A stretch of DNA of 64,000 nt from a virus, in the IMG/VR virus record IMGVR_UViG_3300006735_000013, positions 64,001 through 128,000 of that record; one strand, given 5' to 3'. Shown in pieces: positions 1 through 64,000 of this stretch. Within the stretch, counting starts at the first letter, position 1. Each line of letters starts with the position of its first letter. The notes under the pieces were generated by a model that saw only the letters and a program-made list of their open reading frames with translations, was not told the origin of the DNA and did not search any database. The position numbers and the translations under genes are program-made.

Positions 1-1059
1 GTCAGGTATAAATTTGTCTATTCTTTTGTGTGCTATCTCATGAGTCCTTGTGATGGATTTCATGACGAGGTCATCGTCATATTCTACACCAGCTAATTTA
101 GAATACTTCTTATACGACTCCCACATCTGAGATCCATTCTTTGGGTATAGCTCGTACCCTATTTCCTCTACCGAAGTTGGCAACTCTTCACTCAGATAAT
201 CTGGGCGGCCTTTGCCTAGCCATCCTAGTCTTTTGTATAGTTCTCTGTCCTTCCAGACATCCGCATTGTAATAGTGACTATCTGCTGTTGAAATCAACTC
301 AATGCCAAATTCATGGTGCATCTGTATAATATACTGGTTTAGATCATGCTGCTCAGGCACATTGTTCCACTGTAATTCGCCATACCACCTATCTCCGAAA
401 ACGGATTGCATTTTTTGCGTTGTAGTGCGCATTGCATCAAGAATTGCATCGGGGCCATCGTCTCTGTTTTCCCAGTAGTTGCCTGCATAGACGCCGCCCA
501 AACATGCTGAGGCTGCGATTACACCCTTGTTGTGCCTCTTTAGGAGAGCATAATCAACGCGTGGGTACCTATAGAAGTTATCACCAATGTAACTTGTAGA
601 TATCATCTTGAAGATATTTTGGAGACCTTCTTGGTTTTGCGCCAAAAGTATCAGATGTCTTCTGCGGTTCAGGGCAGATTTCATCTTCTTTTTCGACTCT
701 TCATTCTCTACGGTGGTACCGGAGTTTACAGCTTCGTACTCGGACTTCTTCTTGGCGGCAGCACGGACACTTTCATACTCTTCTTTCCAGTTCGCAACAG
801 AGGGGATAAAATAGGCCTCGATGCCAAAAATTGGTTTGAAATCTTTTCCTTGAGACTTCATTTTATTTGCATGAAGGACCTGCCACGCTAGACCATTCAT
901 GTTGCCATGATCTGTCAGTGCGAGTGCGTCCATACCATTGTTATAGGCGAAGTCCATGTGTTCAGGTGGGTACCCTAGTGCGTCGAAGGGCGACCCAGCA
1001 ACAGAATGGGCGTGAAGGCCCACAAAGGGAATATCTGTTTTAATTTTTGACTCTTGCAA
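1..1059 (-). CDS. dnaE: DNA polymerase III alpha subunit (family C), N-terminal PHP region; runs off the left edge
   Basis: Not in the ORF track. Manual translation from TTG at 1059 (GGAGG at 1066-1070) gives MQESKIKTDIPFVGLHAHSVAGSPFDALG...ALALTDHGNMNG, the PHP HxHS and TDHG motifs; the same frame is open at position 1. Confidence 0.93.
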   Translation of the reverse strand, partial: MQESKIKTDIPFVGLHAHSVAGSPFDALGYPPEHMDFAYNNGMDALALTDHGNMNGLAWQVLHANKMKSQGKDFKPIFGIEAYFIPSVANWKEEYESVRAAAKKKSEYEAVNSGTTVENEESKKKMKSALNRRRHLILLAQNQEGLQNIFKMISTSYIGDNFYRYPRVDYALLKRHNKGVIAASACLGGVYAGNYWENRDDGPDAILDAMRTTTQKMQSVFGDRWYGELQWNNVPEQHDLNQYIIQMHHEFGIELISTADSHYYNADVWKDRELYKRLGWLGKGRPDYLSEELPTSVEEIGYELYPKNGSQMWESYKKYSKLAGVEYDDDLVMKSITRTHEIAHKRIDKFIPD

Positions 1060-1258
1060 TTACTGCCTCCAAATCATCTTTTATAATTTCCAAGTCCTCT
1101 AGCAGGGCTTGCTTCTGTTTAGTATTATGCACCACTTCCTCAAAAAAGTCACGAAAAAAACACTGCTGATCTGTAGAAAGATTATAAAAATTATATGGCA
1201 TCTTTGCAGCCTCCTTTCTGTGATATGGTACATTATCGTATACGGTTTCTAGTTTCAT
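1040..1258 (-). CDS. hypothetical protein (72 aa)
   Basis: ORF overlaps both neighbours (ATGA coupling at 1255-1258) and contains the dnaE RBS. Confidence 0.6.
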   Translation of the reverse strand: MKLETVYDNVPYHRKEAAKMPYNFYNLSTDQQCFFRDFFEEVVHNTKQKQALLEDLEIIKDDLEAVIARVKN

Positions 1259-2106
1259 TCAATTTGTTCCTTTCTTATGAAAAATGGCTTTGACATTCCA
1301 CTGGGAATTTTTCTTATGTCTAAGTCAGATGTAAAATACTTCTGATACTCTTCCCAGGTAGCCGTAGTGTAGTATTTATCAAATTCTATCTTTTCACTTA
1401 CTTCTATATTATCATGAAAAAATATTTTGTCAAGTGTAAAATTTCTTGCAGACCATCTTTCCGCCAAGGGCAATCTCTTGTCGCCTCCTGTATTCGATTC
1501 GTTTATCTGCCTTCTAAATAAGAGCCACTCATCTGGGGAAAAAGAAAAAGGCAGGTAGGCGCCGTCCCTCACAGTCTTTCCCTGAAAGCTTCCGTACACA
1601 CTTTTTCCTGCTCTTATCTTGGCTCGAGCCTCTCTTATCTTTCTCGGGTCGACGATTCCGTATGGAAACGAAACAAAATAGTTTTTTGGTGTCGACCATT
1701 TGGATACCTTTCTAGATACTATAAAAGACGTCAGAGCCCCATGAAGAATCGACCAACCAAGCGAATCTCTTCTACTCCTGTCTTTTTGCAAAACCGGTGA
1801 GTAAAATATTGGTATATATTTTTTTGAAAGATCTGGTATTTTTTTATATTTCCAGCTCTCATAGATTACTGGATCTAAGACGTAGTCTCCTATTGTCTTT
1901 TTGATAATTGGTGCGGTGTCATCGTTACATATAATCCAGATAGATGAGCAGCCAACATAGGAGCATTCCAAAATAGACCTCTGTAGGCAGTTTACTCCCT
2001 CTCCAAGTGGGAGCAAGCAATCTGCCACGATCCCTCCGAGGTTATTCTCGTAACCATGAAGCGGTATGATGCCGACCGTATTTATGCCCTTTTTTGAATT
2101 TTCCAT
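1255..2106 (-). CDS. degenerate nucleotidyltransferase (NTP_transferase/GT-A)-like protein
   Basis: N-terminus VGIIPLHG...DCLLPLGEG...LQRSILEC..VGCSSIWIICN follows the sugar-phosphate nucleotidyltransferase pattern but lacks GxGTR and the PK lysine. Confidence 0.6.
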   Translation of the reverse strand: MENSKKGINTVGIIPLHGYENNLGGIVADCLLPLGEGVNCLQRSILECSYVGCSSIWIICNDDTAPIIKKTIGDYVLDPVIYESWKYKKIPDLSKKYIPIFYSPVLQKDRSRRDSLGWSILHGALTSFIVSRKVSKWSTPKNYFVSFPYGIVDPRKIREARAKIRAGKSVYGSFQGKTVRDGAYLPFSFSPDEWLLFRRQINESNTGGDKRLPLAERWSARNFTLDKIFFHDNIEVSEKIEFDKYYTTATWEEYQKYFTSDLDIRKIPSGMSKPFFIRKEQIE

Positions 2107-2875
2107 CTATTATCTTCTTTAGCGGTATTTTAGATATTATAACATTCTTATTGGAATGATACAAGTTGTTATCTTCTCTAAAGACAAATCTATTTATGTG
2201 TTTTATTTCCAGCTTTTTATAGATTCTCTGCCCGTTTTTGTACTTGCCTTTTTCATACCTGCCCTTGTATCCGTTATTAGCTAAGACGCTCGCAAGTTTG
2301 AATTTGGCCATTGTATCAGAAAAATCAAACTGATATATTTGTTCTTTAGTTAGTTTAGATATCGATACGATATCTGTAGGGTGTTTGCTGCCCTCTACTC
2401 TTCCCGAATTGTAGAAGTATGCCTTCCTGATGAAGTCGTCCTCTGTGCTAAAGATCGTGTCTTGGACATGGCGCGGGCTGATTCGAGACAAAGTAAAATC
2501 ATCGAGCACCATATAGGTCTCTAGCTTTTGTTTTCTTATTTTGTTCTCGTGGGCTACTTTATGGGTGTCGAATACTACACACTGATCAAAAGTGTACTGA
2601 TCTAGCAAACTTGAATCAAAAAATTTTATGCTGTTGTCCTTAATCCTTATTGATTCAAGATCCTTGTAATCTAGGTTCTTGGCCAAGAGGCCGTTATAGT
2701 ATTTAAATCTAAGCCACAGCTCTTTTTTACTGCTTGTCCCAAACATTCGAAAATCCTCATATTCCTCAAAAAAAAACGGTCTGAGGTTGCAAGTCTGGGT
2801 GTGATAACAGTCGTTTGTGAATGCATAGAAGACCGATTCAAAACAGTTTCCGATAACTATCCTGTCTAGATGCAT
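2042..2875 (-). CDS. hypothetical protein, possible degenerate Rossmann/FAD-binding N-terminus
   Basis: 277-aa ORF; DRIVIGNCFESVFYAF resembles DxIVIGxGxxG with the glycines lost. Confidence 0.5.
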   Translation of the reverse strand: MHLDRIVIGNCFESVFYAFTNDCYHTQTCNLRPFFFEEYEDFRMFGTSSKKELWLRFKYYNGLLAKNLDYKDLESIRIKDNSIKFFDSSLLDQYTFDQCVVFDTHKVAHENKIRKQKLETYMVLDDFTLSRISPRHVQDTIFSTEDDFIRKAYFYNSGRVEGSKHPTDIVSISKLTKEQIYQFDFSDTMAKFKLASVLANNGYKGRYEKGKYKNGQRIYKKLEIKHINRFVFREDNNLYHSNKNVIISKIPLKKIIDGKFKKGHKYGRHHTASWLRE

Positions 2876-5058
2876 ATGTCCAGGCTATAAGAATACTCGT
2901 AACTAACTTTGACAAAATCGCCTGGCAGGGACATGAATGCGCCGGCTTGCTGTTCGCGCGGCAGACAAATCTCATCAATAATAGACATGAGATTGTCATA
3001 CATCTCATTTGCGCGCGGGGACAAATTGAAATTTTGGCCGCCGGAGGCGATAGCTAACTCATCCCAGCCATAGAAGGCTAATGCAAATGTGTACATCTTT
3101 GTGTTTGGGGCGGCCTGAAGGGCGGCGCCAAGATCATTTCTGTGGAACTCTGGATTCATGTATGATTGTTCATCTTCGTCTGTAAAAACGATAATAATCC
3201 TATCAGTATTTTGCCTCCAGTTTATAATAAAGGCGTCCTTCTCTGGTACTGAGGCTACGCCTCTCACCCAATCACGGTTGGCGAGGTCCACCTGAAGTGG
3301 GGCCAAGTTTCGCAAAGCAAGCATCACCGCGTCAATGTGCATCTCCAATCCACCGTCAAATGCGCCTGGGTCGAGAGCAACAAAGTCTGCGAAAAATTGC
3401 TGAAACGGTGAGATGTTTGACACCAAAGACAGCACTTCTAACTGGGAGGCTTCATTTTCAGGATTGGGTAGTCGAGTTGGCCCGATGATGACACCCCAAT
3501 GGATTGCATCTTCAGCTGCAAAATGCTGGCCGAACCGGGACAGTGCTTGAGTAACTGCCCGGATTTCACCGGTCATCGACCCGCTTGTGTCCAGAACTAA
3601 AAGAATATCAGTGTCTCTGGCTTCCTCGCCATAATCAATCTCTCCGTCGCAATCATCGTCTGCTCCATTACAAACCTCGTCTGTTGGTACCACCTCGCCT
3701 TCGCACACATCTTGAGTCCACCGGTCAGCATTGTCGGCTCCGCCCCAGCGGCCTTCTCGGCAACTTTGCTCTCCTGGTGTGCAGATACCTATATTTAGGG
3801 TGTCTCTTGGTCCAGTGTAGCAGGCCCTGGTGAGATCTTCGTCGATAGCGTCATCGCAGTCTTCATCAAAATTATTGCAAACTTCCACATCCAGTGGTCG
3901 GCCTAGGCCTGGGTGGCACTCGTCTCCTTCATCCAGTGGTAAGAATGCACACAGGGCCATACAGGGGCTCATGAATATAACATTACAGTCAATATCCTGG
4001 CACATGCAGGATTTAAAACCCTGGCCGCACAGCAATGGCTCCTCAGTGCAAGGAAAGAGGGCTCCGACTTGGTCGAGGGTGCACACACAGTTTATTCCCT
4101 CATCTGGAATACCATCGCAGTCGTTGTCCAGGCCGTCGCACTCCTCATCAGATGGGGCGCGGGCTGTACAGGATGCCCATTGGCCACCCAAACAAGTCTC
4201 CAGGCCGCGTTCGCAGGGTGTCTCACACTCTCTAATCAAACCTTCGTCAACTAATTCATCGCAATCGTTGTCAATGCCATCGCAATCTTCCGAAGGGACT
4301 TCTCCGCACTCATCACACGCATTTCTTTGTCCTTCATCAACCTCACCGTCGCAGTCATCATCAACAAAATTGCAAACGTCTTCGGATGGTTCGCGGTTGA
4401 CGCAGTCCACCAATTCTCCGTCGCGACAGATTCCAACTCCTGGTCCACATTCATCAACACAAGCTATGGGATCCTCATCAATCCTGTTATCACAATCGTC
4501 GTCTATGCCGTTGCATGTTTCAGGTTCGCAAAGCGCGCAGGGCCCATGAATAATTTGCCCTTTGTCGCAAAGCACTCTCTGGCGGCCTGTTCGGCCATCG
4601 TCCAACTGGCACTCGAACCAGCGCAAAAAATCCCGCGAGGATCCGGGTGGGCATTCATGCGCAACCTCACAAGGACTCTGGTGTATAATTTGAGGAGGAG
4701 GGCACTCTGGGTCTTCACCAAACTCACAATCATCGCCATTCTCATTGCAGGTCTCTATTGTAACTCTCATTGACTGAATAGTATTGTCTGGTCGTGGCGG
4801 ACAGAACCATTCCTGCACCTGACAGCATTGTGGATAGCACATGCAAAACTCTTCATGATCCTCAACTGTTACTTGGTTACAGCGATTTATAGCTGGTTCG
4901 GCGTCTCGGATGTCCGGCTGGGCATCAATGATCTTATAGTCAGGGGGAGCCTGGTCTTGTTCTATTTGTATGCCCAAAGCATCCAGTGCAGGCTGAGTGG
5001 GTACTTCATCTGAACAAGAAAAAATCATGACTGTGCATAGCGCTAGTAGCTTTTTCAA
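2866..5058 (-). CDS. lipoprotein with six Cys/Asp (MopE-like/myxobacterial) repeats and a C-terminal vWA domain (~730 aa)
   Basis: Start re-called at TTG 5058 (GGAG upstream, TTGA overlap with the thyX stop). Signal MKKLLALCTVMIFS-C; six CxxxDxDCDxxxD units; MIDAS motif ILLVLDTSGSM and IIIVFTDED. Confidence 0.85.
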   Translation of the reverse strand: MKKLLALCTVMIFSCSDEVPTQPALDALGIQIEQDQAPPDYKIIDAQPDIRDAEPAINRCNQVTVEDHEEFCMCYPQCCQVQEWFCPPRPDNTIQSMRVTIETCNENGDDCEFGEDPECPPPQIIHQSPCEVAHECPPGSSRDFLRWFECQLDDGRTGRQRVLCDKGQIIHGPCALCEPETCNGIDDDCDNRIDEDPIACVDECGPGVGICRDGELVDCVNREPSEDVCNFVDDDCDGEVDEGQRNACDECGEVPSEDCDGIDNDCDELVDEGLIRECETPCERGLETCLGGQWASCTARAPSDEECDGLDNDCDGIPDEGINCVCTLDQVGALFPCTEEPLLCGQGFKSCMCQDIDCNVIFMSPCMALCAFLPLDEGDECHPGLGRPLDVEVCNNFDEDCDDAIDEDLTRACYTGPRDTLNIGICTPGEQSCREGRWGGADNADRWTQDVCEGEVVPTDEVCNGADDDCDGEIDYGEEARDTDILLVLDTSGSMTGEIRAVTQALSRFGQHFAAEDAIHWGVIIGPTRLPNPENEASQLEVLSLVSNISPFQQFFADFVALDPGAFDGGLEMHIDAVMLALRNLAPLQVDLANRDWVRGVASVPEKDAFIINWRQNTDRIIIVFTDEDEQSYMNPEFHRNDLGAALQAAPNTKMYTFALAFYGWDELAIASGGQNFNLSPRANEMYDNLMSIIDEICLPREQQAGAFMSLPGDFVKVSYEYSYSLDICI
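3631..4521 (-). repeat. six coding repeats of CxxxDxDCDxxxD(E/Y)
   Basis: CNGIDDDCDNRIDE, CNFVDDDCDGEVDE, CDGIDNDCDELVDE, CDGLDNDCDGIPDE, CNNFDEDCDDAIDE, CNGADDDCDGEIDY. Confidence 0.9.
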
Positions 5059-5780
5059 CTTATTTCTCCAATTTCGATGTTGTGTTTTTGAATATATGAT
5101 CTCGTCGCTTCCGGAAAATACTGAAAGGCAACAGACAAACAGGCCTTTGCGACTTCCTGTATCTCCCATTGGGCTCCTTCGTGGAGACGTAAGTTGACGA
5201 ACTTTAGGAGATTGTGCAGATTTGTTGTCCCATAATACTCCGTATACAGATTCTGAGGGAGCACCCCTCTTGCCTGTTCCCTGCACACGCCTGAGTCTAC
5301 CAAAGTATTATAAAGAGCCAGACTCTTCTGATTGTGCGCTTTTACTGCATCTGAGGCATAATATGGAGTGATCGGGACAAGCGAGTGATATTCACCATTT
5401 AGATCGGGATTAACCATCTCGGAGGTGCTAGCCTGTCTGTTTGATCTATGCTGAGATCTAAACCCAGAGGGTTCATAGAATTTCATATCGACAGAAGTAT
5501 ATCTGCGACTAATTTCGTTATACGACCAAGTACGATGACGATGATGCTGACTCCTAATAAACAGAGGAACAGTAAAGCGCAATGTGATGGCACAATGCTC
5601 AAATGGGCTAGTGTGGTTGTGCTGCATGAGGTAGTTAATAAGTTTCTTATCTTTTTCATCTACTTCCTTTTTCTCGACCCCAAAGCTTACACGGGCGGCG
5701 TTGACGATACTTAAATCGTTTCCCATGTGCGAGATGTATTCTACCGAACCTACACCGTCGTCGAAGAGGTCATACTTCAT
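5055..5780 (-). CDS. thyX: flavin-dependent thymidylate synthase
   Basis: IVNAARVSF, HTSPFEH, RHRTWSYNEISRRY (RHRx7SxR), EQARGVLP, HEGAQWEI. Confidence 0.97.
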   Translation of the reverse strand: MKYDLFDDGVGSVEYISHMGNDLSIVNAARVSFGVEKKEVDEKDKKLINYLMQHNHTSPFEHCAITLRFTVPLFIRSQHHRHRTWSYNEISRRYTSVDMKFYEPSGFRSQHRSNRQASTSEMVNPDLNGEYHSLVPITPYYASDAVKAHNQKSLALYNTLVDSGVCREQARGVLPQNLYTEYYGTTNLHNLLKFVNLRLHEGAQWEIQEVAKACLSVAFQYFPEATRSYIQKHNIEIGEIS

Positions 5781-6096
5781 TTATCCCTCGCAAAATACCT
5801 ACAACATAATTCTCAAGCACAGTATAGTATGACTTGTTCTTTACGGTGATCTCCTCTACCATGGAGCGCTCAATGACGATTGTCCTACTCTTGGCTCCGG
5901 AGCCTCTAAGTTCTCTCAAGGTAGGGGAACAGTCTGATGCAATGTCCAAAACAGTTGCGGTAATATACCGGTCCTCATCTGGCTTGTAGTCATCTGGCAG
6001 GAGAACTCCGGTTGTAGATTCAGACGATGAGGGGTGAGGAACAATTGTTATGTGACGATTTACTGGTTTCAATACTGGGGCCATATGCTTAGACAT
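5770..6096 (-). CDS. groES: GroES-like co-chaperonin (analogue of T4 gp31)
   Basis: LKPVNRHITIV...TTGVLLPD...ATVLDI...YYTVLENYVVGIL matches the Cpn10 layout. Confidence 0.75.
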   Translation of the reverse strand: MSKHMAPVLKPVNRHITIVPHPSSSESTTGVLLPDDYKPDEDRYITATVLDIASDCSPTLRELRGSGAKSRTIVIERSMVEEITVKNKSYYTVLENYVVGILRGINEV

Positions 6097-6361
6097 AACT
6101 AATAGACCTCACTGTTCTTTTCAGTTTATTGAAATATTCGGTAAGTTGTTCCATGTCTGTGTCAGACTTCACCAGCCTATATGCTTTTACGGCTAGACGC
6201 ATCTCTTCTTTTGAGAGGCGCCCGCTTTCATTATAAGACTCTCGGAGATCTCTACGTTGCTCCTTGAAGGGTTCCATGGCGTCCTCAATTGCTGCGAATT
6301 CTTTTACAAAATTCGAAAGGTGCTCTTCTGTCGTTAGTAGTTTGTCATCATTAGAACTCAT
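6089..6361 (-). CDS. small dsDNA-binding protein, T4 DsbA/GapR(DUF2312)-like
   Basis: 90 aa, helical; LSNFVKEFAAIE...KEQRRDLRESY...KEEMRLAVKAY resembles this family. Confidence 0.5.
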   Translation of the reverse strand: MSSNDDKLLTTEEHLSNFVKEFAAIEDAMEPFKEQRRDLRESYNESGRLSKEEMRLAVKAYRLVKSDTDMEQLTEYFNKLKRTVRSISYV

Positions 6362-6394
6362 ATTTTCTCCTTCTTATGTCAAGTTCGTGCTATA

Positions 6395-6423
6395 ACAATA
6401 GCTTATTTTATCACATTTGTCAA
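6395..6423 (-). promoter_or_regulatory. sigma70-type promoter
   Basis: TTGACA-17 nt-TATTGT upstream of the 6361 start. Confidence 0.65.
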
Positions 6424-6429
6424 TCATTT

Positions 6430-8292
6430 TTAGACAAATTTTATTTCGCAGGCGCCTCCGGCACAGGCGGCTTCGCTTTTGAGGTCTGTGTTATCCTCTT
6501 CTTCGTTGATTTGTGTGAGGTCAATACTTGTTAGGGACCCCATCAAGACCTCATATGTCTCCTTTGAACAATCTTCAAAGGGGGCCTGTTTGTAGGTATG
6601 GTCAGAAAACGGTAAAACCGACAAGCCGTTATAGCTACTGCGGTTTTCCCACATCCACTCACCAACATCCACCCACTCAGCATCTTTGATTGAAATAGTG
6701 GCAGAGATGTTGTGGGTGTTCTGGCCTTTTCGGAAGCCTGGACGTACCCACTCATCGGTCACATTCTTTACTCTTTTCAAAAGTTGCAGGGCGGATTCTA
6801 CTCTTAGGATAGACCCTTCTGGTGCCTTCTGTGGAATGGAAATGACAGCGGTGGTGTGAGGGCTAAAGTACTCATCTTCAACTAGTTCTGGGTGATTTTG
6901 TGCTAGATAGGAATAGATCGGCTCGTTCTTGCCCACGCGTAGGCGGCGGATATAGAAATCATTATGCCAGGCGTGTATACCTGAACTAGTGCCAAGAGTC
7001 AGTGATGTAGTGCCTGCAGGCTTTACACATGTTGTCCTGGCTGCAGGCTTAACATCAATCATTTCTGCTACTCTGGCGTTCTCTTCTTTTACGCAATTCG
7101 CAGCCTCTTTCATATCCAGCTTCAATACAGCACCGGAAGCGATACCAGTCATAGACACGCCGATGAGAGCATCTCTTTCGGTAGTCCTACGCCAGACATC
7201 ACGTAGGTAGTGAAAGTCCGTGTAACTGGCCTGTAACGTGCCAATGAAGGATGCTGCTCGCACCCTATCGTTTAGGTCCTCTTGTGTTTCTACATTTGAT
7301 ACATTTACTTCTGTCAGATTGCAAAACTGATATGGTCTGAGTCCTATTTCGCAACATGGATTGGTTCCCCAATCCTTATCGTTAGAGAAATAAAAGCCAG
7401 GCTCTCCTGCGCCTGAAGCCTTTACTCTATCCCAAAGATTCATGAAATATTCTTTGTCAATCTTATGTCGCAATAAGACCACAGAGTTGTTTGCGCGGCC
7501 GCGCTGAGGATTAGTTTCCCACCAGTTGCCGGTCTTGGCAGCAATCATATCCTCATCATCTGCTGAGAATAGAGAGATGAGAGCAGCCCTACGGATACCG
7601 CCTGCCAGCACAGCGTCAGCTATATGACAGATCATATCGTGTACTTCGATTGGCGTTAGTTTATCTCCATTTTCCTTCTGCGAGAGCATTCCCTCTAGTT
7701 TGACCAGGCACTCGCGAAGCGGTTGTGGTCCTGGGGCTTTACCTCCGGAAGTAATGAGAGCGGCGCCTTTCGGGCGTATATCTGAGTAATCAAAGCGCAG
7801 GCGTGAGCCTCCACTGAAGTATGAGCGGGCCAGTGCCTTGACCGCATCGGCCCACCCTTCTATGGAATCGTTGACTAGGAATCTACGTGTCCTCTTAGGG
7901 TTTGGCTTAGTGATCTCGGGCAACTTTTCTACGTGGTGTTTCTGTACTGAATAACCGACTCCGGTTCCGCCAAGAAGTAAAAACATAGATTCACCGAAGC
8001 ACCTCCAATCATCTGCCGGCATAAACGCACAATTGAAAATGCGATTCGGCGCGACCTCAATTGGCTTGCCACCAAACTGCATAGATCTCATAGATGGAAG
8101 AACCTTCTTATCATATACCAGCTTGTATGCTTTTCTTATCTGCAGCTCAAGTTCAGGAAATTTTTTAAGGTGCATGGCCATGTTTCGTGTGACTAGTTCG
8201 TCCCATGTCTCTCTACGTTGCTTATCTTCTAAGTAACGTGCATACTTCATGTGTACTGTTATTTCTGATAAGATTTGATTTGATAATTCCAT
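6430..8292 (-). CDS. nrdJ: class II (adenosylcobalamin-dependent) ribonucleotide reductase
   Basis: PSMR, FNCAF, GTGVG, IRRAALI, TNPCCEI, FCNLTE, TCVKPAGT and C-terminal ACAGGACE; no nrdB nearby. Start re-called at MELSNQ (8292). Confidence 0.92.
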   Translation of the reverse strand: MELSNQILSEITVHMKYARYLEDKQRRETWDELVTRNMAMHLKKFPELELQIRKAYKLVYDKKVLPSMRSMQFGGKPIEVAPNRIFNCAFMPADDWRCFGESMFLLLGGTGVGYSVQKHHVEKLPEITKPNPKRTRRFLVNDSIEGWADAVKALARSYFSGGSRLRFDYSDIRPKGAALITSGGKAPGPQPLRECLVKLEGMLSQKENGDKLTPIEVHDMICHIADAVLAGGIRRAALISLFSADDEDMIAAKTGNWWETNPQRGRANNSVVLLRHKIDKEYFMNLWDRVKASGAGEPGFYFSNDKDWGTNPCCEIGLRPYQFCNLTEVNVSNVETQEDLNDRVRAASFIGTLQASYTDFHYLRDVWRRTTERDALIGVSMTGIASGAVLKLDMKEAANCVKEENARVAEMIDVKPAARTTCVKPAGTTSLTLGTSSGIHAWHNDFYIRRLRVGKNEPIYSYLAQNHPELVEDEYFSPHTTAVISIPQKAPEGSILRVESALQLLKRVKNVTDEWVRPGFRKGQNTHNISATISIKDAEWVDVGEWMWENRSSYNGLSVLPFSDHTYKQAPFEDCSKETYEVLMGSLTSIDLTQINEEEDNTDLKSEAACAGGACEIKFV

Positions 8293-8293
8293 T

Positions 8294-9673
8294 CTAGTTT
8301 TCTCCTTTTTGCTCCTTCTTGAAGCTGGCATACTTCTGTTTCAAATTCTCTAGTCTTGCTGCGGAGGACTTCTCAATAATCTCACCGACTGATTCGTTCG
8401 ACTTTGGCAGTACTTTTATCTTTACGTTACTAGTATCCATGAAAATTGGATACACTAATCCATCGGGCCCGTTTCTGTTTTTCGCAACAAAAATACGACC
8501 TTGGTTGTTGTTTTTGTCCTCGATGGTCCGAGAAACAGTAAAAATAAAATCTGCGACAAAGCACTTATTGAATGCTTCGGATATAGACTCCATAGTAATC
8601 ACCTCAGCATTCAGGCCTGACCTGTTTGTCTGAGATGCTGTCCATACCGGGCACTCGGCTTGCTGGGCCAATCCTCGCAGCTCTTCGTAAATAGTCTCTA
8701 GCTGGTGTCTTTTCTCATCTCTCTTCGAAGATTCCGGTTTTATCAAGTCTCCATAATCAACAATGATCACATCTGGAACAAAATCGCGACGGCGCAATTT
8801 GTCAATATGGTTCTTGATTGTTTGGATGCTTGCTGAGCGCGTTGGATACTCCTTGACAATGAGCCTACCTGTCATATCCTTTATTTCATCATAAATCTTC
8901 TCTTTGAAGACTGCAAGGTTCTTTAGTTCAACACCTGTTATTGCGGAATCATATCGGCCGGCCACAATCGTATCTGCTAATTCCAAAGTGTAGTGGAGGA
9001 CGTTTAGACCCTCTTTTAGAGCTTGGGCGCCAAGGTGGACAAGTACCATAGATTTACCTGCACCAGTTGGGGCTACGACGACGCCCAGTTCCCCCTTACC
9101 TAGACCCCCTTTGGCAATTTCATCTATTTGTTGCCAGCCAGTAGTAACCGGGTTTCTTGACTTCTTTAGGAATCTTTTCTCAAAATCTGCGAGGTACTCA
9201 TATCCAAATGAGTTGTCCGAACCCAATTTGAGTGCTCCATCGATAACTTTTGATACTTCATCAAAAGAAGAAGACTTGATAAGATCAACAGACTTAATAA
9301 GCGCTTCCTTAAGCTTCTGCTTTTTGCAGAAGTCAAGTGCCGTGTCTTTGATATATTCTGCAGACTGAGGAATCTCCCCCTTAGCCAAGACACGGGCGTA
9401 ATATTCTCGTATTCTGACTTTGACTGATTCTGGCTCGCCATCCAAACCTGTTCGTATGATGGAATGCATAATATTAGATGTGGGGTGGACTCCATATTTT
9501 TTTCTGTATTCCTTTATTTTACTGATAAATACCCTAAGATGCTTAAGTTCTAGGAAGCTCAAGTCTAGTACCTCAAACATCTGGTCGGCAAATGGCCTAT
9601 CGTTCAAGACCAAGTGGCACATGTCTTCTTGAAAAGACTTTCCAAATTTTGAAAAACTTACTTGCTGATCCAT
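8294..9673 (-). CDS. dnaB: replicative DnaB-family helicase (gp41-like)
   Basis: Walker A APTGAGKS, IIVDYGD, SQTNR, KNRNGP. Confidence 0.93.
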   Translation of the reverse strand: MDQQVSFSKFGKSFQEDMCHLVLNDRPFADQMFEVLDLSFLELKHLRVFISKIKEYRKKYGVHPTSNIMHSIIRTGLDGEPESVKVRIREYYARVLAKGEIPQSAEYIKDTALDFCKKQKLKEALIKSVDLIKSSSFDEVSKVIDGALKLGSDNSFGYEYLADFEKRFLKKSRNPVTTGWQQIDEIAKGGLGKGELGVVVAPTGAGKSMVLVHLGAQALKEGLNVLHYTLELADTIVAGRYDSAITGVELKNLAVFKEKIYDEIKDMTGRLIVKEYPTRSASIQTIKNHIDKLRRRDFVPDVIIVDYGDLIKPESSKRDEKRHQLETIYEELRGLAQQAECPVWTASQTNRSGLNAEVITMESISEAFNKCFVADFIFTVSRTIEDKNNNQGRIFVAKNRNGPDGLVYPIFMDTSNVKIKVLPKSNESVGEIIEKSSAARLENLKQKYASFKKEQKGEN

Positions 9674-9718
9674 GTTATCTCTTTATTGTGTTATTTATGT
9701 AGTACAGTATATCAGGTT

Positions 9719-10681
9719 TTATTCTGAAAAGGAAGTTATAATGTCATTAAACTTCTGTTCTAAATCCTGCATATTGACAGTGAGGACCCCATCCTTGATC
9801 ATCAGTTTTCTCATCTCTGTCTGGTTGTAGTGGGGCGAGAAGCCCTCAAACGTTTCATCAATCCTGGTCTTGCATTGTGGGGACATCTGAGGCGAAGAAA
9901 GTTGCATAATATTGTAATTCTCTTCTATCAAGCATTCTCCGTCTGAGACAGATCTGTAGACTTTCTGCCTGTTCTCCTCTTTCGAACATTCGTGTAAAAT
10001 GTCACTGATGAAATAGTCCCTATCTTCTGAAAGGAATGAAAACCTTTTTGCAATCGTACCTAAGCCAACGCGGGGTATGCCCGGTAGATTATCACTAGGG
10101 TCGCCGGCCATGGCCCTCGCAAGTGCAAAGTTTCTAGGGTGAATCCCGAACTTATCGATGACAGAATTCGTGTTCAGAATCTCCTTCTGAATCGGGCGGA
10201 AGAGTAAGGTCTTCTCGTCCAAGAGTTGAATAAAATCCTTGTCCGCGGAGACTATCACCTTCTGCCACTCCATGAAGGTGGATGTGGACTTGATATAGGA
10301 AATGACATCGTCGGCCTCCACTTCTGGTTCCATGAATTGGACAATTGGTGTTTGATTCAAATACTCAATAACTCTTAGCTGTTGCCACAGTCTGTTATTG
10401 TCTGTGTCCTGCGGTGTAAGTTCATCCGTCGACCAATTGACTCTCAGTGGCTTGCGGCCGGCTTTATAATTCTTGTTCATTGATCTTCGTTTGCGGGAAC
10501 CACCTTTACCATCCCAAACAACTGCAATCATATCAGGTTTGATCTCTCTCGTAATCTTGTTTAGAATGTTAATAAACGTGCGCATACCACCAATAGGGTG
10601 TCCATTGGGGTTCTTGCTAGGGTCTACGATATATCCTCTAATAAATTGATTGGATGCATCTACGATCATCAGTCTCTTCAT
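9719..10681 (-). CDS. 5'-3' exonuclease / flap endonuclease (Pol I N-terminal or T4 RNase H-like)
   Basis: LMIVDASN, VVWDG, YKAGR, EADDVI, SADKDFIQL, GDPSDNLPGIPRVG. Start re-called at MKRLMIVD with GGAG RBS. Confidence 0.92.
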   Translation of the reverse strand: MKRLMIVDASNQFIRGYIVDPSKNPNGHPIGGMRTFINILNKITREIKPDMIAVVWDGKGGSRKRRSMNKNYKAGRKPLRVNWSTDELTPQDTDNNRLWQQLRVIEYLNQTPIVQFMEPEVEADDVISYIKSTSTFMEWQKVIVSADKDFIQLLDEKTLLFRPIQKEILNTNSVIDKFGIHPRNFALARAMAGDPSDNLPGIPRVGLGTIAKRFSFLSEDRDYFISDILHECSKEENRQKVYRSVSDGECLIEENYNIMQLSSPQMSPQCKTRIDETFEGFSPHYNQTEMRKLMIKDGVLTVNMQDLEQKFNDIITSFSE

Positions 10682-10691
10682 CTTACTCTCC

Positions 10692-10722
10692 AAATAAAAA
10701 GCCCGGCTTAGAGCCGGGCTTT
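10692..10722 (-). terminator. intrinsic terminator after recA
   Basis: AAAGCCCGGCT-CTA-AGCCGGGCTTT followed by TTATTT. Confidence 0.85.
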
Positions 10723-10728
10723 GGTAGT

Positions 10729-11853
10729 TTAGGATTCCTCCGGAGTCTCCTCCGTATCATAGAAATCCTGTGCATTGCCTTCTCTATTCTTGAACTTCAT
10801 AATAACATCATCGTCCATGATTGTCAAGACACTTTCTCTGAAATCGTCCTTAGCTAACTTAGATGTCCAGGTCTTTCTCTGGAACTTTTCTTCCGAGCCA
10901 TCGTTCTTGACAAGAGTGAACCATGCTCCAGATTGTTTAAGTCGGTGCGATACTTGGATAGCATCAAACCAACTCTCCTCGTCCTGCACGCCAATAGACT
11001 CATCGCCCCAAAGAATTTTGAAGTTGCAGTGGCGGCCAGCAGTACCAAAACGAGATTTTTCAAGTTTCGCCTTGACTTCTGAGCCTATTCTGAACCCGTT
11101 ATCGTCTTGTACGAAAGAGGCCTTCGCTTTTCGTCCAGTGAGCCAAATACGCAGAGAATAAGCATAGTGCATTGCTTTTCCACCTGGAGTCACATAAGGA
11201 GTGGTCATTGCCTCAGATGGAGAGCGCGTAATATTCGTCTTTAGTTGATTGAGTACTAAGAATGTTGCCTTGTTATTGGCAATTGGTACTGTTAGCTTCG
11301 ACATACCCTTGGACAAGATCCTTGGCTTTACCGCCATCGATGATTGAGGGTTGAAATCTCCCTCAACATCTGAGATAGACGGGGTTAAAGCCAAAGAATC
11401 CCATATGAACAGCCACCTGTTCCCTGTTCCTAGCAACTCTTCAATAGTTTCCAAAACAAACTCTACTGATTCCGCTTGAACGTACATTAAGCGTTCTAGG
11501 TCGCAGCCGGCTCTCTCAAGGAAGCTTGGGTCAAGGGCCGACTCAGAATCGAAATAAACTACGTCAATACCCATTTTTTGAGCATTGCCGGCCACCTGCG
11601 CGGCCATGAAAGATTTGCCTGTTGCTTCCAGGCCGGCGATCTCTGAGATTTTGCCGACTGGAATACCTGCAAGCTTTCCCTTGCAGATAATTGAGTCCAG
11701 CCACCTGGAACCTGTTGGGATCCATTCGTTAACCTCCGTTGGGTTACTGTCTTGCAGGGAATGGGCTACCTCCCTGCCGGCCTTCTTGTTTATAATCCCT
11801 CTGATCGCGGATATATCCAAGGCTCCCTTTTTTAATTTTGTTACTTTGGGCAT
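10729..11853 (-). CDS. recA: RecA/UvsX recombinase
   Basis: IPTGS, GLEATGKS, IWDSL, LNQL, PGGKAMHY. Confidence 0.95.
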   Translation of the reverse strand: MPKVTKLKKGALDISAIRGIINKKAGREVAHSLQDSNPTEVNEWIPTGSRWLDSIICKGKLAGIPVGKISEIAGLEATGKSFMAAQVAGNAQKMGIDVVYFDSESALDPSFLERAGCDLERLMYVQAESVEFVLETIEELLGTGNRWLFIWDSLALTPSISDVEGDFNPQSSMAVKPRILSKGMSKLTVPIANNKATFLVLNQLKTNITRSPSEAMTTPYVTPGGKAMHYAYSLRIWLTGRKAKASFVQDDNGFRIGSEVKAKLEKSRFGTAGRHCNFKILWGDESIGVQDEESWFDAIQVSHRLKQSGAWFTLVKNDGSEEKFQRKTWTSKLAKDDFRESVLTIMDDDVIMKFKNREGNAQDFYDTEETPEES

Positions 11854-11860
11854 GTTTATC

Positions 11861-12622
11861 CTATGAATTTAGAAGATCGTTAAAAGCTGCCTCGACAGCG
11901 TTAGATTCTCCACTGGTGTTTGTGTTATTGTTTCCATACCTTTCAACTTCTGGCTTACCGGTGTCTGCGCTAAGAAACTGGTCAAGTACGCTTTGGACCT
12001 CCTCTGTTGTCTTTCTATCAAAGAGGTCCTCAAAATTTGGAATTGTTTCGAGCAACTCCGCACAGCGGTCGTCGCCGCCTACAGCGTCATCACAGAGTAC
12101 CGTTTTACGAGGTCGAGGTCGAATGTCAGTCCGTGGGAAACTAGCTCCGGGTAACTTACCATACATCAGCTTTAGATCGTTGCCGCTTTCGGGATCCGTA
12201 ATATCTCCATAATCTGGGTCTAGAACGATCGTTAGTAGTTTCTCGTAAGCCATCTTGCCGTACCCCCACACTCGAATCCCTTCTTGCTCTTCGCCGCGTA
12301 CTAAGACAGGGGAAAAGAATCGCTGTTTTGCAAATAGATCCTTTGCCTGTTTCTTACTTTCTTCTGTTCCTTCGTTCCAAAGCTTATTTGCGAAGTTGCA
12401 AACTGGACAATCGTCCCCGAAGTTCCTCTTTGGACAAAGAAACCCTGATGTCCCTACATTGTAGTGGAAGTGTCTCTCTTTAAAGGGATCACCGTCTGAT
12501 GTTGATACGATTCGAATGTTGCTCTCTCCGTCATCAGGGCGCCAGAATAAATTCTTCTTTCCGTCTCCCTTGCCGTTTAGTTTATCGAGTTTAGCTTTCA
12601 TTGCGTCTAAATTGAGTGCCAT
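11861..12622 (-). CDS. single-stranded DNA-binding protein (gp32-like)
   Basis: FWRP, H..C.....CPVC zinc site, VWGYGK, DITDPESGNDL, acidic tail ending AFNDLL; adjacent to recA. Confidence 0.85.
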   Translation of the reverse strand: MALNLDAMKAKLDKLNGKGDGKKNLFWRPDDGESNIRIVSTSDGDPFKERHFHYNVGTSGFLCPKRNFGDDCPVCNFANKLWNEGTEESKKQAKDLFAKQRFFSPVLVRGEEQEGIRVWGYGKMAYEKLLTIVLDPDYGDITDPESGNDLKLMYGKLPGASFPRTDIRPRPRKTVLCDDAVGGDDRCAELLETIPNFEDLFDRKTTEEVQSVLDQFLSADTGKPEVERYGNNNTNTSGESNAVEAAFNDLLNS

Positions 12623-12703
12623 GTTTAATTACCTCCTATGGTATATTGCTTTTTTGCACGTTTGGCTATAGCAGGTCGGCGAATATCCCGACCAACTGTT
12701 TAT

Positions 12704-12732
12704 ATATTATCAGGTTGTTTCTTCTGTGTCAA
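12704..12732 (-). promoter_or_regulatory. sigma70-type promoter for the ssb-recA unit
   Basis: TTGACA-17 nt-TAATAT. Confidence 0.65.
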
Positions 12733-13573
12733 CAGTTATTTGTTGAATTTTTGGCGAATAATATTCTACATAAATGTAGTCATGTTCGTATTGAGTTGGA
12801 TAGATTCCAAAATACGCTTTCTTTTCTTCGGTTATTTTAGATTTAATATTGGTGGTCAAATCTCTAAACAAGCTTCCCTGCTCTTTTAGCTTTTCTTCGT
12901 TGATACCATAATAGTATACCATTTCCACTTCCTGATTGAAAGGAAAAAATAGTGTATCTTCACAAGAAAACGTGCTACCTCCAATAGTTTTGATTCTGCA
13001 GGATTCCCTAAGTCTTGAAAATGTAGACATAATCGGTTTTGTCTTTTTGAAGGTTTCTATCATGTGAAAAGTATCACAAAATGCTTTATTTATCTGATTG
13101 TAATAGTCGAAAACGTTGGTCTCCCCTAACAAATCTTCTATAACCTTATTTGAGACAAGCGTGATGTCCTCAAACAAGCCTGACCTGGCGTATTCTTGCA
13201 ATATGTTTCTGGTGGCTTTTTCCTGTAAGGTTTGCTCTGTTGATAGGAACTCAACTTCAGGATAGAAATATATTATCTTTATTTTTACCTGTTTTTTGTG
13301 CAGAGATTCTAGTATTTTTAGAGAGAGTGCAGAAGTCTTAGATGCTCCGCAGACAAAAAATATCACCTCGTCTTTAATTTTCTTCAAGAAGGGAATTTTG
13401 CTAACTACTCTCAAGTCTTCATATTCTTCTGCTGTTTCAAACTCCGGTACGGTGTATGTGCTCTTAGATTTGACCGGGTTATTATTGATCTTATATATAT
13501 TGTATATTTTGTGTGCGGCCAAGGGATCCACAATAGATGAGGCCGCATTTCCAATTGCTAAAATGTTTCTCAA
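12710..13573 (-). CDS. divergent tubulin/FtsZ-family protein
   Basis: ILAIGNAASSI (T1 loop), FFVCGASKTS at the GGGTG(T/S)G position, IYFYP...E, ITLVSN and YYNQIN align with FtsZ VVTKP..E, LITIPN and FGAAN. Confidence 0.6.
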   Translation of the reverse strand: MRNILAIGNAASSIVDPLAAHKIYNIYKINNNPVKSKSTYTVPEFETAEEYEDLRVVSKIPFLKKIKDEVIFFVCGASKTSALSLKILESLHKKQVKIKIIYFYPEVEFLSTEQTLQEKATRNILQEYARSGLFEDITLVSNKVIEDLLGETNVFDYYNQINKAFCDTFHMIETFKKTKPIMSTFSRLRESCRIKTIGGSTFSCEDTLFFPFNQEVEMVYYYGINEEKLKEQGSLFRDLTTNIKSKITEEKKAYFGIYPTQYEHDYIYVEYYSPKIQQITVDTEETT

Positions 13574-14709
13574 GTTTCGATTTTCCTCAGATTTCCAAAG
13601 TCTTTCCCAATGCTTACAGTAGACAGAAACTTGCCAAACATGTTTGTTTCAAACGTGTCTTTGATCGATCTGACTAGGCCGCTGTCTTCTTTGGCAAAAT
13701 CAAGTACTACAGAATCATGCATAGTGAAAGCCACATAGCTTCTCTTGTTCTTCAAAAGCTTCATAATTTCATATGACCTATCAAGTACTATATCACTAGT
13801 AGTTGACTGAAGCAAGTAATTTAAAGCCCTTCTCTCATCTACCGGTAATCTCCTACCAAAGGGAGTAGCAATGCAGCCAGCATTGTAGTGCTCTAAGTAG
13901 GCTTTTTTATTATAGAATTTTTCATATTCTTTATTTTCTGACTTTGGGTTATAAAGCCAGGCGAAGAATTTCTCTTTTGCTTCTGCCCTGGTTACCCATG
14001 GGGCCATACTTTTCATATTCCACTCATGGATATCCACTTCGGGCTGAGGTGCACCAGAGAAAGCCAGCAAAGTTCTTATCTCTGCTCCATTGACGTCAAG
14101 CTCAAGGAAAAGGTCATTTTTTGGCTGTATTTTGTTTCTTTCTTCTTTACTTATACTCAATATGGGAAAGGAGTGTTTAGCTGTAGCCAAACGGCCAGTT
14201 GCGCTAGAGAATATATCATATGCCACCCTCTCCTCCGTACCGGCAGAAGTTATAGTCTTTTTTGAGATCTCCGTTGTAACAACATGTATTTTATGTAAAA
14301 TATCATAATCCTCTGGCTTTTGTACCATCAGCTGAACCCTAGACATCGCTTCGTCCCTGGCTGAAAACCACTTATATAATAGATGGTCGGGAAGTATATC
14401 AAAGAAACAGAGTTCTGAAAAGTCTATCTTAGCCGTTGTTGATGCGTCTTTCTGTGCTTTTATCAATTGCTCAAGTGACCTGTATGATCCGGGATCCGAA
14501 GAGTATTCGGACAAACATACACCTTTCGCAAAGATTTTTAAAAATCTATAGGCCTCATCTTCTCCAAGGATGTGTGAATAATTCCAAGAAGTATTTGATT
14601 TTAGTAGTATTTCCGGGTGGCGTTCGAAATAAAATGTGTCTTTGTAAAAGACACCTAGGCAGTTATCTTCGATTTCTAAAGGTTGTATTATTGCTTCTTT
14701 CTCTCTCAT
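13570..14709 (-). CDS. compact family A DNA polymerase-like protein
   Basis: ATGRL, motif A LELDVNGAEIR, motif B RAEAKEKFFAWLY, TPFGRR, ALNYLLQSTTSD, motif C MHDS. Confidence 0.8.
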   Translation of the reverse strand: MREKEAIIQPLEIEDNCLGVFYKDTFYFERHPEILLKSNTSWNYSHILGEDEAYRFLKIFAKGVCLSEYSSDPGSYRSLEQLIKAQKDASTTAKIDFSELCFFDILPDHLLYKWFSARDEAMSRVQLMVQKPEDYDILHKIHVVTTEISKKTITSAGTEERVAYDIFSSATGRLATAKHSFPILSISKEERNKIQPKNDLFLELDVNGAEIRTLLAFSGAPQPEVDIHEWNMKSMAPWVTRAEAKEKFFAWLYNPKSENKEYEKFYNKKAYLEHYNAGCIATPFGRRLPVDERRALNYLLQSTTSDIVLDRSYEIMKLLKNKRSYVAFTMHDSVVLDFAKEDSGLVRSIKDTFETNMFGKFLSTVSIGKDFGNLRKIET

Positions 14710-15832
14710 ATTTTACTCTTATGTAATTGGCACATATGGCGCCGATGCGCTCAATAGCAGATTGTAATCCGTAAAGTTTATTTGTCATCATAACAGACTC
14801 TCTATGAAAAGTCAAGTCGTTTTCATTATAAACTCCAATTTCATACATCCTAACCTCTAAAAGTAATTCGAGCCACTCTTCAGATGATAGGAAATCAACA
14901 TCGGGGCGAATCACAACATTTCTCTCTGTTTTGTTTGTCAGCGGATTATATTTGGTTTCCACGTAAAAAGGGACATTGCTTTTTATCTCATTGTAGACCT
15001 TTATCATAAAATCTTGCAGGTCATAAAGGTCGTCTCTATGTGATTTTAGGCGATAAATCGAATCCATTATTTCGCTCGCTGAGTCTAGCTTTGTACTCCC
15101 TCTCTTGATTCTCTCCTTCATTGTTGCATGTTGCAAATTGGCATAAAGTCTCCAGGGACTGTACTTATCTACATAGAATCCAAAATTCTTTGCAAATTGC
15201 GAATAACACTCAAAATCTTCACTTTGTATAATCTGCCCTTTCGAAAGATCTTGGTTATAATCTAATTCAGCCAATTCAACGGCAAGGCCGGAAGTTTTTG
15301 GTGTATTCTTGTTTGACAGTATGAATCCGCTCCTAGTGATAGGAAACTTATGTAAATTTTTTCGAAGGAGTGACTTTATAGCTGTCAAGAAACAGTTGTA
15401 ATCATTTATGGTTTTATCATCTTGTAATATCGTAGAGTATTTTACGCCGGTGAAAACCATATATCTCGAATAAACATCCTCCAATGAGATATATCCTGAA
15501 ACTGGTATTATCTCTCCCAGAAATTTTGGCGTGCGCCTGTTAGTGCTTGAGACTTGATTTAAATAAGCCTCTCGAAAGTCCTTGAACGCCTCTGTTACAA
15601 ATTTTATATTTTCGACGCTTGAAGCCATTGGTGAATAATTTTGCAAGATAAGAGAGTTAGGAACTAAATAAACCGGTTCATAGTTATCGTTTATTAAACC
15701 ATAGGATATCTTATCATATATAACATCTATCATTCCAGGAAAATCTACATAATTTCTATATTTCTCTCTTTCGGCAAACTCCAAATGGAGATCTCCGGTA
15801 GATCCGCCAAAAAAGCTAATCCTTCTTGTCAT
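14663..15832 (-). CDS. hypothetical protein (389 aa)
   Basis: Long ORF coupled by an ATGA overlap to the upstream baseplate gene. Confidence 0.7.
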   Translation of the reverse strand: MTRRISFFGGSTGDLHLEFAEREKYRNYVDFPGMIDVIYDKISYGLINDNYEPVYLVPNSLILQNYSPMASSVENIKFVTEAFKDFREAYLNQVSSTNRRTPKFLGEIIPVSGYISLEDVYSRYMVFTGVKYSTILQDDKTINDYNCFLTAIKSLLRKNLHKFPITRSGFILSNKNTPKTSGLAVELAELDYNQDLSKGQIIQSEDFECYSQFAKNFGFYVDKYSPWRLYANLQHATMKERIKRGSTKLDSASEIMDSIYRLKSHRDDLYDLQDFMIKVYNEIKSNVPFYVETKYNPLTNKTERNVVIRPDVDFLSSEEWLELLLEVRMYEIGVYNENDLTFHRESVMMTNKLYGLQSAIERIGAICANYIRVKYERERSNNTTFRNRR

Positions 15833-18606
15833 GTTCCGCCGCTCCTGTATTTGCTGTGGCCTTCCGAAACTACTAGTTTTACAGACTCCTCTACACCCCT
15901 TGCAGCATCAATTTCGATCACATACCCAGTTACAAGGCTGTATCTTACGGCACCAGTAGTCGTGTTCACCTTCTTGTCTAGAACTCCTGGAATTTTATTA
16001 GTAATTTTGTTTCTATGTAGTATGTAATCGTTTGATATTGCGCGTGCGAGTGGTGCATCGGTGACTCTCTTGCCTTGGCCTGGTGTCCTAAGAGCCTGTA
16101 TTTTTGTCTCTACTGCGATCTCTGATCCCTGTGGTGATACGACATCTTTCGGTGTGGGAAACGACTTCGAATCGTTACTGGCTTGAGTTTGCCCTATGTT
16201 GTCAAGCTTTCTTGTTACCTTCTGCTCCTGCGTTGTTTCTTTTTCTATTTCCGCATGAGAACCAAAAGAGCAGCCAAGGGTTGTAGACATAGCTCCGTTG
16301 GAGTAAGCAGTCGAAACACTGATAACAGTATAGTAACCTCCTAAGCCAAGTTTGTAGGCTGGAGAGATTGGGTCTCTTGGATTTCCAAAGCCTATATTAC
16401 TGGGGTCTATAAAAATCTGGCTGCCTGGCATGAACAGGTTGTTTCCAAACATTTCGATGTCAGCTTTGTAGGGCATTTTTAATTCGTCGTACTGGCCAAC
16501 CTGATTAGTCATGAGCTGCTCTTGTGCGTACGGTACATCAAATCGGCTAAATGATATATTCTTTATCAGACCTCTGTTCTTGCCTACCTGAAAATGATAT
16601 ATCCCATTTTTAGAGTCTTCGTCTAGATCTCCCTTTTTATCTGATGTTAGATTCTTCTCCACGGCTTGGTAGATGACAAAGTAATCAGATGCATCATCAA
16701 TCTTGATTGGTCGCGAGCTGGTGTTGATTCCTGCTACATCTTTTGAAGGCTCTAGATCTGAATTTTTTCTTATGTCTGACCTTATTTTAGGGCCGGAAAA
16801 AGTGACAGAAGTAAGAGATGGTATCTCATCTATTATTGCTGGTGCGATGCCGGTCTGTGACCAAGTTGTGCCGAACGCCATTGGCAACAGAGAGTGGACA
16901 CAATCGTTCAAAAAAGAAGGTATCGTATATGTATTTCTATAGGAGTTTGCTATTTTCAAATACATAAAAGTTTGATACGCCTCCAAAGAAATTGGTATGT
17001 CTGCTAAGTTGACTTCTTTCACTTCGACTGGGTCGTTTTCTCTTTCTGAGCCATTTTTAACATATTTATACCTAATTTTTGGCAGCAAAACCTTAAAATT
17101 GGACAGTTTCTGCTTGGCGCCCTCAAGGACTCTTACAATCTTTGCTTTCTCTTTTGCTTTCTTAGAGCCAATCTTCAAAATATATTGTTTGTCTAGGCGG
17201 GTTATCTTTCCTTGGCGAATCATCTCGTCTAACATTGCAGACGTACTGTTATTTACAAGATTTATGGTTAAATCTAGATTTCTCTTGGTCTTTTCAAAAA
17301 AAGCCTGTATCAAGTCACCGAAAAGAATATAGTGTACGGTCCGAGTTGAGACGTCTAGCCTATTTATCCTTTCAAACAATTGCTCACCAGGGGTACTAGA
17401 TTCTATCTTTTCTTGAGGTGGCTTCTTTGCAGGTGGCGTACCGGAAAGAATTTTGTCAGTCGCTGCAATGGCGCGGGCGCCGGCCTCTTTGATTGCAGAA
17501 TTTCTCTGCTTCTCACTCAGGCCAAGCGCATTGTACTCTGATATGGTTGCTGGATCTGTGACCTTTTCAAAAATCCTATTTTTTTCTTCTAGGATTTCCA
17601 TTATTTCTCTTATTTGGGATAGTTTCTGCGTCTGATCCTCATACCCGGTGCCGGGTTTCTGTTTTTTGCCGTTTATCTTACTTAGATCTTCACCACCCTC
17701 CTCAAGTAACTGTCTCATGTCTGCCCTCTTGAGAATGTTGACTGGTGAATCTGTCGCGCTGAAGACCTTATCACTCAAAGCATTATCTATTCTTGCAGTA
17801 TATTTTATAGAAATTGTCGCGGTCCCGTCCTGTTCCACGTTTATTTGATGGTGGACAACATTCATCCTGAGTGTGATATTTGCTTCTTTTATTTCTTCTA
17901 TTTCCTCTTCTAAGAGAAAATTCGTGTTCATGCCAGTATACCCTAGGGTAGCGACGACCTCAATAGGTCTGGAGAGATCACCAGGAGTGATAGTGCCCGA
18001 ACCTTTAGATGAGCTGTTTGAACCCTTTGCTATCGATATAGTGAACATATCTGCCAGAGGAGCAAAGCCTACCCTAGTGTCAAATATGTTTGCCAAATTG
18101 TCGACAAAAATTGTCAAGTCGGCCGTCAGGTACCTAGGTGCGGTAAATGGATCAGTTCCTTGATAGTTTACAGTGAAATTCCTAACACCTGATGCTTTTA
18201 AGCGGCTATGGCCTGTGGGTGTTGCTGCCTCATCTGCTAAGGCACTAACAGGAAAAAAGAACGGTGTCAAAAGGTCTTCTGTTGTCTTCGCCCCTGTTCT
18301 GCTGTCAATTTTGTAGAATCTTAATTCAGGCACCAAGGAGCTGATCTTGTGTGTCTCAAGGTTAAAGAAGTGAGCCTTTATTAGCTTCTTACCTGTGGAA
18401 TCTCTGGCGCTGTACAGCTTGGACATAACATCTTGTGGCTTATAGGCGCCACTAAGACGGTGCACCGAGGCATTATCAGGCTGGCCTGGCTGTAGTTTAC
18501 TTTTGGACTCCGCTTTGCTATCTTGAAGTTTATCAAAACTAAGTAAATACATCAAATAGGCTTGCGGGTGAAACGAATTTAGCTTTGCCTCATTCTCTAC
18601 TGACAT
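15829..18606 (-). CDS. baseplate hub-like protein (gp27/late control D-like)
   Basis: C-terminal GLIKNISFS...PYKADIEMFGNNLFMPGSQIFID...GGYYTVISVS pattern; position after the TMP, tube-initiator and LysM genes. Confidence 0.55.
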   Translation of the reverse strand: MSVENEAKLNSFHPQAYLMYLLSFDKLQDSKAESKSKLQPGQPDNASVHRLSGAYKPQDVMSKLYSARDSTGKKLIKAHFFNLETHKISSLVPELRFYKIDSRTGAKTTEDLLTPFFFPVSALADEAATPTGHSRLKASGVRNFTVNYQGTDPFTAPRYLTADLTIFVDNLANIFDTRVGFAPLADMFTISIAKGSNSSSKGSGTITPGDLSRPIEVVATLGYTGMNTNFLLEEEIEEIKEANITLRMNVVHHQINVEQDGTATISIKYTARIDNALSDKVFSATDSPVNILKRADMRQLLEEGGEDLSKINGKKQKPGTGYEDQTQKLSQIREIMEILEEKNRIFEKVTDPATISEYNALGLSEKQRNSAIKEAGARAIAATDKILSGTPPAKKPPQEKIESSTPGEQLFERINRLDVSTRTVHYILFGDLIQAFFEKTKRNLDLTINLVNNSTSAMLDEMIRQGKITRLDKQYILKIGSKKAKEKAKIVRVLEGAKQKLSNFKVLLPKIRYKYVKNGSERENDPVEVKEVNLADIPISLEAYQTFMYLKIANSYRNTYTIPSFLNDCVHSLLPMAFGTTWSQTGIAPAIIDEIPSLTSVTFSGPKIRSDIRKNSDLEPSKDVAGINTSSRPIKIDDASDYFVIYQAVEKNLTSDKKGDLDEDSKNGIYHFQVGKNRGLIKNISFSRFDVPYAQEQLMTNQVGQYDELKMPYKADIEMFGNNLFMPGSQIFIDPSNIGFGNPRDPISPAYKLGLGGYYTVISVSTAYSNGAMSTTLGCSFGSHAEIEKETTQEQKVTRKLDNIGQTQASNDSKSFPTPKDVVSPQGSEIAVETKIQALRTPGQGKRVTDAPLARAISNDYILHRNKITNKIPGVLDKKVNTTTGAVRYSLVTGYVIEIDAARGVEESVKLVVSEGHSKYRSGGT

Positions 18607-18611
18607 TTCTT

Positions 18612-18959
18612 CTATCTCTCTTCCTTGTTTGCAAGCCTTATAGCCAAATCTAAATCTTTCGGTATGTAAATAGAATCACCTATCTTGAAATGCGCGTCAG
18701 TTGGCTTATTGTTATACCAGGCAATAACCCACCAATAGCTGGTGCTGCCATAGTGCTTAAAGGCGAATTTGTACATCTTGTCGCCCATTTTAAATATCTC
18801 TTTGTAGTGATCAAGCGTAACCAGTTCGTCTTCACTTGGTATGCCCGGTGGCATCCTAGATAGTACCTCTACTGTTTCAACATATTTTCTGTCGTGTATG
18901 TTTTCTCTTAGTGCCTTAGTCACATCGAAAGCTGTTCTATAAAGGTTTCTATTTGGCAT
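18612..18959 (-). CDS. LysM-like baseplate wedge protein (gp53/tail X-like)
   Basis: GDKMYKFAFKHYGSTSYWWVIAWYN...IGDSIYIP. Confidence 0.8.
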   Translation of the reverse strand: MPNRNLYRTAFDVTKALRENIHDRKYVETVEVLSRMPPGIPSEDELVTLDHYKEIFKMGDKMYKFAFKHYGSTSYWWVIAWYNNKPTDAHFKIGDSIYIPKDLDLAIRLANKEER

Positions 18960-18968
18960 CTTGACCTC

Positions 18969-19658
18969 CTAACCTAAAGTCCTATCGTTGTTTGCAGACT
19001 CAAGCGAGCTATTGCCTTCGGAAGATTCTGCAGATACAGTACCGCCTATAGGCTTCTTGCTGTTATACGGAAAAGTATCAGTTATGAAACTATTTGTCGC
19101 TCCAATCTCCCACCCTAAAGGTGATTCGTGCTGAGGGTTAAATCTAAAGTCTATGGCGAACTCTTTTGGAAATATCTCTCCTGATTGGGCAACAAAAAAG
19201 CCGGGTTCAAAATCAGGGGCGAAATTGACGCCCTCGATGCAACCAAGAAGCTGGCCCATACCGTCTGCACTTTGGATAAAGTTTACAAAACTTAGCCTTA
19301 AAAGCGGTGGCGCCTTTATAGTACGGCCGACACTACCGCCTGAACCATCTAACGGTGCGCTATAGGCTGGGTATACCATTTTTGTCAATAGTGAAAACTT
19401 TTCCATATTTTGTTGTGCAGAATTCATGTCGGGCGATAGAACAGTAAAAGCTATATTTATTGTTCTGGAGGTGCCTTGGTATGGTTTCACCGGGTCGTTT
19501 CTTCCAAAGATGTTCTCACTACCCCAGGAAACACTGTAGTTATCCTCAAACCTTGTTACGAATCCAGGAAATTCCACCTTGTTGCCCGTTGCGACATGGT
19601 GTATCTTGACCATCTGATTTTTGGATTTTGCAATGTCGTTAAAATTAGTAAAACTCAT
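18969..19658 (-). CDS. tail-tube initiator / baseplate protein (gp48/gp54, CIS-tube-like)
   Basis: FEDNYSVSW...GRNDPV..YQGTSRTINIAF, PPLLRL; immediately downstream of the TMP. Confidence 0.65.
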   Translation of the reverse strand: MSFTNFNDIAKSKNQMVKIHHVATGNKVEFPGFVTRFEDNYSVSWGSENIFGRNDPVKPYQGTSRTINIAFTVLSPDMNSAQQNMEKFSLLTKMVYPAYSAPLDGSGGSVGRTIKAPPLLRLSFVNFIQSADGMGQLLGCIEGVNFAPDFEPGFFVAQSGEIFPKEFAIDFRFNPQHESPLGWEIGATNSFITDTFPYNSKKPIGGTVSAESSEGNSSLESANNDRTLG

Positions 19659-19673
19659 GAATTCGTTCTCCTA

Positions 19674-21266
19674 CTATTTGCCGCCGGCTTGAGCGTTTGG
19701 TACTATAGCTGATGAAGGGTTTGTTTTGGAGACGGGCGTGAGGCCCAATAGTCTACCCAGTACCTCTGCTGCTTCCTTGCCAAAGAACATGGCCATCTTC
19801 CCGGCAAGGTCCTTGTCCATACCTGGTATCTTTCCTGCAAAGAACTTCATCATTTCAATATTCGCTAGCTGTATCGTAACTAGGTCCCCAATGCCCTTTG
19901 CTTTCTCAGCTGCAGATATAGTCTTTGCAAGGAATCTGCTTGTCTTCTGAAGATTAGTGATATCTACGCCAGCAACTAGTGATTTGTCAAAATCACCTTT
20001 GGCTCCGAGGGCTCGCGCGAGCATATGCGGTACAAATTGTTCGGAAACCATTTTGTCCTGGAGGCCTTTGTGTGTGGGTCCAAATATACCTATTCTTTTC
20101 GCGTTATCTCTTATGGAATTGTTCAGTTCTATCATCGCCCTAGTCATTGGCCCTTGTTGGTTCTTTATTCCTTTTGAGAGGCCGGCTATGGCATTGCCCA
20201 GGTCTTTTCCTCTTTTGTTTATTATCTTGTCCGGAGAAGTCTCTTGCATCTTTTTGAACTCTCCGGTCTTGTCCATTTTAAGGTCGCCTCTTAGAAACTT
20301 TCTTGTCTCAGCGACTGAACCCAGACCTAGAGTGTCCTTGAGGGCTAGGAGCTCAAATTTGCCCATCTCTTCAACATTGCGACCACTCTTTGTTATTTCG
20401 TTTCTTATTGTCTCTGCTCTTTCTGCCTCAGTCTTATTTAGTAAGTCGATACTGTTGAAAACAGACGTGCCTAAGATTTGATTTAACTGACCTGCTTTCT
20501 GTGCTGAACCCTGAAAGGTGTCCATGGAAGATCCGAAAGCGCCTGCTAAAGATTGGAAGTCCACACCTGTTGTTCTTGCCATTTTCTGAAGTTTAACAAA
20601 GTTGTCCATAAATTTGTCTGAGGTATAGGCAAAGTCCTTTTGAGCTATCCTGAAGTTATCTGTTAGAATATCTGGTGCGATGGCAAATTCTTTTGTAGTA
20701 TGTACCAACTGTGCAGTCATCTTATTTAGACTGTCCTCCGACATATTAAACGCCATAACTCCTTCTTGCATTATCTGAGCAAAAGAGTTCATCTCGAAGC
20801 CGGCTCCAGAAAGGACTACAGAGTTTTTCATTAGGGATTCGCTAAACTTTTCTGATACAAAAGGCATCGCTGTAAACTGATCCCTGAAAGCTTTAGTTAC
20901 CGCTATTCCTTCCTTAAAGTTGCCAAATAGTTTATAACTGGCATCGTTGGCGCTTGAAATGGAGTTTGCAAACTTGTCCATCTGGTCGGTGTAACCAGAC
21001 TTAAAGAATTCACTCATCTCATTTCTGAATACGGATACTCCGTCAAATAATGATTTAAACCCTCCTATAAGTTCTTTGGTCGAACCAAGTGCTTCGTTTA
21101 TTGATGTTTGAAGATCGCCGGCGCCGAGGCCTTTAACTGCCTGCTTGACGTCTGTCGCGACTTTAGCGGCGCCGCTGTCACGAATCTGCTGGGCGGTCTG
21201 CTGAGCTTTACCCGCGGCCTTTCTTCCTGCTTCGCCTGCATTTTTTGAGTCGTCGCCTCCTGCCAT
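19674..21266 (-). CDS. tape measure protein
   Basis: 530 aa, helical and Ala/Gly/Lys-rich; canonical position after the tail chaperones. Confidence 0.65.
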   Translation of the reverse strand: MAGGDDSKNAGEAGRKAAGKAQQTAQQIRDSGAAKVATDVKQAVKGLGAGDLQTSINEALGSTKELIGGFKSLFDGVSVFRNEMSEFFKSGYTDQMDKFANSISSANDASYKLFGNFKEGIAVTKAFRDQFTAMPFVSEKFSESLMKNSVVLSGAGFEMNSFAQIMQEGVMAFNMSEDSLNKMTAQLVHTTKEFAIAPDILTDNFRIAQKDFAYTSDKFMDNFVKLQKMARTTGVDFQSLAGAFGSSMDTFQGSAQKAGQLNQILGTSVFNSIDLLNKTEAERAETIRNEITKSGRNVEEMGKFELLALKDTLGLGSVAETRKFLRGDLKMDKTGEFKKMQETSPDKIINKRGKDLGNAIAGLSKGIKNQQGPMTRAMIELNNSIRDNAKRIGIFGPTHKGLQDKMVSEQFVPHMLARALGAKGDFDKSLVAGVDITNLQKTSRFLAKTISAAEKAKGIGDLVTIQLANIEMMKFFAGKIPGMDKDLAGKMAMFFGKEAAEVLGRLLGLTPVSKTNPSSAIVPNAQAGGK

Positions 21267-21291
21267 GATCTTGTAACCTCCTCTTCTCTAG

Positions 21292-21298
21292 TAAATAG
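21292..21298 (-). promoter_or_regulatory. candidate late promoter CTATTTA (TMP operon)
   Basis: CTATTTACTAGAG; motif recurs upstream of structural genes. Confidence 0.6.
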
Positions 21299-21307
21299 GG
21301 CCTACAA

Positions 21308-21479
21308 CTAATTGTTTTCGCTTGAGGACTCATAGTATTTGTGAAGTCGGTCAAAAAACCAACTTCTCAGGCCAATAGGTAGGGAGTAGGCCTCAGAAAA
21401 AGAAAAATTTCCATGTTTTACAAGTGAGAAGATTTGTTCGTAAACAACTGCTTCAAGATACTCTTCACTCAGACCAAAA
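21308..21479 (-). CDS. gp51-like tail chaperone extension, probably reached by a +1 frameshift
   Basis: FGLSEEYLEAVVYEQIFSLVKHGNFSFSEAYSLPIGLRSWF; no convincing start or RBS of its own; overlaps the end of the upstream gene at TGG TTT TGG. Confidence 0.6.
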
Positions 21480-22337
21480 CCAGCCCAAAGAGAAGGGCAC
21501 CTCCTTTGCAAGGTCTGCGTTACAGGAAGGGCAAGTAATGTTTGTTGCCATATCCATGGATGGTGTGCAGCTGTTATGTGCTTTTGTAATTTTTCGAATA
21601 TCAGATGTAGGTATAACCTCGCAAAGCTGATTTATCATAACTTCATCCACAATATCATTAGCTGAGATGATAACCTTTCTGAGAAATTCAACTGTTTCAC
21701 TACACTCTATGTTTAGCTGTTTCTTCTTTTTTATTGTTAGTCTGAGGTGTTCTCGATCTTCTGGTGTTAGAACTCTTATCTTTACTTTTATATCAGTCAT
21801 TGGCAAAGTCATGCAAACCAGCCCTGAACCTTCCTCTATTGTCCAGTCTCCCTCTTCATTGCTAGCTGTTGATTGCTCCAGGATCTTAGAAATGCTGGCT
21901 GCAGTTTCAAATTTGTGGCCACAATGATCGCATGCTACCGACAAATCTATGCCATCGCCATATCCAGTCTTTCTGGCATGCAAGAGGATGGCCATCTTGT
22001 CGCAGTCTTGCATATCTTTTGCAAGAACGCCAGGAGTAGTAACAATTGAATCAATTAGTCGGTTAAAGACCGTCCCTTCATTCACAAAGCTTTCATTCAT
22101 TATGATGTCTTCTTCTTTGGCAGTCATCGCTTTTATTTCGACCGATTCCAAACCAAAAAGGGGGCTGTTTTCAGAATAGAATTTGCCTGCACTTGGAAGC
22201 TTCACAATCTCTTTATTAACTACAAAAGAAAGCCCAAATGGATTTGAACTTTCTTTAGTTTTTGGCATATCTGGTATTGGTGGTCTCGTGGTGGGTGCAG
22301 CTTGGTTAGCTGCGATTCTCTTTTGATTTCTTGACAT
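21465..22337 (-). CDS. baseplate hub assembly / tail assembly chaperone (gp26-like)
   Basis: VKLPSAGKFY, MTAKEEDI, ARKTGYG, two CxxC motifs, ends WFW. Confidence 0.8.
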   Translation of the reverse strand: MSRNQKRIAANQAAPTTRPPIPDMPKTKESSNPFGLSFVVNKEIVKLPSAGKFYSENSPLFGLESVEIKAMTAKEEDIIMNESFVNEGTVFNRLIDSIVTTPGVLAKDMQDCDKMAILLHARKTGYGDGIDLSVACDHCGHKFETAASISKILEQSTASNEEGDWTIEEGSGLVCMTLPMTDIKVKIRVLTPEDREHLRLTIKKKKQLNIECSETVEFLRKVIISANDIVDEVMINQLCEVIPTSDIRKITKAHNSCTPSMDMATNITCPSCNADLAKEVPFSLGWFWSE

Positions 22338-22378
22338 ATTTCCTCTTTATAACAAACAAAATAAAAAACTAGATAACG

Positions 22379-23002
22379 CTATATCAGTCGGCCGCCGCCA
22401 GTGTCGTCGGCCTGAAACTGTCGGGCGCCTGTTGTGCCGGTCTTGTTGAAAGACCATATTCCACCACCTTCTACAGCATCCTTGCCTGTTGGCAAACCTT
22501 CAATCACTGCATAATCGTACTTCATGGTGATCGTAATATTTACTAACTCATCTTGACTATAGTCAAGTGTATCAAATTCCACGCCAGTTATCAAGGGGTT
22601 TTTTATTCGCCATGTTTCGATTGGGGTGCCATTATCGGCATCCAGTTGAGATAACTTTATCTCAGTACCCAGAGACTCAACCATAGCTTTCTTAGATATA
22701 GTAGTGGCGCCGGATTGACTATAGTCATGCGGAATTACATAGCCAGAATTTTCTAGCATCTTATATAGACTCTTTGTAGAGTCAGGCTGGACTGGGTCCA
22801 CAAGAGTAATCGTTATATCTTGCCAAGTAACACGACCTGGATAATAAAATTCATAATTCAAGAATTGATGTGGCGTGGTGGCCACCTGAAAAGAGGGTTT
22901 CTTTACGCTCTTCACAATAAACTGAGGCACTCCTGTCCAATAAAGAAGCCATCTAAACTTCCTCTTTGGCTCAACGCTCTTTTCTGTCCAAAATCTTGCC
23001 AT
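22379..23002 (-). CDS. tail tube protein (gp19-like)
   Basis: EPKRKFRW, YYPGRVTWQDITITLVDP, LDYS...ITMKYDYA; follows the sheath gene. Confidence 0.88.
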   Translation of the reverse strand: MARFWTEKSVEPKRKFRWLLYWTGVPQFIVKSVKKPSFQVATTPHQFLNYEFYYPGRVTWQDITITLVDPVQPDSTKSLYKMLENSGYVIPHDYSQSGATTISKKAMVESLGTEIKLSQLDADNGTPIETWRIKNPLITGVEFDTLDYSQDELVNITITMKYDYAVIEGLPTGKDAVEGGGIWSFNKTGTTGARQFQADDTGGGRLI

Positions 23003-23053
23003 TGTTATGATCTCCTATTAATATATATTAGCTTCTCTTATTTTTTACTATGT

Positions 23054-25981
23054 TTAGTCATCAAAAGAAGCACCAGTTCGGGTAATAACAAAATCAACTG
23101 CGATAAACTCAATGGCTCTTGCTGGCTTCAAGAAAATCTTTGCATACATAATATTTCTATCGATCAAGTCTGGAGTAGTAGTCGAACTATCCAAGATGAC
23201 CTTGAAATCTGTAAGGCCAAGTCTGGTCTTGACGCTCTCCAAGAATGGCACAACCTGTCCTGTAAAGCGATTCCAGGTTGCTTGAACGTTTTGGTCAAAA
23301 AGTAGCGTATTTGCAATTCGTGAAACTTCTCTCTTTACAAAGATCAAAAGTCGTCGTACGTTGATCCTGTCAAGCGCAGAAGGAGTCATTTGAAGCGTCT
23401 TTTGACCAAAGACCACAAGGCCTTCAGAAACAAAAGAAGCTATTGGGTTTATGTTTGCTTCATACAGTCTGTCTCTATCGGCTGATAGAAGCTGCTCAGA
23501 TGCCTGAAGGACTGGCATGCCCGCGTTGCCCTCGTTGAGGCCGCCGCGGTTGAAGCCTGCAGGTGCAAACCACACCTCGTCTCTCTGCTCTGTATAGCCC
23601 ATAACACCCAAAGCTATAACTGATGGTGGTACCCACACGTCTCGGGCACTCAGGTTGTCTCTGACCTTGACCCAGGGATAGTATGCAGCACCATAACTTG
23701 AATTTATCTGCCTAGCTGTGAGAGCCTTAGCACTCTTTGCTGGGTTTGTCTGGTTCACTCTTTGTTCAAAAGTTGCGCAAATCTTTTCAGATGGCGGAAC
23801 GTAAACATCCGGTAAATCGATAACGGCCAATGCATCCCCTCTTGCTTCGCAAGTTTGGACTAATTTAGTAGTTAGTGATGCATTTGATACGCCGGGTATG
23901 GTCGCAAGGTTCATCTCTAAGAATTCTGGATCCTTGATCAGCTCAATTGCGCGATCAATACTAGCGTGCGGTGAGCTGTTTCTAGAATTGCTGTCACTGT
24001 TCACAATTCTCATATTGAACGGGTCAGCCTCTAGTATGTTAACTCCGTCGAAGCCTGCAACCATTGGCATGGTAAAACCATCTACAACATCCAAGAGTGC
24101 TGAGGCTGAAAGTGCCTGGGCCTGAGCACCTCCACCTGCAGTAAAGGAGTCTCCCGAGTTAAAAGACCCTGATTCGAAGCAAACCTTTGTAGGGTTGAAT
24201 CCGGACATTTCATTTGAGAGCATGACGGCGCCGGTAACGACAACGTCATCCAATGAAAACACATATGCGTGTTTGCCAGCTGACGCGATTCCAGATACCT
24301 GCTCACCCACCAAAGCTGCGGAGGATACTGTCCCAAATCTTCTTAGGTAATCCTTTACTCCAATGTTGACAGAAGAGTAATTTAGCTTTCCAGCACTAGC
24401 AGATCCAGCTAATTTATTGTATTCTGCGTGACCCAAAATATATTGGGCGCCTAGGCCATTAGCTAACGTTCCAGATACTACATGTGGAACCTGTGGCCAC
24501 CTGACAGAAATCGCAGTGTCGAACTCATCGACCATGATCGATCCTGTTACCCAAGTGCTGCCAAACGGCAGAATTCTTGCTTGACCACTACGAGGACTTG
24601 CCTCAAGAAATTTTGCTGTTGTATTATCTTCGTTCTTTGGAACGATTGGGCCCAAGAATCCAAAAGGCACTGATGCTGGGTTATTTGGTCCTGATTCTAA
24701 AACATCTAAATTCATCTCTATTCTAATGAAGTTAGATTGATTCGGGTGACTTCCATAGACCCTATTTCTCTTTTGTGTTGAATCCCACTTGAGATACTGA
24801 TCTCCTATTCTTCTTGCAATGAAGTCCGTTGAGTTCGGATTCAGGTTTAGGTTCTCAAAAGAGTCAACAACAACAATACGGCGGCCGGCGCGCTGACGGA
24901 CAACGACATCAAATCTTCCGTACTGGTCAACACTTCCGGGGGCTGCAATCTTTATATTCTCTATTCTAACACTCAGGTTCATACCTTCTTCGCCTTCCTG
25001 AAGTGCGTGAAACCTGAAAAGCCTTTCTTGTGACTGTCCGACGAAGCCTGCGTCGCGGCCGCCGCCGAATTGAGGAAATATCCAGCCCGAGGATGCTGCA
25101 GAAAGCTCGTGGTTTTTGCTCTTGAAGTCCTCCATGTTTTCTGCTAATTTTGCAGCGAAAACGCAAATGCCGGTTGAACTACTTGCGTAAAGCCTTTCGT
25201 ACTCTTCTTCAAATGTCTCACCTAGCCAGTAGTTCGCAGCAAGAGATGCACCTGGAGGCGTCATAACTAGGCTGTTTGTAGCTACAGGGTTAGTGTTCAA
25301 GCGATCTCTTATGTATTTAGAGCCTTCTCTCATTGTGACTTTTCTTTCTAGTTTTGCGCCGCTGCTAGCTGACAAGACCACAGTAAATTCATGGCCGCTA
25401 AGCTTGACTGGTTGTGTTGGGTCTGCGCCGGCCGTTGCAACAGAAGTCTTTGTTGTTCCTGATCCGCTGATCAGCTCCTCTCCTTTTACACCGACAGAAA
25501 AGTTTGCCTCGTCGGTGTACACAATAGCGCCTAAGTGCGCCGTAAGGCTGTGGGTGTTTACACCGGAGCCACTATGCATAAAGAATAGCCCGTAAGCATT
25601 ACCTGTAGAGAGTGTCCAACCTGCTTCACCATTGGCGTCTGACGCATCGTCGCCCTGGACGCCTAGTAGTCTTATATATGTGACTGGTGAGTTTATGTCT
25701 GCATTCAAATAGGCCTGTGCCGCATATGTGCCATACGCTGGTGCTAAGAGGCCGTTGCCTTCTCTCCATGGATCACCCCCTTCGTTTCCTGGAAGTGGTT
25801 CACCGAAGACCTCCACAAATTCTTGAAAAGAGCTGACCTTTACAGCTTTCATTGCTGGGCCTCTTCTTGCTCGACCAATAATCACGGGTCCTACGCCACC
25901 TGGAGCTTTTGGCAACTGACTGTTGTCAATCTCGTTTAGGAAAACACCAGGTGATATAAATTTAAATTTCTTAGCTGACAT
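23054..25981 (-). CDS. contractile tail sheath protein (gp18-like)
   Basis: FISPGVFLNEID, YYPWV, VPPS, WFAPAGFNRG, LYEANINPI, GQKTL, RINVRRL, KPARAIEFI. Confidence 0.96.
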   Translation of the reverse strand: MSAKKFKFISPGVFLNEIDNSQLPKAPGGVGPVIIGRARRGPAMKAVKVSSFQEFVEVFGEPLPGNEGGDPWREGNGLLAPAYGTYAAQAYLNADINSPVTYIRLLGVQGDDASDANGEAGWTLSTGNAYGLFFMHSGSGVNTHSLTAHLGAIVYTDEANFSVGVKGEELISGSGTTKTSVATAGADPTQPVKLSGHEFTVVLSASSGAKLERKVTMREGSKYIRDRLNTNPVATNSLVMTPPGASLAANYWLGETFEEEYERLYASSSTGICVFAAKLAENMEDFKSKNHELSAASSGWIFPQFGGGRDAGFVGQSQERLFRFHALQEGEEGMNLSVRIENIKIAAPGSVDQYGRFDVVVRQRAGRRIVVVDSFENLNLNPNSTDFIARRIGDQYLKWDSTQKRNRVYGSHPNQSNFIRIEMNLDVLESGPNNPASVPFGFLGPIVPKNEDNTTAKFLEASPRSGQARILPFGSTWVTGSIMVDEFDTAISVRWPQVPHVVSGTLANGLGAQYILGHAEYNKLAGSASAGKLNYSSVNIGVKDYLRRFGTVSSAALVGEQVSGIASAGKHAYVFSLDDVVVTGAVMLSNEMSGFNPTKVCFESGSFNSGDSFTAGGGAQAQALSASALLDVVDGFTMPMVAGFDGVNILEADPFNMRIVNSDSNSRNSSPHASIDRAIELIKDPEFLEMNLATIPGVSNASLTTKLVQTCEARGDALAVIDLPDVYVPPSEKICATFEQRVNQTNPAKSAKALTARQINSSYGAAYYPWVKVRDNLSARDVWVPPSVIALGVMGYTEQRDEVWFAPAGFNRGGLNEGNAGMPVLQASEQLLSADRDRLYEANINPIASFVSEGLVVFGQKTLQMTPSALDRINVRRLLIFVKREVSRIANTLLFDQNVQATWNRFTGQVVPFLESVKTRLGLTDFKVILDSSTTTPDLIDRNIMYAKIFLKPARAIEFIAVDFVITRTGASFDD

Positions 25982-26042
25982 ATGAATAAATCTCCTCGAT
26001 ACGGGCTTTCTTTTGCAAAAACAAAATAAATTATTACTCTAG

Positions 26043-26049
26043 TAAATAG
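26043..26049 (-). promoter_or_regulatory. candidate late promoter CTATTTA (sheath-tube operon)
   Basis: ACTATTTACTAGAG just downstream of a terminator. Confidence 0.65.
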
Positions 26050-26076
26050 TTAGAGATTTTTTCAAAAGTATAAAAG

Positions 26077-26109
26077 AAAAAAAAGAAAGCCCCGGGCTGA
26101 GCCGGGGCT
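26077..26109 (-). terminator. intrinsic terminator
   Basis: AGCCCCGG-CTCAGC-CCGGGGCT followed by TTCTTTTTTTT. Confidence 0.88.
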
Positions 26110-26138
26110 GTAAAGGCAAGATATTTTAGGTAGGGTTT

Positions 26139-29100
26139 TTAGCTAGCGACATACTTGATAACGATTTCGTCACCAACGTTGATGTCAGTGCCTGCACTGA
26201 ATACCAGTCTTGATGAGTCAATCTTGTAATCCCAGTGGTCAGTAATGCCTGTGGCAGAACTTGAGAGGGACAAGTGAAGACCGTTGATATATACGGAAAC
26301 ACAGTTATCAGATGATGGTGTACCGGATAGTGGCAAATAATCGTACTTCGCTGACCCATCACTGTCGAAGGATGCAGTTGCAACTGCACGATCGATGACA
26401 TGCGAAAGACTGAAGACACCATTTGTAGCCTGAAGTCCGGCGCCTGCTTGGGCGGTTACAAGATCCTTGATGGATTCCTTCTTTACGTCTCCGTCATAGT
26501 CGCCATCCATGAACATGAAGTAATCGCTACCGACTGCGACGGCTGCTATCTCGGCGTCGACCTTTGATCCACTAAGAGACAAAGTTGTGCCGACAGTAAC
26601 ATTATCCGCAGTCACACCATAGATGGTCGCGACGCCAGAACCGGAAAAGATGCCATTCGCCATTGACAGGCCGCCCTCAGCAGTGAGAGAGCCGAATGAA
26701 CTCGTACCAGTTGAGGTAATAACACCACAACCAATAGTTCCGATTGTTGCAATATTCTTACTTGCATCCAGGACTACAGCCTTGTTACCGGCGGCTGTAC
26801 CATCGGTAATTCCGTCAAGCTTTTCAAGATCTGTCTCATTAAGGTCAGCTGAGCCAATGACAAAGCTAGATCCAGCGGTGATTGAACCTGAAGAAGCGAT
26901 AGCTCCTGTAGACTTCATCGTACCGACCATTTCTAGATTTCCTGAACCAGATATGAGGCCATTGACTGTAATTCCTGCGGCGCCATTGACAGTCAAAGCA
27001 TCAGTTGTCATCTTGTAGATAGTCGAAGTTCCAGAACCTGAAACTACGCCATTGACAGTCAGACCATCAGATGTAACCTTGTGGATAGTCGCGACACCAG
27101 AACCGGATATGATACCTGTGACATCGACACCTGCTGGCTTGACTGCTGCAATAGTTGATCCTGCGATCGCGTGAAGCATCTTTGTGCCAGTGTGCTCATA
27201 AAGCACAGAAGCAACAGTGTCGCTGCCCTGCTTGCCACCAACCTGGAGACCACCACCATCAGCTTGTGCTGAAGATGCAGAAAGAGCCGAGACAAGCAAT
27301 TTATCCTGGATCTGCAATGTGTTCACGGTTTCTGTAACACTGTTGATAGTAACAACATCTAGCTCATCGATTCTAGCGTAAGAAGCACTAAGTGTGGTAA
27401 TTCCACCAATGTTCTTATTTGCATCGAGAACTAGAGCCTTGCTAGCAGCTGCAGTACCATTTGTGATACCGTCGAGTTTTTCAAGGTCTGTCTCATTTAG
27501 ATCAGCTGATCCTATGATAAAGCTAGTTCCAGCCGTGATAGAGCCAGATGAGGCCATGTTGCCAGTTGACTCAATTGTGCCAACAACCTCCATTCCAGCA
27601 GAGCTTGAAAGCTTGCCAGTAGTGGTGATCGCTCCACAAGCAACGGTTCCAAGAGTGCCGATGTTCTTGCTGGCATCGAGAACGACGGCTTTATTTGCCG
27701 CGGCGGTACCATTGGTGATTCCGTCAAGTTTCTCAAGGTCTGTTTCGTTCAGATCAGCGCTGCCAATGATAATACTTGTACCAGCTTCAACAGCGCCGTC
27801 ACATTTAAATGATGCAGCAGAGATCTCTCCGGAGCCGGACAGGGTTGAGCCGCCGCTGATAGCGCCAGAAACAAACAATGCATTGCTGCTCTTGTAGTAT
27901 GTCAGGCCTGCGTCGCCGCCTAGTGCGTTACTATCGTTAAACTGAACTTGGGTATCAGTACCGCCTGCAAGTGATGCAATAAGCTCTGAAACCTTAATCT
28001 TCTTTGGCACCAATTCGCCGTCGACGTGAATTGCTAATAAGTCATCATCAGCTGCAGAGCCTTGTGTTGCAAGCCCAGTAAGTGAAAGCATTAGTGCTGG
28101 TTTATTGTCTCCAGAACTTGCTATACCACCTGATGATGAGACAGCAATCTGTTCTGCTGAAATTGTTAATCGTTTTGCCATGGATCCTCCTCCCGAGGCG
28201 GAACCACCTGACATACCTGAAATGGATGCATTTGTGGTTCCGAGTGTTGTTATTGTGACATTACCTGCTGTACCTTCAACATCATTTTCTAAACTAACTT
28301 CTGTTCCGCTGACTGTTGCCGTGATTCCAATCGGCAAGGTATTGATTGTTGATGCAAAATATGCTGCGAACTCGGTACCATCTAGACTGCCACCGGAGCT
28401 CGGGGCATGCCTTACAGAGTAGACTGGTTCATCTGGTGCATAAAGGTTTGCAATCCTATGTCCCGTTGATGAGTGATCATCTTTTGAGATGTGGGCTGCA
28501 GCCTTGGCAGTCGTCGTCCAACTACCTGAAGCTCTCTTGATTCTGAACTTCAAGGGGCCGTTTTCAACACCGTTTGCATCTGTCCTAAAGTTCAAGTAAT
28601 AAGTACTGTCCCTTGAGGCTGTGGTGATATTGATCTCTCCTGCTGTTTTTGCAGCGTTCAAGATATCTTTCAGCTCTTCTGCAATGTTATCGCCATCAAC
28701 ACCAGCATTGTTAGTATTAATGCTATAGTTACCTGCTGAGTCCTTACGAGCATAAGATGCTCCTGAAACGTCTGCGGTAAAAGTTCCAGTATTTATCAAA
28801 GTTACGTTGACAGTGTTACCATCGGCATCCGTAAACTCATATATCAGAGGCGTACTGCCGCCCGTTGACATGTCCTTAAAATCAGCATTAGTTTGGCTGT
28901 CAGCAACAAAACTAATGTACATGAAGTTTTTGTTTGTGGACGAGTTCTGATATAAAGTCAGAGCTTTTGACGCATTTCCGTTGAATGCGTTATTCGAACT
29001 ACCTAATGCTGATGAGCCAGACAAAGCATCTGTGCCGGCACCAGTTGTATTGGTAACTGCAAAGGTTACCTGCCCAAATCCGTCGCCTGTACCATCACTT

Positions 29101-29165
29101 AGCGTAATCTTAGCATACTGCGCTGGAGCCGATGAAAAATCAATCGTTCCTGTAGCTTTTGCCAT
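26139..29165 (-). CDS. Gly/Ser/Thr-rich fibre-like virion protein (1008 aa) with three internal repeats
   Basis: Composition, three IIGSADLNETDLEKLDGIT.GTAA..KA.VLDA.KNI repeats, C-terminal VYINGL..DY..F..DEI.IKY domain; lies between the neck and sheath genes. Confidence 0.7.
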   Translation of the reverse strand: MAKATGTIDFSSAPAQYAKITLSDGTGDGFGQVTFAVTNTTGAGTDALSGSSALGSSNNAFNGNASKALTLYQNSSTNKNFMYISFVADSQTNADFKDMSTGGSTPLIYEFTDADGNTVNVTLINTGTFTADVSGASYARKDSAGNYSINTNNAGVDGDNIAEELKDILNAAKTAGEINITTASRDSTYYLNFRTDANGVENGPLKFRIKRASGSWTTTAKAAAHISKDDHSSTGHRIANLYAPDEPVYSVRHAPSSGGSLDGTEFAAYFASTINTLPIGITATVSGTEVSLENDVEGTAGNVTITTLGTTNASISGMSGGSASGGGSMAKRLTISAEQIAVSSSGGIASSGDNKPALMLSLTGLATQGSAADDDLLAIHVDGELVPKKIKVSELIASLAGGTDTQVQFNDSNALGGDAGLTYYKSSNALFVSGAISGGSTLSGSGEISAASFKCDGAVEAGTSIIIGSADLNETDLEKLDGITNGTAAANKAVVLDASKNIGTLGTVACGAITTTGKLSSSAGMEVVGTIESTGNMASSGSITAGTSFIIGSADLNETDLEKLDGITNGTAAASKALVLDANKNIGGITTLSASYARIDELDVVTINSVTETVNTLQIQDKLLVSALSASSAQADGGGLQVGGKQGSDTVASVLYEHTGTKMLHAIAGSTIAAVKPAGVDVTGIISGSGVATIHKVTSDGLTVNGVVSGSGTSTIYKMTTDALTVNGAAGITVNGLISGSGNLEMVGTMKSTGAIASSGSITAGSSFVIGSADLNETDLEKLDGITDGTAAGNKAVVLDASKNIATIGTIGCGVITSTGTSSFGSLTAEGGLSMANGIFSGSGVATIYGVTADNVTVGTTLSLSGSKVDAEIAAVAVGSDYFMFMDGDYDGDVKKESIKDLVTAQAGAGLQATNGVFSLSHVIDRAVATASFDSDGSAKYDYLPLSGTPSSDNCVSVYINGLHLSLSSSATGITDHWDYKIDSSRLVFSAGTDINVGDEIVIKYVAS
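26750..27790 (-). repeat. three ~130-nt imperfect coding repeats in the fibre gene
   Basis: ADLNETDLEKLDGIT occurs three times (around 26830, 27490 and 27735). Confidence 0.9.
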
Positions 29166-29253
29166 TATAATTCCTCCTGTTTGTTGTTCTCTTAACAGGT
29201 TCTCTAAATTACAAAATAACTAAAATGTATTGGGAATAAAGCTAATGAAACTT

Positions 29254-29658
29254 TTAACTTTTTATGAATATAACGCGATCTTCTGGACTGGACGGAAACT
29301 GAATACCATAACCTTGTTCTGGGACTCCATACTCTAATCTGAGAGAGTTGAGGTCCTCTAAAGCTTGCTGATTTAAAGAGTTGATCGCCGCGAGGTGCTC
29401 TTTCTTCTTTCTATCGTACTCTATAACTAGTTCGGCGAGGCGGCTTTTGTGTATCTTTACCGAAAGTAATTTTTCATACACACCTCTTGACTCTTCTTTT
29501 CCACATTCTACATAATCTGGAAACTCCTCATCAGATGGTTCGGGCTCTTCTTGTGGTGCCTCTTCCTGTTCTTGGGGTATTTCCTGTTCTGGTGCTGGTG
29601 CGATTATCTCTTCTTCTATGGTGGCCACCAATTCTTTTAGCTTATCTAGGATGCTCAT
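29254..29658 (-). CDS. hypothetical protein (~134 aa)
   Basis: Start re-called at MSILDKL with GGAG upstream. Confidence 0.6.
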   Translation of the reverse strand: MSILDKLKELVATIEEEIIAPAPEQEIPQEQEEAPQEEPEPSDEEFPDYVECGKEESRGVYEKLLSVKIHKSRLAELVIEYDRKKKEHLAAINSLNQQALEDLNSLRLEYGVPEQGYGIQFPSSPEDRVIFIKS

Positions 29659-29674
29659 CTTGCTACCGCTCCGT

Positions 29675-29917
29675 TTATGAAAAAAGTATTTTTTTAAGAT
29701 TTCTAACATTGTTGTCAAATTTGCAAAAATCAGACTCTAAAAATTCTATTGATCGGGATCTACACAGCTCTTCCTTATCTTCGAATTCAAAATGAAACTT
29801 TCCCGTGCTTTGTCGAAAGCACTTCAATAACTTATGACCTCGAAGCTGCAAGTATGCTGCAATTCCTATATCGCTCGTAGAAAAGCTATTTTGTAAATCG
29901 TTATCTTGTTCTGACAT
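29675..29917 (-). CDS. DUF5659-like small protein
   Basis: FSTSDIGIAAYLQLRGHKL...FHFEF pattern. Confidence 0.55.
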   Translation of the reverse strand: MSEQDNDLQNSFSTSDIGIAAYLQLRGHKLLKCFRQSTGKFHFEFEDKEELCRSRSIEFLESDFCKFDNNVRNLKKILFS

Positions 29918-29987
29918 CTTTCTCTCCGTTAAATTAGCCGGCTATGAATTTGTTATTATAACATAATTAGACGGGGAGTTGAGGTTT

Positions 29988-30344
29988 CTACTGGTAGGTT
30001 TCTTCTTTTCTCACAAAATACCCTTTTTCTCCTGGGTTAGTGGGAAGTTTAAGCTCGTATGTAAGACTTTCGTCAATGTTGAGATCTTTCTGGACCGCTT
30101 GTGCCATGGTATATAAATCAGCTTGGCCATACATAATCTGATTCATCATATTTGCTTTATTTTTTTCAAACTGAAGGCAGGAATTTGCAAAATAGTTTTC
30201 CAAATTTAGGAGCTTCTCGCGAAACTCAAAAACATGACTAACTTTATCCCAGTCGACCTCAATAATTTCTTGGCCATTCTTGATTGTGGCTTCTGTGTTT
30301 TTCTTATTTTCAGTAGTTTTTCTTTTGGCAGATGCTTTTGACAT
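29988..30344 (-). CDS. hypothetical protein (118 aa)
   Basis: AGGAG RBS; TGGTATAAT extended -10 at about 30369-30377. Confidence 0.65.
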   Translation of the reverse strand: MSKASAKRKTTENKKNTEATIKNGQEIIEVDWDKVSHVFEFREKLLNLENYFANSCLQFEKNKANMMNQIMYGQADLYTMAQAVQKDLNIDESLTYELKLPTNPGEKGYFVRKEETYQ

Positions 30345-30394
30345 TCTTTCTCCTTTTGTACCTATGTGAATTATACCACAAGAAAAAATGTTTT

Positions 30395-31612
30395 TTAGCC
30401 TTTTATATAAGTTATCTGAACTGTATCTTCCGGGTCTAGGTCTTCGGTGAATACTATAGTATTTCCACTAACTGTGTAATCTTTATCCGCCCCCACGGCC
30501 TGTATCAAACCATTAAGCATAACAAGTTCGGTATTATCCCTTATGGTGAACTGAGTTGTGAAAGTTCTCTTATCGTCTGGTAGTGCGGCTGCTTCTGTTT
30601 TTAGGACTTCGCCGATTTGCATACTATTTGACATATTCTCTGCAAGAGTCTCTGTTGTGACCACATTAGATGAGACACTAGCTCCAGAGCCGCCAAGAGA
30701 GGAAAAGAAGCTTGACGCGGGGGTATTACCTATAACAACTGGGCCTGAGAAGAACCTGTCTAGCTGATCTTGTGATATTCCTGAAAGGCCAAAATATGCA
30801 CCGTTTTCGTGTTCCGGAATTTCCGCTAAAGTTATTCTCTCTCTCGGTATCTTTACTTCTACAATGTTCTCCCTGATGGAATAGTGAGGCTTTTCTCTAT
30901 TTGGACCTTCGCCGACAATATATCCAATAACTTTGATGTTTATCTTTGTTTCAAACTTTCTCTCATCTGATGAAAAATCAGATAGGTTGTCTGTTGAACT
31001 ATATTCTGGCTGAATGAATCCTTCGTATTTGTGGTCTTTTTCTGTAAGCCTAATAAAGTTTACTGTTCCCGGTTTTGTCGCAAAAGGCGTCATAAGATCG
31101 TTCATTTGCTGTTGGTACTCGGTTCTCAGAGTTACTTCGTACATTACCTCTACGTTGACTGGCATAGGAACAGTTACGGTTCTATAAACGACCTTTGGAT
31201 TTGCTCCTGGGAAGTTTTTCTGGCCATGGAGCCTATATGCGTCTGCATTTGCAAATTTCATGGTCTTTTCTTGGTATAGCACCCTACTAACATCTAGAGA
31301 CCCACCCTTATCATCAGGTATTTCCGGCACATTACCCTGAAACACGCCCTGACTCTGTCTTGTCTTAGTGAATCCTGACCTTCTTATAGAAATAATTGGT
31401 AAAACAAGTAATCCCTGACTGTCTCTTACTTCTTTGTTGCCTTTTGCTTGAAAAGATCGTTCAGCAGTGCCCCAGATAACCGGAACGGGCTTGAAACCCT
31501 TATTTGTCATAGTTGAAAGACTGAGCGATTCTACAAAGTTCAGAACAGACTGGTCGATAGTCTCTATTGTTGAGACTTCAAAGTGAAGTTTCCCGTTAAT
31601 TATCTCTGACAT
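30395..31612 (-). CDS. tail terminator / sheath stabiliser (gp15-like) with an extra C-terminal beta domain
   Basis: VPVIWGTAER, LPIISIRR, PMPVNVEVMYEV, QQQMNDL; position after the neck genes. Confidence 0.6.
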   Translation of the reverse strand: MSEIINGKLHFEVSTIETIDQSVLNFVESLSLSTMTNKGFKPVPVIWGTAERSFQAKGNKEVRDSQGLLVLPIISIRRSGFTKTRQSQGVFQGNVPEIPDDKGGSLDVSRVLYQEKTMKFANADAYRLHGQKNFPGANPKVVYRTVTVPMPVNVEVMYEVTLRTEYQQQMNDLMTPFATKPGTVNFIRLTEKDHKYEGFIQPEYSSTDNLSDFSSDERKFETKINIKVIGYIVGEGPNREKPHYSIRENIVEVKIPRERITLAEIPEHENGAYFGLSGISQDQLDRFFSGPVVIGNTPASSFFSSLGGSGASVSSNVVTTETLAENMSNSMQIGEVLKTEAAALPDDKRTFTTQFTIRDNTELVMLNGLIQAVGADKDYTVSGNTIVFTEDLDPEDTVQITYIKG

Positions 31613-32093
31613 TGAATAAGCCCTCCCTTGCTCTCACACATGAAGCAGCAATCTCAAAACTTGACTCAACTTGACCAAATAACCACTTTGGCTCTTGCAA
31701 AGACAGTATTTCGTACATGTTTTCACCGTACTGAACAAAATCTCCTTCTCTTACAAACAAATCTTGATCCTCTGTTAGCCTTCTCTTATGGAAAGCAACT
31801 GAGATCTTCTCTACTCTGTCAACACCAAGTGGCGTTGTTGTTGTGTTTTGTGATTCCCACTTCACCATTGCGTATACGCGGATTGGATCAAGGAAGCTTT
31901 TATCTAATGCTTCACCATATAAGCTATGAAAATTGGTGTGTTCAAGACTTATAGGGTAATATATGATGGTTTGACCAATGACTCGCTCAATAACCTCATC
32001 ATTTATCTGCTTTACAAAGTCCTTTTCCTTTTTTCCCGTAAATAGCGGTGGAGGTGGGCTATCCGGCTGTGACCATTTATTATCATCAGACAT
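31596..32093 (-). CDS. neck / head-closure protein (gp14-like)
   Basis: GQTIIYY, LYGEA..K.F, VREGDFV; follows the gp13-like gene. Confidence 0.7.
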   Translation of the reverse strand: MSDDNKWSQPDSPPPPLFTGKKEKDFVKQINDEVIERVIGQTIIYYPISLEHTNFHSLYGEALDKSFLDPIRVYAMVKWESQNTTTTPLGVDRVEKISVAFHKRRLTEDQDLFVREGDFVQYGENMYEILSLQEPKWLFGQVESSFEIAASCVRAREGLFNVRDN

Positions 32094-32098
32094 TTATG

Positions 32099-33358
32099 TT
32101 ACCCCACGTATATATGATACGGAATCTTTTGCATTGTTTTCTCTGCGTTCTCTAGTTTCTGAGCATCCTGCTCTGCTAACTTAACATATGTTAGCTCTGC
32201 AAGTGTTTCTTTTAGTTCTGTTCTCAGTTTTTCCTGCTCGTCTTTGCCCTCAGACAATAGCGCAGGACCGTTGAGAGTTACGCTCTCGCCCGGTATTGGT
32301 ACGGTTCCGAACTTAGACCTTACTTGACCCAAAGTCTCCTTACAGAGAGCCAATGCGAACCTTCTAATCCACTGCTTGCCTATTGCGTTGATGCTAGTAA
32401 ATGGTATGTTACCAATTGGCAGTGTGTTCATGTTGTTGACACCATCTCTCTTTGGATCTGTTCCAGACCAAGAGTCTTCTGGTATCGAAAACTCTATCGA
32501 CATTTGGCTTGGGCCGCCAGTATAGGGTATCGGGAAAATTCTTAGTTTATTTCCTTTTATCTCATAAGAATAATGTGACATCCTTGTGTATATTGCATCT
32601 TCAAACGCCATAGCTTGTGCTTTGTTGTGCCAAGCAGGTACTAGCTGGAATGTAGAATCATCTGAAAACTGCCCATAATTATGCAGGTTTCCAACAACGT
32701 TGAGTCCACCATAGTAACCAAAGAATCTCCACATTGCATGCGGCGTTTTATAGTATACCTTTTTGATTAATATCTTCTTGTTGCCAATAGATGCAGAGAA
32801 TGCTGCATTCGTCGATAAGATGCTTTGCAAGTCATAGTCTTGGACACCTTCGGTGACGTTGAAGCTGGCAGAATATTGAACCGAATCTTTCAGGCCAACT
32901 TCTGCGCCAACACCTTCGGAAACTTGTCTTCCGATCCCATAATCAAATTTAGGATACTTTAGAGCAACATGAGTTCCCTCAAGCGATGAGCTAAGTGGGC
33001 TAGTTTGAATATTTCCTTTAGAATCAAAGCTTCCTGTTGTGTTTCCAAGTGTATTCGATAAGATATTGGTAGCTTGATGAACGTTGACTAAGTAACAATA
33101 TTCCAACACTGCTTCTTCATAGGCTGCATAAACATTTCCCTCTGTTAGCTCTATGTCTAGGACATCACCTCCAAGTTTCTTGTAGACATATGACACCTGG
33201 TCGACAGCGCCATTCAAAAACTCTGATGAATACAGGGCTACTGATGTATCGGAGTAGATCTTGTATGGTAAGGCTGCATTAACATTTCCGGCCGTCCCAG
33301 TGATAGGCAAGATAACCGCTGATAACGTACTGGCCGGTGTAAGGGTAGGTAAAGACAT
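32099..33358 (-). CDS. neck / head-tail adaptor (gp13-like)
   Basis: KLGGDVLDIEL, WIRRFALALCKETLGQVRSKF, VTLNG..L. Confidence 0.82.
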   Translation of the reverse strand: MSLPTLTPASTLSAVILPITGTAGNVNAALPYKIYSDTSVALYSSEFLNGAVDQVSYVYKKLGGDVLDIELTEGNVYAAYEEAVLEYCYLVNVHQATNILSNTLGNTTGSFDSKGNIQTSPLSSSLEGTHVALKYPKFDYGIGRQVSEGVGAEVGLKDSVQYSASFNVTEGVQDYDLQSILSTNAAFSASIGNKKILIKKVYYKTPHAMWRFFGYYGGLNVVGNLHNYGQFSDDSTFQLVPAWHNKAQAMAFEDAIYTRMSHYSYEIKGNKLRIFPIPYTGGPSQMSIEFSIPEDSWSGTDPKRDGVNNMNTLPIGNIPFTSINAIGKQWIRRFALALCKETLGQVRSKFGTVPIPGESVTLNGPALLSEGKDEQEKLRTELKETLAELTYVKLAEQDAQKLENAEKTMQKIPYHIYVG

Positions 33359-33360
33359 TT

Positions 33361-33412
33361 AGTGTCCCTCGCTAAATAGAGTTATTCAATATAACTAGTA
33401 TTTGAGGGAACT
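33361..33412 (-). promoter_or_regulatory. RBS-sequestering hairpin containing late-promoter motifs
   Basis: Nested pairs UCCCUC/GAGGGA, AAAUA/UAUUU and AGUUAU/AUAACU; contains CTAGTTA (33392-33398) and CTATTTA (33373-33379). Confidence 0.6.
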
Positions 33413-33776
33413 AATCGGCGGAAGTCGTTTTTTTAGTTGCTCGCTTTCTGCGAGTTGTCGTCTTCTTTGTTGTGGCCTTTTTCGATGTTGTCTTTTTAGT
33501 AGTTCTAGTTTTAGTTGTTTTTGGTGTTTCAACTGTTGGCTCTTCAATCTGAATTGTTTGAAGTTGTGGTTCTGGTGCTGGCACTACAACCTCTTCGGCA
33601 GCTTCTGGTTCCGGTTCTTTGTTTGTGATAACTTCAACTGTTTCGTCTTCGGTTATCTCTTCCCCGGTATTCATATCGATCTCGATGACGCCGCGTTTTC
33701 TTGCTAATGCTTCACGCTTGGTTGCGTATTTGCTAGCATATTTAGACATTGTCATTCTTTTCTTTCTTTTTCCCAT
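33411..33776 (-). CDS. low-complexity protein: basic N-terminus, acidic middle, K/T-rich tail
   Basis: KTTKTRTTKKTTSKKATTKKTTTRRKRATKK. Confidence 0.65.
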   Translation of the reverse strand: MGKRKKRMTMSKYASKYATKREALARKRGVIEIDMNTGEEITEDETVEVITNKEPEPEAAEEVVVPAPEPQLQTIQIEEPTVETPKTTKTRTTKKTTSKKATTKKTTTRRKRATKKTTSAD

Positions 33777-33790
33777 TGTTTTTCCTTTTC

Positions 33791-33820
33791 AAAATAAAAA
33801 GCCCCCCTTTGCAGGGGGGC
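33791..33820 (-). terminator. intrinsic terminator
   Basis: GCCCCCCT-GCAA-AGGGGGGC followed by TTTTTATTTT. Confidence 0.88.
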
Positions 33821-33829
33821 ATGAAGATT

Positions 33830-33946
33830 TTACTCTTCTTTGGCTTCTTTAGCCTTTGGTTTTTCAGCCTTTGGTTTTTCAGCCTTCTTGGGGGCTGCCT
33901 TTTTAGGGGCAGCTTTTGCTTTTGCTCTTCTTGCTCTAGATGACAT
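33830..33946 (-). CDS. 38-aa histone-H1-like basic peptide
   Basis: Below the ORF-track cutoff. MSSRARRAKAKAAPKKAAPKKAEKPKAEKPKAKEAKEE; AGGAG RBS; ends just before the terminator. Confidence 0.65.
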   Translation of the reverse strand: MSSRARRAKAKAAPKKAAPKKAEKPKAEKPKAKEAKEE

Positions 33947-33959
33947 GGTTCATTTCTCC

Positions 33960-34550
33960 TTACAGATCTGCAGGAACCGCAGCTCCATATATGGTAATAA
34001 GTAATTTTCCAGCTGTTAAAGTAGCAGCGGTATCATTTTCACCCTGACAAACATAAAGAAATTTATCAGCTACTGCATTGTTATCATACAAAACTGATGT
34101 GTCTACACCTACGGTGTTTGCGATGCCTGTGATGGCTGCAGTTTGAGTGTCGGCTTGAGTTCCGCCAGCGGCGGTAGGCTTGCCTACACCATCAACACCA
34201 AACTCAAGGTCAATTGTGGTTGTGCCGCCGACGAGAGCTTCTAAAACTTGAACTCTCAGTTCATTGACCACTCCAACTTTTGCTACTGTTAATTGCCCTA
34301 TACTAGAGACTGTATCAATAACTCCCATCGCAGCCGTATCACCGTTGCCGCCGCCGTTACCTGATGTGCTAATTGCCGCCTTAGATGTGCCAAGGTCTAA
34401 TGCAATTTCTGTGATTATCTGATGACCTTCTCTTTTTTGTGTTGTTGACACAATAGCGTCCTTAATTCCTGCGCCGGCACCCAGATCAACCGATTGTCCT
34501 TTCTTGTCCAAAGAGAACAGTCTCTTTCTACCTAATCTTCTGCTACCCAT
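33960..34550 (-). CDS. probable capsid-associated/decoration protein (196 aa)
   Basis: Gly/Thr-rich beta-type sequence directly after the MCP gene; strong AGGAGG RBS. Confidence 0.5.
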   Translation of the reverse strand: MGSRRLGRKRLFSLDKKGQSVDLGAGAGIKDAIVSTTQKREGHQIITEIALDLGTSKAAISTSGNGGGNGDTAAMGVIDTVSSIGQLTVAKVGVVNELRVQVLEALVGGTTTIDLEFGVDGVGKPTAAGGTQADTQTAAITGIANTVGVDTSVLYDNNAVADKFLYVCQGENDTAATLTAGKLLITIYGAAVPADL

Positions 34551-34556
34551 AATTAT

Positions 34557-34663
34557 TTCCTCCTTATTATGTGGTTAACGTTAACGCTTATCATCCACGA
34601 AACATAGCCAGCCACCTCGGCTATATCTCTTCAAGGGCCAGTGGCGTTACGACCCAGGAGGAA
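34557..34663 (-). ncRNA. candidate structured cis-regulatory leader RNA (four-way junction with kissing loops)
   Basis: P1 UUCCUCCU/AGGAGGAA, P2 GGGUCG/UGGCCC, P3 GAGAUAUAGCC/GGCUAUGUUUC, P4 GUGG..CCAC; loops carry GCCAC and GUGGC. Confidence 0.65.
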
Positions 34664-34676
34664 TCAAAGTCACTAA

Positions 34677-34683
34677 TAAATAG
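34677..34683 (-). promoter_or_regulatory. candidate late promoter CTATTTA
   Basis: CTATTTATTAGTG between the MCP terminator and the structured leader. Confidence 0.65.
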
Positions 34684-34690
34684 CTTTCAG

Positions 34691-34726
34691 AAAAAAGAAA
34701 AGCCCCACCAAGTTAATGATGGGGCT
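34691..34726 (-). terminator. intrinsic terminator after the major capsid gene
   Basis: AGCCCCATCA-TTAACT-TGGTGGGGCT followed by TTTCTTTTTT. Confidence 0.88.
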
Positions 34727-34754
34727 GAATCTTTTTGTTATCGGACTTTAGCTA

Positions 34755-36566
34755 CTAGCTAGAGCCTTCCTCACCTAAGAGGCCGCGGACGACAACAAGA
34801 CCGTACATATCAGGTCGTACCATCTTCTTAGCGTAACGGGTCATGACACCCTTACGTGGCACGAAGTCTTCCGTACCAAAGATGGTTGGTGTTACCTGCA
34901 ATGGTACGTAAGGAGCGTAGACAAATCCGCTTTCGAGGAATGAACTACCCTTACGGCCAACGAGGAGTACGTTACGCAAGAAATATGGATCAACGTAAAC
35001 GTCGAACTTCTTGCTCAAGCTACCAGCCTTGACAGCACCGATGGTGCCGCGGTCCGTATCAGCAGTTACGCTTGCGCGGAAACCGCTTGTGAACTCAAGG
35101 ATGTTGGCAACTTCTGGTGAACAAACAACAAAGTTTGCACCACCGCGAAGTGTCTTTCTGTGGATCTGAGCGCTAACGTCATTGATAGTCTCGATGAGTG
35201 TCTCATACCACTCACTGACTGTACCAGTGAAATCAGGAGCTGCGGCTGAAGCGCCAAGCTCATTACCGTTGCTGTCAACAAAAAGACCAGGAGCACGACT
35301 CCAGTAACGAGTACCAGCGGTTGCACCGTCGATCAATTCGTGAAGAAGTTCACGGTCAATTTCAAGAGCGATCTGCTCAGAAAGAATACCAGTCAACTCA
35401 ACCTCAGCGTCAAGGTTGTGATAAGCATTGAGGTCTTGACCCAATTCTGGGGACCACTTTGCCTTCAACTTCTTGGTCTGAGCTGTAACAGCGATACTGT
35501 CAACCTTGATGTCGATCTCAGCGATAGTGTTCTTAGCTACACCAGAACCTTGATTTCCGGTACCTGTATCCGGCTCTTCAAGGGCCCATGCGTCTCCACC
35601 AACAACAGAACCAAGTCCGTTCCCAGCTTGTAATTGATCCTTAAGTGGCACAGTCATGACTGAAGCCTGTGCTGCGATCGTCGCGGCGCCGGCGTCATGA
35701 ATAACAACAACAAGGTGATTTACACCACTAACGGTTTCAACTCTTGTAAGTCTCCTGACAAGTGAGCCATTATCAGTTGGCAAGGTGCTGAAGTCGATTG
35801 CTGCCAATCGACCCAAATCAACTTGAGTATTTGCGCCGCCGGCTGGACCGCCAAAGGCCACGTCCGAGGTCGCTGGGCCGCCAATTGAACCAGTTGACAT
35901 AATAACAGAAACTGTACCGCCTGCTGCGAGAATATCCGGGTCGAATCTGATCGCCTTCTTCTGTGCCTGAGTCAATGATGAAACTGTTGCACTAGTAACT
36001 GCTTCTCCACCTAGTCGGTTGAGCACAGTACCGGAAAGGGCGACGAAGCCGCCGGCCGCGCCAATTGTAGTCGAACCAGTTGCAGATGTCTGAGAGATAC
36101 CTGCTTCATAGTGTCCACCAGGGCCTGAAGCGTCTGGTGAGCCGGCAAGATCAACACCGCCAGTCAACTGGCGAGCGACAACGTTGCCACCATATATTGA
36201 AGCGCCTTTTGCTGCCCCTCCGCGGGCTGATTCGTGTGTAAAGTCAAGGAAGAAGATGAGGCCAGATGGCAAGCTCATCGGCTGAACCGAGACAAGATCG
36301 TTTGCAATCAATCCACCGAATACACGGCGAACGATTGGGAATGCAACTGCTGCGAAGCCTTCGACATCGCCAGCAGCCATAGAAGAAGCCTCACGCAGAA
36401 GCTCCTTGGCCTGGTTTTCAAGTAGGACGGCCATCCCCTGCTTTTGTTGTCCTTCGTTGAGTCCGTCGAGAAGACCTGTCTGCTGCCACTTGTTAAGTAG
36501 AGCTTCGCCTTCCTTCTGAACATTACGCTGAACAACACCTTCAGTTAGTCTTTGTAATACAGACAT
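34755..36566 (-). CDS. major capsid protein (T4 gp23-like)
   Basis: LLENQ, PIVRRVF, VSVQPMSLPSGLIFFL, KLKAKWSPELGQDL, EIDRE, YAPYVPL, GVMTRY. Confidence 0.97.
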   Translation of the reverse strand: MSVLQRLTEGVVQRNVQKEGEALLNKWQQTGLLDGLNEGQQKQGMAVLLENQAKELLREASSMAAGDVEGFAAVAFPIVRRVFGGLIANDLVSVQPMSLPSGLIFFLDFTHESARGGAAKGASIYGGNVVARQLTGGVDLAGSPDASGPGGHYEAGISQTSATGSTTIGAAGGFVALSGTVLNRLGGEAVTSATVSSLTQAQKKAIRFDPDILAAGGTVSVIMSTGSIGGPATSDVAFGGPAGGANTQVDLGRLAAIDFSTLPTDNGSLVRRLTRVETVSGVNHLVVVIHDAGAATIAAQASVMTVPLKDQLQAGNGLGSVVGGDAWALEEPDTGTGNQGSGVAKNTIAEIDIKVDSIAVTAQTKKLKAKWSPELGQDLNAYHNLDAEVELTGILSEQIALEIDRELLHELIDGATAGTRYWSRAPGLFVDSNGNELGASAAAPDFTGTVSEWYETLIETINDVSAQIHRKTLRGGANFVVCSPEVANILEFTSGFRASVTADTDRGTIGAVKAGSLSKKFDVYVDPYFLRNVLLVGRKGSSFLESGFVYAPYVPLQVTPTIFGTEDFVPRKGVMTRYAKKMVRPDMYGLVVVRGLLGEEGSS

Positions 36567-36590
36567 TGTATTATTCCTCCAAAAATGTTT

Positions 36591-37904
36591 TTATTTCTTT
36601 ATTCCTGCTAATTTTTGCATTCTACTATACAAAGGATTAGCGGCCTTCTGTTTTTGCTCATTACGAGCGCCTACAAGTAGTGTTGAACGTCTCGAAACTG
36701 CTTCGCTAAGAGTTCCCGACTTCTTCTCTGCAGGTGAAGATGTCACTGTCTCTTGGAGCGTCTCAAAGACTATCCTTGCTTCTTGTACAGTCGTGGCTTT
36801 TGAAATAGACTCGACAATTTTCTCTTTTTGTCGCTCATTCAGGGAGGTATTCTCTAAAGCACGGTTAATATACAGCAGCTTTGCGTTAGAAACATTTGTG
36901 GTTTCCAACTTTTCTTGCAAAGTTTCAAATGCTGTAATATATTTATCGTTCTGCGCCTCTAATTTAGTGGCAGCAGAAGCTAAAGTCTTGTTTTCTTTCT
37001 GTAAAGCTGCTACTGTTTTACGCAGCTCTTCGTTTTCTTCTTTTACTTCGCTATCTTGTTCACGCGCAAGGAGCATTTGCTCATACTCGCGCATAATAGA
37101 TTCTGGTGTTCCGGCCCATCCGGACTTTTGTGGCTCAAAGTCGACTCTTACAGCCTCATCTATGGCCCAGTCCTCGTCTAACTCCATCTCTTCAAACATC
37201 TCATCCTCTTCGAGGTAGTTTTCACCAATACCAGTATACTCATCCTCTTCTGCTACTTCCATCTCTTCAAGCGCATCGTCTTCGTCTTCATAGAGAAAGT
37301 CGCGAATCGCTTCTGCAAGCTGGTCTTGTGTAATATCGACGTCTACATCTGCGTCAAAATCAGGAGTATCTTGTATATCTATGCCAATATCGTCGTCAAA
37401 ATCGAAGTCGTCTTCAAAATCATCTTCGAAATCATCTTCGAAATCATCCTCAAAATCGTCTTCATCAGTTATATCAATACCTATTTCATCATCAGAAAAT
37501 TCATCATCGCCGGCAAATACCCCGCCTTGTTCACTTGGAAGCTCCTGTCTTATGCTGTCAAGCTTAATATCCACAATCTCGTCGTCTGGATCATCTAAGT
37601 CAGGGTCGAAGCCGTCTGGTATAGACCCTATCAAACTATCTGCAAACTCTTGTGTTGCGTCTCCCTCTTCAGCAGTTGGGTCGCCAGCCATGGGATCTGC
37701 ACCCATACCAGGATCCATTGCCATCGGGTCTTCTTCCATACCCATTCCTAGATCAGCAAAGGGATCCTCTTGCTCTAAGAGCTTGCCGACCGCTTCCTTT
37801 ACTTCGTTTGAGTACTTCTCTATCACGAGGTTTTCCGCGTTCTTTAGGGCAGCTTCCTTGAGAGCCTTAGCATCGATAATTGCTTTCTCTAGTAGACTTG
37901 ACAT
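36591..37904 (-). CDS. prohead core / scaffolding protein (gp22-like)
   Basis: Highly acidic, C-terminal coiled coil, ends RMQKLAGI; directly upstream of the MCP gene. Confidence 0.8.
   Translation of the reverse strand: MSSLLEKAIIDAKALKEAALKNAENLVIEKYSNEVKEAVGKLLEQEDPFADLGMGMEEDPMAMDPGMGADPMAGDPTAEEGDATQEFADSLIGSIPDGFDPDLDDPDDEIVDIKLDSIRQELPSEQGGVFAGDDEFSDDEIGIDITDEDDFEDDFEDDFEDDFEDDFDFDDDIGIDIQDTPDFDADVDVDITQDQLAEAIRDFLYEDEDDALEEMEVAEEDEYTGIGENYLEEDEMFEEMELDEDWAIDEAVRVDFEPQKSGWAGTPESIMREYEQMLLAREQDSEVKEENEELRKTVAALQKENKTLASAATKLEAQNDKYITAFETLQEKLETTNVSNAKLLYINRALENTSLNERQKEKIVESISKATTVQEARIVFETLQETVTSSPAEKKSGTLSEAVSRRSTLLVGARNEQKQKAANPLYSRMQKLAGIKK
37405..37464. repeat. 12-bp tandem repeat encoding (EDDF)n
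   Basis: About five imperfect copies of aaatcatcttcg. Confidence 0.8.
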
Positions 37905-37960
37905 TCTTTTAAACTCCTAAAATAATTTGTTCTCTTGCAAATAAGAAAACTTTCTCTAGA

Positions 37961-37967
37961 TAAATAG
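37961..37967 (-). promoter_or_regulatory. candidate late promoter CTATTTA (scaffold-MCP operon)
   Basis: ACTATTTATCTAGAG. Confidence 0.65.
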
Positions 37968-38008
37968 TATTTTATTTTGGTAAAGGGATGGAAAAAATTT
38001 TGAGGTGG

Positions 38009-38389
38009 TTAGAAGGTGGAAAGTAGGAGCCAAACCTTTTCGGTATCATCTGCGTTGGTACCATTATGAGTAACCCTAACTTTGTCTGCTCCGGCCACTT
38101 CGAAAATTCTTGTATGACCATCTGCAACTACAATTGTTGACTCGTCTGATACCTCAACAAGCTCTGACCATATGCCGGCGCCGTGATAATATACTTCGAC
38201 CTTGGTTACCGAGGCAGCGGTACCGCAAACAATATGCAAGAACCTTTGGTTTTCTGTAAAATATGCAGTTGTACTTATAGCGTGTGCAGTGCTGCTTGCA
38301 CCGTTAACATTCTTTGGTCTTCTGGTTCTACCCCAGCTGCTATGTCTGTGAAATTCTGATGCTGGTGGTGTGTTGCTAAATCCTGCCAT
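38009..38389 (-). CDS. hypothetical protein (126 aa)
   Basis: ORF with GGAG RBS in the head operon. Confidence 0.65.
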   Translation of the reverse strand: MAGFSNTPPASEFHRHSSWGRTRRPKNVNGASSTAHAISTTAYFTENQRFLHIVCGTAASVTKVEVYYHGAGIWSELVEVSDESTIVVADGHTRIFEVAGADKVRVTHNGTNADDTEKVWLLLSTF

Positions 38390-38401
38390 TATAATGCTCC
38401 G

Positions 38402-38641
38402 TCACTTATATTCGTTTTCTAAACGCTTTTTTTCTTTTGCGTTTGCTATTTTAATTAGTCTCATCTTTTCTAATTTCTTTTTTCTTCTCTTCACTGAACG
38501 CTTGGTGTAGTGTCTGCGTTCGCGAACCTCTTCCAGAATGCCACATTTCTTTACTTTTCTAGTAAACTTTTTTATCATTCTTTCGACCTGGCTTTGGTCT
38601 GTAATTTTTATTTCTGCATGAACTGGTGTTCTACGTCCCAT
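38402..38641 (-). CDS. rpsU: phage-encoded 30S ribosomal protein bS21
   Basis: VERMIKKFTRKVKKCGILEEVRERRHYTKRSVKRRKKK matches bS21 (ExxLxxFKRxxxxxGILxExRxRxxYEKPSxxRxxK). Confidence 0.88.
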   Translation of the reverse strand: MGRRTPVHAEIKITDQSQVERMIKKFTRKVKKCGILEEVRERRHYTKRSVKRRKKKLEKMRLIKIANAKEKKRLENEYK

Positions 38642-38651
38642 TTTACTTCCT

Positions 38652-39074
38652 TTATTTTAGTTGATCCCATCTCTGTCCTGCTAAACTAAACAAACCGCTG
38701 ATATCCACCCCTGCGTCGCTAGGAGCTCTACCAGCAAGTGGCCCTTGGGGCGAGGCGGCGCTACCTGGTTTCCCGGCTGAAGTCAGAGGCTCAGTGCCTT
38801 CAAAAATCTTTGCCATTTTATCATTACCAATTGCATCGAGCATCTTTCTTTTGGTTTCAAGCATGCGCTTCCGTTGCTCTTCTTGCTTTTCTTCTTTTAT
38901 TTGTTGTTGTATTTCTGGTCTTGGCTGGTGAGGTGTTGCAGTTTCAACCATCAAATTTTGAGCCTTAGTTATTCCAAAGGCGACTTCTGCTATAATTTCG
39001 GACAAGACACCTTCTTCAAATAATGTTTCTTTGACGCACTCTTTTATTAGGGCTTTTAGTTCTGATTTCTTCAT
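38652..39074 (-). CDS. hypothetical, probable head-internal protein
   Basis: N-terminal MKKSELKALIKECVKETLFE leader; next to the protease gene. Confidence 0.6.
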   Translation of the reverse strand: MKKSELKALIKECVKETLFEEGVLSEIIAEVAFGITKAQNLMVETATPHQPRPEIQQQIKEEKQEEQRKRMLETKRKMLDAIGNDKMAKIFEGTEPLTSAGKPGSAASPQGPLAGRAPSDAGVDISGLFSLAGQRWDQLK

Positions 39075-39680
39075 TTATTCCTCAAACTTATATAGGATAT
39101 TGTTCAAAGAGCGATTGATCTTGTCACCCCGAGTAAATATATTTGGCCTCTCTCTTGCTTCTTTCAATTTCATGAAGGCGCCTGGAGTGGAAGGGTCAGA
39201 AACCATATCAAAACATATAAGCTGAAAATCGTCTTGGACTTCCGATATTCCGTCCTTCTCTTTCAAGGAGCCTAGGCCGCGTGAAGAAATGCCAAGCTGT
39301 ACTCCAGAGTCGACAAGCGACCTAAGTATAAGTCCAGAGGGCGTGTTTAGTACTTTAATTTTTCCATAACATTTTGGGCCATCCATCCAGATTGCTGTAA
39401 CAAGGTGAGATGCGTTAACAAGATTTATAATTGAAGATTCTGGGTGGTCTAGTTCTCCCAGGGCCCTGTTTTCTGCCACCAGCTTGTTATAGGTTCTTAT
39501 CTCTCTTTCCAGTATTCTTCTTGGATAAGAGCGCCCATTTCCATTCTTTACCTCTGCTTCCTGCATTAGTCCAGAGAGAATGCAGCCACCTTCCGCAACA
39601 AACTTCTTTTCAGCCTCTGTTAGAAGGTCTTGGCAGATTCCTCCATCGCAGAGTTCATAATACTCTCTTATAAGCTTCAT
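39075..39680 (-). CDS. prohead protease (gp21-like)
   Basis: NGNGRSYP, ALGELDHP, SHL, TPSG, GISSRGLGS, FDMVSDPSTPGA. Confidence 0.95.
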   Translation of the reverse strand: MKLIREYYELCDGGICQDLLTEAEKKFVAEGGCILSGLMQEAEVKNGNGRSYPRRILEREIRTYNKLVAENRALGELDHPESSIINLVNASHLVTAIWMDGPKCYGKIKVLNTPSGLILRSLVDSGVQLGISSRGLGSLKEKDGISEVQDDFQLICFDMVSDPSTPGAFMKLKEARERPNIFTRGDKINRSLNNILYKFEE

Positions 39681-39717
39681 ATTTACCTCTACTATAAGCG
39701 GGGGTCACCCGCGTCAG

Positions 39718-39783
39718 CTAAGCTCCCTTACAGCAATTTGCAACAGGGCGTAAGAACCATCTAATATTGTTTATGTTATTCAT
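39718..39783 (-). CDS. 21-aa Cys-Cys micro-peptide
   Basis: GAGGAG-5 nt-ATG; MNNINNIRWFLRPVANCCKGA; followed by the hairpin GCGGG-TGACC-CCCGC. Confidence 0.5.
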   Translation of the reverse strand: MNNINNIRWFLRPVANCCKGA

Positions 39784-39792
39784 TGTAACTCC

Positions 39793-40089
39793 TCAGTTAT
39801 AATCTATCTTGATTCCATGGTCATCAAAAACGGCGTCAAAGACGTAACTAACTAACGAGCCAAGACAACCAAGAAATAACCCTGTAACAAAAGAATAATC
39901 AAAAGTAAATAGTGTGGTAAAAGCGTTTACAGACCACAAAAATAATCCAACCCAAAAGCCGGTGCACATAGAACAAGAGAAGAGTTGCCCAAACCATCCG
40001 GATGTGGGCCTTATCTTTTCGAATATTTTACCGTAGACTAAAATTTGTGTCATACCAGCAGCAATAAGACTAAAATAGAGTAAGTGCAC
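39793..40089 (-). CDS. DUF1360-like membrane protein with CxxC
   Basis: Hydrophobic segments; LFSCSMCTGFWVG. Confidence 0.65.
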   Translation of the reverse strand: MHLLYFSLIAAGMTQILVYGKIFEKIRPTSGWFGQLFSCSMCTGFWVGLFLWSVNAFTTLFTFDYSFVTGLFLGCLGSLVSYVFDAVFDDHGIKIDYN

Positions 40090-40634
40090 TATTCCCCTTT
40101 TTCTTTTCGCTCTCTTACGAGAGAGTAATTGTACATAAACCCATATGGGCCGCGGGTGAAACCGTGTGATCCTTTCCGATCGGAATGAGGCACGTCACCT
40201 AATTCTGTGGAATCTTCCGCGGAAGGGGTAAGTAGTGCTGTCAGCCTATCATCTTCAATTTTGCCTGTCTTCTTGAAAAATGGCTTTTCTTGGTTTAGAT
40301 ATTCACTAATGACATATAAGCATGCTTGGATAGAGTCCACACCTGGAACCTTTGATTCTGGGATTTTGCCCTCTAGGGATCCGTGCACATTTCCCCCCCT
40401 AACAGATGAAACGTCAATGACGCCATGGCGCGAAAGGTACTGAAACATCCTATCTTGAGATTGATATGCTTTATCGCTCATGCCTTCTTTTGGGAACGAC
40501 ACGCACTTTTTCGCTTCGACTGAAAGGAATATGTCTATATCTTCGTGGTCGAAGATCAAGATATTTCCGTCCAACGTTCTTCTAGCTTTTAGGGAGATTC
40601 TGGGATCTCTTTCAATATCAACTGTTATTGTCAT
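40089..40634 (-). CDS. hypothetical protein (181 aa)
   Basis: Coupled ORF in the portal operon. Confidence 0.65.
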   Translation of the reverse strand: MTITVDIERDPRISLKARRTLDGNILIFDHEDIDIFLSVEAKKCVSFPKEGMSDKAYQSQDRMFQYLSRHGVIDVSSVRGGNVHGSLEGKIPESKVPGVDSIQACLYVISEYLNQEKPFFKKTGKIEDDRLTALLTPSAEDSTELGDVPHSDRKGSHGFTRGPYGFMYNYSLVRERKEKGE

Positions 40635-41457
40635 CTTCTGATATCTCTTCTAGTAGGTCTTGCGTTTTAAGTACAACCTCAATCAGATCGAGATCCACTT
40701 CCTTTTCTTTGTACGATTCAAGTATAGAGTATACCTTATCTATTTTGATTTTTAAATCATTATCGCTTATAATATCTTCATCACTTTTACACTCTAAAAG
40801 TTGATCTTTGAGTGTGCTAACTTCTTCATTTAGGTAATACTTTAGCTCTATGCCATTGTCAGAAAAAGAAGATATATATTTTTGCAGAAGGCTTCTCTGG
40901 TTTTCGCTCAGTTTGCTTGAATATTCTTCGTTAAATTTACTTACAAACGTACCATAAATAATATTATCCATGGGCTGTTGCTCTTCTTTGATTGCTTCAC
41001 AAGACTCAGACATTTGCTCTATGATATTCTCTTCTAATAGGACTCTGTCTTTTACTGGAAGTGTTTCTTGAAATATAGAATAAACAGTGGCTATATTCTT
41101 ATAGTTTGGCACAAAGGTGTTATAGAGATCTTTAGAGAGCGTTTTGTTTATCTTGTTTATAAGTGCTGACTGTTCTCGGAAGATGTTCTTCTTATCTAGG
41201 ACTTGATAATTTTTCTTTGCCTCAACAACAATCTTTTCTGCTAGACGCTTCTCTATATCCCTTGTTTCGTAAACGCTTTTGTACAAGCCAAGCTCTTTGT
41301 TCAACTCGGTTCCTTTTGCAAAGTGCTCCTTCATAATTGATACAATCTTCATTTGTTTGTTTTTATTGTTCTTTACAATACATTTAGTCAACTCTCGGAC
41401 GAGGGCTTCATAAACAAATGCTGTATTTCTCTTTTTATTGTGTTTTAGTCTCATCAC
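40618..41457 (-). CDS. hypothetical protein (279 aa), portal-adjacent
   Basis: KHNKKRNTAFVYEAL N-terminus; overlaps the portal stop. Confidence 0.7.
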   Translation of the reverse strand: MMRLKHNKKRNTAFVYEALVRELTKCIVKNNKNKQMKIVSIMKEHFAKGTELNKELGLYKSVYETRDIEKRLAEKIVVEAKKNYQVLDKKNIFREQSALINKINKTLSKDLYNTFVPNYKNIATVYSIFQETLPVKDRVLLEENIIEQMSESCEAIKEEQQPMDNIIYGTFVSKFNEEYSSKLSENQRSLLQKYISSFSDNGIELKYYLNEEVSTLKDQLLECKSDEDIISDNDLKIKIDKVYSILESYKEKEVDLDLIEVVLKTQDLLEEISEDDNNS

Positions 41458-43492
41458 TATCTTTCCTTGAATCTTTGTCTAGGTTTTCAAACAAAACTTT
41501 TAACTCTTCTTGGTTTTTTAGAAGCTTCTCTTCCTCCTCCCTAGAATAAATAGTCAACTTACTCTCATAAACGCCAGTACCTCTAACTAAGCTAGATAAT
41601 TCTGAGGCGCCTGGAAAGTTTTTTCTCTTTGTTCCAAACTCTGGATTTGCCGCTCTGGCCATATTCTTCCTTCTAGGGCCAGAGGATTCTCTTCTGTCTC
41701 CCCCGGACCAATTCATTCGGGGCTCGTACCATCCATGAGATTTCTCAGTGGTTGTTTTTACTTTACCACCATCCCTTTTCATTCTGTGGCCTTTGTCATC
41801 TCTCTTGCCAGGGGGCGCCGCCAATAAGTCCCCTTCCTCTGGGCCGGCTGGTGTGTCGCCGCCGGCTGCGTCAGCTGCGGCGCCTACGTCACCTCCTCCG
41901 AGATCACCCAAACCACCTCCTTCGTCCGGAGCGGCGCCTATTTCTGGCTCTTGGCCAACGGTACCTGTGCCACCTGCATCAGCGGCGCCGCCTAGATCGC
42001 CGCCTGGAGCAGTGGCTGCAGCTTGTTCTGCTTCTGCTGCAGTCTCTAGTGCTGCCTCAAACCTCCGATCATAGAACATCTCTCGACGGTTCCTGATAAA
42101 CTCTTCTTCCGATAAACCAAAAAGAGTCTTCGCGAGCCACTGTTTGGAGAAGAAGCCTTCCGTTGCAGAAGATGCTATATCAAATTTTGTTTTCCAGTGT
42201 TCAAGTTCTTGCATTTCTGCTATCTTCGAAGGGTTGTTGAGCTTCAGCTTGAAGCTAACCAAATCTTCCTCTCTGTAGCCTAGCGTGTACAAGTGTATTA
42301 TTCCAATTTTTTCCAATTCAGATAAGACAGATCTTTGTAACCTTTGTACTGTTCTCGCAAACCTAATATCTTTTTGAGCCAAGGTCGTCTTATCCTCGGC
42401 GGCTTTTTCCGCGTCGGAAGTTAGATAAGATGCTGGAATCTTGAGTGCAGAGAACAGCTTGTCTCTCAAGTACTTTACATCGTCAATGTCGCCAGTATAC
42501 TTTCCGCCGGCCAATGGTTCTATCTTTGTGCCACTCTGACCACCACGAACAGGAATAAAATAATCTTCTTCAACTGAAAGTGGGTTGTACCTCAAATCTA
42601 CGCGTCCAGTGTCTGGGTCGACTACTTGATTCCTTTTCATCTGCGTCATCGCTTTCTGCATGTACTGTTCTATATCTTGTGGCGGTATGGCCCCGACGTC
42701 GATATAAAACACCCTTCTTTCTGGTGATCTGACTATTCTATATGCCATCATCGCATCTTCGATCAATGTCAGTTGGCGCCAGATGCGGCGTGAGGGTTCT
42801 AGGACCGATGTTCCATATGGGCTATACTTGTCGTTGCCAAGAACACGGAAGTGCCCTATTTGCCAATTTTCAAATGTCAAGCCGGCTGAGTTCCACTGAT
42901 ATTGTATGTAATTAGGGTTCTTCTTGTCTTCGCCTTCCAATCTTTCGACCTCTGCCGTAGGCAATCCGATGACACTAGTGATGCCAATAGACTGGTCTAT
43001 ATCTAGATATAGGAAATAATCCCCATACTTGCACATCGCGCGACACCAGGAGAAGAGGTTGTATTCTACGTTTATAACGTCATAATATAGCGACTCAAGT
43101 AACAGCTTTATCTCTTCATTCTCACACTTTACGGAAAGTACCTTTTGGAGATCACTGTGTGTGGTCATTTCATCTGCATAGATATCAAGGGCTGAGGCTA
43201 TTTCTGGTGTGTACTCCATTTGGTCGAAGTCTACATACCTCTCAGCTCTTGCTTGGCTGGCCATGGCCTGGGCTTGTAAATTATCATAAGGGTTGTATGC
43301 TGTCTTTTTAAAATCTTTTCCCGAAGCTGACGTGAATTTACCAGAGTACTTGTCTAAGTCTATCCTTCGAAGTCTATGGTTTGTTTGAGTCCTATAATTG
43401 ACGAGTGGGCCTGATAATAGCCTTGTTAACCTTCGAAACAATAAACTTTGGGAGTTACGAGGGTTATTTTTTATCTTCTTTTCTTTAGCCAT
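41435..43492 (-). CDS. portal protein (gp20-like)
   Basis: PEIASALDIYADE, EDAMMAYRIVRSPERRVFYIDVG, EDYFIPVRG, DVKYLRDKLFSALKIP. Confidence 0.96.
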   Translation of the reverse strand: MAKEKKIKNNPRNSQSLLFRRLTRLLSGPLVNYRTQTNHRLRRIDLDKYSGKFTSASGKDFKKTAYNPYDNLQAQAMASQARAERYVDFDQMEYTPEIASALDIYADEMTTHSDLQKVLSVKCENEEIKLLLESLYYDVINVEYNLFSWCRAMCKYGDYFLYLDIDQSIGITSVIGLPTAEVERLEGEDKKNPNYIQYQWNSAGLTFENWQIGHFRVLGNDKYSPYGTSVLEPSRRIWRQLTLIEDAMMAYRIVRSPERRVFYIDVGAIPPQDIEQYMQKAMTQMKRNQVVDPDTGRVDLRYNPLSVEEDYFIPVRGGQSGTKIEPLAGGKYTGDIDDVKYLRDKLFSALKIPASYLTSDAEKAAEDKTTLAQKDIRFARTVQRLQRSVLSELEKIGIIHLYTLGYREEDLVSFKLKLNNPSKIAEMQELEHWKTKFDIASSATEGFFSKQWLAKTLFGLSEEEFIRNRREMFYDRRFEAALETAAEAEQAAATAPGGDLGGAADAGGTGTVGQEPEIGAAPDEGGGLGDLGGGDVGAAADAAGGDTPAGPEEGDLLAAPPGKRDDKGHRMKRDGGKVKTTTEKSHGWYEPRMNWSGGDRRESSGPRRKNMARAANPEFGTKRKNFPGASELSSLVRGTGVYESKLTIYSREEEEKLLKNQEELKVLFENLDKDSRKDSDETKTQ

Positions 43493-43495
43493 TTT

Positions 43496-45082
43496 CTATC
43501 CCTTGAACAGCCATGGAAACTGCTCTAATGCACTGGAGTGCTTTTTCATGCTTTCTTGAAATTTCTTGTTATTTGTGCCTATCATTCCATTTATCCTAGT
43601 GTCTATATGGTTAGCCTTTCTTGTTATAGCGCCTAGAAAGGCCTTATTATATTCCATATCTTTTTTGTTAGTATCCAACACCGTGTCCAGAACCCAGCAC
43701 CCAACGGCGCAGGCCATTATTAAATCATCGTTGTAAGATCTCATAGCTTCGGCGCGACCGTGATTCCAAACAAAAGTTTTCATCTCGCTCAATAGTCGAG
43801 AAGAATATATCTTAATTAGATTGTTTCTTATAAATTCTTCCATCTTTGCTATAATCAACGGCCTAGTCTTAGAGGTCATAGAGAAACCAGCTACAGCATT
43901 GCTCATATTTTCCGCTCGGTATTCTTCTACAAATTCGTGAGTTGATTTTATAGAAAAATAAAGATTGGGATATTGGCTTTCTCTCAACTTGTCTAGCACT
44001 GCGAAACCCACTGCATTATTTTCTACGACCAATAATGCGTTTCCATATTCTAACCCAATATCATATAAAATTTTAGAAAAAACATCTGGAGTGCATTTTC
44101 CTTTATATTCTGCTACAATCTCCATATTACTTGCCTTGAATACTAGGGCAGAAGAGTAGTCTTTTCCATCTCCGCGCGCGACATCAGCTGATATGAAGTA
44201 TTCCTCGCCCTCTTCTCTACCCTGCCATATCCACAAGTTCCTATCAAAGCCTGTTTTGTACTTTGGTTCCGTACACATATTAAGATATGTCTCTAGGTCT
44301 TCCGGCGAGAATACAGTCTCTCCAGACATATTAAAGTTACACTCAAGCTCTTGAGCTATTTCGCGGCGCGACATGTTTCGAGTTTCTTTTTCAAACCATT
44401 CTTGGTCGCGGTCGGGATGTACGCCCCAAGGTAGAACCACTGGGTGGAAATCATTCGTACCCGAGTCGGCCTCAGTGTATATCTTGTGAAACCAGTTACC
44501 GACGCCATTTGGAGTAGATAGTGCGATGCAGCGGCCGCCAGTAGATAATGTAGGGTACAGACCCATCCACAGCTCATCAAGACCTTCGACGTGTGCTGCT
44601 TCGTCAATAACAAGAAGAGATAGCGCCTCGGAGCGGCCGGCATCTCCGGAAGTGGAGCTTGCTTTTATTTGCGATCCATTTGAGAGTACAAAGCTTGTTC
44701 TATTGTCTATGTCTACGTTAGATATTCTCAGCCACTCTGGTAAGTTTCTTATAATTGCTTTCACTTTCTTTACTAAATTTGCCGCTGTATTGAATTTGGT
44801 GGCAATAACCAGGACATTCTTTTCTCTATGAAACATCATCAGCCAAGCTACATAAGCGGCTGTAATTGTAGATATTCCCAACTGTCGAGCCTTGAGAATC
44901 ACATTGAAGCGATAGTCTTCAAAGTCTTCTAGTAAGTCTTTTTGAAAATTGTAAAGATGAAAAGGTATTAGACCGCGTTGAGGATGTGTTATTTTTGCAT
45001 AGGTATTGATGAAATAATCGGGCGTCTTTCCACACTTGACTATCTCTTTCATTATTTCCTTCTTAGATAAGGAAAAAGACAT
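43496..45082 (-). CDS. terminase large subunit (gp17-like)
   Basis: KARQLGIST, LLVIDEAAH, STPNG, QELEC, ADVARG, NDDLIMA. Confidence 0.96.
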   Translation of the reverse strand: MSFSLSKKEIMKEIVKCGKTPDYFINTYAKITHPQRGLIPFHLYNFQKDLLEDFEDYRFNVILKARQLGISTITAAYVAWLMMFHREKNVLVIATKFNTAANLVKKVKAIIRNLPEWLRISNVDIDNRTSFVLSNGSQIKASSTSGDAGRSEALSLLVIDEAAHVEGLDELWMGLYPTLSTGGRCIALSTPNGVGNWFHKIYTEADSGTNDFHPVVLPWGVHPDRDQEWFEKETRNMSRREIAQELECNFNMSGETVFSPEDLETYLNMCTEPKYKTGFDRNLWIWQGREEGEEYFISADVARGDGKDYSSALVFKASNMEIVAEYKGKCTPDVFSKILYDIGLEYGNALLVVENNAVGFAVLDKLRESQYPNLYFSIKSTHEFVEEYRAENMSNAVAGFSMTSKTRPLIIAKMEEFIRNNLIKIYSSRLLSEMKTFVWNHGRAEAMRSYNDDLIMACAVGCWVLDTVLDTNKKDMEYNKAFLGAITRKANHIDTRINGMIGTNNKKFQESMKKHSSALEQFPWLFKG

Positions 45083-45083
45083 A

Positions 45084-45599
45084 CTAGCTCTTTATTTTTT
45101 CGTTTGATGGACGTTTGCCGCCAAGCCCACTCAGTGCCACCATCTTTTCATATGCCGGATCTATTTCCCTTTCAGGCTCAACCGGGATTCCTCCGATCTT
45201 ATAACATTTATGAACCTTAACGCTGCAGCGGATTCTAGAAATATATTCCACTAAGACATCCACTTCACTTGGGTCAGAAAGAGATAGGGATCCTTTTGTC
45301 ACTTTTCCAAATTCTTTTTGTATAAAAGATTTTACCTTTTCCACCATTGACTCCATTTCAGATTCAAAGCCATTTGAGTGGACCTCTTTTAGTGGAATCT
45401 CGCTGTGATATTTGATATGTAGGCGATTGCCCGATACGTATGCACCGAAACCATCCATGATTCGATGATCCAAAAGGGGATTCCCCTCCTCCCTTCTTAG
45501 ACCGATTTTTACTGGTTCACCTTTTTCGTCTTGGGCACCATCATAAGAATTAGCAATTACTTGCGAGATTCCATTAATAATTTCTAAAGTTGTAGCCAT
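45084..45599 (-). CDS. hypothetical protein (171 aa) upstream of terminase
   Basis: GAGG RBS and late-promoter motif; function not recognised. Confidence 0.65.
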   Translation of the reverse strand: MATTLEIINGISQVIANSYDGAQDEKGEPVKIGLRREEGNPLLDHRIMDGFGAYVSGNRLHIKYHSEIPLKEVHSNGFESEMESMVEKVKSFIQKEFGKVTKGSLSLSDPSEVDVLVEYISRIRCSVKVHKCYKIGGIPVEPEREIDPAYEKMVALSGLGGKRPSNEKIKS

Positions 45600-45618
45600 T
45601 TGTTTTTTACCTCAAATA

Positions 45619-45625
45619 TAAATAG
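45619..45625 (-). promoter_or_regulatory. candidate late promoter CTATTTA (packaging operon)
   Basis: ACTATTTATATTTGAGG. Confidence 0.65.
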
Positions 45626-45641
45626 TCTATAATATAAGTAG

Positions 45642-46016
45642 TTACTTATTTGGTCTCCATCCAGTTTTCCACCTATCCTCGCGATCTTCGACATACTGTA
45701 TATAACAATCAAAACAGCACCCAAACTTAAACATATAGATATCGTCGTCTGACCTGAATGAATACTTATCGCAAACTGGGCAGGAGCGATCTTGGTTAGT
45801 CTTGTTCTTTTTTTGTTTTATGGTAAATCCGGAAGCGGACAGCAATTGCTCTTTCTCTTGGCCGTCGGTTTTTGAATAAAATTTCTTTAGGTCTTCAAGG
45901 TACTTCTCTTCCTTTTCTGTAGACCAAGAACTCTTGGGGTTCTTTATAGCATCTAAGCCATATTTATCTTTTATGGCTTTCTCGTATTTTGCAATCTTGT
46001 CATAGTCTTTGTTCAT
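45642..46016 (-). CDS. Zn-finger protein (~124 aa)
   Basis: Start re-called at MNKDYDK; CPVC...CCFDC. Confidence 0.6.
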   Translation of the reverse strand: MNKDYDKIAKYEKAIKDKYGLDAIKNPKSSWSTEKEEKYLEDLKKFYSKTDGQEKEQLLSASGFTIKQKKNKTNQDRSCPVCDKYSFRSDDDIYMFKFGCCFDCYIQYVEDREDRWKTGWRPNK

Positions 46017-46498
46017 TTTATTGCAAAAAAGATAGCCACAACAGTCAGGGCGCCAGAGACAAAGCCGCCGGTGGCCCACCAAACGCTGTAATCGTTTGGT
46101 CTTTTGAGGGCCGTGGACGTCAACCTCTCTATTTCGTGGTCTTTTATAATATTTATCTCTTTGTGTTTTTGTCGAAGTGAATCGATACTCGCAGTGAGGC
46201 GCCCAATGTCAAATTCATATTTTGCCTTCTGCTTTTCGAGCCGGTACATGATGTCTAATTCACACTCAGCTTTGGCTCGAGCTGGGGCTGTAATCAAGAT
46301 TGCATTTGCGTCAATATCGTAACAAAACGCTGGTCCTGGATCCAAACCCAGCCTTCTCAACAGATCTACGTCTCCGTCATCTACATAAGTAAATGAAGCT
46401 GGTGGCAGGATTAGGTCTCCTATTTGTGGATCGGCCGCTGCAGCCTGGGGATTTACCATGCAAAAGGCCAACAAAAGTGATAAAAACTTACTTAACAT
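46013..46498 (-). CDS. exported coiled-coil protein with C-terminal TM helix (spanin-like)
   Basis: Signal MLSKFLSLLLAFC, coiled coil, TM WWATGGFVSGALTVVAIFFAI. Confidence 0.45.
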   Translation of the reverse strand: MLSKFLSLLLAFCMVNPQAAAADPQIGDLILPPASFTYVDDGDVDLLRRLGLDPGPAFCYDIDANAILITAPARAKAECELDIMYRLEKQKAKYEFDIGRLTASIDSLRQKHKEINIIKDHEIERLTSTALKRPNDYSVWWATGGFVSGALTVVAIFFAIK

Positions 46499-46892
46499 AT
46501 TTTATACCAAATTCCTCTTCTATTCTTTTTATAATTTCATCCGGCTTTTTTCTTGTCTTTATTATAACATCTTTTACTTTTTCTTTTTGCAATTCTGTTA
46601 GTTTTTTTTGCTTTTCTTTGAAGGCCTCATCTAGTGCAGATACTGTACTCTCATATTCTCTAATAAGGTCCTCCCTTTTTAGGATCTCATCTTTGTGTAG
46701 TCTGTTTATAGTTTCAACTTGTTTTTTGTAGGAGTCTTTTTTCGTGCTTAGGACTTCTATAATCGCGTCTGTGTTTCTCCTCGAAAAGAGGTAAACAATT
46801 ATTGACCACAAAATTATTGCTGGAAAATACCAGTAGGTCTTTATCCAGGCCCAAAATTTAGAAAAAAGAGCCTTGACTGCTAGAATACTCAC
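46488..46892 (-). CDS. i-spanin (Rz)-like protein
   Basis: GTG start overlapping the holin stop (GTGA); N-terminal TM followed by a charged coiled coil. Confidence 0.5.
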   Translation of the reverse strand: MSILAVKALFSKFWAWIKTYWYFPAIILWSIIVYLFSRRNTDAIIEVLSTKKDSYKKQVETINRLHKDEILKREDLIREYESTVSALDEAFKEKQKKLTELQKEKVKDVIIKTRKKPDEIIKRIEEEFGIKYVK

Positions 46893-47089
46893 TGCTTTGG
46901 CCCGTGCCGCCATTGAGTCGCGAGATCTACGAGGGCTTGGGAACCAATATAAGCTAGTGTCACTGCGACCCAATCACTACTGGTAACCATCCCATACACA
47001 CAAAGTCCTGTCGCCGTCAACCAGGCTAAAAATTTACGAGATATAAATCTCTCTGTATATTTATCTGTAAATGCTTTTATTGCTGTCAT
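46889..47089 (-). CDS. holin-like two-TM protein (66 aa)
   Basis: GGAGG RBS; SRKFLAWLTATGLCVYG and WVAVTLAYIGSQALVD. Confidence 0.6.
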   Translation of the reverse strand: MTAIKAFTDKYTERFISRKFLAWLTATGLCVYGMVTSSDWVAVTLAYIGSQALVDLATQWRHGPKQ

Positions 47090-47100
47090 TATCAATCCTC

Positions 47101-50100
47101 CTATATGCTCACATGAGCAAAACCTTCTTTTCTTTCGATGTTTATCTGCATGTCGACACAATCCTTTAGGCTGTCTAAGTGTGAAATGAGGATCACCGTC
47201 TTAAAATACCCCTTTATCATGTCGAGAATTCGAACAAACCCTTCCATATTCTCTTCATCTAGTGCCGTGCCCGGCTCGTCTAATATAAATAGATCAGACT
47301 TCGGTAAATTTGAAACAGTCAAGAATGCTAAGCGGATGGCCATTGAGGCTATAGTTTTTTCAGCTCCTGAACCCATTTCCAAAGGTCTTGGTTCATGCTT
47401 TGCATGTTTGATAAATATGTCCAGCTTGTCTTCACTGTTCTGAATGAAAACTTCAAAGTCTACAATATTTGTAAGTATCTTAGCTATTTCTTGATTTATA
47501 TGAGGTAACCTTCGCTTGATTACCTCATATGACACACCATTAGGATGGCAACAAGTCATCAGCAGGTGGTAGGCTGCAAAGTTTTGTTCTAGATCTTTCT
47601 TTTCTTTTAGCTGAGATTTGGTATGTTTTAGTTTTTGTTCTAGCGATCCGTGTCTCTGGTGTAGTTTCATGATCTTGTTTTCACACCCTTCTATTGAAAC
47701 CTCCTTCTCTCTAACTGCATTTTGCATCTGCTTTAGTTGAGAAAGTAATTGCTTCAAGTTTTCTATCGCTTCCTTATTCTGGTTGTATTCCTCGCTTTTA
47801 TTCTTCAAGTTTTCGAGCTCGACTTGTTCCCGGAACAGCAGGGCGTCAGCTCGTTCAACAACAATCTTGGACGTAGCTATTGCTGTAGCAATATCGCCCT
47901 TCTTTTGCACCAGCATATCGTATTTGTTTAAGTGATCTTCTACAATGCCGGGGTTCAAGTCTCTAATTTGTAGACCTATGTTGTTGGTGGATACAGCATT
48001 CTCCTTCATCCTACTATCATATATCTGAATCAATTCACCAGCTTTGTGAGCATCCTTAATAAATTTACAAGATGGGTATTTGCTACCACAGGGAACTTCA
48101 GACAACAGATCATGCCTCCTACTATACCTTGTTTTTTCATCTGAAAAGCCAGCCATCTCCTTTATCAGCTCACTCAATTCACTTTTTTTATTATCTAAAA
48201 TAATCTTCTTTTCCCTATAGGAAGATACCTCAAAACTATCCAAAAAGTCACTAATCTTTACAAATCTAACTTCATCTTCCTCTACTTGTCTCTGAGTTTT
48301 CAGCCTATTTGCATTGGCTTCTAGTATGATTCTTTCTTTTCTGTCAATTTCCTGCTGTGTCAACACCGGATCAATGATCTCGGCCGGTACAGAGTCTATC
48401 TTTTCCGATAGTTGTTTTAAGCTTGTTGACAAATCTTGCAAATCTTCTCTCATGCACTTACATTCTGCCTTGTGTGTTTCAATGCCTAGTTCGCTTTTTG
48501 TGATGTCTAACTTGATCGATTTGATCTCTTTTTCAAAATCAGTGCCTTCGAGTCGTTTCAAGGCAACTTTTGTTGCTGCCGACTCCTCTTTTGCTATTTT
48601 GAATTTTTTATCAAAAATTTCCAAATCTAAAAACTTAGCTAAGAATTCTTTTCTCTTTGTTGATCCCTCATTGATGAAAGATAGAGAATCTATTTGGCTT
48701 GCCATTGAGGTAGCTAAAAAATCACCAAGTGTGCCGAAATACTTTCTAACATTTCTATCCGTATCCTGCCTTGATGTTCCGTTCAATTCCACAACAGTAC
48801 CTGACATGTCTTTGCTATAAAATTCAAGATCAGTACTTGCTTCGAGTGTTTCTACACCTTTTAATCTTTTCTTATATTTTTCTGATGTTCTCTCTACCAC
48901 ATATTCTGTGTCATCTATTTTTATAGTTGCAGTGGCTTTACATAGAGGCATGTTCTGGTTTATGATATTTAGGTTTTTACGAATAGATTTACTAGTTGAG
49001 TTATACATAGAATACAGAAGTGTGTCCACAATTGATGACTTTCCGGAATAATTCTTTCCAAAAATCCCCACAATGCCTTCCAGTTTGGTAAAATCAATAG
49101 AGTTGCCCAAACCATAATTGAAAAGGCTATCCCACTCTAGACTCTGTAGGGACCAATGGACGTTCCTCATCACATCCTCGTCCTCTTCAATACGCGTGTT
49201 ATATTTCTTATTTAGATCGTATACCTTTTTCATTACCTCATCTGTAACGTCAAACTCCTTTAGGTATTCTGACATTAGATCTTCTTGGGTCTTGAGGTCT
49301 CTCAGGTCCTGTTTTTTGATTCCTTCTGGTGCTTCAACTGTTATTTGCTTGCCGGCGGCGCGGTTCAAGTAAGTTACCGACTCCGGGTTGTAGCGGTATT
49401 TTACTACATCGACGGCTTTTCTAACTTTATCAAGAGTAACATTCTCGTTCGAGACTATACGCAAACGTGCACCAGAGGGCGGTTTTGCTCTAGGTAAGTT
49501 TCCTGATTTTGTTAGCTCTAAAGTGACAAAGGGTTTGGGGTTCTCAAAAGTGATAAGTCTATTGGTAAACTTGTCCTTACTTTCAATATCCCACAATAAG
49601 TAACCCTTATCTAATGATTCGCCGAAGTTTTGCTGGACTGTTCAACCTGCATACCAAACTCTGCCTTCGGCGTCAAGTTGCTGGGTCTTGTGTATATCGC
49701 CAAGGAAAGCGAAGTCAAAACTATCAAAAATGCTAATATCATGATCCCCTCCGAGGGTCCAATTTTGGTCAGTCTTAGACTTGTCTATGGACCCGTGATA
49801 TAGTGCTATATTAATTATATCCTTATTTGTAGGTTTTACCCAGTTTTCTTCGTCAAATACTGACAGGACATTTAGACAGAAATTCTTATCTATGTTAGTC
49901 TCGCCAGCATTTCTAAGCAGTATAAGGTTAGGATTACTAATCGCCCTAACAATTGGCGATATTGCATCCTGTCTGCTATCATTCCTCAAATTGCCGTCAT
50001 GGTTTCCCAAGATAATATATGTGGGTGCAATAGCCGCCAGATTCACAAAGAATTCGCGACAAAGGTCAACAAATTCTGGTGAAATTTGAGTTTTAGTGTG

Positions 50101-50238
50101 GGCGATATCGCCGCAATGAATGATATAGTCTACTTTCTCTTCTTTTATTGATTTGTATAGTTGCTTGAATACTTCTCTATATTCAAAGTGATATTTTAGA
50201 TTCCGGATATGGGTGTCCGCAATATGAGCAAATCTCAT
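47101..50238 (-). CDS. sbcCD: SbcD-SbcC (Mre11-Rad50, gp47-gp46) fusion nuclease/ATPase, interrupted by an in-frame TGA at 49642-49644
   Basis: Phosphoesterase motifs DTH, GDIAH, GNHD, YHG, GDIH, YAG*TVQQNFGE; same frame continues to GKNYSGKSS, GSGAEK, ILDEP, ISH. Confidence 0.88.
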
Positions 50239-50267
50239 TTATCCTCCGATAATTATGTTCTGGATAT

Positions 50268-50296
50268 AGTATAGCAGTGATTGCTGAGGGTGTCAA
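50268..50296 (-). promoter_or_regulatory. strong sigma70-type promoter for sbcCD
   Basis: TTGACA-17 nt-TATACT with TG extended -10. Confidence 0.8.
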
Positions 50297-50467
50297 CTAA
50301 ATTCTTTTTAGTCCTAACTCTTCCAGTTCTACCGGTGAGAGTTTTTCTAGAATGATTTCAAACGCCATCTTTTCTGATTCGGTAAGAGCTTCGAGGTCAC
50401 CTGTTTCTGCAAGGTGGTCCATCTCTTCTTTGATGATTTCTTTTAGTCTTCTTTTTGTAATTTGCAT
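50297..50467 (-). CDS. 56-aa probable head-internal protein
   Basis: Below the track cutoff. MQITKRRLKEIIKEEMDHLAETGDLEALTESEK...; AGGAG RBS; CTATTTA motif at 50498-50504. Confidence 0.7.
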   Translation of the reverse strand: MQITKRRLKEIIKEEMDHLAETGDLEALTESEKMAFEIILEKLSPVELEELGLKRI

Positions 50468-50476
50468 TTTAGGCTC

Positions 50477-51394
50477 CTAAAAATCAAGTTTATAATGTAA
50501 ATAGTCTAAATCTGTTATAAAGTCTGCATTTTGTTTTCGAGATAAGAACTCAGTTCTCGGCATCTCAGCCAGGTCAGCATATGGCTTTACCGGGATGCTC
50601 TTACTAGCTATCCCGTATTCTCTGAGCTTCTTTGCTATCCCAAGCTCTTTTACTTTTGCATCTTCGTCTAAAGCAAGGTACACTTCGCTTTTGTTGCGAC
50701 AAATTTTTTGAAACAATTTATGGTTCTCTCGCAGGCTAGATCCAAGAATCGGAATACAATTCTTATGTCGTATTGCATCAAATGCGCCTTCGACAATTAT
50801 TATATCATCTTCCCAATCAATATTTATATCATTAAAAACGAGATCTTTGCTTGCTCTTGGGTTTTTGTATTTCATCCAGTCATCTGTATACGAGCGAGCT
50901 ACAAAATAATTCAGTTGGCCTTTTCTATTGAAAGACGGTATTATAATACGACCTTCGTATTCGCCAAAATCACAAAAGCCAATTTTCCACCTGAGAATAT
51001 CCAAGTCTGTAATGTCTCTGGAATATAAGTACTTCAAAGCTTTCTGCTTTTCACCAGTCTTAGGTCCGGTTAGCGTCTTGAACTCATCTGGTAGAGAAAC
51101 TATCTGATCTGGTGAGGTTTCCTGCTCATTGAATATAAATTCGTATTGTGCAAGGTCGATATCCTCTGCCAGGGAGGACCACTGAGCATAATAATCTGGT
51201 GCATATTTGCTTATAAGATACGATATTTTGTTGCCGGAAAAGCCACAAACCCAGCACTTAAAGGCATTTTTCTCAATATTTACAGACAGTTTTAGCTTTT
51301 CGTGCTCACACTTTGGGCATCGAAACAGCATCTCGCCGCCGGAAAGCCAATGCCGACCTAGAGCCCTACTAAGAATTTCCCTCTTCTCTGACAA
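50477..51394 (-). CDS. dnaG: DNA primase (Zn finger + TOPRIM)
   Basis: CPKC...FKCWVC, YLYSR, RIIIP, KYKNP, IVEGAFDA, LALDEDA. Confidence 0.9.
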   Translation of the reverse strand: MSEKREILSRALGRHWLSGGEMLFRCPKCEHEKLKLSVNIEKNAFKCWVCGFSGNKISYLISKYAPDYYAQWSSLAEDIDLAQYEFIFNEQETSPDQIVSLPDEFKTLTGPKTGEKQKALKYLYSRDITDLDILRWKIGFCDFGEYEGRIIIPSFNRKGQLNYFVARSYTDDWMKYKNPRASKDLVFNDINIDWEDDIIIVEGAFDAIRHKNCIPILGSSLRENHKLFQKICRNKSEVYLALDEDAKVKELGIAKKLREYGIASKSIPVKPYADLAEMPRTEFLSRKQNADFITDLDYLHYKLDF

Positions 51395-51923
51395 CGCTGT
51401 CTCCCGCTAAAGCTACAATAATACTATCGCACATATCTAAAACCCCTGGTTTTGGGTTTCCATGCTTTGTATATTGTATCTCAATGCTGGGGTACTTGTC
51501 AATAACAAATTCTAAAACTTTTTGCTTTGCGTTATCCCCTCGCTTGATTGACACTCCGGCGCGCTTACGTGCTGAGGTAGCAGCGATCATTTGTGGTTCT
51601 ATTTGAAAAATATCTGCACACAACCATGATACTATGCCATTAAATCGCGACAAAGTCGAGAGGGTCTGCGCAGAAGAGAAGCCTGATCTAAACGAATGCA
51701 GTGATTGTTCTATGAATATAGAGTCAAGATGGTGCCGGTCCTGAATATCTTGGAGTTTGTCACGTATGTGGCGCGCCTTATGGTATATCGATGAAAAGTG
51801 CCTCTTGTTTCTGGTGTCCCAGAAAGAAGTTTCCACTATTTTGCCATCCTGCAGCACTGTTGCGCCGGTGATAGATGTTGATATGTCAAGCCCTAGCGTT
51901 ACGCATTTCTTTGAGTTTTTCAA
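51369..51923 (-). CDS. ruvC: RuvC-like Holliday junction resolvase
   Basis: LGLDISTSITG, IFIEQ, DMCDSIIVA. Confidence 0.82.
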   Translation of the reverse strand: MKNSKKCVTLGLDISTSITGATVLQDGKIVETSFWDTRNKRHFSSIYHKARHIRDKLQDIQDRHHLDSIFIEQSLHSFRSGFSSAQTLSTLSRFNGIVSWLCADIFQIEPQMIAATSARKRAGVSIKRGDNAKQKVLEFVIDKYPSIEIQYTKHGNPKPGVLDMCDSIIVALAGDSVVREEGNS

Positions 51924-52536
51924 TATATTTATCCATTACTATTTCTCTAACCTCCTCATCTCCATGATACCAATTCCAAACAGCAGAGTTCTTTATCTCA
52001 TTTATCTTTTTCTCTAAAATGCTGTTTCTCTCTTTCATGAGCCCTATTTGCTTTTCGGTGGGCGGAGGTGGCTCAATTCCAAGCTCTTCTGCTACTTGCA
52101 CTATACCATAGTAATCATTTTTTTCAAAGCTATCTCTTGCTTTTTCAAATAAAGCCTCTTTGTACTTTCTTTCAAACTCCGAAGAGGATAGTAGCTTATC
52201 TGGGTGTGTTTTGAGTGCTATTTTCCTAAATACTTGTTTTAGATTTTGATCTTTTTCTTCTTTTTCTATCTCGATTCTCTCTCCGTCATCAGTGGGCGGT
52301 TTAATTTCAACAGGAGGGGGTGACGGTTCTTTTTTGTTTTCTTCTTGTTTGTCTTCTTTTTTTTCTTGCTTGTTTTCTTTCTTTTTTTCTGGAGCAGGAG
52401 ATGAATCTAATCGCGAACCTAGGGACTCACTAAATTCGGAAAAAGCATTTTGAAACATTGTTTCGGACTCTTCCAGAGTACTCTTCAGATATTTAGATCG
52501 TATAACGAGCAGCCTATATTTGCCCTGAGTGTCCAC
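51886..52536 (-). CDS. J-domain (DnaJ-type) co-chaperone
   Basis: LKQVFRKIALKTHPDK with intact HPD. Confidence 0.85.
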   Translation of the reverse strand: MDTQGKYRLLVIRSKYLKSTLEESETMFQNAFSEFSESLGSRLDSSPAPEKKKENKQEKKEDKQEENKKEPSPPPVEIKPPTDDGERIEIEKEEKDQNLKQVFRKIALKTHPDKLLSSSEFERKYKEALFEKARDSFEKNDYYGIVQVAEELGIEPPPPTEKQIGLMKERNSILEKKINEIKNSAVWNWYHGDEEVREIVMDKYIEKLKEMRNARA

Positions 52537-52545
52537 ATACTTCTC

Positions 52546-53745
52546 CTAAAAATCTATTCTCATCTTTATCATGAAGTCCCTGTTTGGCGTTTTCTTAATG
52601 GGGTTTGCAAGAGTGGCCACTGCAATCAAATTTTTGTTCTCGTCATATATACCAACCTTTGACACATAGGTTGTGCTAACATATGGTGCATCGAAGTTTT
52701 CAAAATCAGAATTTGTTATATTTGCAATGTTTATACTTGGCTCAATGTATGATCTAGAATTCGAAGTTGATGTGTTGTTGCTTTTTGAAAGAAAAGTTGG
52801 GTTAGACGAGAATGAATAGGCGCCCTTTTCAGCAAAAGTAAACATTGTTAGTGTGGGTATTTTGTTTGTTCCCTTGAAATTTATTTCATAACTGGAGGAT
52901 AGTACACTTTGGCTTGTAACGGAAGTCCCAACAGTTGGCAGGCCGGTGCCAAAATTTATCCAAGTAGGGTCAGTAGAGCCCACTGACGTAAAGTGATCCT
53001 TATATCCTGATCCTTGGGCCCAAGCACCAGTTAGCAGCATCATTCCCTGCTCGTAAATAACATAGCCAGCAGTGGATCCAGTTAGGGATCCTGTTGTTTC
53101 TATTAGTAGACCGTCTTTATTTGTGTCTTTTACTTGTGCCACGAGTGTGCCAGTTACATAGTAGTTTAGCTCAATCGACCCAGGGTCAAGCCTTGATCCA
53201 TAAAATATCCCGGGGACACAAATCATATTTACTTTCTTTGTCCCTAGGTCACTGTAATCAAAAGATTGTATAAACTTGTCTCTACTATTAATTACGTTCT
53301 TTAGTGCTCTAATATATTTCTTGTTATCTGCAGCAATGGTCATAGCACCAACGTCGGCAAAGCCAATACTGCTAAATTCAACCCCCTCATCAACAAAGAT
53401 TCTGCTCAAGCCGGCTTTCATTGGATAACTTTGGGTAACCTGTGCTCCAAGAGCGAACTGCGATTGATCGTCAAAGTTTCTAGTAGATATACTCCTGTTA
53501 GCATACCTAGTGGTATCCTTCTCTATAAATGAATAGACTAAGGAGTCGGCTGGTCTGTTTATATTTATCTCGTGAAGGCTTATCTCGCCATTTGAAATAT
53601 GCTTTTCTTTATTGGAAAAGTCGCCGTTTTGAAGGATTTCTAAATTTTTATAGACAGAACCGCTGTGCACAGTAAACTTATAGGCAGGCTTAGCCACCAG
53701 GGTACTGTAAATCAAATCCTGCGGGCCAAACCGTTTATAAGACAT
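52546..53745 (-). CDS. baseplate / tail-fibre attachment protein
   Basis: C-terminal YVSKVGIYDENKNLIAVATLANPIKK (DUF3751-like end). Confidence 0.6.
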   Translation of the reverse strand: MSYKRFGPQDLIYSTLVAKPAYKFTVHSGSVYKNLEILQNGDFSNKEKHISNGEISLHEININRPADSLVYSFIEKDTTRYANRSISTRNFDDQSQFALGAQVTQSYPMKAGLSRIFVDEGVEFSSIGFADVGAMTIAADNKKYIRALKNVINSRDKFIQSFDYSDLGTKKVNMICVPGIFYGSRLDPGSIELNYYVTGTLVAQVKDTNKDGLLIETTGSLTGSTAGYVIYEQGMMLLTGAWAQGSGYKDHFTSVGSTDPTWINFGTGLPTVGTSVTSQSVLSSSYEINFKGTNKIPTLTMFTFAEKGAYSFSSNPTFLSKSNNTSTSNSRSYIEPSINIANITNSDFENFDAPYVSTTYVSKVGIYDENKNLIAVATLANPIKKTPNRDFMIKMRIDF

Positions 53746-53746
53746 T

Positions 53747-54814
53747 TTAGTAGTCCAGTCTGACCCTCAAGGTCAATTCGTTGGTTGGATCCTTTCTAAG
53801 TGGTTCTGATAATTTAGCCACTGCCAGTAACTCATTGTCTGCAGAGTAAAGGCCAACAGTTGTGACATATGATCTAGGGGGATTCATGTTGTCGTTATTC
53901 TTAACTCGGACCGTACTTGAACTTAGGTAAGTTGGATTAGAGCTATAGTTGAATTCATTATGATTTGCTCTACAAAAATAAATCGTAGAATTCAACTCTG
54001 TAGTGTTATTGAATGATATGTTGTGTATTCTTCTTGTCAGGCCAGTTGCAATCCTAGAAATGGTAGAGCCGGTTGCTAACGAGTGGATATCGCCGCGCAA
54101 AGAGCCAGTCATCAAGACAGAGCCGGCTGCGGAGCCGGCCGGGCCCTGCATGACTGAGGAAGTTAATACTGCAACGCCGGCCTGATAATATATGAGGCCC
54201 AGCTTCTTTCCACTTTCCTTATCAGAAAGTATACCATATTCACCTGCTGGTGAATTTGTATAATACGTTGTTAGCGATCCAGTATCGTTTATTGTAAGTC
54301 TAGATGCGTGACCCGATGATGCCGAGTAAGCTGAACCGGTTCCAAGTATCATAGAGAAGCTTCCCTTCTTTATCTCATCCTTTACAAGAAGTCTTGAAAA
54401 ATTTATGAAGAACGCGTCACTATGCTTCGTTCCGGATGACAAATCGCCATCAGCATCAAATTCCCTAACAGATCCGGATGCGTTGAATCCTGCCAATATT
54501 TGAGCCATCTGGGAATATATATTCAATTTCTTTGTGTGATCTGTATTTGTAGAAGCTGTAGAATAAACTGCATTTGATGAATATCCATATGATACATCAA
54601 AGATGTGATTAGCTGATGAGCTTAGATGTGGATAGTCATACACCGAATTGAACATTGCATGAGAAAACGTCTTTATGTTTTCTGTGCTAGCATTATCGGT
54701 CGCAGTATAGGTCGAATGAACCATTGACCCAGTTATTGGTATAACTTCGTGAAGCAAAGTTCTAGAAGATGTCCTATCTGCTTCTGAAAATGCTTTAAAA
54801 AATGTATTGGCCAT
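53747..54814 (-). CDS. baseplate / tail-fibre attachment protein (paralogue)
   Basis: EFNYSSNPT...YVTTVGLYSADNELLAVAKLSEPLRK. Confidence 0.6.
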   Translation of the reverse strand: MANTFFKAFSEADRTSSRTLLHEVIPITGSMVHSTYTATDNASTENIKTFSHAMFNSVYDYPHLSSSANHIFDVSYGYSSNAVYSTASTNTDHTKKLNIYSQMAQILAGFNASGSVREFDADGDLSSGTKHSDAFFINFSRLLVKDEIKKGSFSMILGTGSAYSASSGHASRLTINDTGSLTTYYTNSPAGEYGILSDKESGKKLGLIYYQAGVAVLTSSVMQGPAGSAAGSVLMTGSLRGDIHSLATGSTISRIATGLTRRIHNISFNNTTELNSTIYFCRANHNEFNYSSNPTYLSSSTVRVKNNDNMNPPRSYVTTVGLYSADNELLAVAKLSEPLRKDPTNELTLRVRLDY

Positions 54815-54828
54815 TACTGTCTCCTAAG

Positions 54829-55938
54829 TTATGATTTCTTTACTATTCTGATTGGGATATCTATTGAGTATCCAGTTGTCACACCGACAATATTTATAAG
54901 CGTGTCAATATATTTGTAGCTAGATATTTCAGTACCTGTTTTGATTACAACTGCTGATGTTCCAGTGTTTCCCAGTTCGTCAAAAAGAGCTGTAGATTGC
55001 CTTACAAAGTCTGACGACCTAGGATAAAACCTCAATATCGATCCCAAAGGTCCAGGAAACGCCTCTCCTATTTCCGAAGGCGTTGATATGCTCTGATTTG
55101 AGTCTATAATACCAACGCGGCCAGGCGGTGGCGCGTTACCTTCGCCCGCGGGGCCGCGGCCGCCATTCTTCTCTACAAGCATCCGCGGATCGCCGGGGCG
55201 GCCCTCGACAAAAGTGGTGCCATCGTTCATGGCAACATAGTAGGAAGCTATACCATCATCATCAACAAACTGATTTGGCTGAGCCCTCGTAGAAGTTGGT
55301 ATTGCCCCGGGGTTTGGTGCATCATTTACTTGGTGTAATCTCAATAATCTATGATCCATTCTAATCAGAAATGCGGTTTCCATAAGGTCAGTATCTAGCA
55401 AGTGCTTGAATGACTGACCTCCTGCATCCGTGTTTATACCCTGGTCAATAGCTATATGATTTGTAGTATCTCCTGCCAGACCCGAATTGCTAACACCTCT
55501 GAGTATTCCTTGGTTAGCTTGGTCAAAAGGGGTTGCAGTTCCGTTTTGTTCAGTCCTAGTGTCAGCTAGTAATACATAGCCCGTATTAAAGCTCATCTTT
55601 CCGGCTGCGCCGTCGTGTTGTGCAGTGCCGTTGTTTAGTCTATTATTTGGTCTGAGAACCGGCATATATAGAATATTGTTTCTGCTGATTGTTATTAGCT
55701 TACTCTTCATCATAGAGGTATTGTTAGTGAATGCTTCAAGTACTGGAGTCTGCATTATCTCTAAATCATAAAATGCTGAGCCGCTAGTGTGGGCTCCGTT
55801 GAAAGAACCGTAATTTACTTCTTCATCTCCTAGGGCAAATTTTGTAATCTTAAAATTTCCTCTTGCCATTCGTTGCCGGCCGGCGTCTGTCAATACTGCG
55901 TCCAATATTATGTCGCCAGAATTGTCTAAAAATGCCAT
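54829..55938 (-). CDS. baseplate / tail-fibre attachment protein
   Basis: N-terminal DAVLTDAGRQRMARGNFKITKFALGDEEVNY (DUF3751-like start). Confidence 0.6.
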   Translation of the reverse strand: MAFLDNSGDIILDAVLTDAGRQRMARGNFKITKFALGDEEVNYGSFNGAHTSGSAFYDLEIMQTPVLEAFTNNTSMMKSKLITISRNNILYMPVLRPNNRLNNGTAQHDGAAGKMSFNTGYVLLADTRTEQNGTATPFDQANQGILRGVSNSGLAGDTTNHIAIDQGINTDAGGQSFKHLLDTDLMETAFLIRMDHRLLRLHQVNDAPNPGAIPTSTRAQPNQFVDDDGIASYYVAMNDGTTFVEGRPGDPRMLVEKNGGRGPAGEGNAPPPGRVGIIDSNQSISTPSEIGEAFPGPLGSILRFYPRSSDFVRQSTALFDELGNTGTSAVVIKTGTEISSYKYIDTLINIVGVTTGYSIDIPIRIVKKS

Positions 55939-55972
55939 AAAAGATACTCCTTTTTATATTGAAAATCAATAA

Positions 55973-55979
55973 TAAATAG
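55973..55979 (-). promoter_or_regulatory. candidate late promoter CTATTTA
   Basis: ACTATTTATT upstream of the 55938 start. Confidence 0.6.
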
Positions 55980-56008
55980 TATTTTGGAAACAATAATTCT
56001 TTTTTATT

Positions 56009-59000
56009 TTAATAGCCACGGTCACCTCCATTGGGGCCCCTATTCGAGTTTCGATTCGGAGGGCGCGCCGGAACCAAGGACTCTACTTGCGATGGTGCAG
56101 AGGTACTTCTGTTAGGAAAATTTCTATCTTTTGCTGTTTTTTCAATCGGCGTGTCAATTATAACCTTACCTTGAACAAAAGATATGTTTATGTCTATCTT
56201 CTTTCCTGTTGTTTTTGAAGTACACCTAATTTTATATTTTTTGTTCCATATAGAGTCCTTCCCTTCTTTGGTGCCTAAAGAGAGCATCTCTTCCAATGGG
56301 GCAGATCTCTGAAAGTCTTTTTCTGATGTCTCATCTCTCAGACCAAGTTCTTTTCTAATCCTTTTTAGTTCAGAGATCTCCTCTGCTTCTTCTCTTTCTT
56401 TTATTTCTTCTAGTTTCTTTGAAAAATTTATAACGCGCTGGTCAAAACTTGGAGAAATCTTTAACATTTTCTCAAAAGACAATTTGTATTCCTTCTTTTT
56501 CTTTTTCATTTCATATTCTTCAACTTCCATAAATATTCCATTCTGATAGCTGACCATTCGAACTTTAAAAACCGATGTTGGATTCGAAAGACCACCATCA
56601 TCGTATGTCCTGAAACAATAATAATAATACTTGTTAGGCAAAATATCCAAATTTACATGAGCAGTTTTGCCTGTTGCTGGAACCTGCAAAACAATTGCGT
56701 CAGCGTCTGAAAAGTCAGAATATGCTTCCGGTTCAAAATCTATTCTTATTATTTCAAAGCCATTTGGCAATGAATCTGATTTGTATAAAATGTTGCCACC
56801 TGGTGGAATGGTCTGGCGTCGATACATGTCCCTTACGTAGGTCTCATCTTCCGGGAAGATTTTTACTGGTGGCACAAACATCTCTCCATAATTTGATTGC
56901 AAAAGCAGCGCGTGTACGTTGTCCATTCCTTGGTACGGCAAAAAATCAACTTGAGGAAAAATAGGGGGTTTATCAGCTAAAGACACAGTTTTTTCAAAAT
57001 ATGGTGCATAGATGATTGATGGTACCATCCCGGTGACTGCGCCGACGGTAAAGGCGCCGGGGTTTGGGGCCGGCCCTTGAGCGTTTAGCTCGTTTGTGGC
57101 GCGGTTTTTCCAAGAATACCTTGTCACATTTGGTTCGGATGTGTACTGATACACGGAACCTAATACTAGGTTTATTGTAAAAATCTTATACTTATACTTT
57201 CGATCGGGTATAACTTGTGAATCAATAAAATTAATATCTTGGATCTCGTCACTGTCCATCAGGAAAAATTGCTGAATCTTTCTGTCTATCTCTTGCCCTT
57301 GTTCATTTACGTCTACTCGGTACTTCTCAATTTTATATCCTAAGACTTCAGCATAAGCTTTAGATCCATGTATGATATCAGTATAGTGCCTATACAGCTG
57401 ATTTGTAGATATGTGTTGTTCCATTTTTCTTAGAAATATCTGACTTGTTATTGTCTCTTCAAGCTTTAATAAATCTTCCCTATCCCACCCGCTATAATAT
57501 AGTGGGTACGTCTGGAGATTCCTGGGCCAGGAAAAATCTCTTTCTGCAATATTTGCGACATTTTCCAATATTTCATCAAAATATAGTACAACTGGTTCTG
57601 TTATATTGGTAACAGCCTTATCATTTATCGTAGCCTGTAAAGACTGCTCAGCGTCTGCAGAAATAAACTCATCGTCCAGAACCTTTGTAAATTTCCTATA
57701 TCCGAGTCTGGAGCGTATTACGGCCGGTGCTTGCAAGGGGGCTGCTGCCCTTACAGCTACGGGATTATCCACCTCCACCGCTACATTTTCCAGCATCTCT
57801 AACAATATCAGATCCATCTTATTCTGCTGAAGGATAGAATTGATTGGTTGCCCTTGTCGAGTTTTTATCGAAATCTCAACAAAATTAGTAAGACTTCCTC
57901 TGATAACTTCGTTTATCTCTTCTAATTTTTCAACTTTGTCGCTTGGGAATTTATGGATGTTTACACTTGTAAATTCATTCACATTAGAAAGTTCGTCAAA
58001 GTTTCTTATTGTCCTTTGCGCGAAATCCACTTGGCCGGCCGGGAGAACTTCTGAAATTGCTTCATTTTCGTCTATTATTTTTTCTAACTGCTTTGATTGA
58101 TAAAAATCGTAAACACTGGGTATTTCCATCTCATCTTCTATATCTTGAAAGATTTCTTGACTTTGAACCATTACTGATATATTCGCGACATCTGTAGGCT
58201 TAACTATCAGTCTATCTGCCTCTGTTTCTAAAAATGCTGCGGGGGAATCAAAAACAAAATCATAATATTCTGTATTATACGAAATGTTTGGGACAGAATA
58301 TTGTAACCTCTTGAGAGGGTTCTGCGAAAAAAAGTCAGGACCAATGTGAGCAAAGCCTGGTGAAGATGAACCTTCTAGAAACATGTCTTGAAACGCATTG
58401 TATGTATTGTCTTGGGGCCAATTTGCAGACCTTAGTTCAGTATCTATTACATTTTTTCTAAACTTAAAAGGAAGTATTTCAAGTGAAAAGTATTTTCCAG
58501 AATTATAGGGCAGCTTTCTATAAGAGAAATTATATGCCGGGTCTATTATTTGACTTTGAAACTGTATCGCCCTGTAGGGGTCCAAGGGGGCCATGAAATC
58601 TACGGCCGGCTGTACTTCGGGGATCCTAGGGTTCGTGATCACTGGACTATACATAGATTCTGACTCTCCGTCAAATATCCAAAAGTTACCCATAGAAATT
58701 CTAAAATTATCCATCTGTGACTGATTTAGTTGAATGGTATTTTTTTGTTGAGACCATATGTAATAGTTGCTCATCTTGAACATTTCTTCAAAAATTGCTA
58801 AGGGAAACCTCATAAAATAGTTATTTTCGTCTATTGTTGTCAGATCTCTTGTTGCTGCAATATAATCAATCATCGCGGGAGGAACAACTACTTCTTCTGC
58901 ATTTTCAGCATCTGGTACCTCTTCTTGTTCTTCTGCTTCGTTTGCTCCAAAATCAAAATTTTGACCCGGGGGCGCTAGTAGGGCATCGACTGCAAATGGA

Positions 59001-59158
59001 TTTCGAGGTATTGGTGGAACTTCTGTAACTGCAGTCCTGACTTCTTCCTCCGGCACACAAACACCTTGCTCATTTCTGACATACCCCTCTTGACAAGGAT
59101 TCCTTCTTTCTTCTTGATCTGGTCTGACTTGATCTCTACATGGATTTCGAAGTGTCAT
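56009..59158 (-). CDS. large probable virion protein (1049 aa), Fn3-like segments
   Basis: FIDSQVIPDRKYKYKI and ILPNKYYYYCFRTYD..GLSNP resemble Fn3 strands. Confidence 0.6.
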   Translation of the reverse strand: MTLRNPCRDQVRPDQEERRNPCQEGYVRNEQGVCVPEEEVRTAVTEVPPIPRNPFAVDALLAPPGQNFDFGANEAEEQEEVPDAENAEEVVVPPAMIDYIAATRDLTTIDENNYFMRFPLAIFEEMFKMSNYYIWSQQKNTIQLNQSQMDNFRISMGNFWIFDGESESMYSPVITNPRIPEVQPAVDFMAPLDPYRAIQFQSQIIDPAYNFSYRKLPYNSGKYFSLEILPFKFRKNVIDTELRSANWPQDNTYNAFQDMFLEGSSSPGFAHIGPDFFSQNPLKRLQYSVPNISYNTEYYDFVFDSPAAFLETEADRLIVKPTDVANISVMVQSQEIFQDIEDEMEIPSVYDFYQSKQLEKIIDENEAISEVLPAGQVDFAQRTIRNFDELSNVNEFTSVNIHKFPSDKVEKLEEINEVIRGSLTNFVEISIKTRQGQPINSILQQNKMDLILLEMLENVAVEVDNPVAVRAAAPLQAPAVIRSRLGYRKFTKVLDDEFISADAEQSLQATINDKAVTNITEPVVLYFDEILENVANIAERDFSWPRNLQTYPLYYSGWDREDLLKLEETITSQIFLRKMEQHISTNQLYRHYTDIIHGSKAYAEVLGYKIEKYRVDVNEQGQEIDRKIQQFFLMDSDEIQDINFIDSQVIPDRKYKYKIFTINLVLGSVYQYTSEPNVTRYSWKNRATNELNAQGPAPNPGAFTVGAVTGMVPSIIYAPYFEKTVSLADKPPIFPQVDFLPYQGMDNVHALLLQSNYGEMFVPPVKIFPEDETYVRDMYRRQTIPPGGNILYKSDSLPNGFEIIRIDFEPEAYSDFSDADAIVLQVPATGKTAHVNLDILPNKYYYYCFRTYDDGGLSNPTSVFKVRMVSYQNGIFMEVEEYEMKKKKKEYKLSFEKMLKISPSFDQRVINFSKKLEEIKEREEAEEISELKRIRKELGLRDETSEKDFQRSAPLEEMLSLGTKEGKDSIWNKKYKIRCTSKTTGKKIDINISFVQGKVIIDTPIEKTAKDRNFPNRSTSAPSQVESLVPARPPNRNSNRGPNGGDRGY

Positions 59159-59173
59159 GGTGCTTCCTCATTA

Positions 59174-62100
59174 TTAGTATTTGCCTCTACCTGCAGGCTT
59201 GCCTGCTTCTTGTTTGTTTATTCCCGGTGACGGGGTAGCTTTTTGAGACTCTGGTGTCTGAGTTTGCGAATTATCATTGAATTGCACATTGTTTACCAAA
59301 ACCGCGTCTGCATACTGTGAATTACTTTTCTTATGTATGACTATTCCATAAGATACTTCTTCATCCAGAATTTCAAAGGAAGTAAAAGGGTCTACCTTTT
59401 CTTTCAGAGAGTCTTCGTAGGATTCTGATGAATTAGATCTTTCTGTTTTTGAATCCGTATTTGACATAACTTTGCTTTTGTAAGTTTCCTTTGTCTCTTC
59501 TCTTGAATTATTTAGTAGGTCATAGTTTGACATTGATTCTTTTACCACGCTATATAATCCTCCTAATGCTTTTTTTGAAAAAAACAAATCTTTATAATTT
59601 TTTTCAACTTCCTCCTCAAACATGGTCGAATTATCTGATTGAAGAATTGATGCTAAAATTGATTCCTGCACCTCTTTACCTATGAATTTCTGGGCGCGCC
59701 CTTCCTTATCTGACTCTTTTTCTACCGGTTCTGTTGCTTCTGATACCAGAGATCTAAATGTGGTGTTTTTATAACTTGATAACAAGTTATCTATTTTCTT
59801 GTATTCGTTTGAAATGTGCTCCTCCCCCTCAACACTAAGTGCTCCGCCAAACTTAGATTTATTTATAGCGGCTGATACTTCTGCAAATGACTCATTATTC
59901 TTTTTAGAAGATAAACTATTATTTATGGTTGCTATTTGAGAAAAAGAAAAATTGATTCCAGACCTTGTAGATCTTGAAATAGAATCTGCTCTATTGATCG
60001 CAAAGAAATGGGCGCCGGCGGTGATATTGCTGGCTAGGTTTGATGTTGGTAAATCAACAGACATGAAGACGGAATTTTTACTCACAGCTTTCGCAATTAC
60101 GTTTGTTGAGCCATTAAGGTGAATAATACTCTTAGGTGTGCGCGAAGAGCTTGAAACTGGTTTTAGGTTGCTTCCCAAAGAAGTAACTTGTGAAATATCT
60201 ATTCCGGTTTTTTTCAAAATACTTTCAAACCTGCTTTCAAGTTTTTTGCATAAAGATAAGAAAAATTCCAAAAATTGCAAGGTTGCATTTTGAGCTAATA
60301 GAGATTCTTTTATTTGCTGCTTTTGTGCCTCCGTAAAGGCAGGATTTGCAGTCAACAAAAAATAAGAATCAAAATAGGAGTTCACCACACTGTCGCTCCT
60401 ACTTCTCAAAGCTGTGGACCTTCTTATAAACTCCGCAGTGAATCGGTCAGTTGAGTGATTGTAGTTCCCTAATGTCCTGGTTGTTTCTTGTGAGTTATCT
60501 AGAGTGCTACCGTTATAGTAAGAAGATTGCGCTACATCCAGATAGGGCCTACTGGCTTCTTGTACATAAGACTCATATTCTTTTATGGACACCCTTAGTC
60601 TTTGCAGCGCGCGACGCATATATATAAGAATGCCGTCGCCAATTTTTAGATCTACTTTGTATTCATAGTTTCCAAAAGAATGCCTTTCAAATAAGTCATA
60701 ATCTTTAAAGAAAAAAACTTTCCTAAGCGTACTTGGTGATGGCGAGCGCTCTGATATTTCACAAAAGTTATTTTCAGATCTTAATATTACTGAGCCATCT
60801 CTAGTAGAACCTTGGTTCGGGCGCGCGGGACTAGTAGATGTTATCATTTTTTTTATAATCTCATCTTCTCCTAGAGACTCATAATCCGGAGTAGACACAA
60901 CGTTGTTACCTTTTGGTAGATTAGACACCCTTTCTCTAAGAATATCTATATTGTATATCTTGCTAAGATTTACAAACTCCCTTAGCAACTGCTGGCTTTT
61001 TTGTATCGTTGGGCGCGCTGAAGGGTTTGGGTTGTCTATGTTATTTACTGAGTGCCTTTCCGCTATATGGCCATATTCAGAATTATACCTCAAGAGGTTA
61101 TTTAGATCTAGTGCAAACAAGTTTCCATGATATGGGCGGCCGCCTTGAATATTTATCCAAGATAAATCTTTTGGAGATAAATTTGTAAAAGAGTGGACAA
61201 TATTTAGTTTACCCTTTCTTAGAGAAGCAACAGAAAGATCTTTTAGTCTTTTGTTTTTTTCTCTATTTGAAATATTCGGTGAGGTTGATATTATTGTTCC
61301 GTATTGAGATCTCAGTGCCGACAGTATATTATCCCCTAACGACAACATTCCATAGTCTTCTGCTTCGAAGCTAGAGTCATTCCCGAATCCATTATAAGAA
61401 TTATTTTGTGTTAGCAATTCACCATTTGCGTTGAGTGCAACATCCGTTAGGACTTTTGCTACAACTTTATTATTTGGTATCTCCCTAACCGACAAAGTTT
61501 CCCTATTCGACATGTCTCCTGCTGCAGGGCCGGCCATGTACCCAACATAACCATTTGGGCCGCGGCGGCCGTCTACATCTGGATGATAATGCACTGGGCC
61601 ACTGTACATGCGGCCGTCCGGCAAGGAAAACACTTTTCTCGTGCGGGGTACAACCATTCCGAAATTAGATTGGGCTGATTTTATTAAGCACTTCTCTAAA
61701 ACTAATTCGCCGCCGATCTGAGATAGGCCTGAATCCTTTGGGTGAATTCCGAAATCCTCTTGTAAGGCCTTGACATCAATTTGTGCGAAAGCCATTATAT
61801 TTACCTCATCTGGGCGTTGAGGACTTCTGCCAGGGCCGGATGGTGGTGGAAAAATATCTTCAGATAATTTTATTGATATTTCAAAATAAACGTTATGACT
61901 ATCAGATAAGGAACCCGGGGCGTCAATCACAGACTCTCGGTGCATTTGAGACAGCGGATCTTGGTTTGTAAAGTGTCCTTGCAAAATTTGATTTAGATTC
62001 ACTTTCTCGTAACCATAGAGTCTGTAGATATTTTCGACCTCCTCTTGGCCGGAACGCGGTCCAAGGGCCCGTTCCCACTGCTGTATTGGGGCCCGGGCTC

Positions 62101-62344
62101 CGGAAGACAGGTCTCTAACTCGAGTTCGAGGATAGTAAAATCTTGACATCACAGCTTTGCCTAATTTAGGTGCTGCAATAAAATAAAAGTTTATATACTG
62201 GTATAGATCACTCGATCCAAACCACCCTGAATAATTTAGATTTGATGGCCTTTGCAGAGAGCATGACATCTTCATCTCTTCTAATGAAACCACAACCCTA
62301 TTTATAGAAAATATTGGAAGCAAATCTAGATCAGATACTCTCAT
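59174..62344 (-). CDS. large hypothetical, probable virion protein (1056 aa)
   Basis: Long ORF in the structural operon. Confidence 0.6.
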   Translation of the reverse strand: MRVSDLDLLPIFSINRVVVSLEEMKMSCSLQRPSNLNYSGWFGSSDLYQYINFYFIAAPKLGKAVMSRFYYPRTRVRDLSSGARAPIQQWERALGPRSGQEEVENIYRLYGYEKVNLNQILQGHFTNQDPLSQMHRESVIDAPGSLSDSHNVYFEISIKLSEDIFPPPSGPGRSPQRPDEVNIMAFAQIDVKALQEDFGIHPKDSGLSQIGGELVLEKCLIKSAQSNFGMVVPRTRKVFSLPDGRMYSGPVHYHPDVDGRRGPNGYVGYMAGPAAGDMSNRETLSVREIPNNKVVAKVLTDVALNANGELLTQNNSYNGFGNDSSFEAEDYGMLSLGDNILSALRSQYGTIISTSPNISNREKNKRLKDLSVASLRKGKLNIVHSFTNLSPKDLSWINIQGGRPYHGNLFALDLNNLLRYNSEYGHIAERHSVNNIDNPNPSARPTIQKSQQLLREFVNLSKIYNIDILRERVSNLPKGNNVVSTPDYESLGEDEIIKKMITSTSPARPNQGSTRDGSVILRSENNFCEISERSPSPSTLRKVFFFKDYDLFERHSFGNYEYKVDLKIGDGILIYMRRALQRLRVSIKEYESYVQEASRPYLDVAQSSYYNGSTLDNSQETTRTLGNYNHSTDRFTAEFIRRSTALRSRSDSVVNSYFDSYFLLTANPAFTEAQKQQIKESLLAQNATLQFLEFFLSLCKKLESRFESILKKTGIDISQVTSLGSNLKPVSSSSRTPKSIIHLNGSTNVIAKAVSKNSVFMSVDLPTSNLASNITAGAHFFAINRADSISRSTRSGINFSFSQIATINNSLSSKKNNESFAEVSAAINKSKFGGALSVEGEEHISNEYKKIDNLLSSYKNTTFRSLVSEATEPVEKESDKEGRAQKFIGKEVQESILASILQSDNSTMFEEEVEKNYKDLFFSKKALGGLYSVVKESMSNYDLLNNSREETKETYKSKVMSNTDSKTERSNSSESYEDSLKEKVDPFTSFEILDEEVSYGIVIHKKSNSQYADAVLVNNVQFNDNSQTQTPESQKATPSPGINKQEAGKPAGRGKY

Positions 62345-63166
62345 TTATTGCTTTCTCCGAAACCTTGAGTCCCTAATATCAGAGACTGGCTTTTCTTCTA
62401 CTTGTTCATCTACTTTTATCTCAAAAAACTTTTCTACCTCTTCTTCATCCAGCATTCTTACGAGTTTATCATCTTCATCTATTTCAAAAATTTCTATTTC
62501 AAAATTTCTCAGATTATCTAAAACGCCTCTCTCCTCCAAGTCTATCACTATATCGTCTTTTTTTATTATTACTTTTGACTTATCCAAAAACTCAACTTCA
62601 TCGGCTACCAAGTCCATATAATATTGGTATTCTAGTATCTCTGGTGGTACTTCTTTTTGTTCTGATCGATCAATGAGCAGCCCATATGAAGATGTGAAAT
62701 TTAGTTGTGGAATATTCAACAAGACACCTTTCGCATTGAGGGTATCGCTAGAGCTACTAAGAGAGTTTTTAATAACATTTGCTGAAAAATTAGGATTTTC
62801 TTGTGAGTTTATTTTTGAGTTGTACAATGGGTATTTACAAATCTTGTCAGCTAACAAAGGATCCTGGTTTCTACTCATTTGCATAAACGTAGTGATTGAG
62901 CCTGTTTCTATCATATCTTGCTGAAAGTCGTATCTCGTTTCGACGCCAGCAACCAAATATTGAGTTCTTATTCTTGGGCACTCGTCGACTCTTTGCGTTG
63001 CTCTGTTTTGTGTTTCGGTGAATCCCGCTTTTTCAGAATTGTACAAAATTCCATCATCAAAGAACCTATAATATGCTGGCTTGAATCCACCTCTAGCTAA
63101 CAAGTTCTTACCAAACTGTGTAAGTTTTATGTCTATTACATCTTGTTTTTTATCAAAAAAAGCCAT
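62345..63166 (-). CDS. baseplate-associated protein
   Basis: MAFFDKKQDVIDIKLTQFGKNLLARGGFKPAYYRFFDDGILY, similar to the N-terminus of 54829-55938. Confidence 0.6.
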   Translation of the reverse strand: MAFFDKKQDVIDIKLTQFGKNLLARGGFKPAYYRFFDDGILYNSEKAGFTETQNRATQRVDECPRIRTQYLVAGVETRYDFQQDMIETGSITTFMQMSRNQDPLLADKICKYPLYNSKINSQENPNFSANVIKNSLSSSSDTLNAKGVLLNIPQLNFTSSYGLLIDRSEQKEVPPEILEYQYYMDLVADEVEFLDKSKVIIKKDDIVIDLEERGVLDNLRNFEIEIFEIDEDDKLVRMLDEEEVEKFFEIKVDEQVEEKPVSDIRDSRFRRKQ

Positions 63167-63183
63167 TCTATTTTTCTCTTCTT

Positions 63184-64000
63184 CTATTGCTTTTTGAAGT
63201 TAAAGCTGTCAATTTTAGTCTCAAGTTTAATTAGCTCGACAAAAGAAAAGTAGTCATACGGCCAGTTATATTGTACGCTCATGGTACCATCTTGTTGCAA
63301 GCCGGCGGTTCCAGCGGGTAAAGTATCGTCAGTAAAAGACTCCTTACTGTTCTTCACATACTCAAGTTTCTCTACATTAGAAACTCTTGGATCTATTGAC
63401 GCTTTTCTTATCTCTTCTAAGTTTGTCTTGCCTCTTTGTTTTACTTTAAAGACTAACCATCTAGTTTTATTTTTATCACCAAAAGGTGAAAAAAGATCCC
63501 GTGGACTGTCGACAGGGCTTAGATTTTGACCAGAGACGTCAATTGTCTCTAAGTAATGGCTTACATACGATACATCGCCATGAACCCGTAGACGGCCGGG
63601 AACTCGCTTATTTGTCTGGGAGTATCTTGGAGATGCGGTGCTATTAGCTGATACTGGGTACATGTTTTGCCAAATATTTGCAAGATCTTGCCTGTCAAAA
63701 GAGGCATGAAACTGAAAAAAGTACATCATAAAAGGCTCCAAATCATGGTGCACCTGAAATTCTCTCGAAGTGTTTACGAAATCAAATTCTGGCGGGAGAA
63801 TAAATTCCTCCATCATCAGTAACTGATACTCTATTGCATCTACTGGACAGTCACTTTGAGGTTCTTTTGTTTTTCTATCTATTGTTTTTGTAAACCTTTG
63901 ATAGTCTCTTATCGATTGTATCTCTTCTGAATCTGATAACGGCTTTGTCGCCATCTCTTGTTTCACTATTTGTATATTATTGACGGCCTGATCATAAAAC
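63184..64000 (-). CDS. C-terminal part of a large probable virion protein; start lies beyond the right edge
   Basis: Frame is open to the window edge; ends YNWPYDYFSFVELIKLE. Confidence 0.6.
   Translation of the reverse strand, partial: FYDQAVNNIQIVKQEMATKPLSDSEEIQSIRDYQRFTKTIDRKTKEPQSDCPVDAIEYQLLMMEEFILPPEFDFVNTSREFQVHHDLEPFMMYFFQFHASFDRQDLANIWQNMYPVSANSTASPRYSQTNKRVPGRLRVHGDVSYVSHYLETIDVSGQNLSPVDSPRDLFSPFGDKNKTRWLVFKVKQRGKTNLEEIRKASIDPRVSNVEKLEYVKNSKESFTDDTLPAGTAGLQQDGTMSVQYNWPYDYFSFVELIKLETKIDSFNFKKQ

Follow-up and report, generated by a model that had tools for sequence, protein, structure and literature searches.

A conserved kissing-loop RNA leader between the major capsid gene and a candidate capsid-cement gene in uncultured marine T4-like phages

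Introduction

Downstream of the major capsid gene of an uncultured phage, a leader of about 125 nt separates the capsid-gene terminator from an open reading frame of 196 amino acids. The question raised by this locus is what kind of RNA this leader is and whether it controls translation of the gene that follows. The window, that is, the whole stretch of DNA that was analysed, comprises 64,000 nt (positions 64,001 to 128,000 of IMG/VR record IMGVR_UViG_3300006735_000013). A sequence-only reading of it had proposed that the minus strand encodes a four-way-junction RNA with kissing loops, which it could match to no family, in which an upstream strand occludes the ribosome-binding site of a possible capsid-decoration gene, and which was taken for a translational switch that senses a ligand or protein; pairing of the loops between molecules, as in the pRNA of phage phi29, was offered as an alternative.

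Structured RNAs of phages have been surveyed on a large scale. For a 2023 catalogue, the intergenic regions of IMG/VR were mined, and over 10,000 candidate structured RNAs of viruses and phages were collected; its text mentions the T4 gene 32 leader pseudoknot, reports cis-regulatory candidates beside structural genes and names no motif like the present leader (PMC10690425), which could be among the unnamed candidates. A study of pelagimyophages reported that riboswitches were not found and that late promoters could not be predicted (PMC7029224).

Genomic context of the leader

The locus is organised as follows.

34755..36566, minus strand: major capsid protein gene, 603 amino acids, T4 gp23 type (PHROG phrog_138 'major head protein', E = 1.2e-70; gp23-type capsid genes matched by tblastn)
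34691..34726, minus strand: intrinsic terminator of the capsid gene, a 10-bp stem (34701-34726) followed by a U-tract (terminator scan)
34677..34683, minus strand: CTATTTA, a likely late-promoter element by inferred function, 4-7 nt upstream of the first paired base of P1
34557..34564, minus strand: Shine-Dalgarno (SD) sequence AGGAGGAA of the downstream gene (sequence check)
33960..34550, minus strand: gene proposed to be controlled, 196 amino acids, with an Arg-rich N-terminal helix (MGSRRLGRKRL) and a jelly-roll body (AlphaFold2 model, structural matches)

The terminator and the CTATTTA element are as the sequence-only reading had described them, and the helices, the loops, the SD and the ATG start codon of the 196-aa frame (34548-34550) likewise lie on the minus strand where it had placed them. 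A comparable GC hairpin with a U-tract is present downstream of the capsid gene in related loci, and CTAWTTA after the capsid-gene terminator is kept in almost all of them, whether or not they bear the leader motif. Within the window, ACTATTTA occurs eight times, in eight of eight cases on the minus (coding) strand, versus three expected. The element of the leader reads CTAWTTA and not TATAAATA, the -10 element of T4-type late genes. From its strand-specific enrichment and its spacing to P1, CTAWTTA is a putative late promoter, and transcription of the leader would start near CTATTTA, with P1 beginning at about the predicted 5' end. The motif is present in one copy in the genome of 159,578 bp (IMG/VR record, 88% complete).

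Distribution of the motif

A capsid-protein search of IMG/VR yielded 596 relatives, and 80 loci at 55-68% identity were retained. A clearly homologous leader was found in the same place in 10 of these 80 loci and in L081, a closer relative that was reached via the downstream protein. A degenerate leader pattern, which left the two covarying loop-loop positions free, was then matched against IMG/VR and detected at least 120 further stretches; filtering of the pattern matches gave 80 distinct sequences, which were aligned with the window copy and L081 (n = 82). The motif is present in at least 80 uncultured marine T4-like phages, and in all 77 copies with enough flanking sequence (77/77) it lies 63-162 nt downstream of the 3' end of a capsid gene homologue, which bears out the proposed place of the element as leader of the gene that follows the capsid gene.

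The absence of a known family was also borne out. In Rfam 15, cmscan at E up to 10 on positions 34300-35000 returned only sub-threshold matches, all over the terminator, and in six diverse members, scanned at E up to 1, no match fell on the motif. No match was obtained when GenBank phages (50,697 records) were searched by blastn with the flanking region, the window motif and the subtype-A motif, and the motif is absent from Flavobacterium phage immuto, the nearest cultured relative by capsid protein, and from the uncultured phage LR756508. Among 185,579 representative prokaryote genomes, a strict subtype-A pattern matched twice, both times in GC-rich sequence and both times negative by covariance model. 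A search of the published literature found no description of the kissing-loop leader motif.

Two genomic associations were considered and set aside. The phage bS21 gene is real, yet it is found with the motif in 0 of 4 motif loci, versus 3 of 40 others, counting loci with enough upstream sequence. The pelagimyophage identity that bS21 had raised was rejected on composition, as the local GC around the locus is 40-48% versus roughly 34% listed for those phages (PMC7029224). A search for the translational repressor RegA gave no match in the 88%-complete genome, and control genomes were equally without signal, so that this absence carries no weight.

Predicted fold of the window copy

When the minus strand of positions 34545-34690 was folded with RNAfold, the minimum free energy (MFE) structure was the four-way junction of the sequence-only reading, closed by pairing of UUCCUCCU with AGGAGGAA (-42.9 kcal/mol, z = -2.47), with an energy that was matched by 4 of 200 shuffles. 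The plus strand of the same interval folds less well (-30.9 kcal/mol, z = -1.88). The folding signal predicted from the window sequence alone is modest. In this copy the helix between the anti-SD strand and the SD has 8 bp, and the SD is predicted to be unpaired with a probability of 0.017.

The elements of the window copy, named after the family fold described below, are the following.

34667..34671, minus strand: P1a, 5' strand GACUU of the family closing helix (RNAalifold consensus and covariance-model alignment)
34656..34663, minus strand: anti-SD strand UUCCUCCU, of which UCC (34660-34662) forms the top of P1b and UCCU (34656-34659) the junction strand J1/2 (sequence; overlap with P1b)
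34635..34655, minus strand: P2 hairpin, with GCCAC (34641-34645) in loop L2 (fold and covariation)
34599..34629, minus strand: P3 hairpin, with GUGGC (34611-34615) in loop L3, which is closed by an invariant G-U pair (fold and covariation)
34611..34645, minus strand: L2-L3 kissing helix of 5 bp, GCCAC (34641-34645) with GUGGC (34611-34615) (complementarity in the family)
34583..34596, minus strand: 3' strands of P1, namely P1b GGA (34594-34596, the SD mimic) and P1a GCGUU (34583-34587) (consensus and alignment)
34571..34598, minus strand: P4 region of the sequence-only reading; its inner perfect palindrome GUUAACGUUAAC (34574-34585) is the family P4 hairpin (sequence)

One pair of P1a is a U-C mismatch in the window copy. 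In the P4 region, only the inner palindrome belongs to the family; the outer GUGG/CCAC pairing, which provides an alternative partner for the 3' strand of P1, is seen in the window, L081, L097 and L102, that is, in close relatives only.

A conserved three-way junction with kissing loops

The RNAalifold consensus of the 82 sequences is a three-way junction, P1-P2-P3, with no anti-SD:SD closure. Its closing helix P1a is formed by ACUUG, close to the 5' end, and CAAGU, downstream of P3. Pairs were counted on the alignment with the loop-loop helix written as a pseudoknot: 95% of the cells are paired, versus 81% after shuffling and no more than 46% in slid controls, and double changes occur in 17 of 26 pairs. 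None of 500 shuffles reached any of the observed covariation measures. Taken helix by helix, P1a is paired in 98% of cells with double changes in four of its five pairs, P2 is paired in 99% of cells and has two pairs with double changes, and P3 shows double changes in nine of twelve pairs.

The contact between the loops is likewise conserved. L2 and L3 are loops of 7 nt, made up of two purines and then the five bases that pair, with a G-U pair closing either loop. The L2-L3 helix is complementary in 82/82 sequences, and two of its five positions covary with zero one-sided changes, so that four variants of L2/L3 exist: GCCAC/GUGGC (49 sequences), GCCCC/GGGGC (17 sequences), GCGGC/GCCGC (11 sequences) and GCCGC/GCGGC (5 sequences). 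No variants at the first kissing position were found in subtype A. P2, P3 and their complementary loops, as drawn in the sequence-only reading, are thus real. The G-U pairs are invariant at the L3 closure and frequent in P1, and the minus strand is on these grounds the functional RNA strand, in agreement with the poorer fold of the plus strand and with what had been claimed.

Above an internal loop, P1 continues as P1b, a segment that aligns poorly and was therefore tested sequence by sequence: cognate duplexes had a mean energy of -5.4 kcal/mol, versus -3.1 kcal/mol for non-cognate and -3.05 kcal/mol for shuffled partners, and in subtype B the helix covaries (UCUGGUC/GACCAGA, GCGCG/CGCGC, GUUGUGGUC/GAUACCGCAAC). 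The P4 hairpin follows directly after P1, separate from the three-way junction, and in 64 of 82 sequences its palindrome is perfect and extends across the 4-nt loop, with three different centres (TGCA, TCGA and ACGT). The junction strands J2/3 and J3/1 differ among subtypes A, B and C (AGAAAG with CAUU, UGAAGA with CGU and CUG with AAC, respectively), and J2/3 is 2-7 nt long.

The leader is a conserved, strand-specific, tertiary-structured RNA with a fixed position and context. We class it as a new RNA family within a familiar general type, that of structured leaders which mask the SD; its kissing-loop junction and its target gene are unusual for that type.

Two alternative pairings of one conserved strand

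The sequence [CU]CUCCU is present in 82/82 members and is the sole junction strand conserved in all three subtypes. The 2-4 nt at its 5' end make up the top of P1b, their partner there being a mimic of the SD (GAA, GGA or GACC), and the remainder is J1/2. The same strand can form a contiguous helix with the real SD, of at least 6 bp in 80 of 82 members and at least 7 bp in 72 of 82, and the proposal that an anti-SD strand is able to occlude the ribosome-binding site consequently extends to nearly all homologues. Covariation speaks for P1, P2, P3 and the loop pair and is uninformative for the anti-SD:SD closure, because both strands of the latter are nearly constant. The base combinations at the variable position (anti-SD base/SD base) are U/A in 68 sequences, U/G in 6, C/G in 4, C/A in 2 and U/U in 2, an association that is confined to one clade; the C variant is there preferentially accompanied by GGAGG in the SD, and it is found together with GGA in P1b.

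The energies of the two states were compared by refolding each leader with either P1a or CUCC:GGAG forced. The difference, E(P1) minus E(anti-SD:SD), has a mean of -1.0 kcal/mol (sd 4.8) and spans about +/-12 kcal/mol from member to member. The P1 state comes out ahead in 46 members and the anti-SD:SD closure in 35. The closure proposed for the four-way junction is thus the predicted MFE structure in 35/81 members, the window copy among them, whereas the architecture of the family is a three-way junction with a different P1. In subtype B members, which have a long P1, the open-SD form is predicted to be the equilibrium state. The window copy stands at the family extreme, with -29.0 kcal/mol for the P1 state versus -40.9 kcal/mol for the anti-SD:SD state, the occluded form being ahead by about 12 kcal/mol. 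Across the family, the SD is unpaired with a probability of 0.40, versus 0.49 for capsid-gene start regions (p = 0.04).

The order in which the two pairings become available was explored by folding the window leader at growing lengths. Closure of the P1 type is the MFE structure at 85-100 nt, an extended P4 replaces it at 105 nt and SD closure appears from 115 nt. Refolding from the P1 state to the SD-occluded state is estimated to face a barrier of 8.7 kcal/mol in this copy, with a family mean of 14.7 kcal/mol. Two alternative pairings of one conserved strand thus exist.

The downstream gene and its product

The 196-aa protein matches no Pfam or PHROG family. Its AlphaFold2 model (49 homologues, pLDDT 86) has an N-terminal helix at residues 8-17 and a separate jelly-roll body. 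In an exhaustive structural comparison with 48,161 chains, the top three were all phage capsid cement proteins, those of Pam1 (7eel_H, Z 7.2), GP4 (8h89_J, Z 7.1) and KHP40 (7dou_4, Z 7.0), with 109-134 residues aligned; Z values below 8 are rated middling. A Foldseek search of viral structures with the same protein found uncharacterised homologues only, and one of the PDB gave only weak cupin and jelly-roll matches. These matches are suggestive of a capsid cement or decoration protein, and the earlier guess at the nature of the gene gains support from them, at the middling Z of about 7.

The proteins encoded downstream of the motif belong to at least five unrelated body types of 149-373 amino acids, whose common part is the N-terminus MG[NSK]RR[LIM]G.[KR]R[LI] only; in the protein alignment M1, R5 and R10 are invariant or nearly so. 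A similar basic N-terminus (MGTKRVGLAR..., MAKLGRYSADRKK...) also occurs in relatives without the RNA motif, where the preceding leaders are of quite another kind. The promoter, leader and N-terminal arm stay constant while the protein body takes at least five different forms, a pattern suggestive of a site at which capsid decorations are exchanged.

Proposed mechanism

Since the conserved CUCCU can cover the ribosome-binding site, the leader probably sets the amount of what is likely to be a capsid-surface protein. Our preferred reading, held tentatively and with somewhat less than even confidence, is that the SD is occluded through two alternative folds that act in cis on translation with no obligatory effector. 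The element would be the 5' leader of a late mRNA, acting on the capsid-cement-like gene that it precedes. P1 would join the segment that follows P3 to the 5' end of the transcript, and P2 and P3 would lie side by side, locked by the 5-bp loop-loop helix. The (U/C)CUCCU strand straddles the top of P1 and J1/2 and would have two possible partners, the 3' strand of P1b or the real SD, which lies 90-100 nt downstream of it. A closed P1 would leave the SD free; once P1 opened, the CUCCU strand would sit on the SD, and P2, P3 and P4 would become the arms of a cloverleaf, which is the four-way junction originally proposed. Both strands of P1 emerge, and can pair, while the SD is still to be transcribed, so that a brief translatable window on the nascent RNA is the most likely course, after which the RNA would partition into the SD-occluded form. 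The output of the accessory capsid protein would in this way be capped relative to that of the major capsid protein from the gene just upstream. In the phage of the window, the balance would lie far on the occluded side, and the low barrier of this copy implies that any kinetic window would be short there. That the two folds interconvert in vivo, that they affect translation and that no external effector is needed are inferred, as is the transcription start.

Some observations bear on how far such a refolding model may reach. The CUCCU strand could instead be conserved for tertiary or binding reasons, and masking of the SD across the family is only slight when compared with capsid-gene starts (0.40 vs 0.49); both weigh against refolding. 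A finely tuned switch is disfavoured, because the energy gap varies so widely among members. A three-way junction with a kissing complex of invariant geometry is also more than would be required just to mask an SD, a hint of a specific binding partner.

Alternative explanations

Such a partner could be the protein itself. Under autogenous control tied to assembly, which we regard as unlikely, the Arg-rich arm of free protein would bind the junction RNA and either stabilise the SD-occluded form or block the ribosome directly, so that synthesis would follow the availability of capsids. The elaborate conserved tertiary fold fits a specific partner, the RNA always precedes a gene with the MG[NSK]RR[LIM]G.[KR]R[LI] N-terminus in spite of at least five unrelated bodies, and the arm, with its near-invariant M1, R5 and R10, is modelled as a helix separate from the jelly-roll. 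Phage precedents exist as well, as T4 gp32 acts on its own leader pseudoknot and the P22 scaffolding protein autoregulates. However, the basic N-terminus is also found in motif-less relatives, behind other leaders, and the arm is for this reason probably a capsid-binding or targeting element in the first place; moreover, the RNA adjoins the N-terminal codons, so that linkage alone may explain why the two occur together. A small molecule or ion could also be imagined at the three-way junction, stabilising P1, freeing the SD and turning the gene on. The three-way junction, the parallel P2 and P3 with their loop-loop contact, the overlap of P1 with the expression platform, two folds of nearly equal energy on average and the lack of a match to any known family would all suit an orphan riboswitch. 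We nevertheless consider it improbable: J2/3 and J3/1 are not conserved across subtypes, which makes a shared ligand pocket unlikely, the element occurs once per genome, and the sole regulated gene encodes a structural protein, with no metabolic logic. Taken together as a true sensor, with the kissing-loop junction representing either a new riboswitch class for a phage structural gene or an assembly sensor of free cement protein via its Arg-rich arm, these ideas remain somewhat unlikely; the palindromic P4 might add concentration-dependent RNA dimerisation to such a sensor.

The opposite view, that nothing switches, appears to us rather unlikely. A static leader would protect the 5' end, ensure a constant translation efficiency or both, and its complementarity to the SD would be a side effect of a pyrimidine-rich junction. 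P1 begins at about the predicted 5' end of the transcript, SD accessibility in the family is near that of control start regions, and the energy gap between the folds varies so much from member to member that tuning is not suggested. On the other side, simple hairpins would be enough for stabilisation, CUCCU is the only junction strand common to all subtypes with the SD as its only constant complement, and the SD of the window is predicted to be almost fully paired. Assembly between molecules is very improbable, whether through the loops, as in phi29 pRNA, or through the palindromic P4, giving dimers or rings with a structural or regulatory role. Loop complementarity covaries here as it does in the pRNA family, and a P4 that is palindromic including its loop in 64/82 sequences, with three centres, goes beyond a simple hairpin, which needs none of this. 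Yet the loops sit on adjacent helices of one junction linked by a J2/3 of only 2-7 nt, an arrangement that makes intramolecular pairing the likelier course; an SD and a start codon mark the RNA as an mRNA leader, and it belongs to a T4-type phage, in which packaging is not known to depend on an RNA; and cmscan gave no match to the Rfam pRNA, so that this part of the sequence-only reading finds no support in the genomic context. Least credible of all is a self-cleaving ribozyme in the 5' UTR, resembling a hammerhead in its three-way junction and loop-loop contact. Only this general architecture and the phage and metagenome setting speak for it, against the absence of hammerhead, twister, pistol and hatchet matches in Rfam at E up to 10, the absence of the hammerhead core CUGANGA and a junction that varies among subtypes.

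Relation to known systems

The closest parallel to refolding as we propose it is the leader of the MS2 maturation (A) gene, a cloverleaf closed by an upstream strand on the SD, in which a transient structure delays closure (PMC4615214). Both leaders are about 125 nt long, with three hairpin arms enclosed by pairing between an upstream pyrimidine strand and the SD; in MS2, an earlier structure that uses the upstream strand keeps the SD open on the nascent RNA, and synthesis of a virion protein is thereby limited (PMC4615214). The family described here also has a mutually exclusive structure on its upstream strand, in P1b and its 5' 2-4 nt. The two leaders share, however, no sequence or structural homology. 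The kissing-loop leader belongs to the mRNA of a DNA phage, made from a putative late promoter, and in its alternative state, closed by P1, it folds into a three-way junction with covariation and a loop-loop helix. Unlike its MS2 counterpart, this state is not a small metastable hairpin, since it is predicted to be the more stable state in over half of the members. Kinetic control, in turn, is for the kissing-loop leader a model prediction only.

With the purine riboswitch (RF00167) the leader has only its architecture in common, namely a P1-P2-P3 junction, P2 and P3 side by side with an L2-L3 contact, a P1 that overlaps the expression platform and a position in the 5' UTR directly before the SD. 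It gives no covariance-model match to that family. Its loop contact is a 5-bp Watson-Crick helix between 7-nt loops, its junction strands are not conserved across subtypes and its target is a structural phage gene. Autogenous operators, such as those of T4 gene 32 and P22 scaffolding, share with it a structured RNA in their own 5' leader and a protein that is split between assembly and a free pool, whereas the kissing-loop fold is unrelated to theirs and binding of the leader by a cement-like protein is hypothetical. The pRNA of phi29 (RF00044) is likewise a three-way-junction RNA with two loops kept complementary by covariation, but it exists as an RNA of its own in phi29-like podophages and forms its loop pairs from one molecule to the next on the portal, while the present RNA is an mRNA leader in T4-like (gp23-type) phages with no Rfam match.

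Significance

The kissing-loop leader would add a well-supported structured RNA family, with at least 100 instances, to the few cis-regulatory RNAs known in DNA phages, and it is one of few such RNAs that are tied to a virion structural gene and not to metabolism or replication. Its four co-evolved loop-loop pairs on one scaffold could serve as orthogonal kissing interactions in RNA engineering. If sensing of the free pool of cement protein were true, it would amount to a feedback in the style of ribosomal proteins for virion stoichiometry. More generally, the leader opens a route to asking how abundant marine myoviruses set the amount of an optional capsid-surface protein relative to that of the major capsid protein.

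Palindromic hairpin of the leader

P4, the hairpin just after P1 in the kissing-loop leader, is perfectly palindromic through its 4-nt loop in 64 of the 82 aligned family members, and the window carries such a copy:

34574-34585, minus strand: P4 palindromic hairpin, a perfect palindrome including the 4-nt loop

The palindrome takes four forms (GTTATTGCAATAAC, GTTATCGATAAC, GGTTAACGTTAACC and GGTTACGTAACC), with TGCA, TCGA or ACGT at the centre. Such self-complementarity of the loop is beyond the need of a simple hairpin, and it could serve RNA dimerisation, provide a dyad-symmetric protein site or permit dual pairing with the J3/1-P1b strand, AUUGAAUA being able to pair with UAUUGCAAU.

Candidate late promoter

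Two sequences recur in the window, the first found eight times versus three expected and always on the coding strand:

8688, 26043, 37961, 39906, 41547, 45619, 50498 and 55973, minus strand: ACTATTTA
33373 and 34677, minus strand: CTATTTA

In nearly every related locus, CTAWTTA lies 3' of the terminator of the capsid gene. It is a candidate late-promoter consensus of this phage group, for which late promoters were not predictable in a published pelagimyophage study (PMC7029224).

Other leaders behind the capsid gene

Six relatives that lack the motif (L011, L022, L032, L043, L056 and L058) carry a different conserved leader 3' of the capsid gene. It contains a covarying hairpin whose 5' arm is purine-rich and resembles a Shine-Dalgarno (SD) sequence and whose 3' arm is rich in pyrimidines (GGAAGGA/UCCUUUC, GGGGAG/CUCUUC and GAAGGGA/UCCCUUC); next come another hairpin and the actual SD. 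This leader may represent an unrelated route to the same anti-SD control. A third type occupies this intergenic region in L039, L064, L034, L041 and L065, where a CAUGU...ACAUG hairpin precedes a GGAGGG SD and a gene beginning MGTKRVGLAR; several loci have an in-frame ATG further upstream that lengthens the reading frame (…IIKGGFLTMGSKRVG…).

Genes at and near the motif

The head-gene cluster of the window also includes a ribosomal protein gene, which showed no association with the RNA motif among the related loci compared:

38402-38641, minus strand: ribosomal protein bS21 encoded by the phage (Pfam PF01165, E = 1.2e-11)

In some phages, the cement-like gene is followed immediately by a second, tandem paralogue that lacks its own leader motif:

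L014, 3671-4186: second paralogue
L031, 3954-4313: second paralogue
L033, 2856-3221: second paralogue

Genes directly 3' of the motif (loci within L004-L200) share a constant Arg-rich N-terminus (MGNRRLGRKRL-like), behind which stand at least five unrelated types of protein body, 149-373 aa long. The position resembles a modular site at which capsid-surface proteins are swapped, with promoter, leader and N-terminal arm apparently forming a fixed cassette ahead of the swapped bodies.
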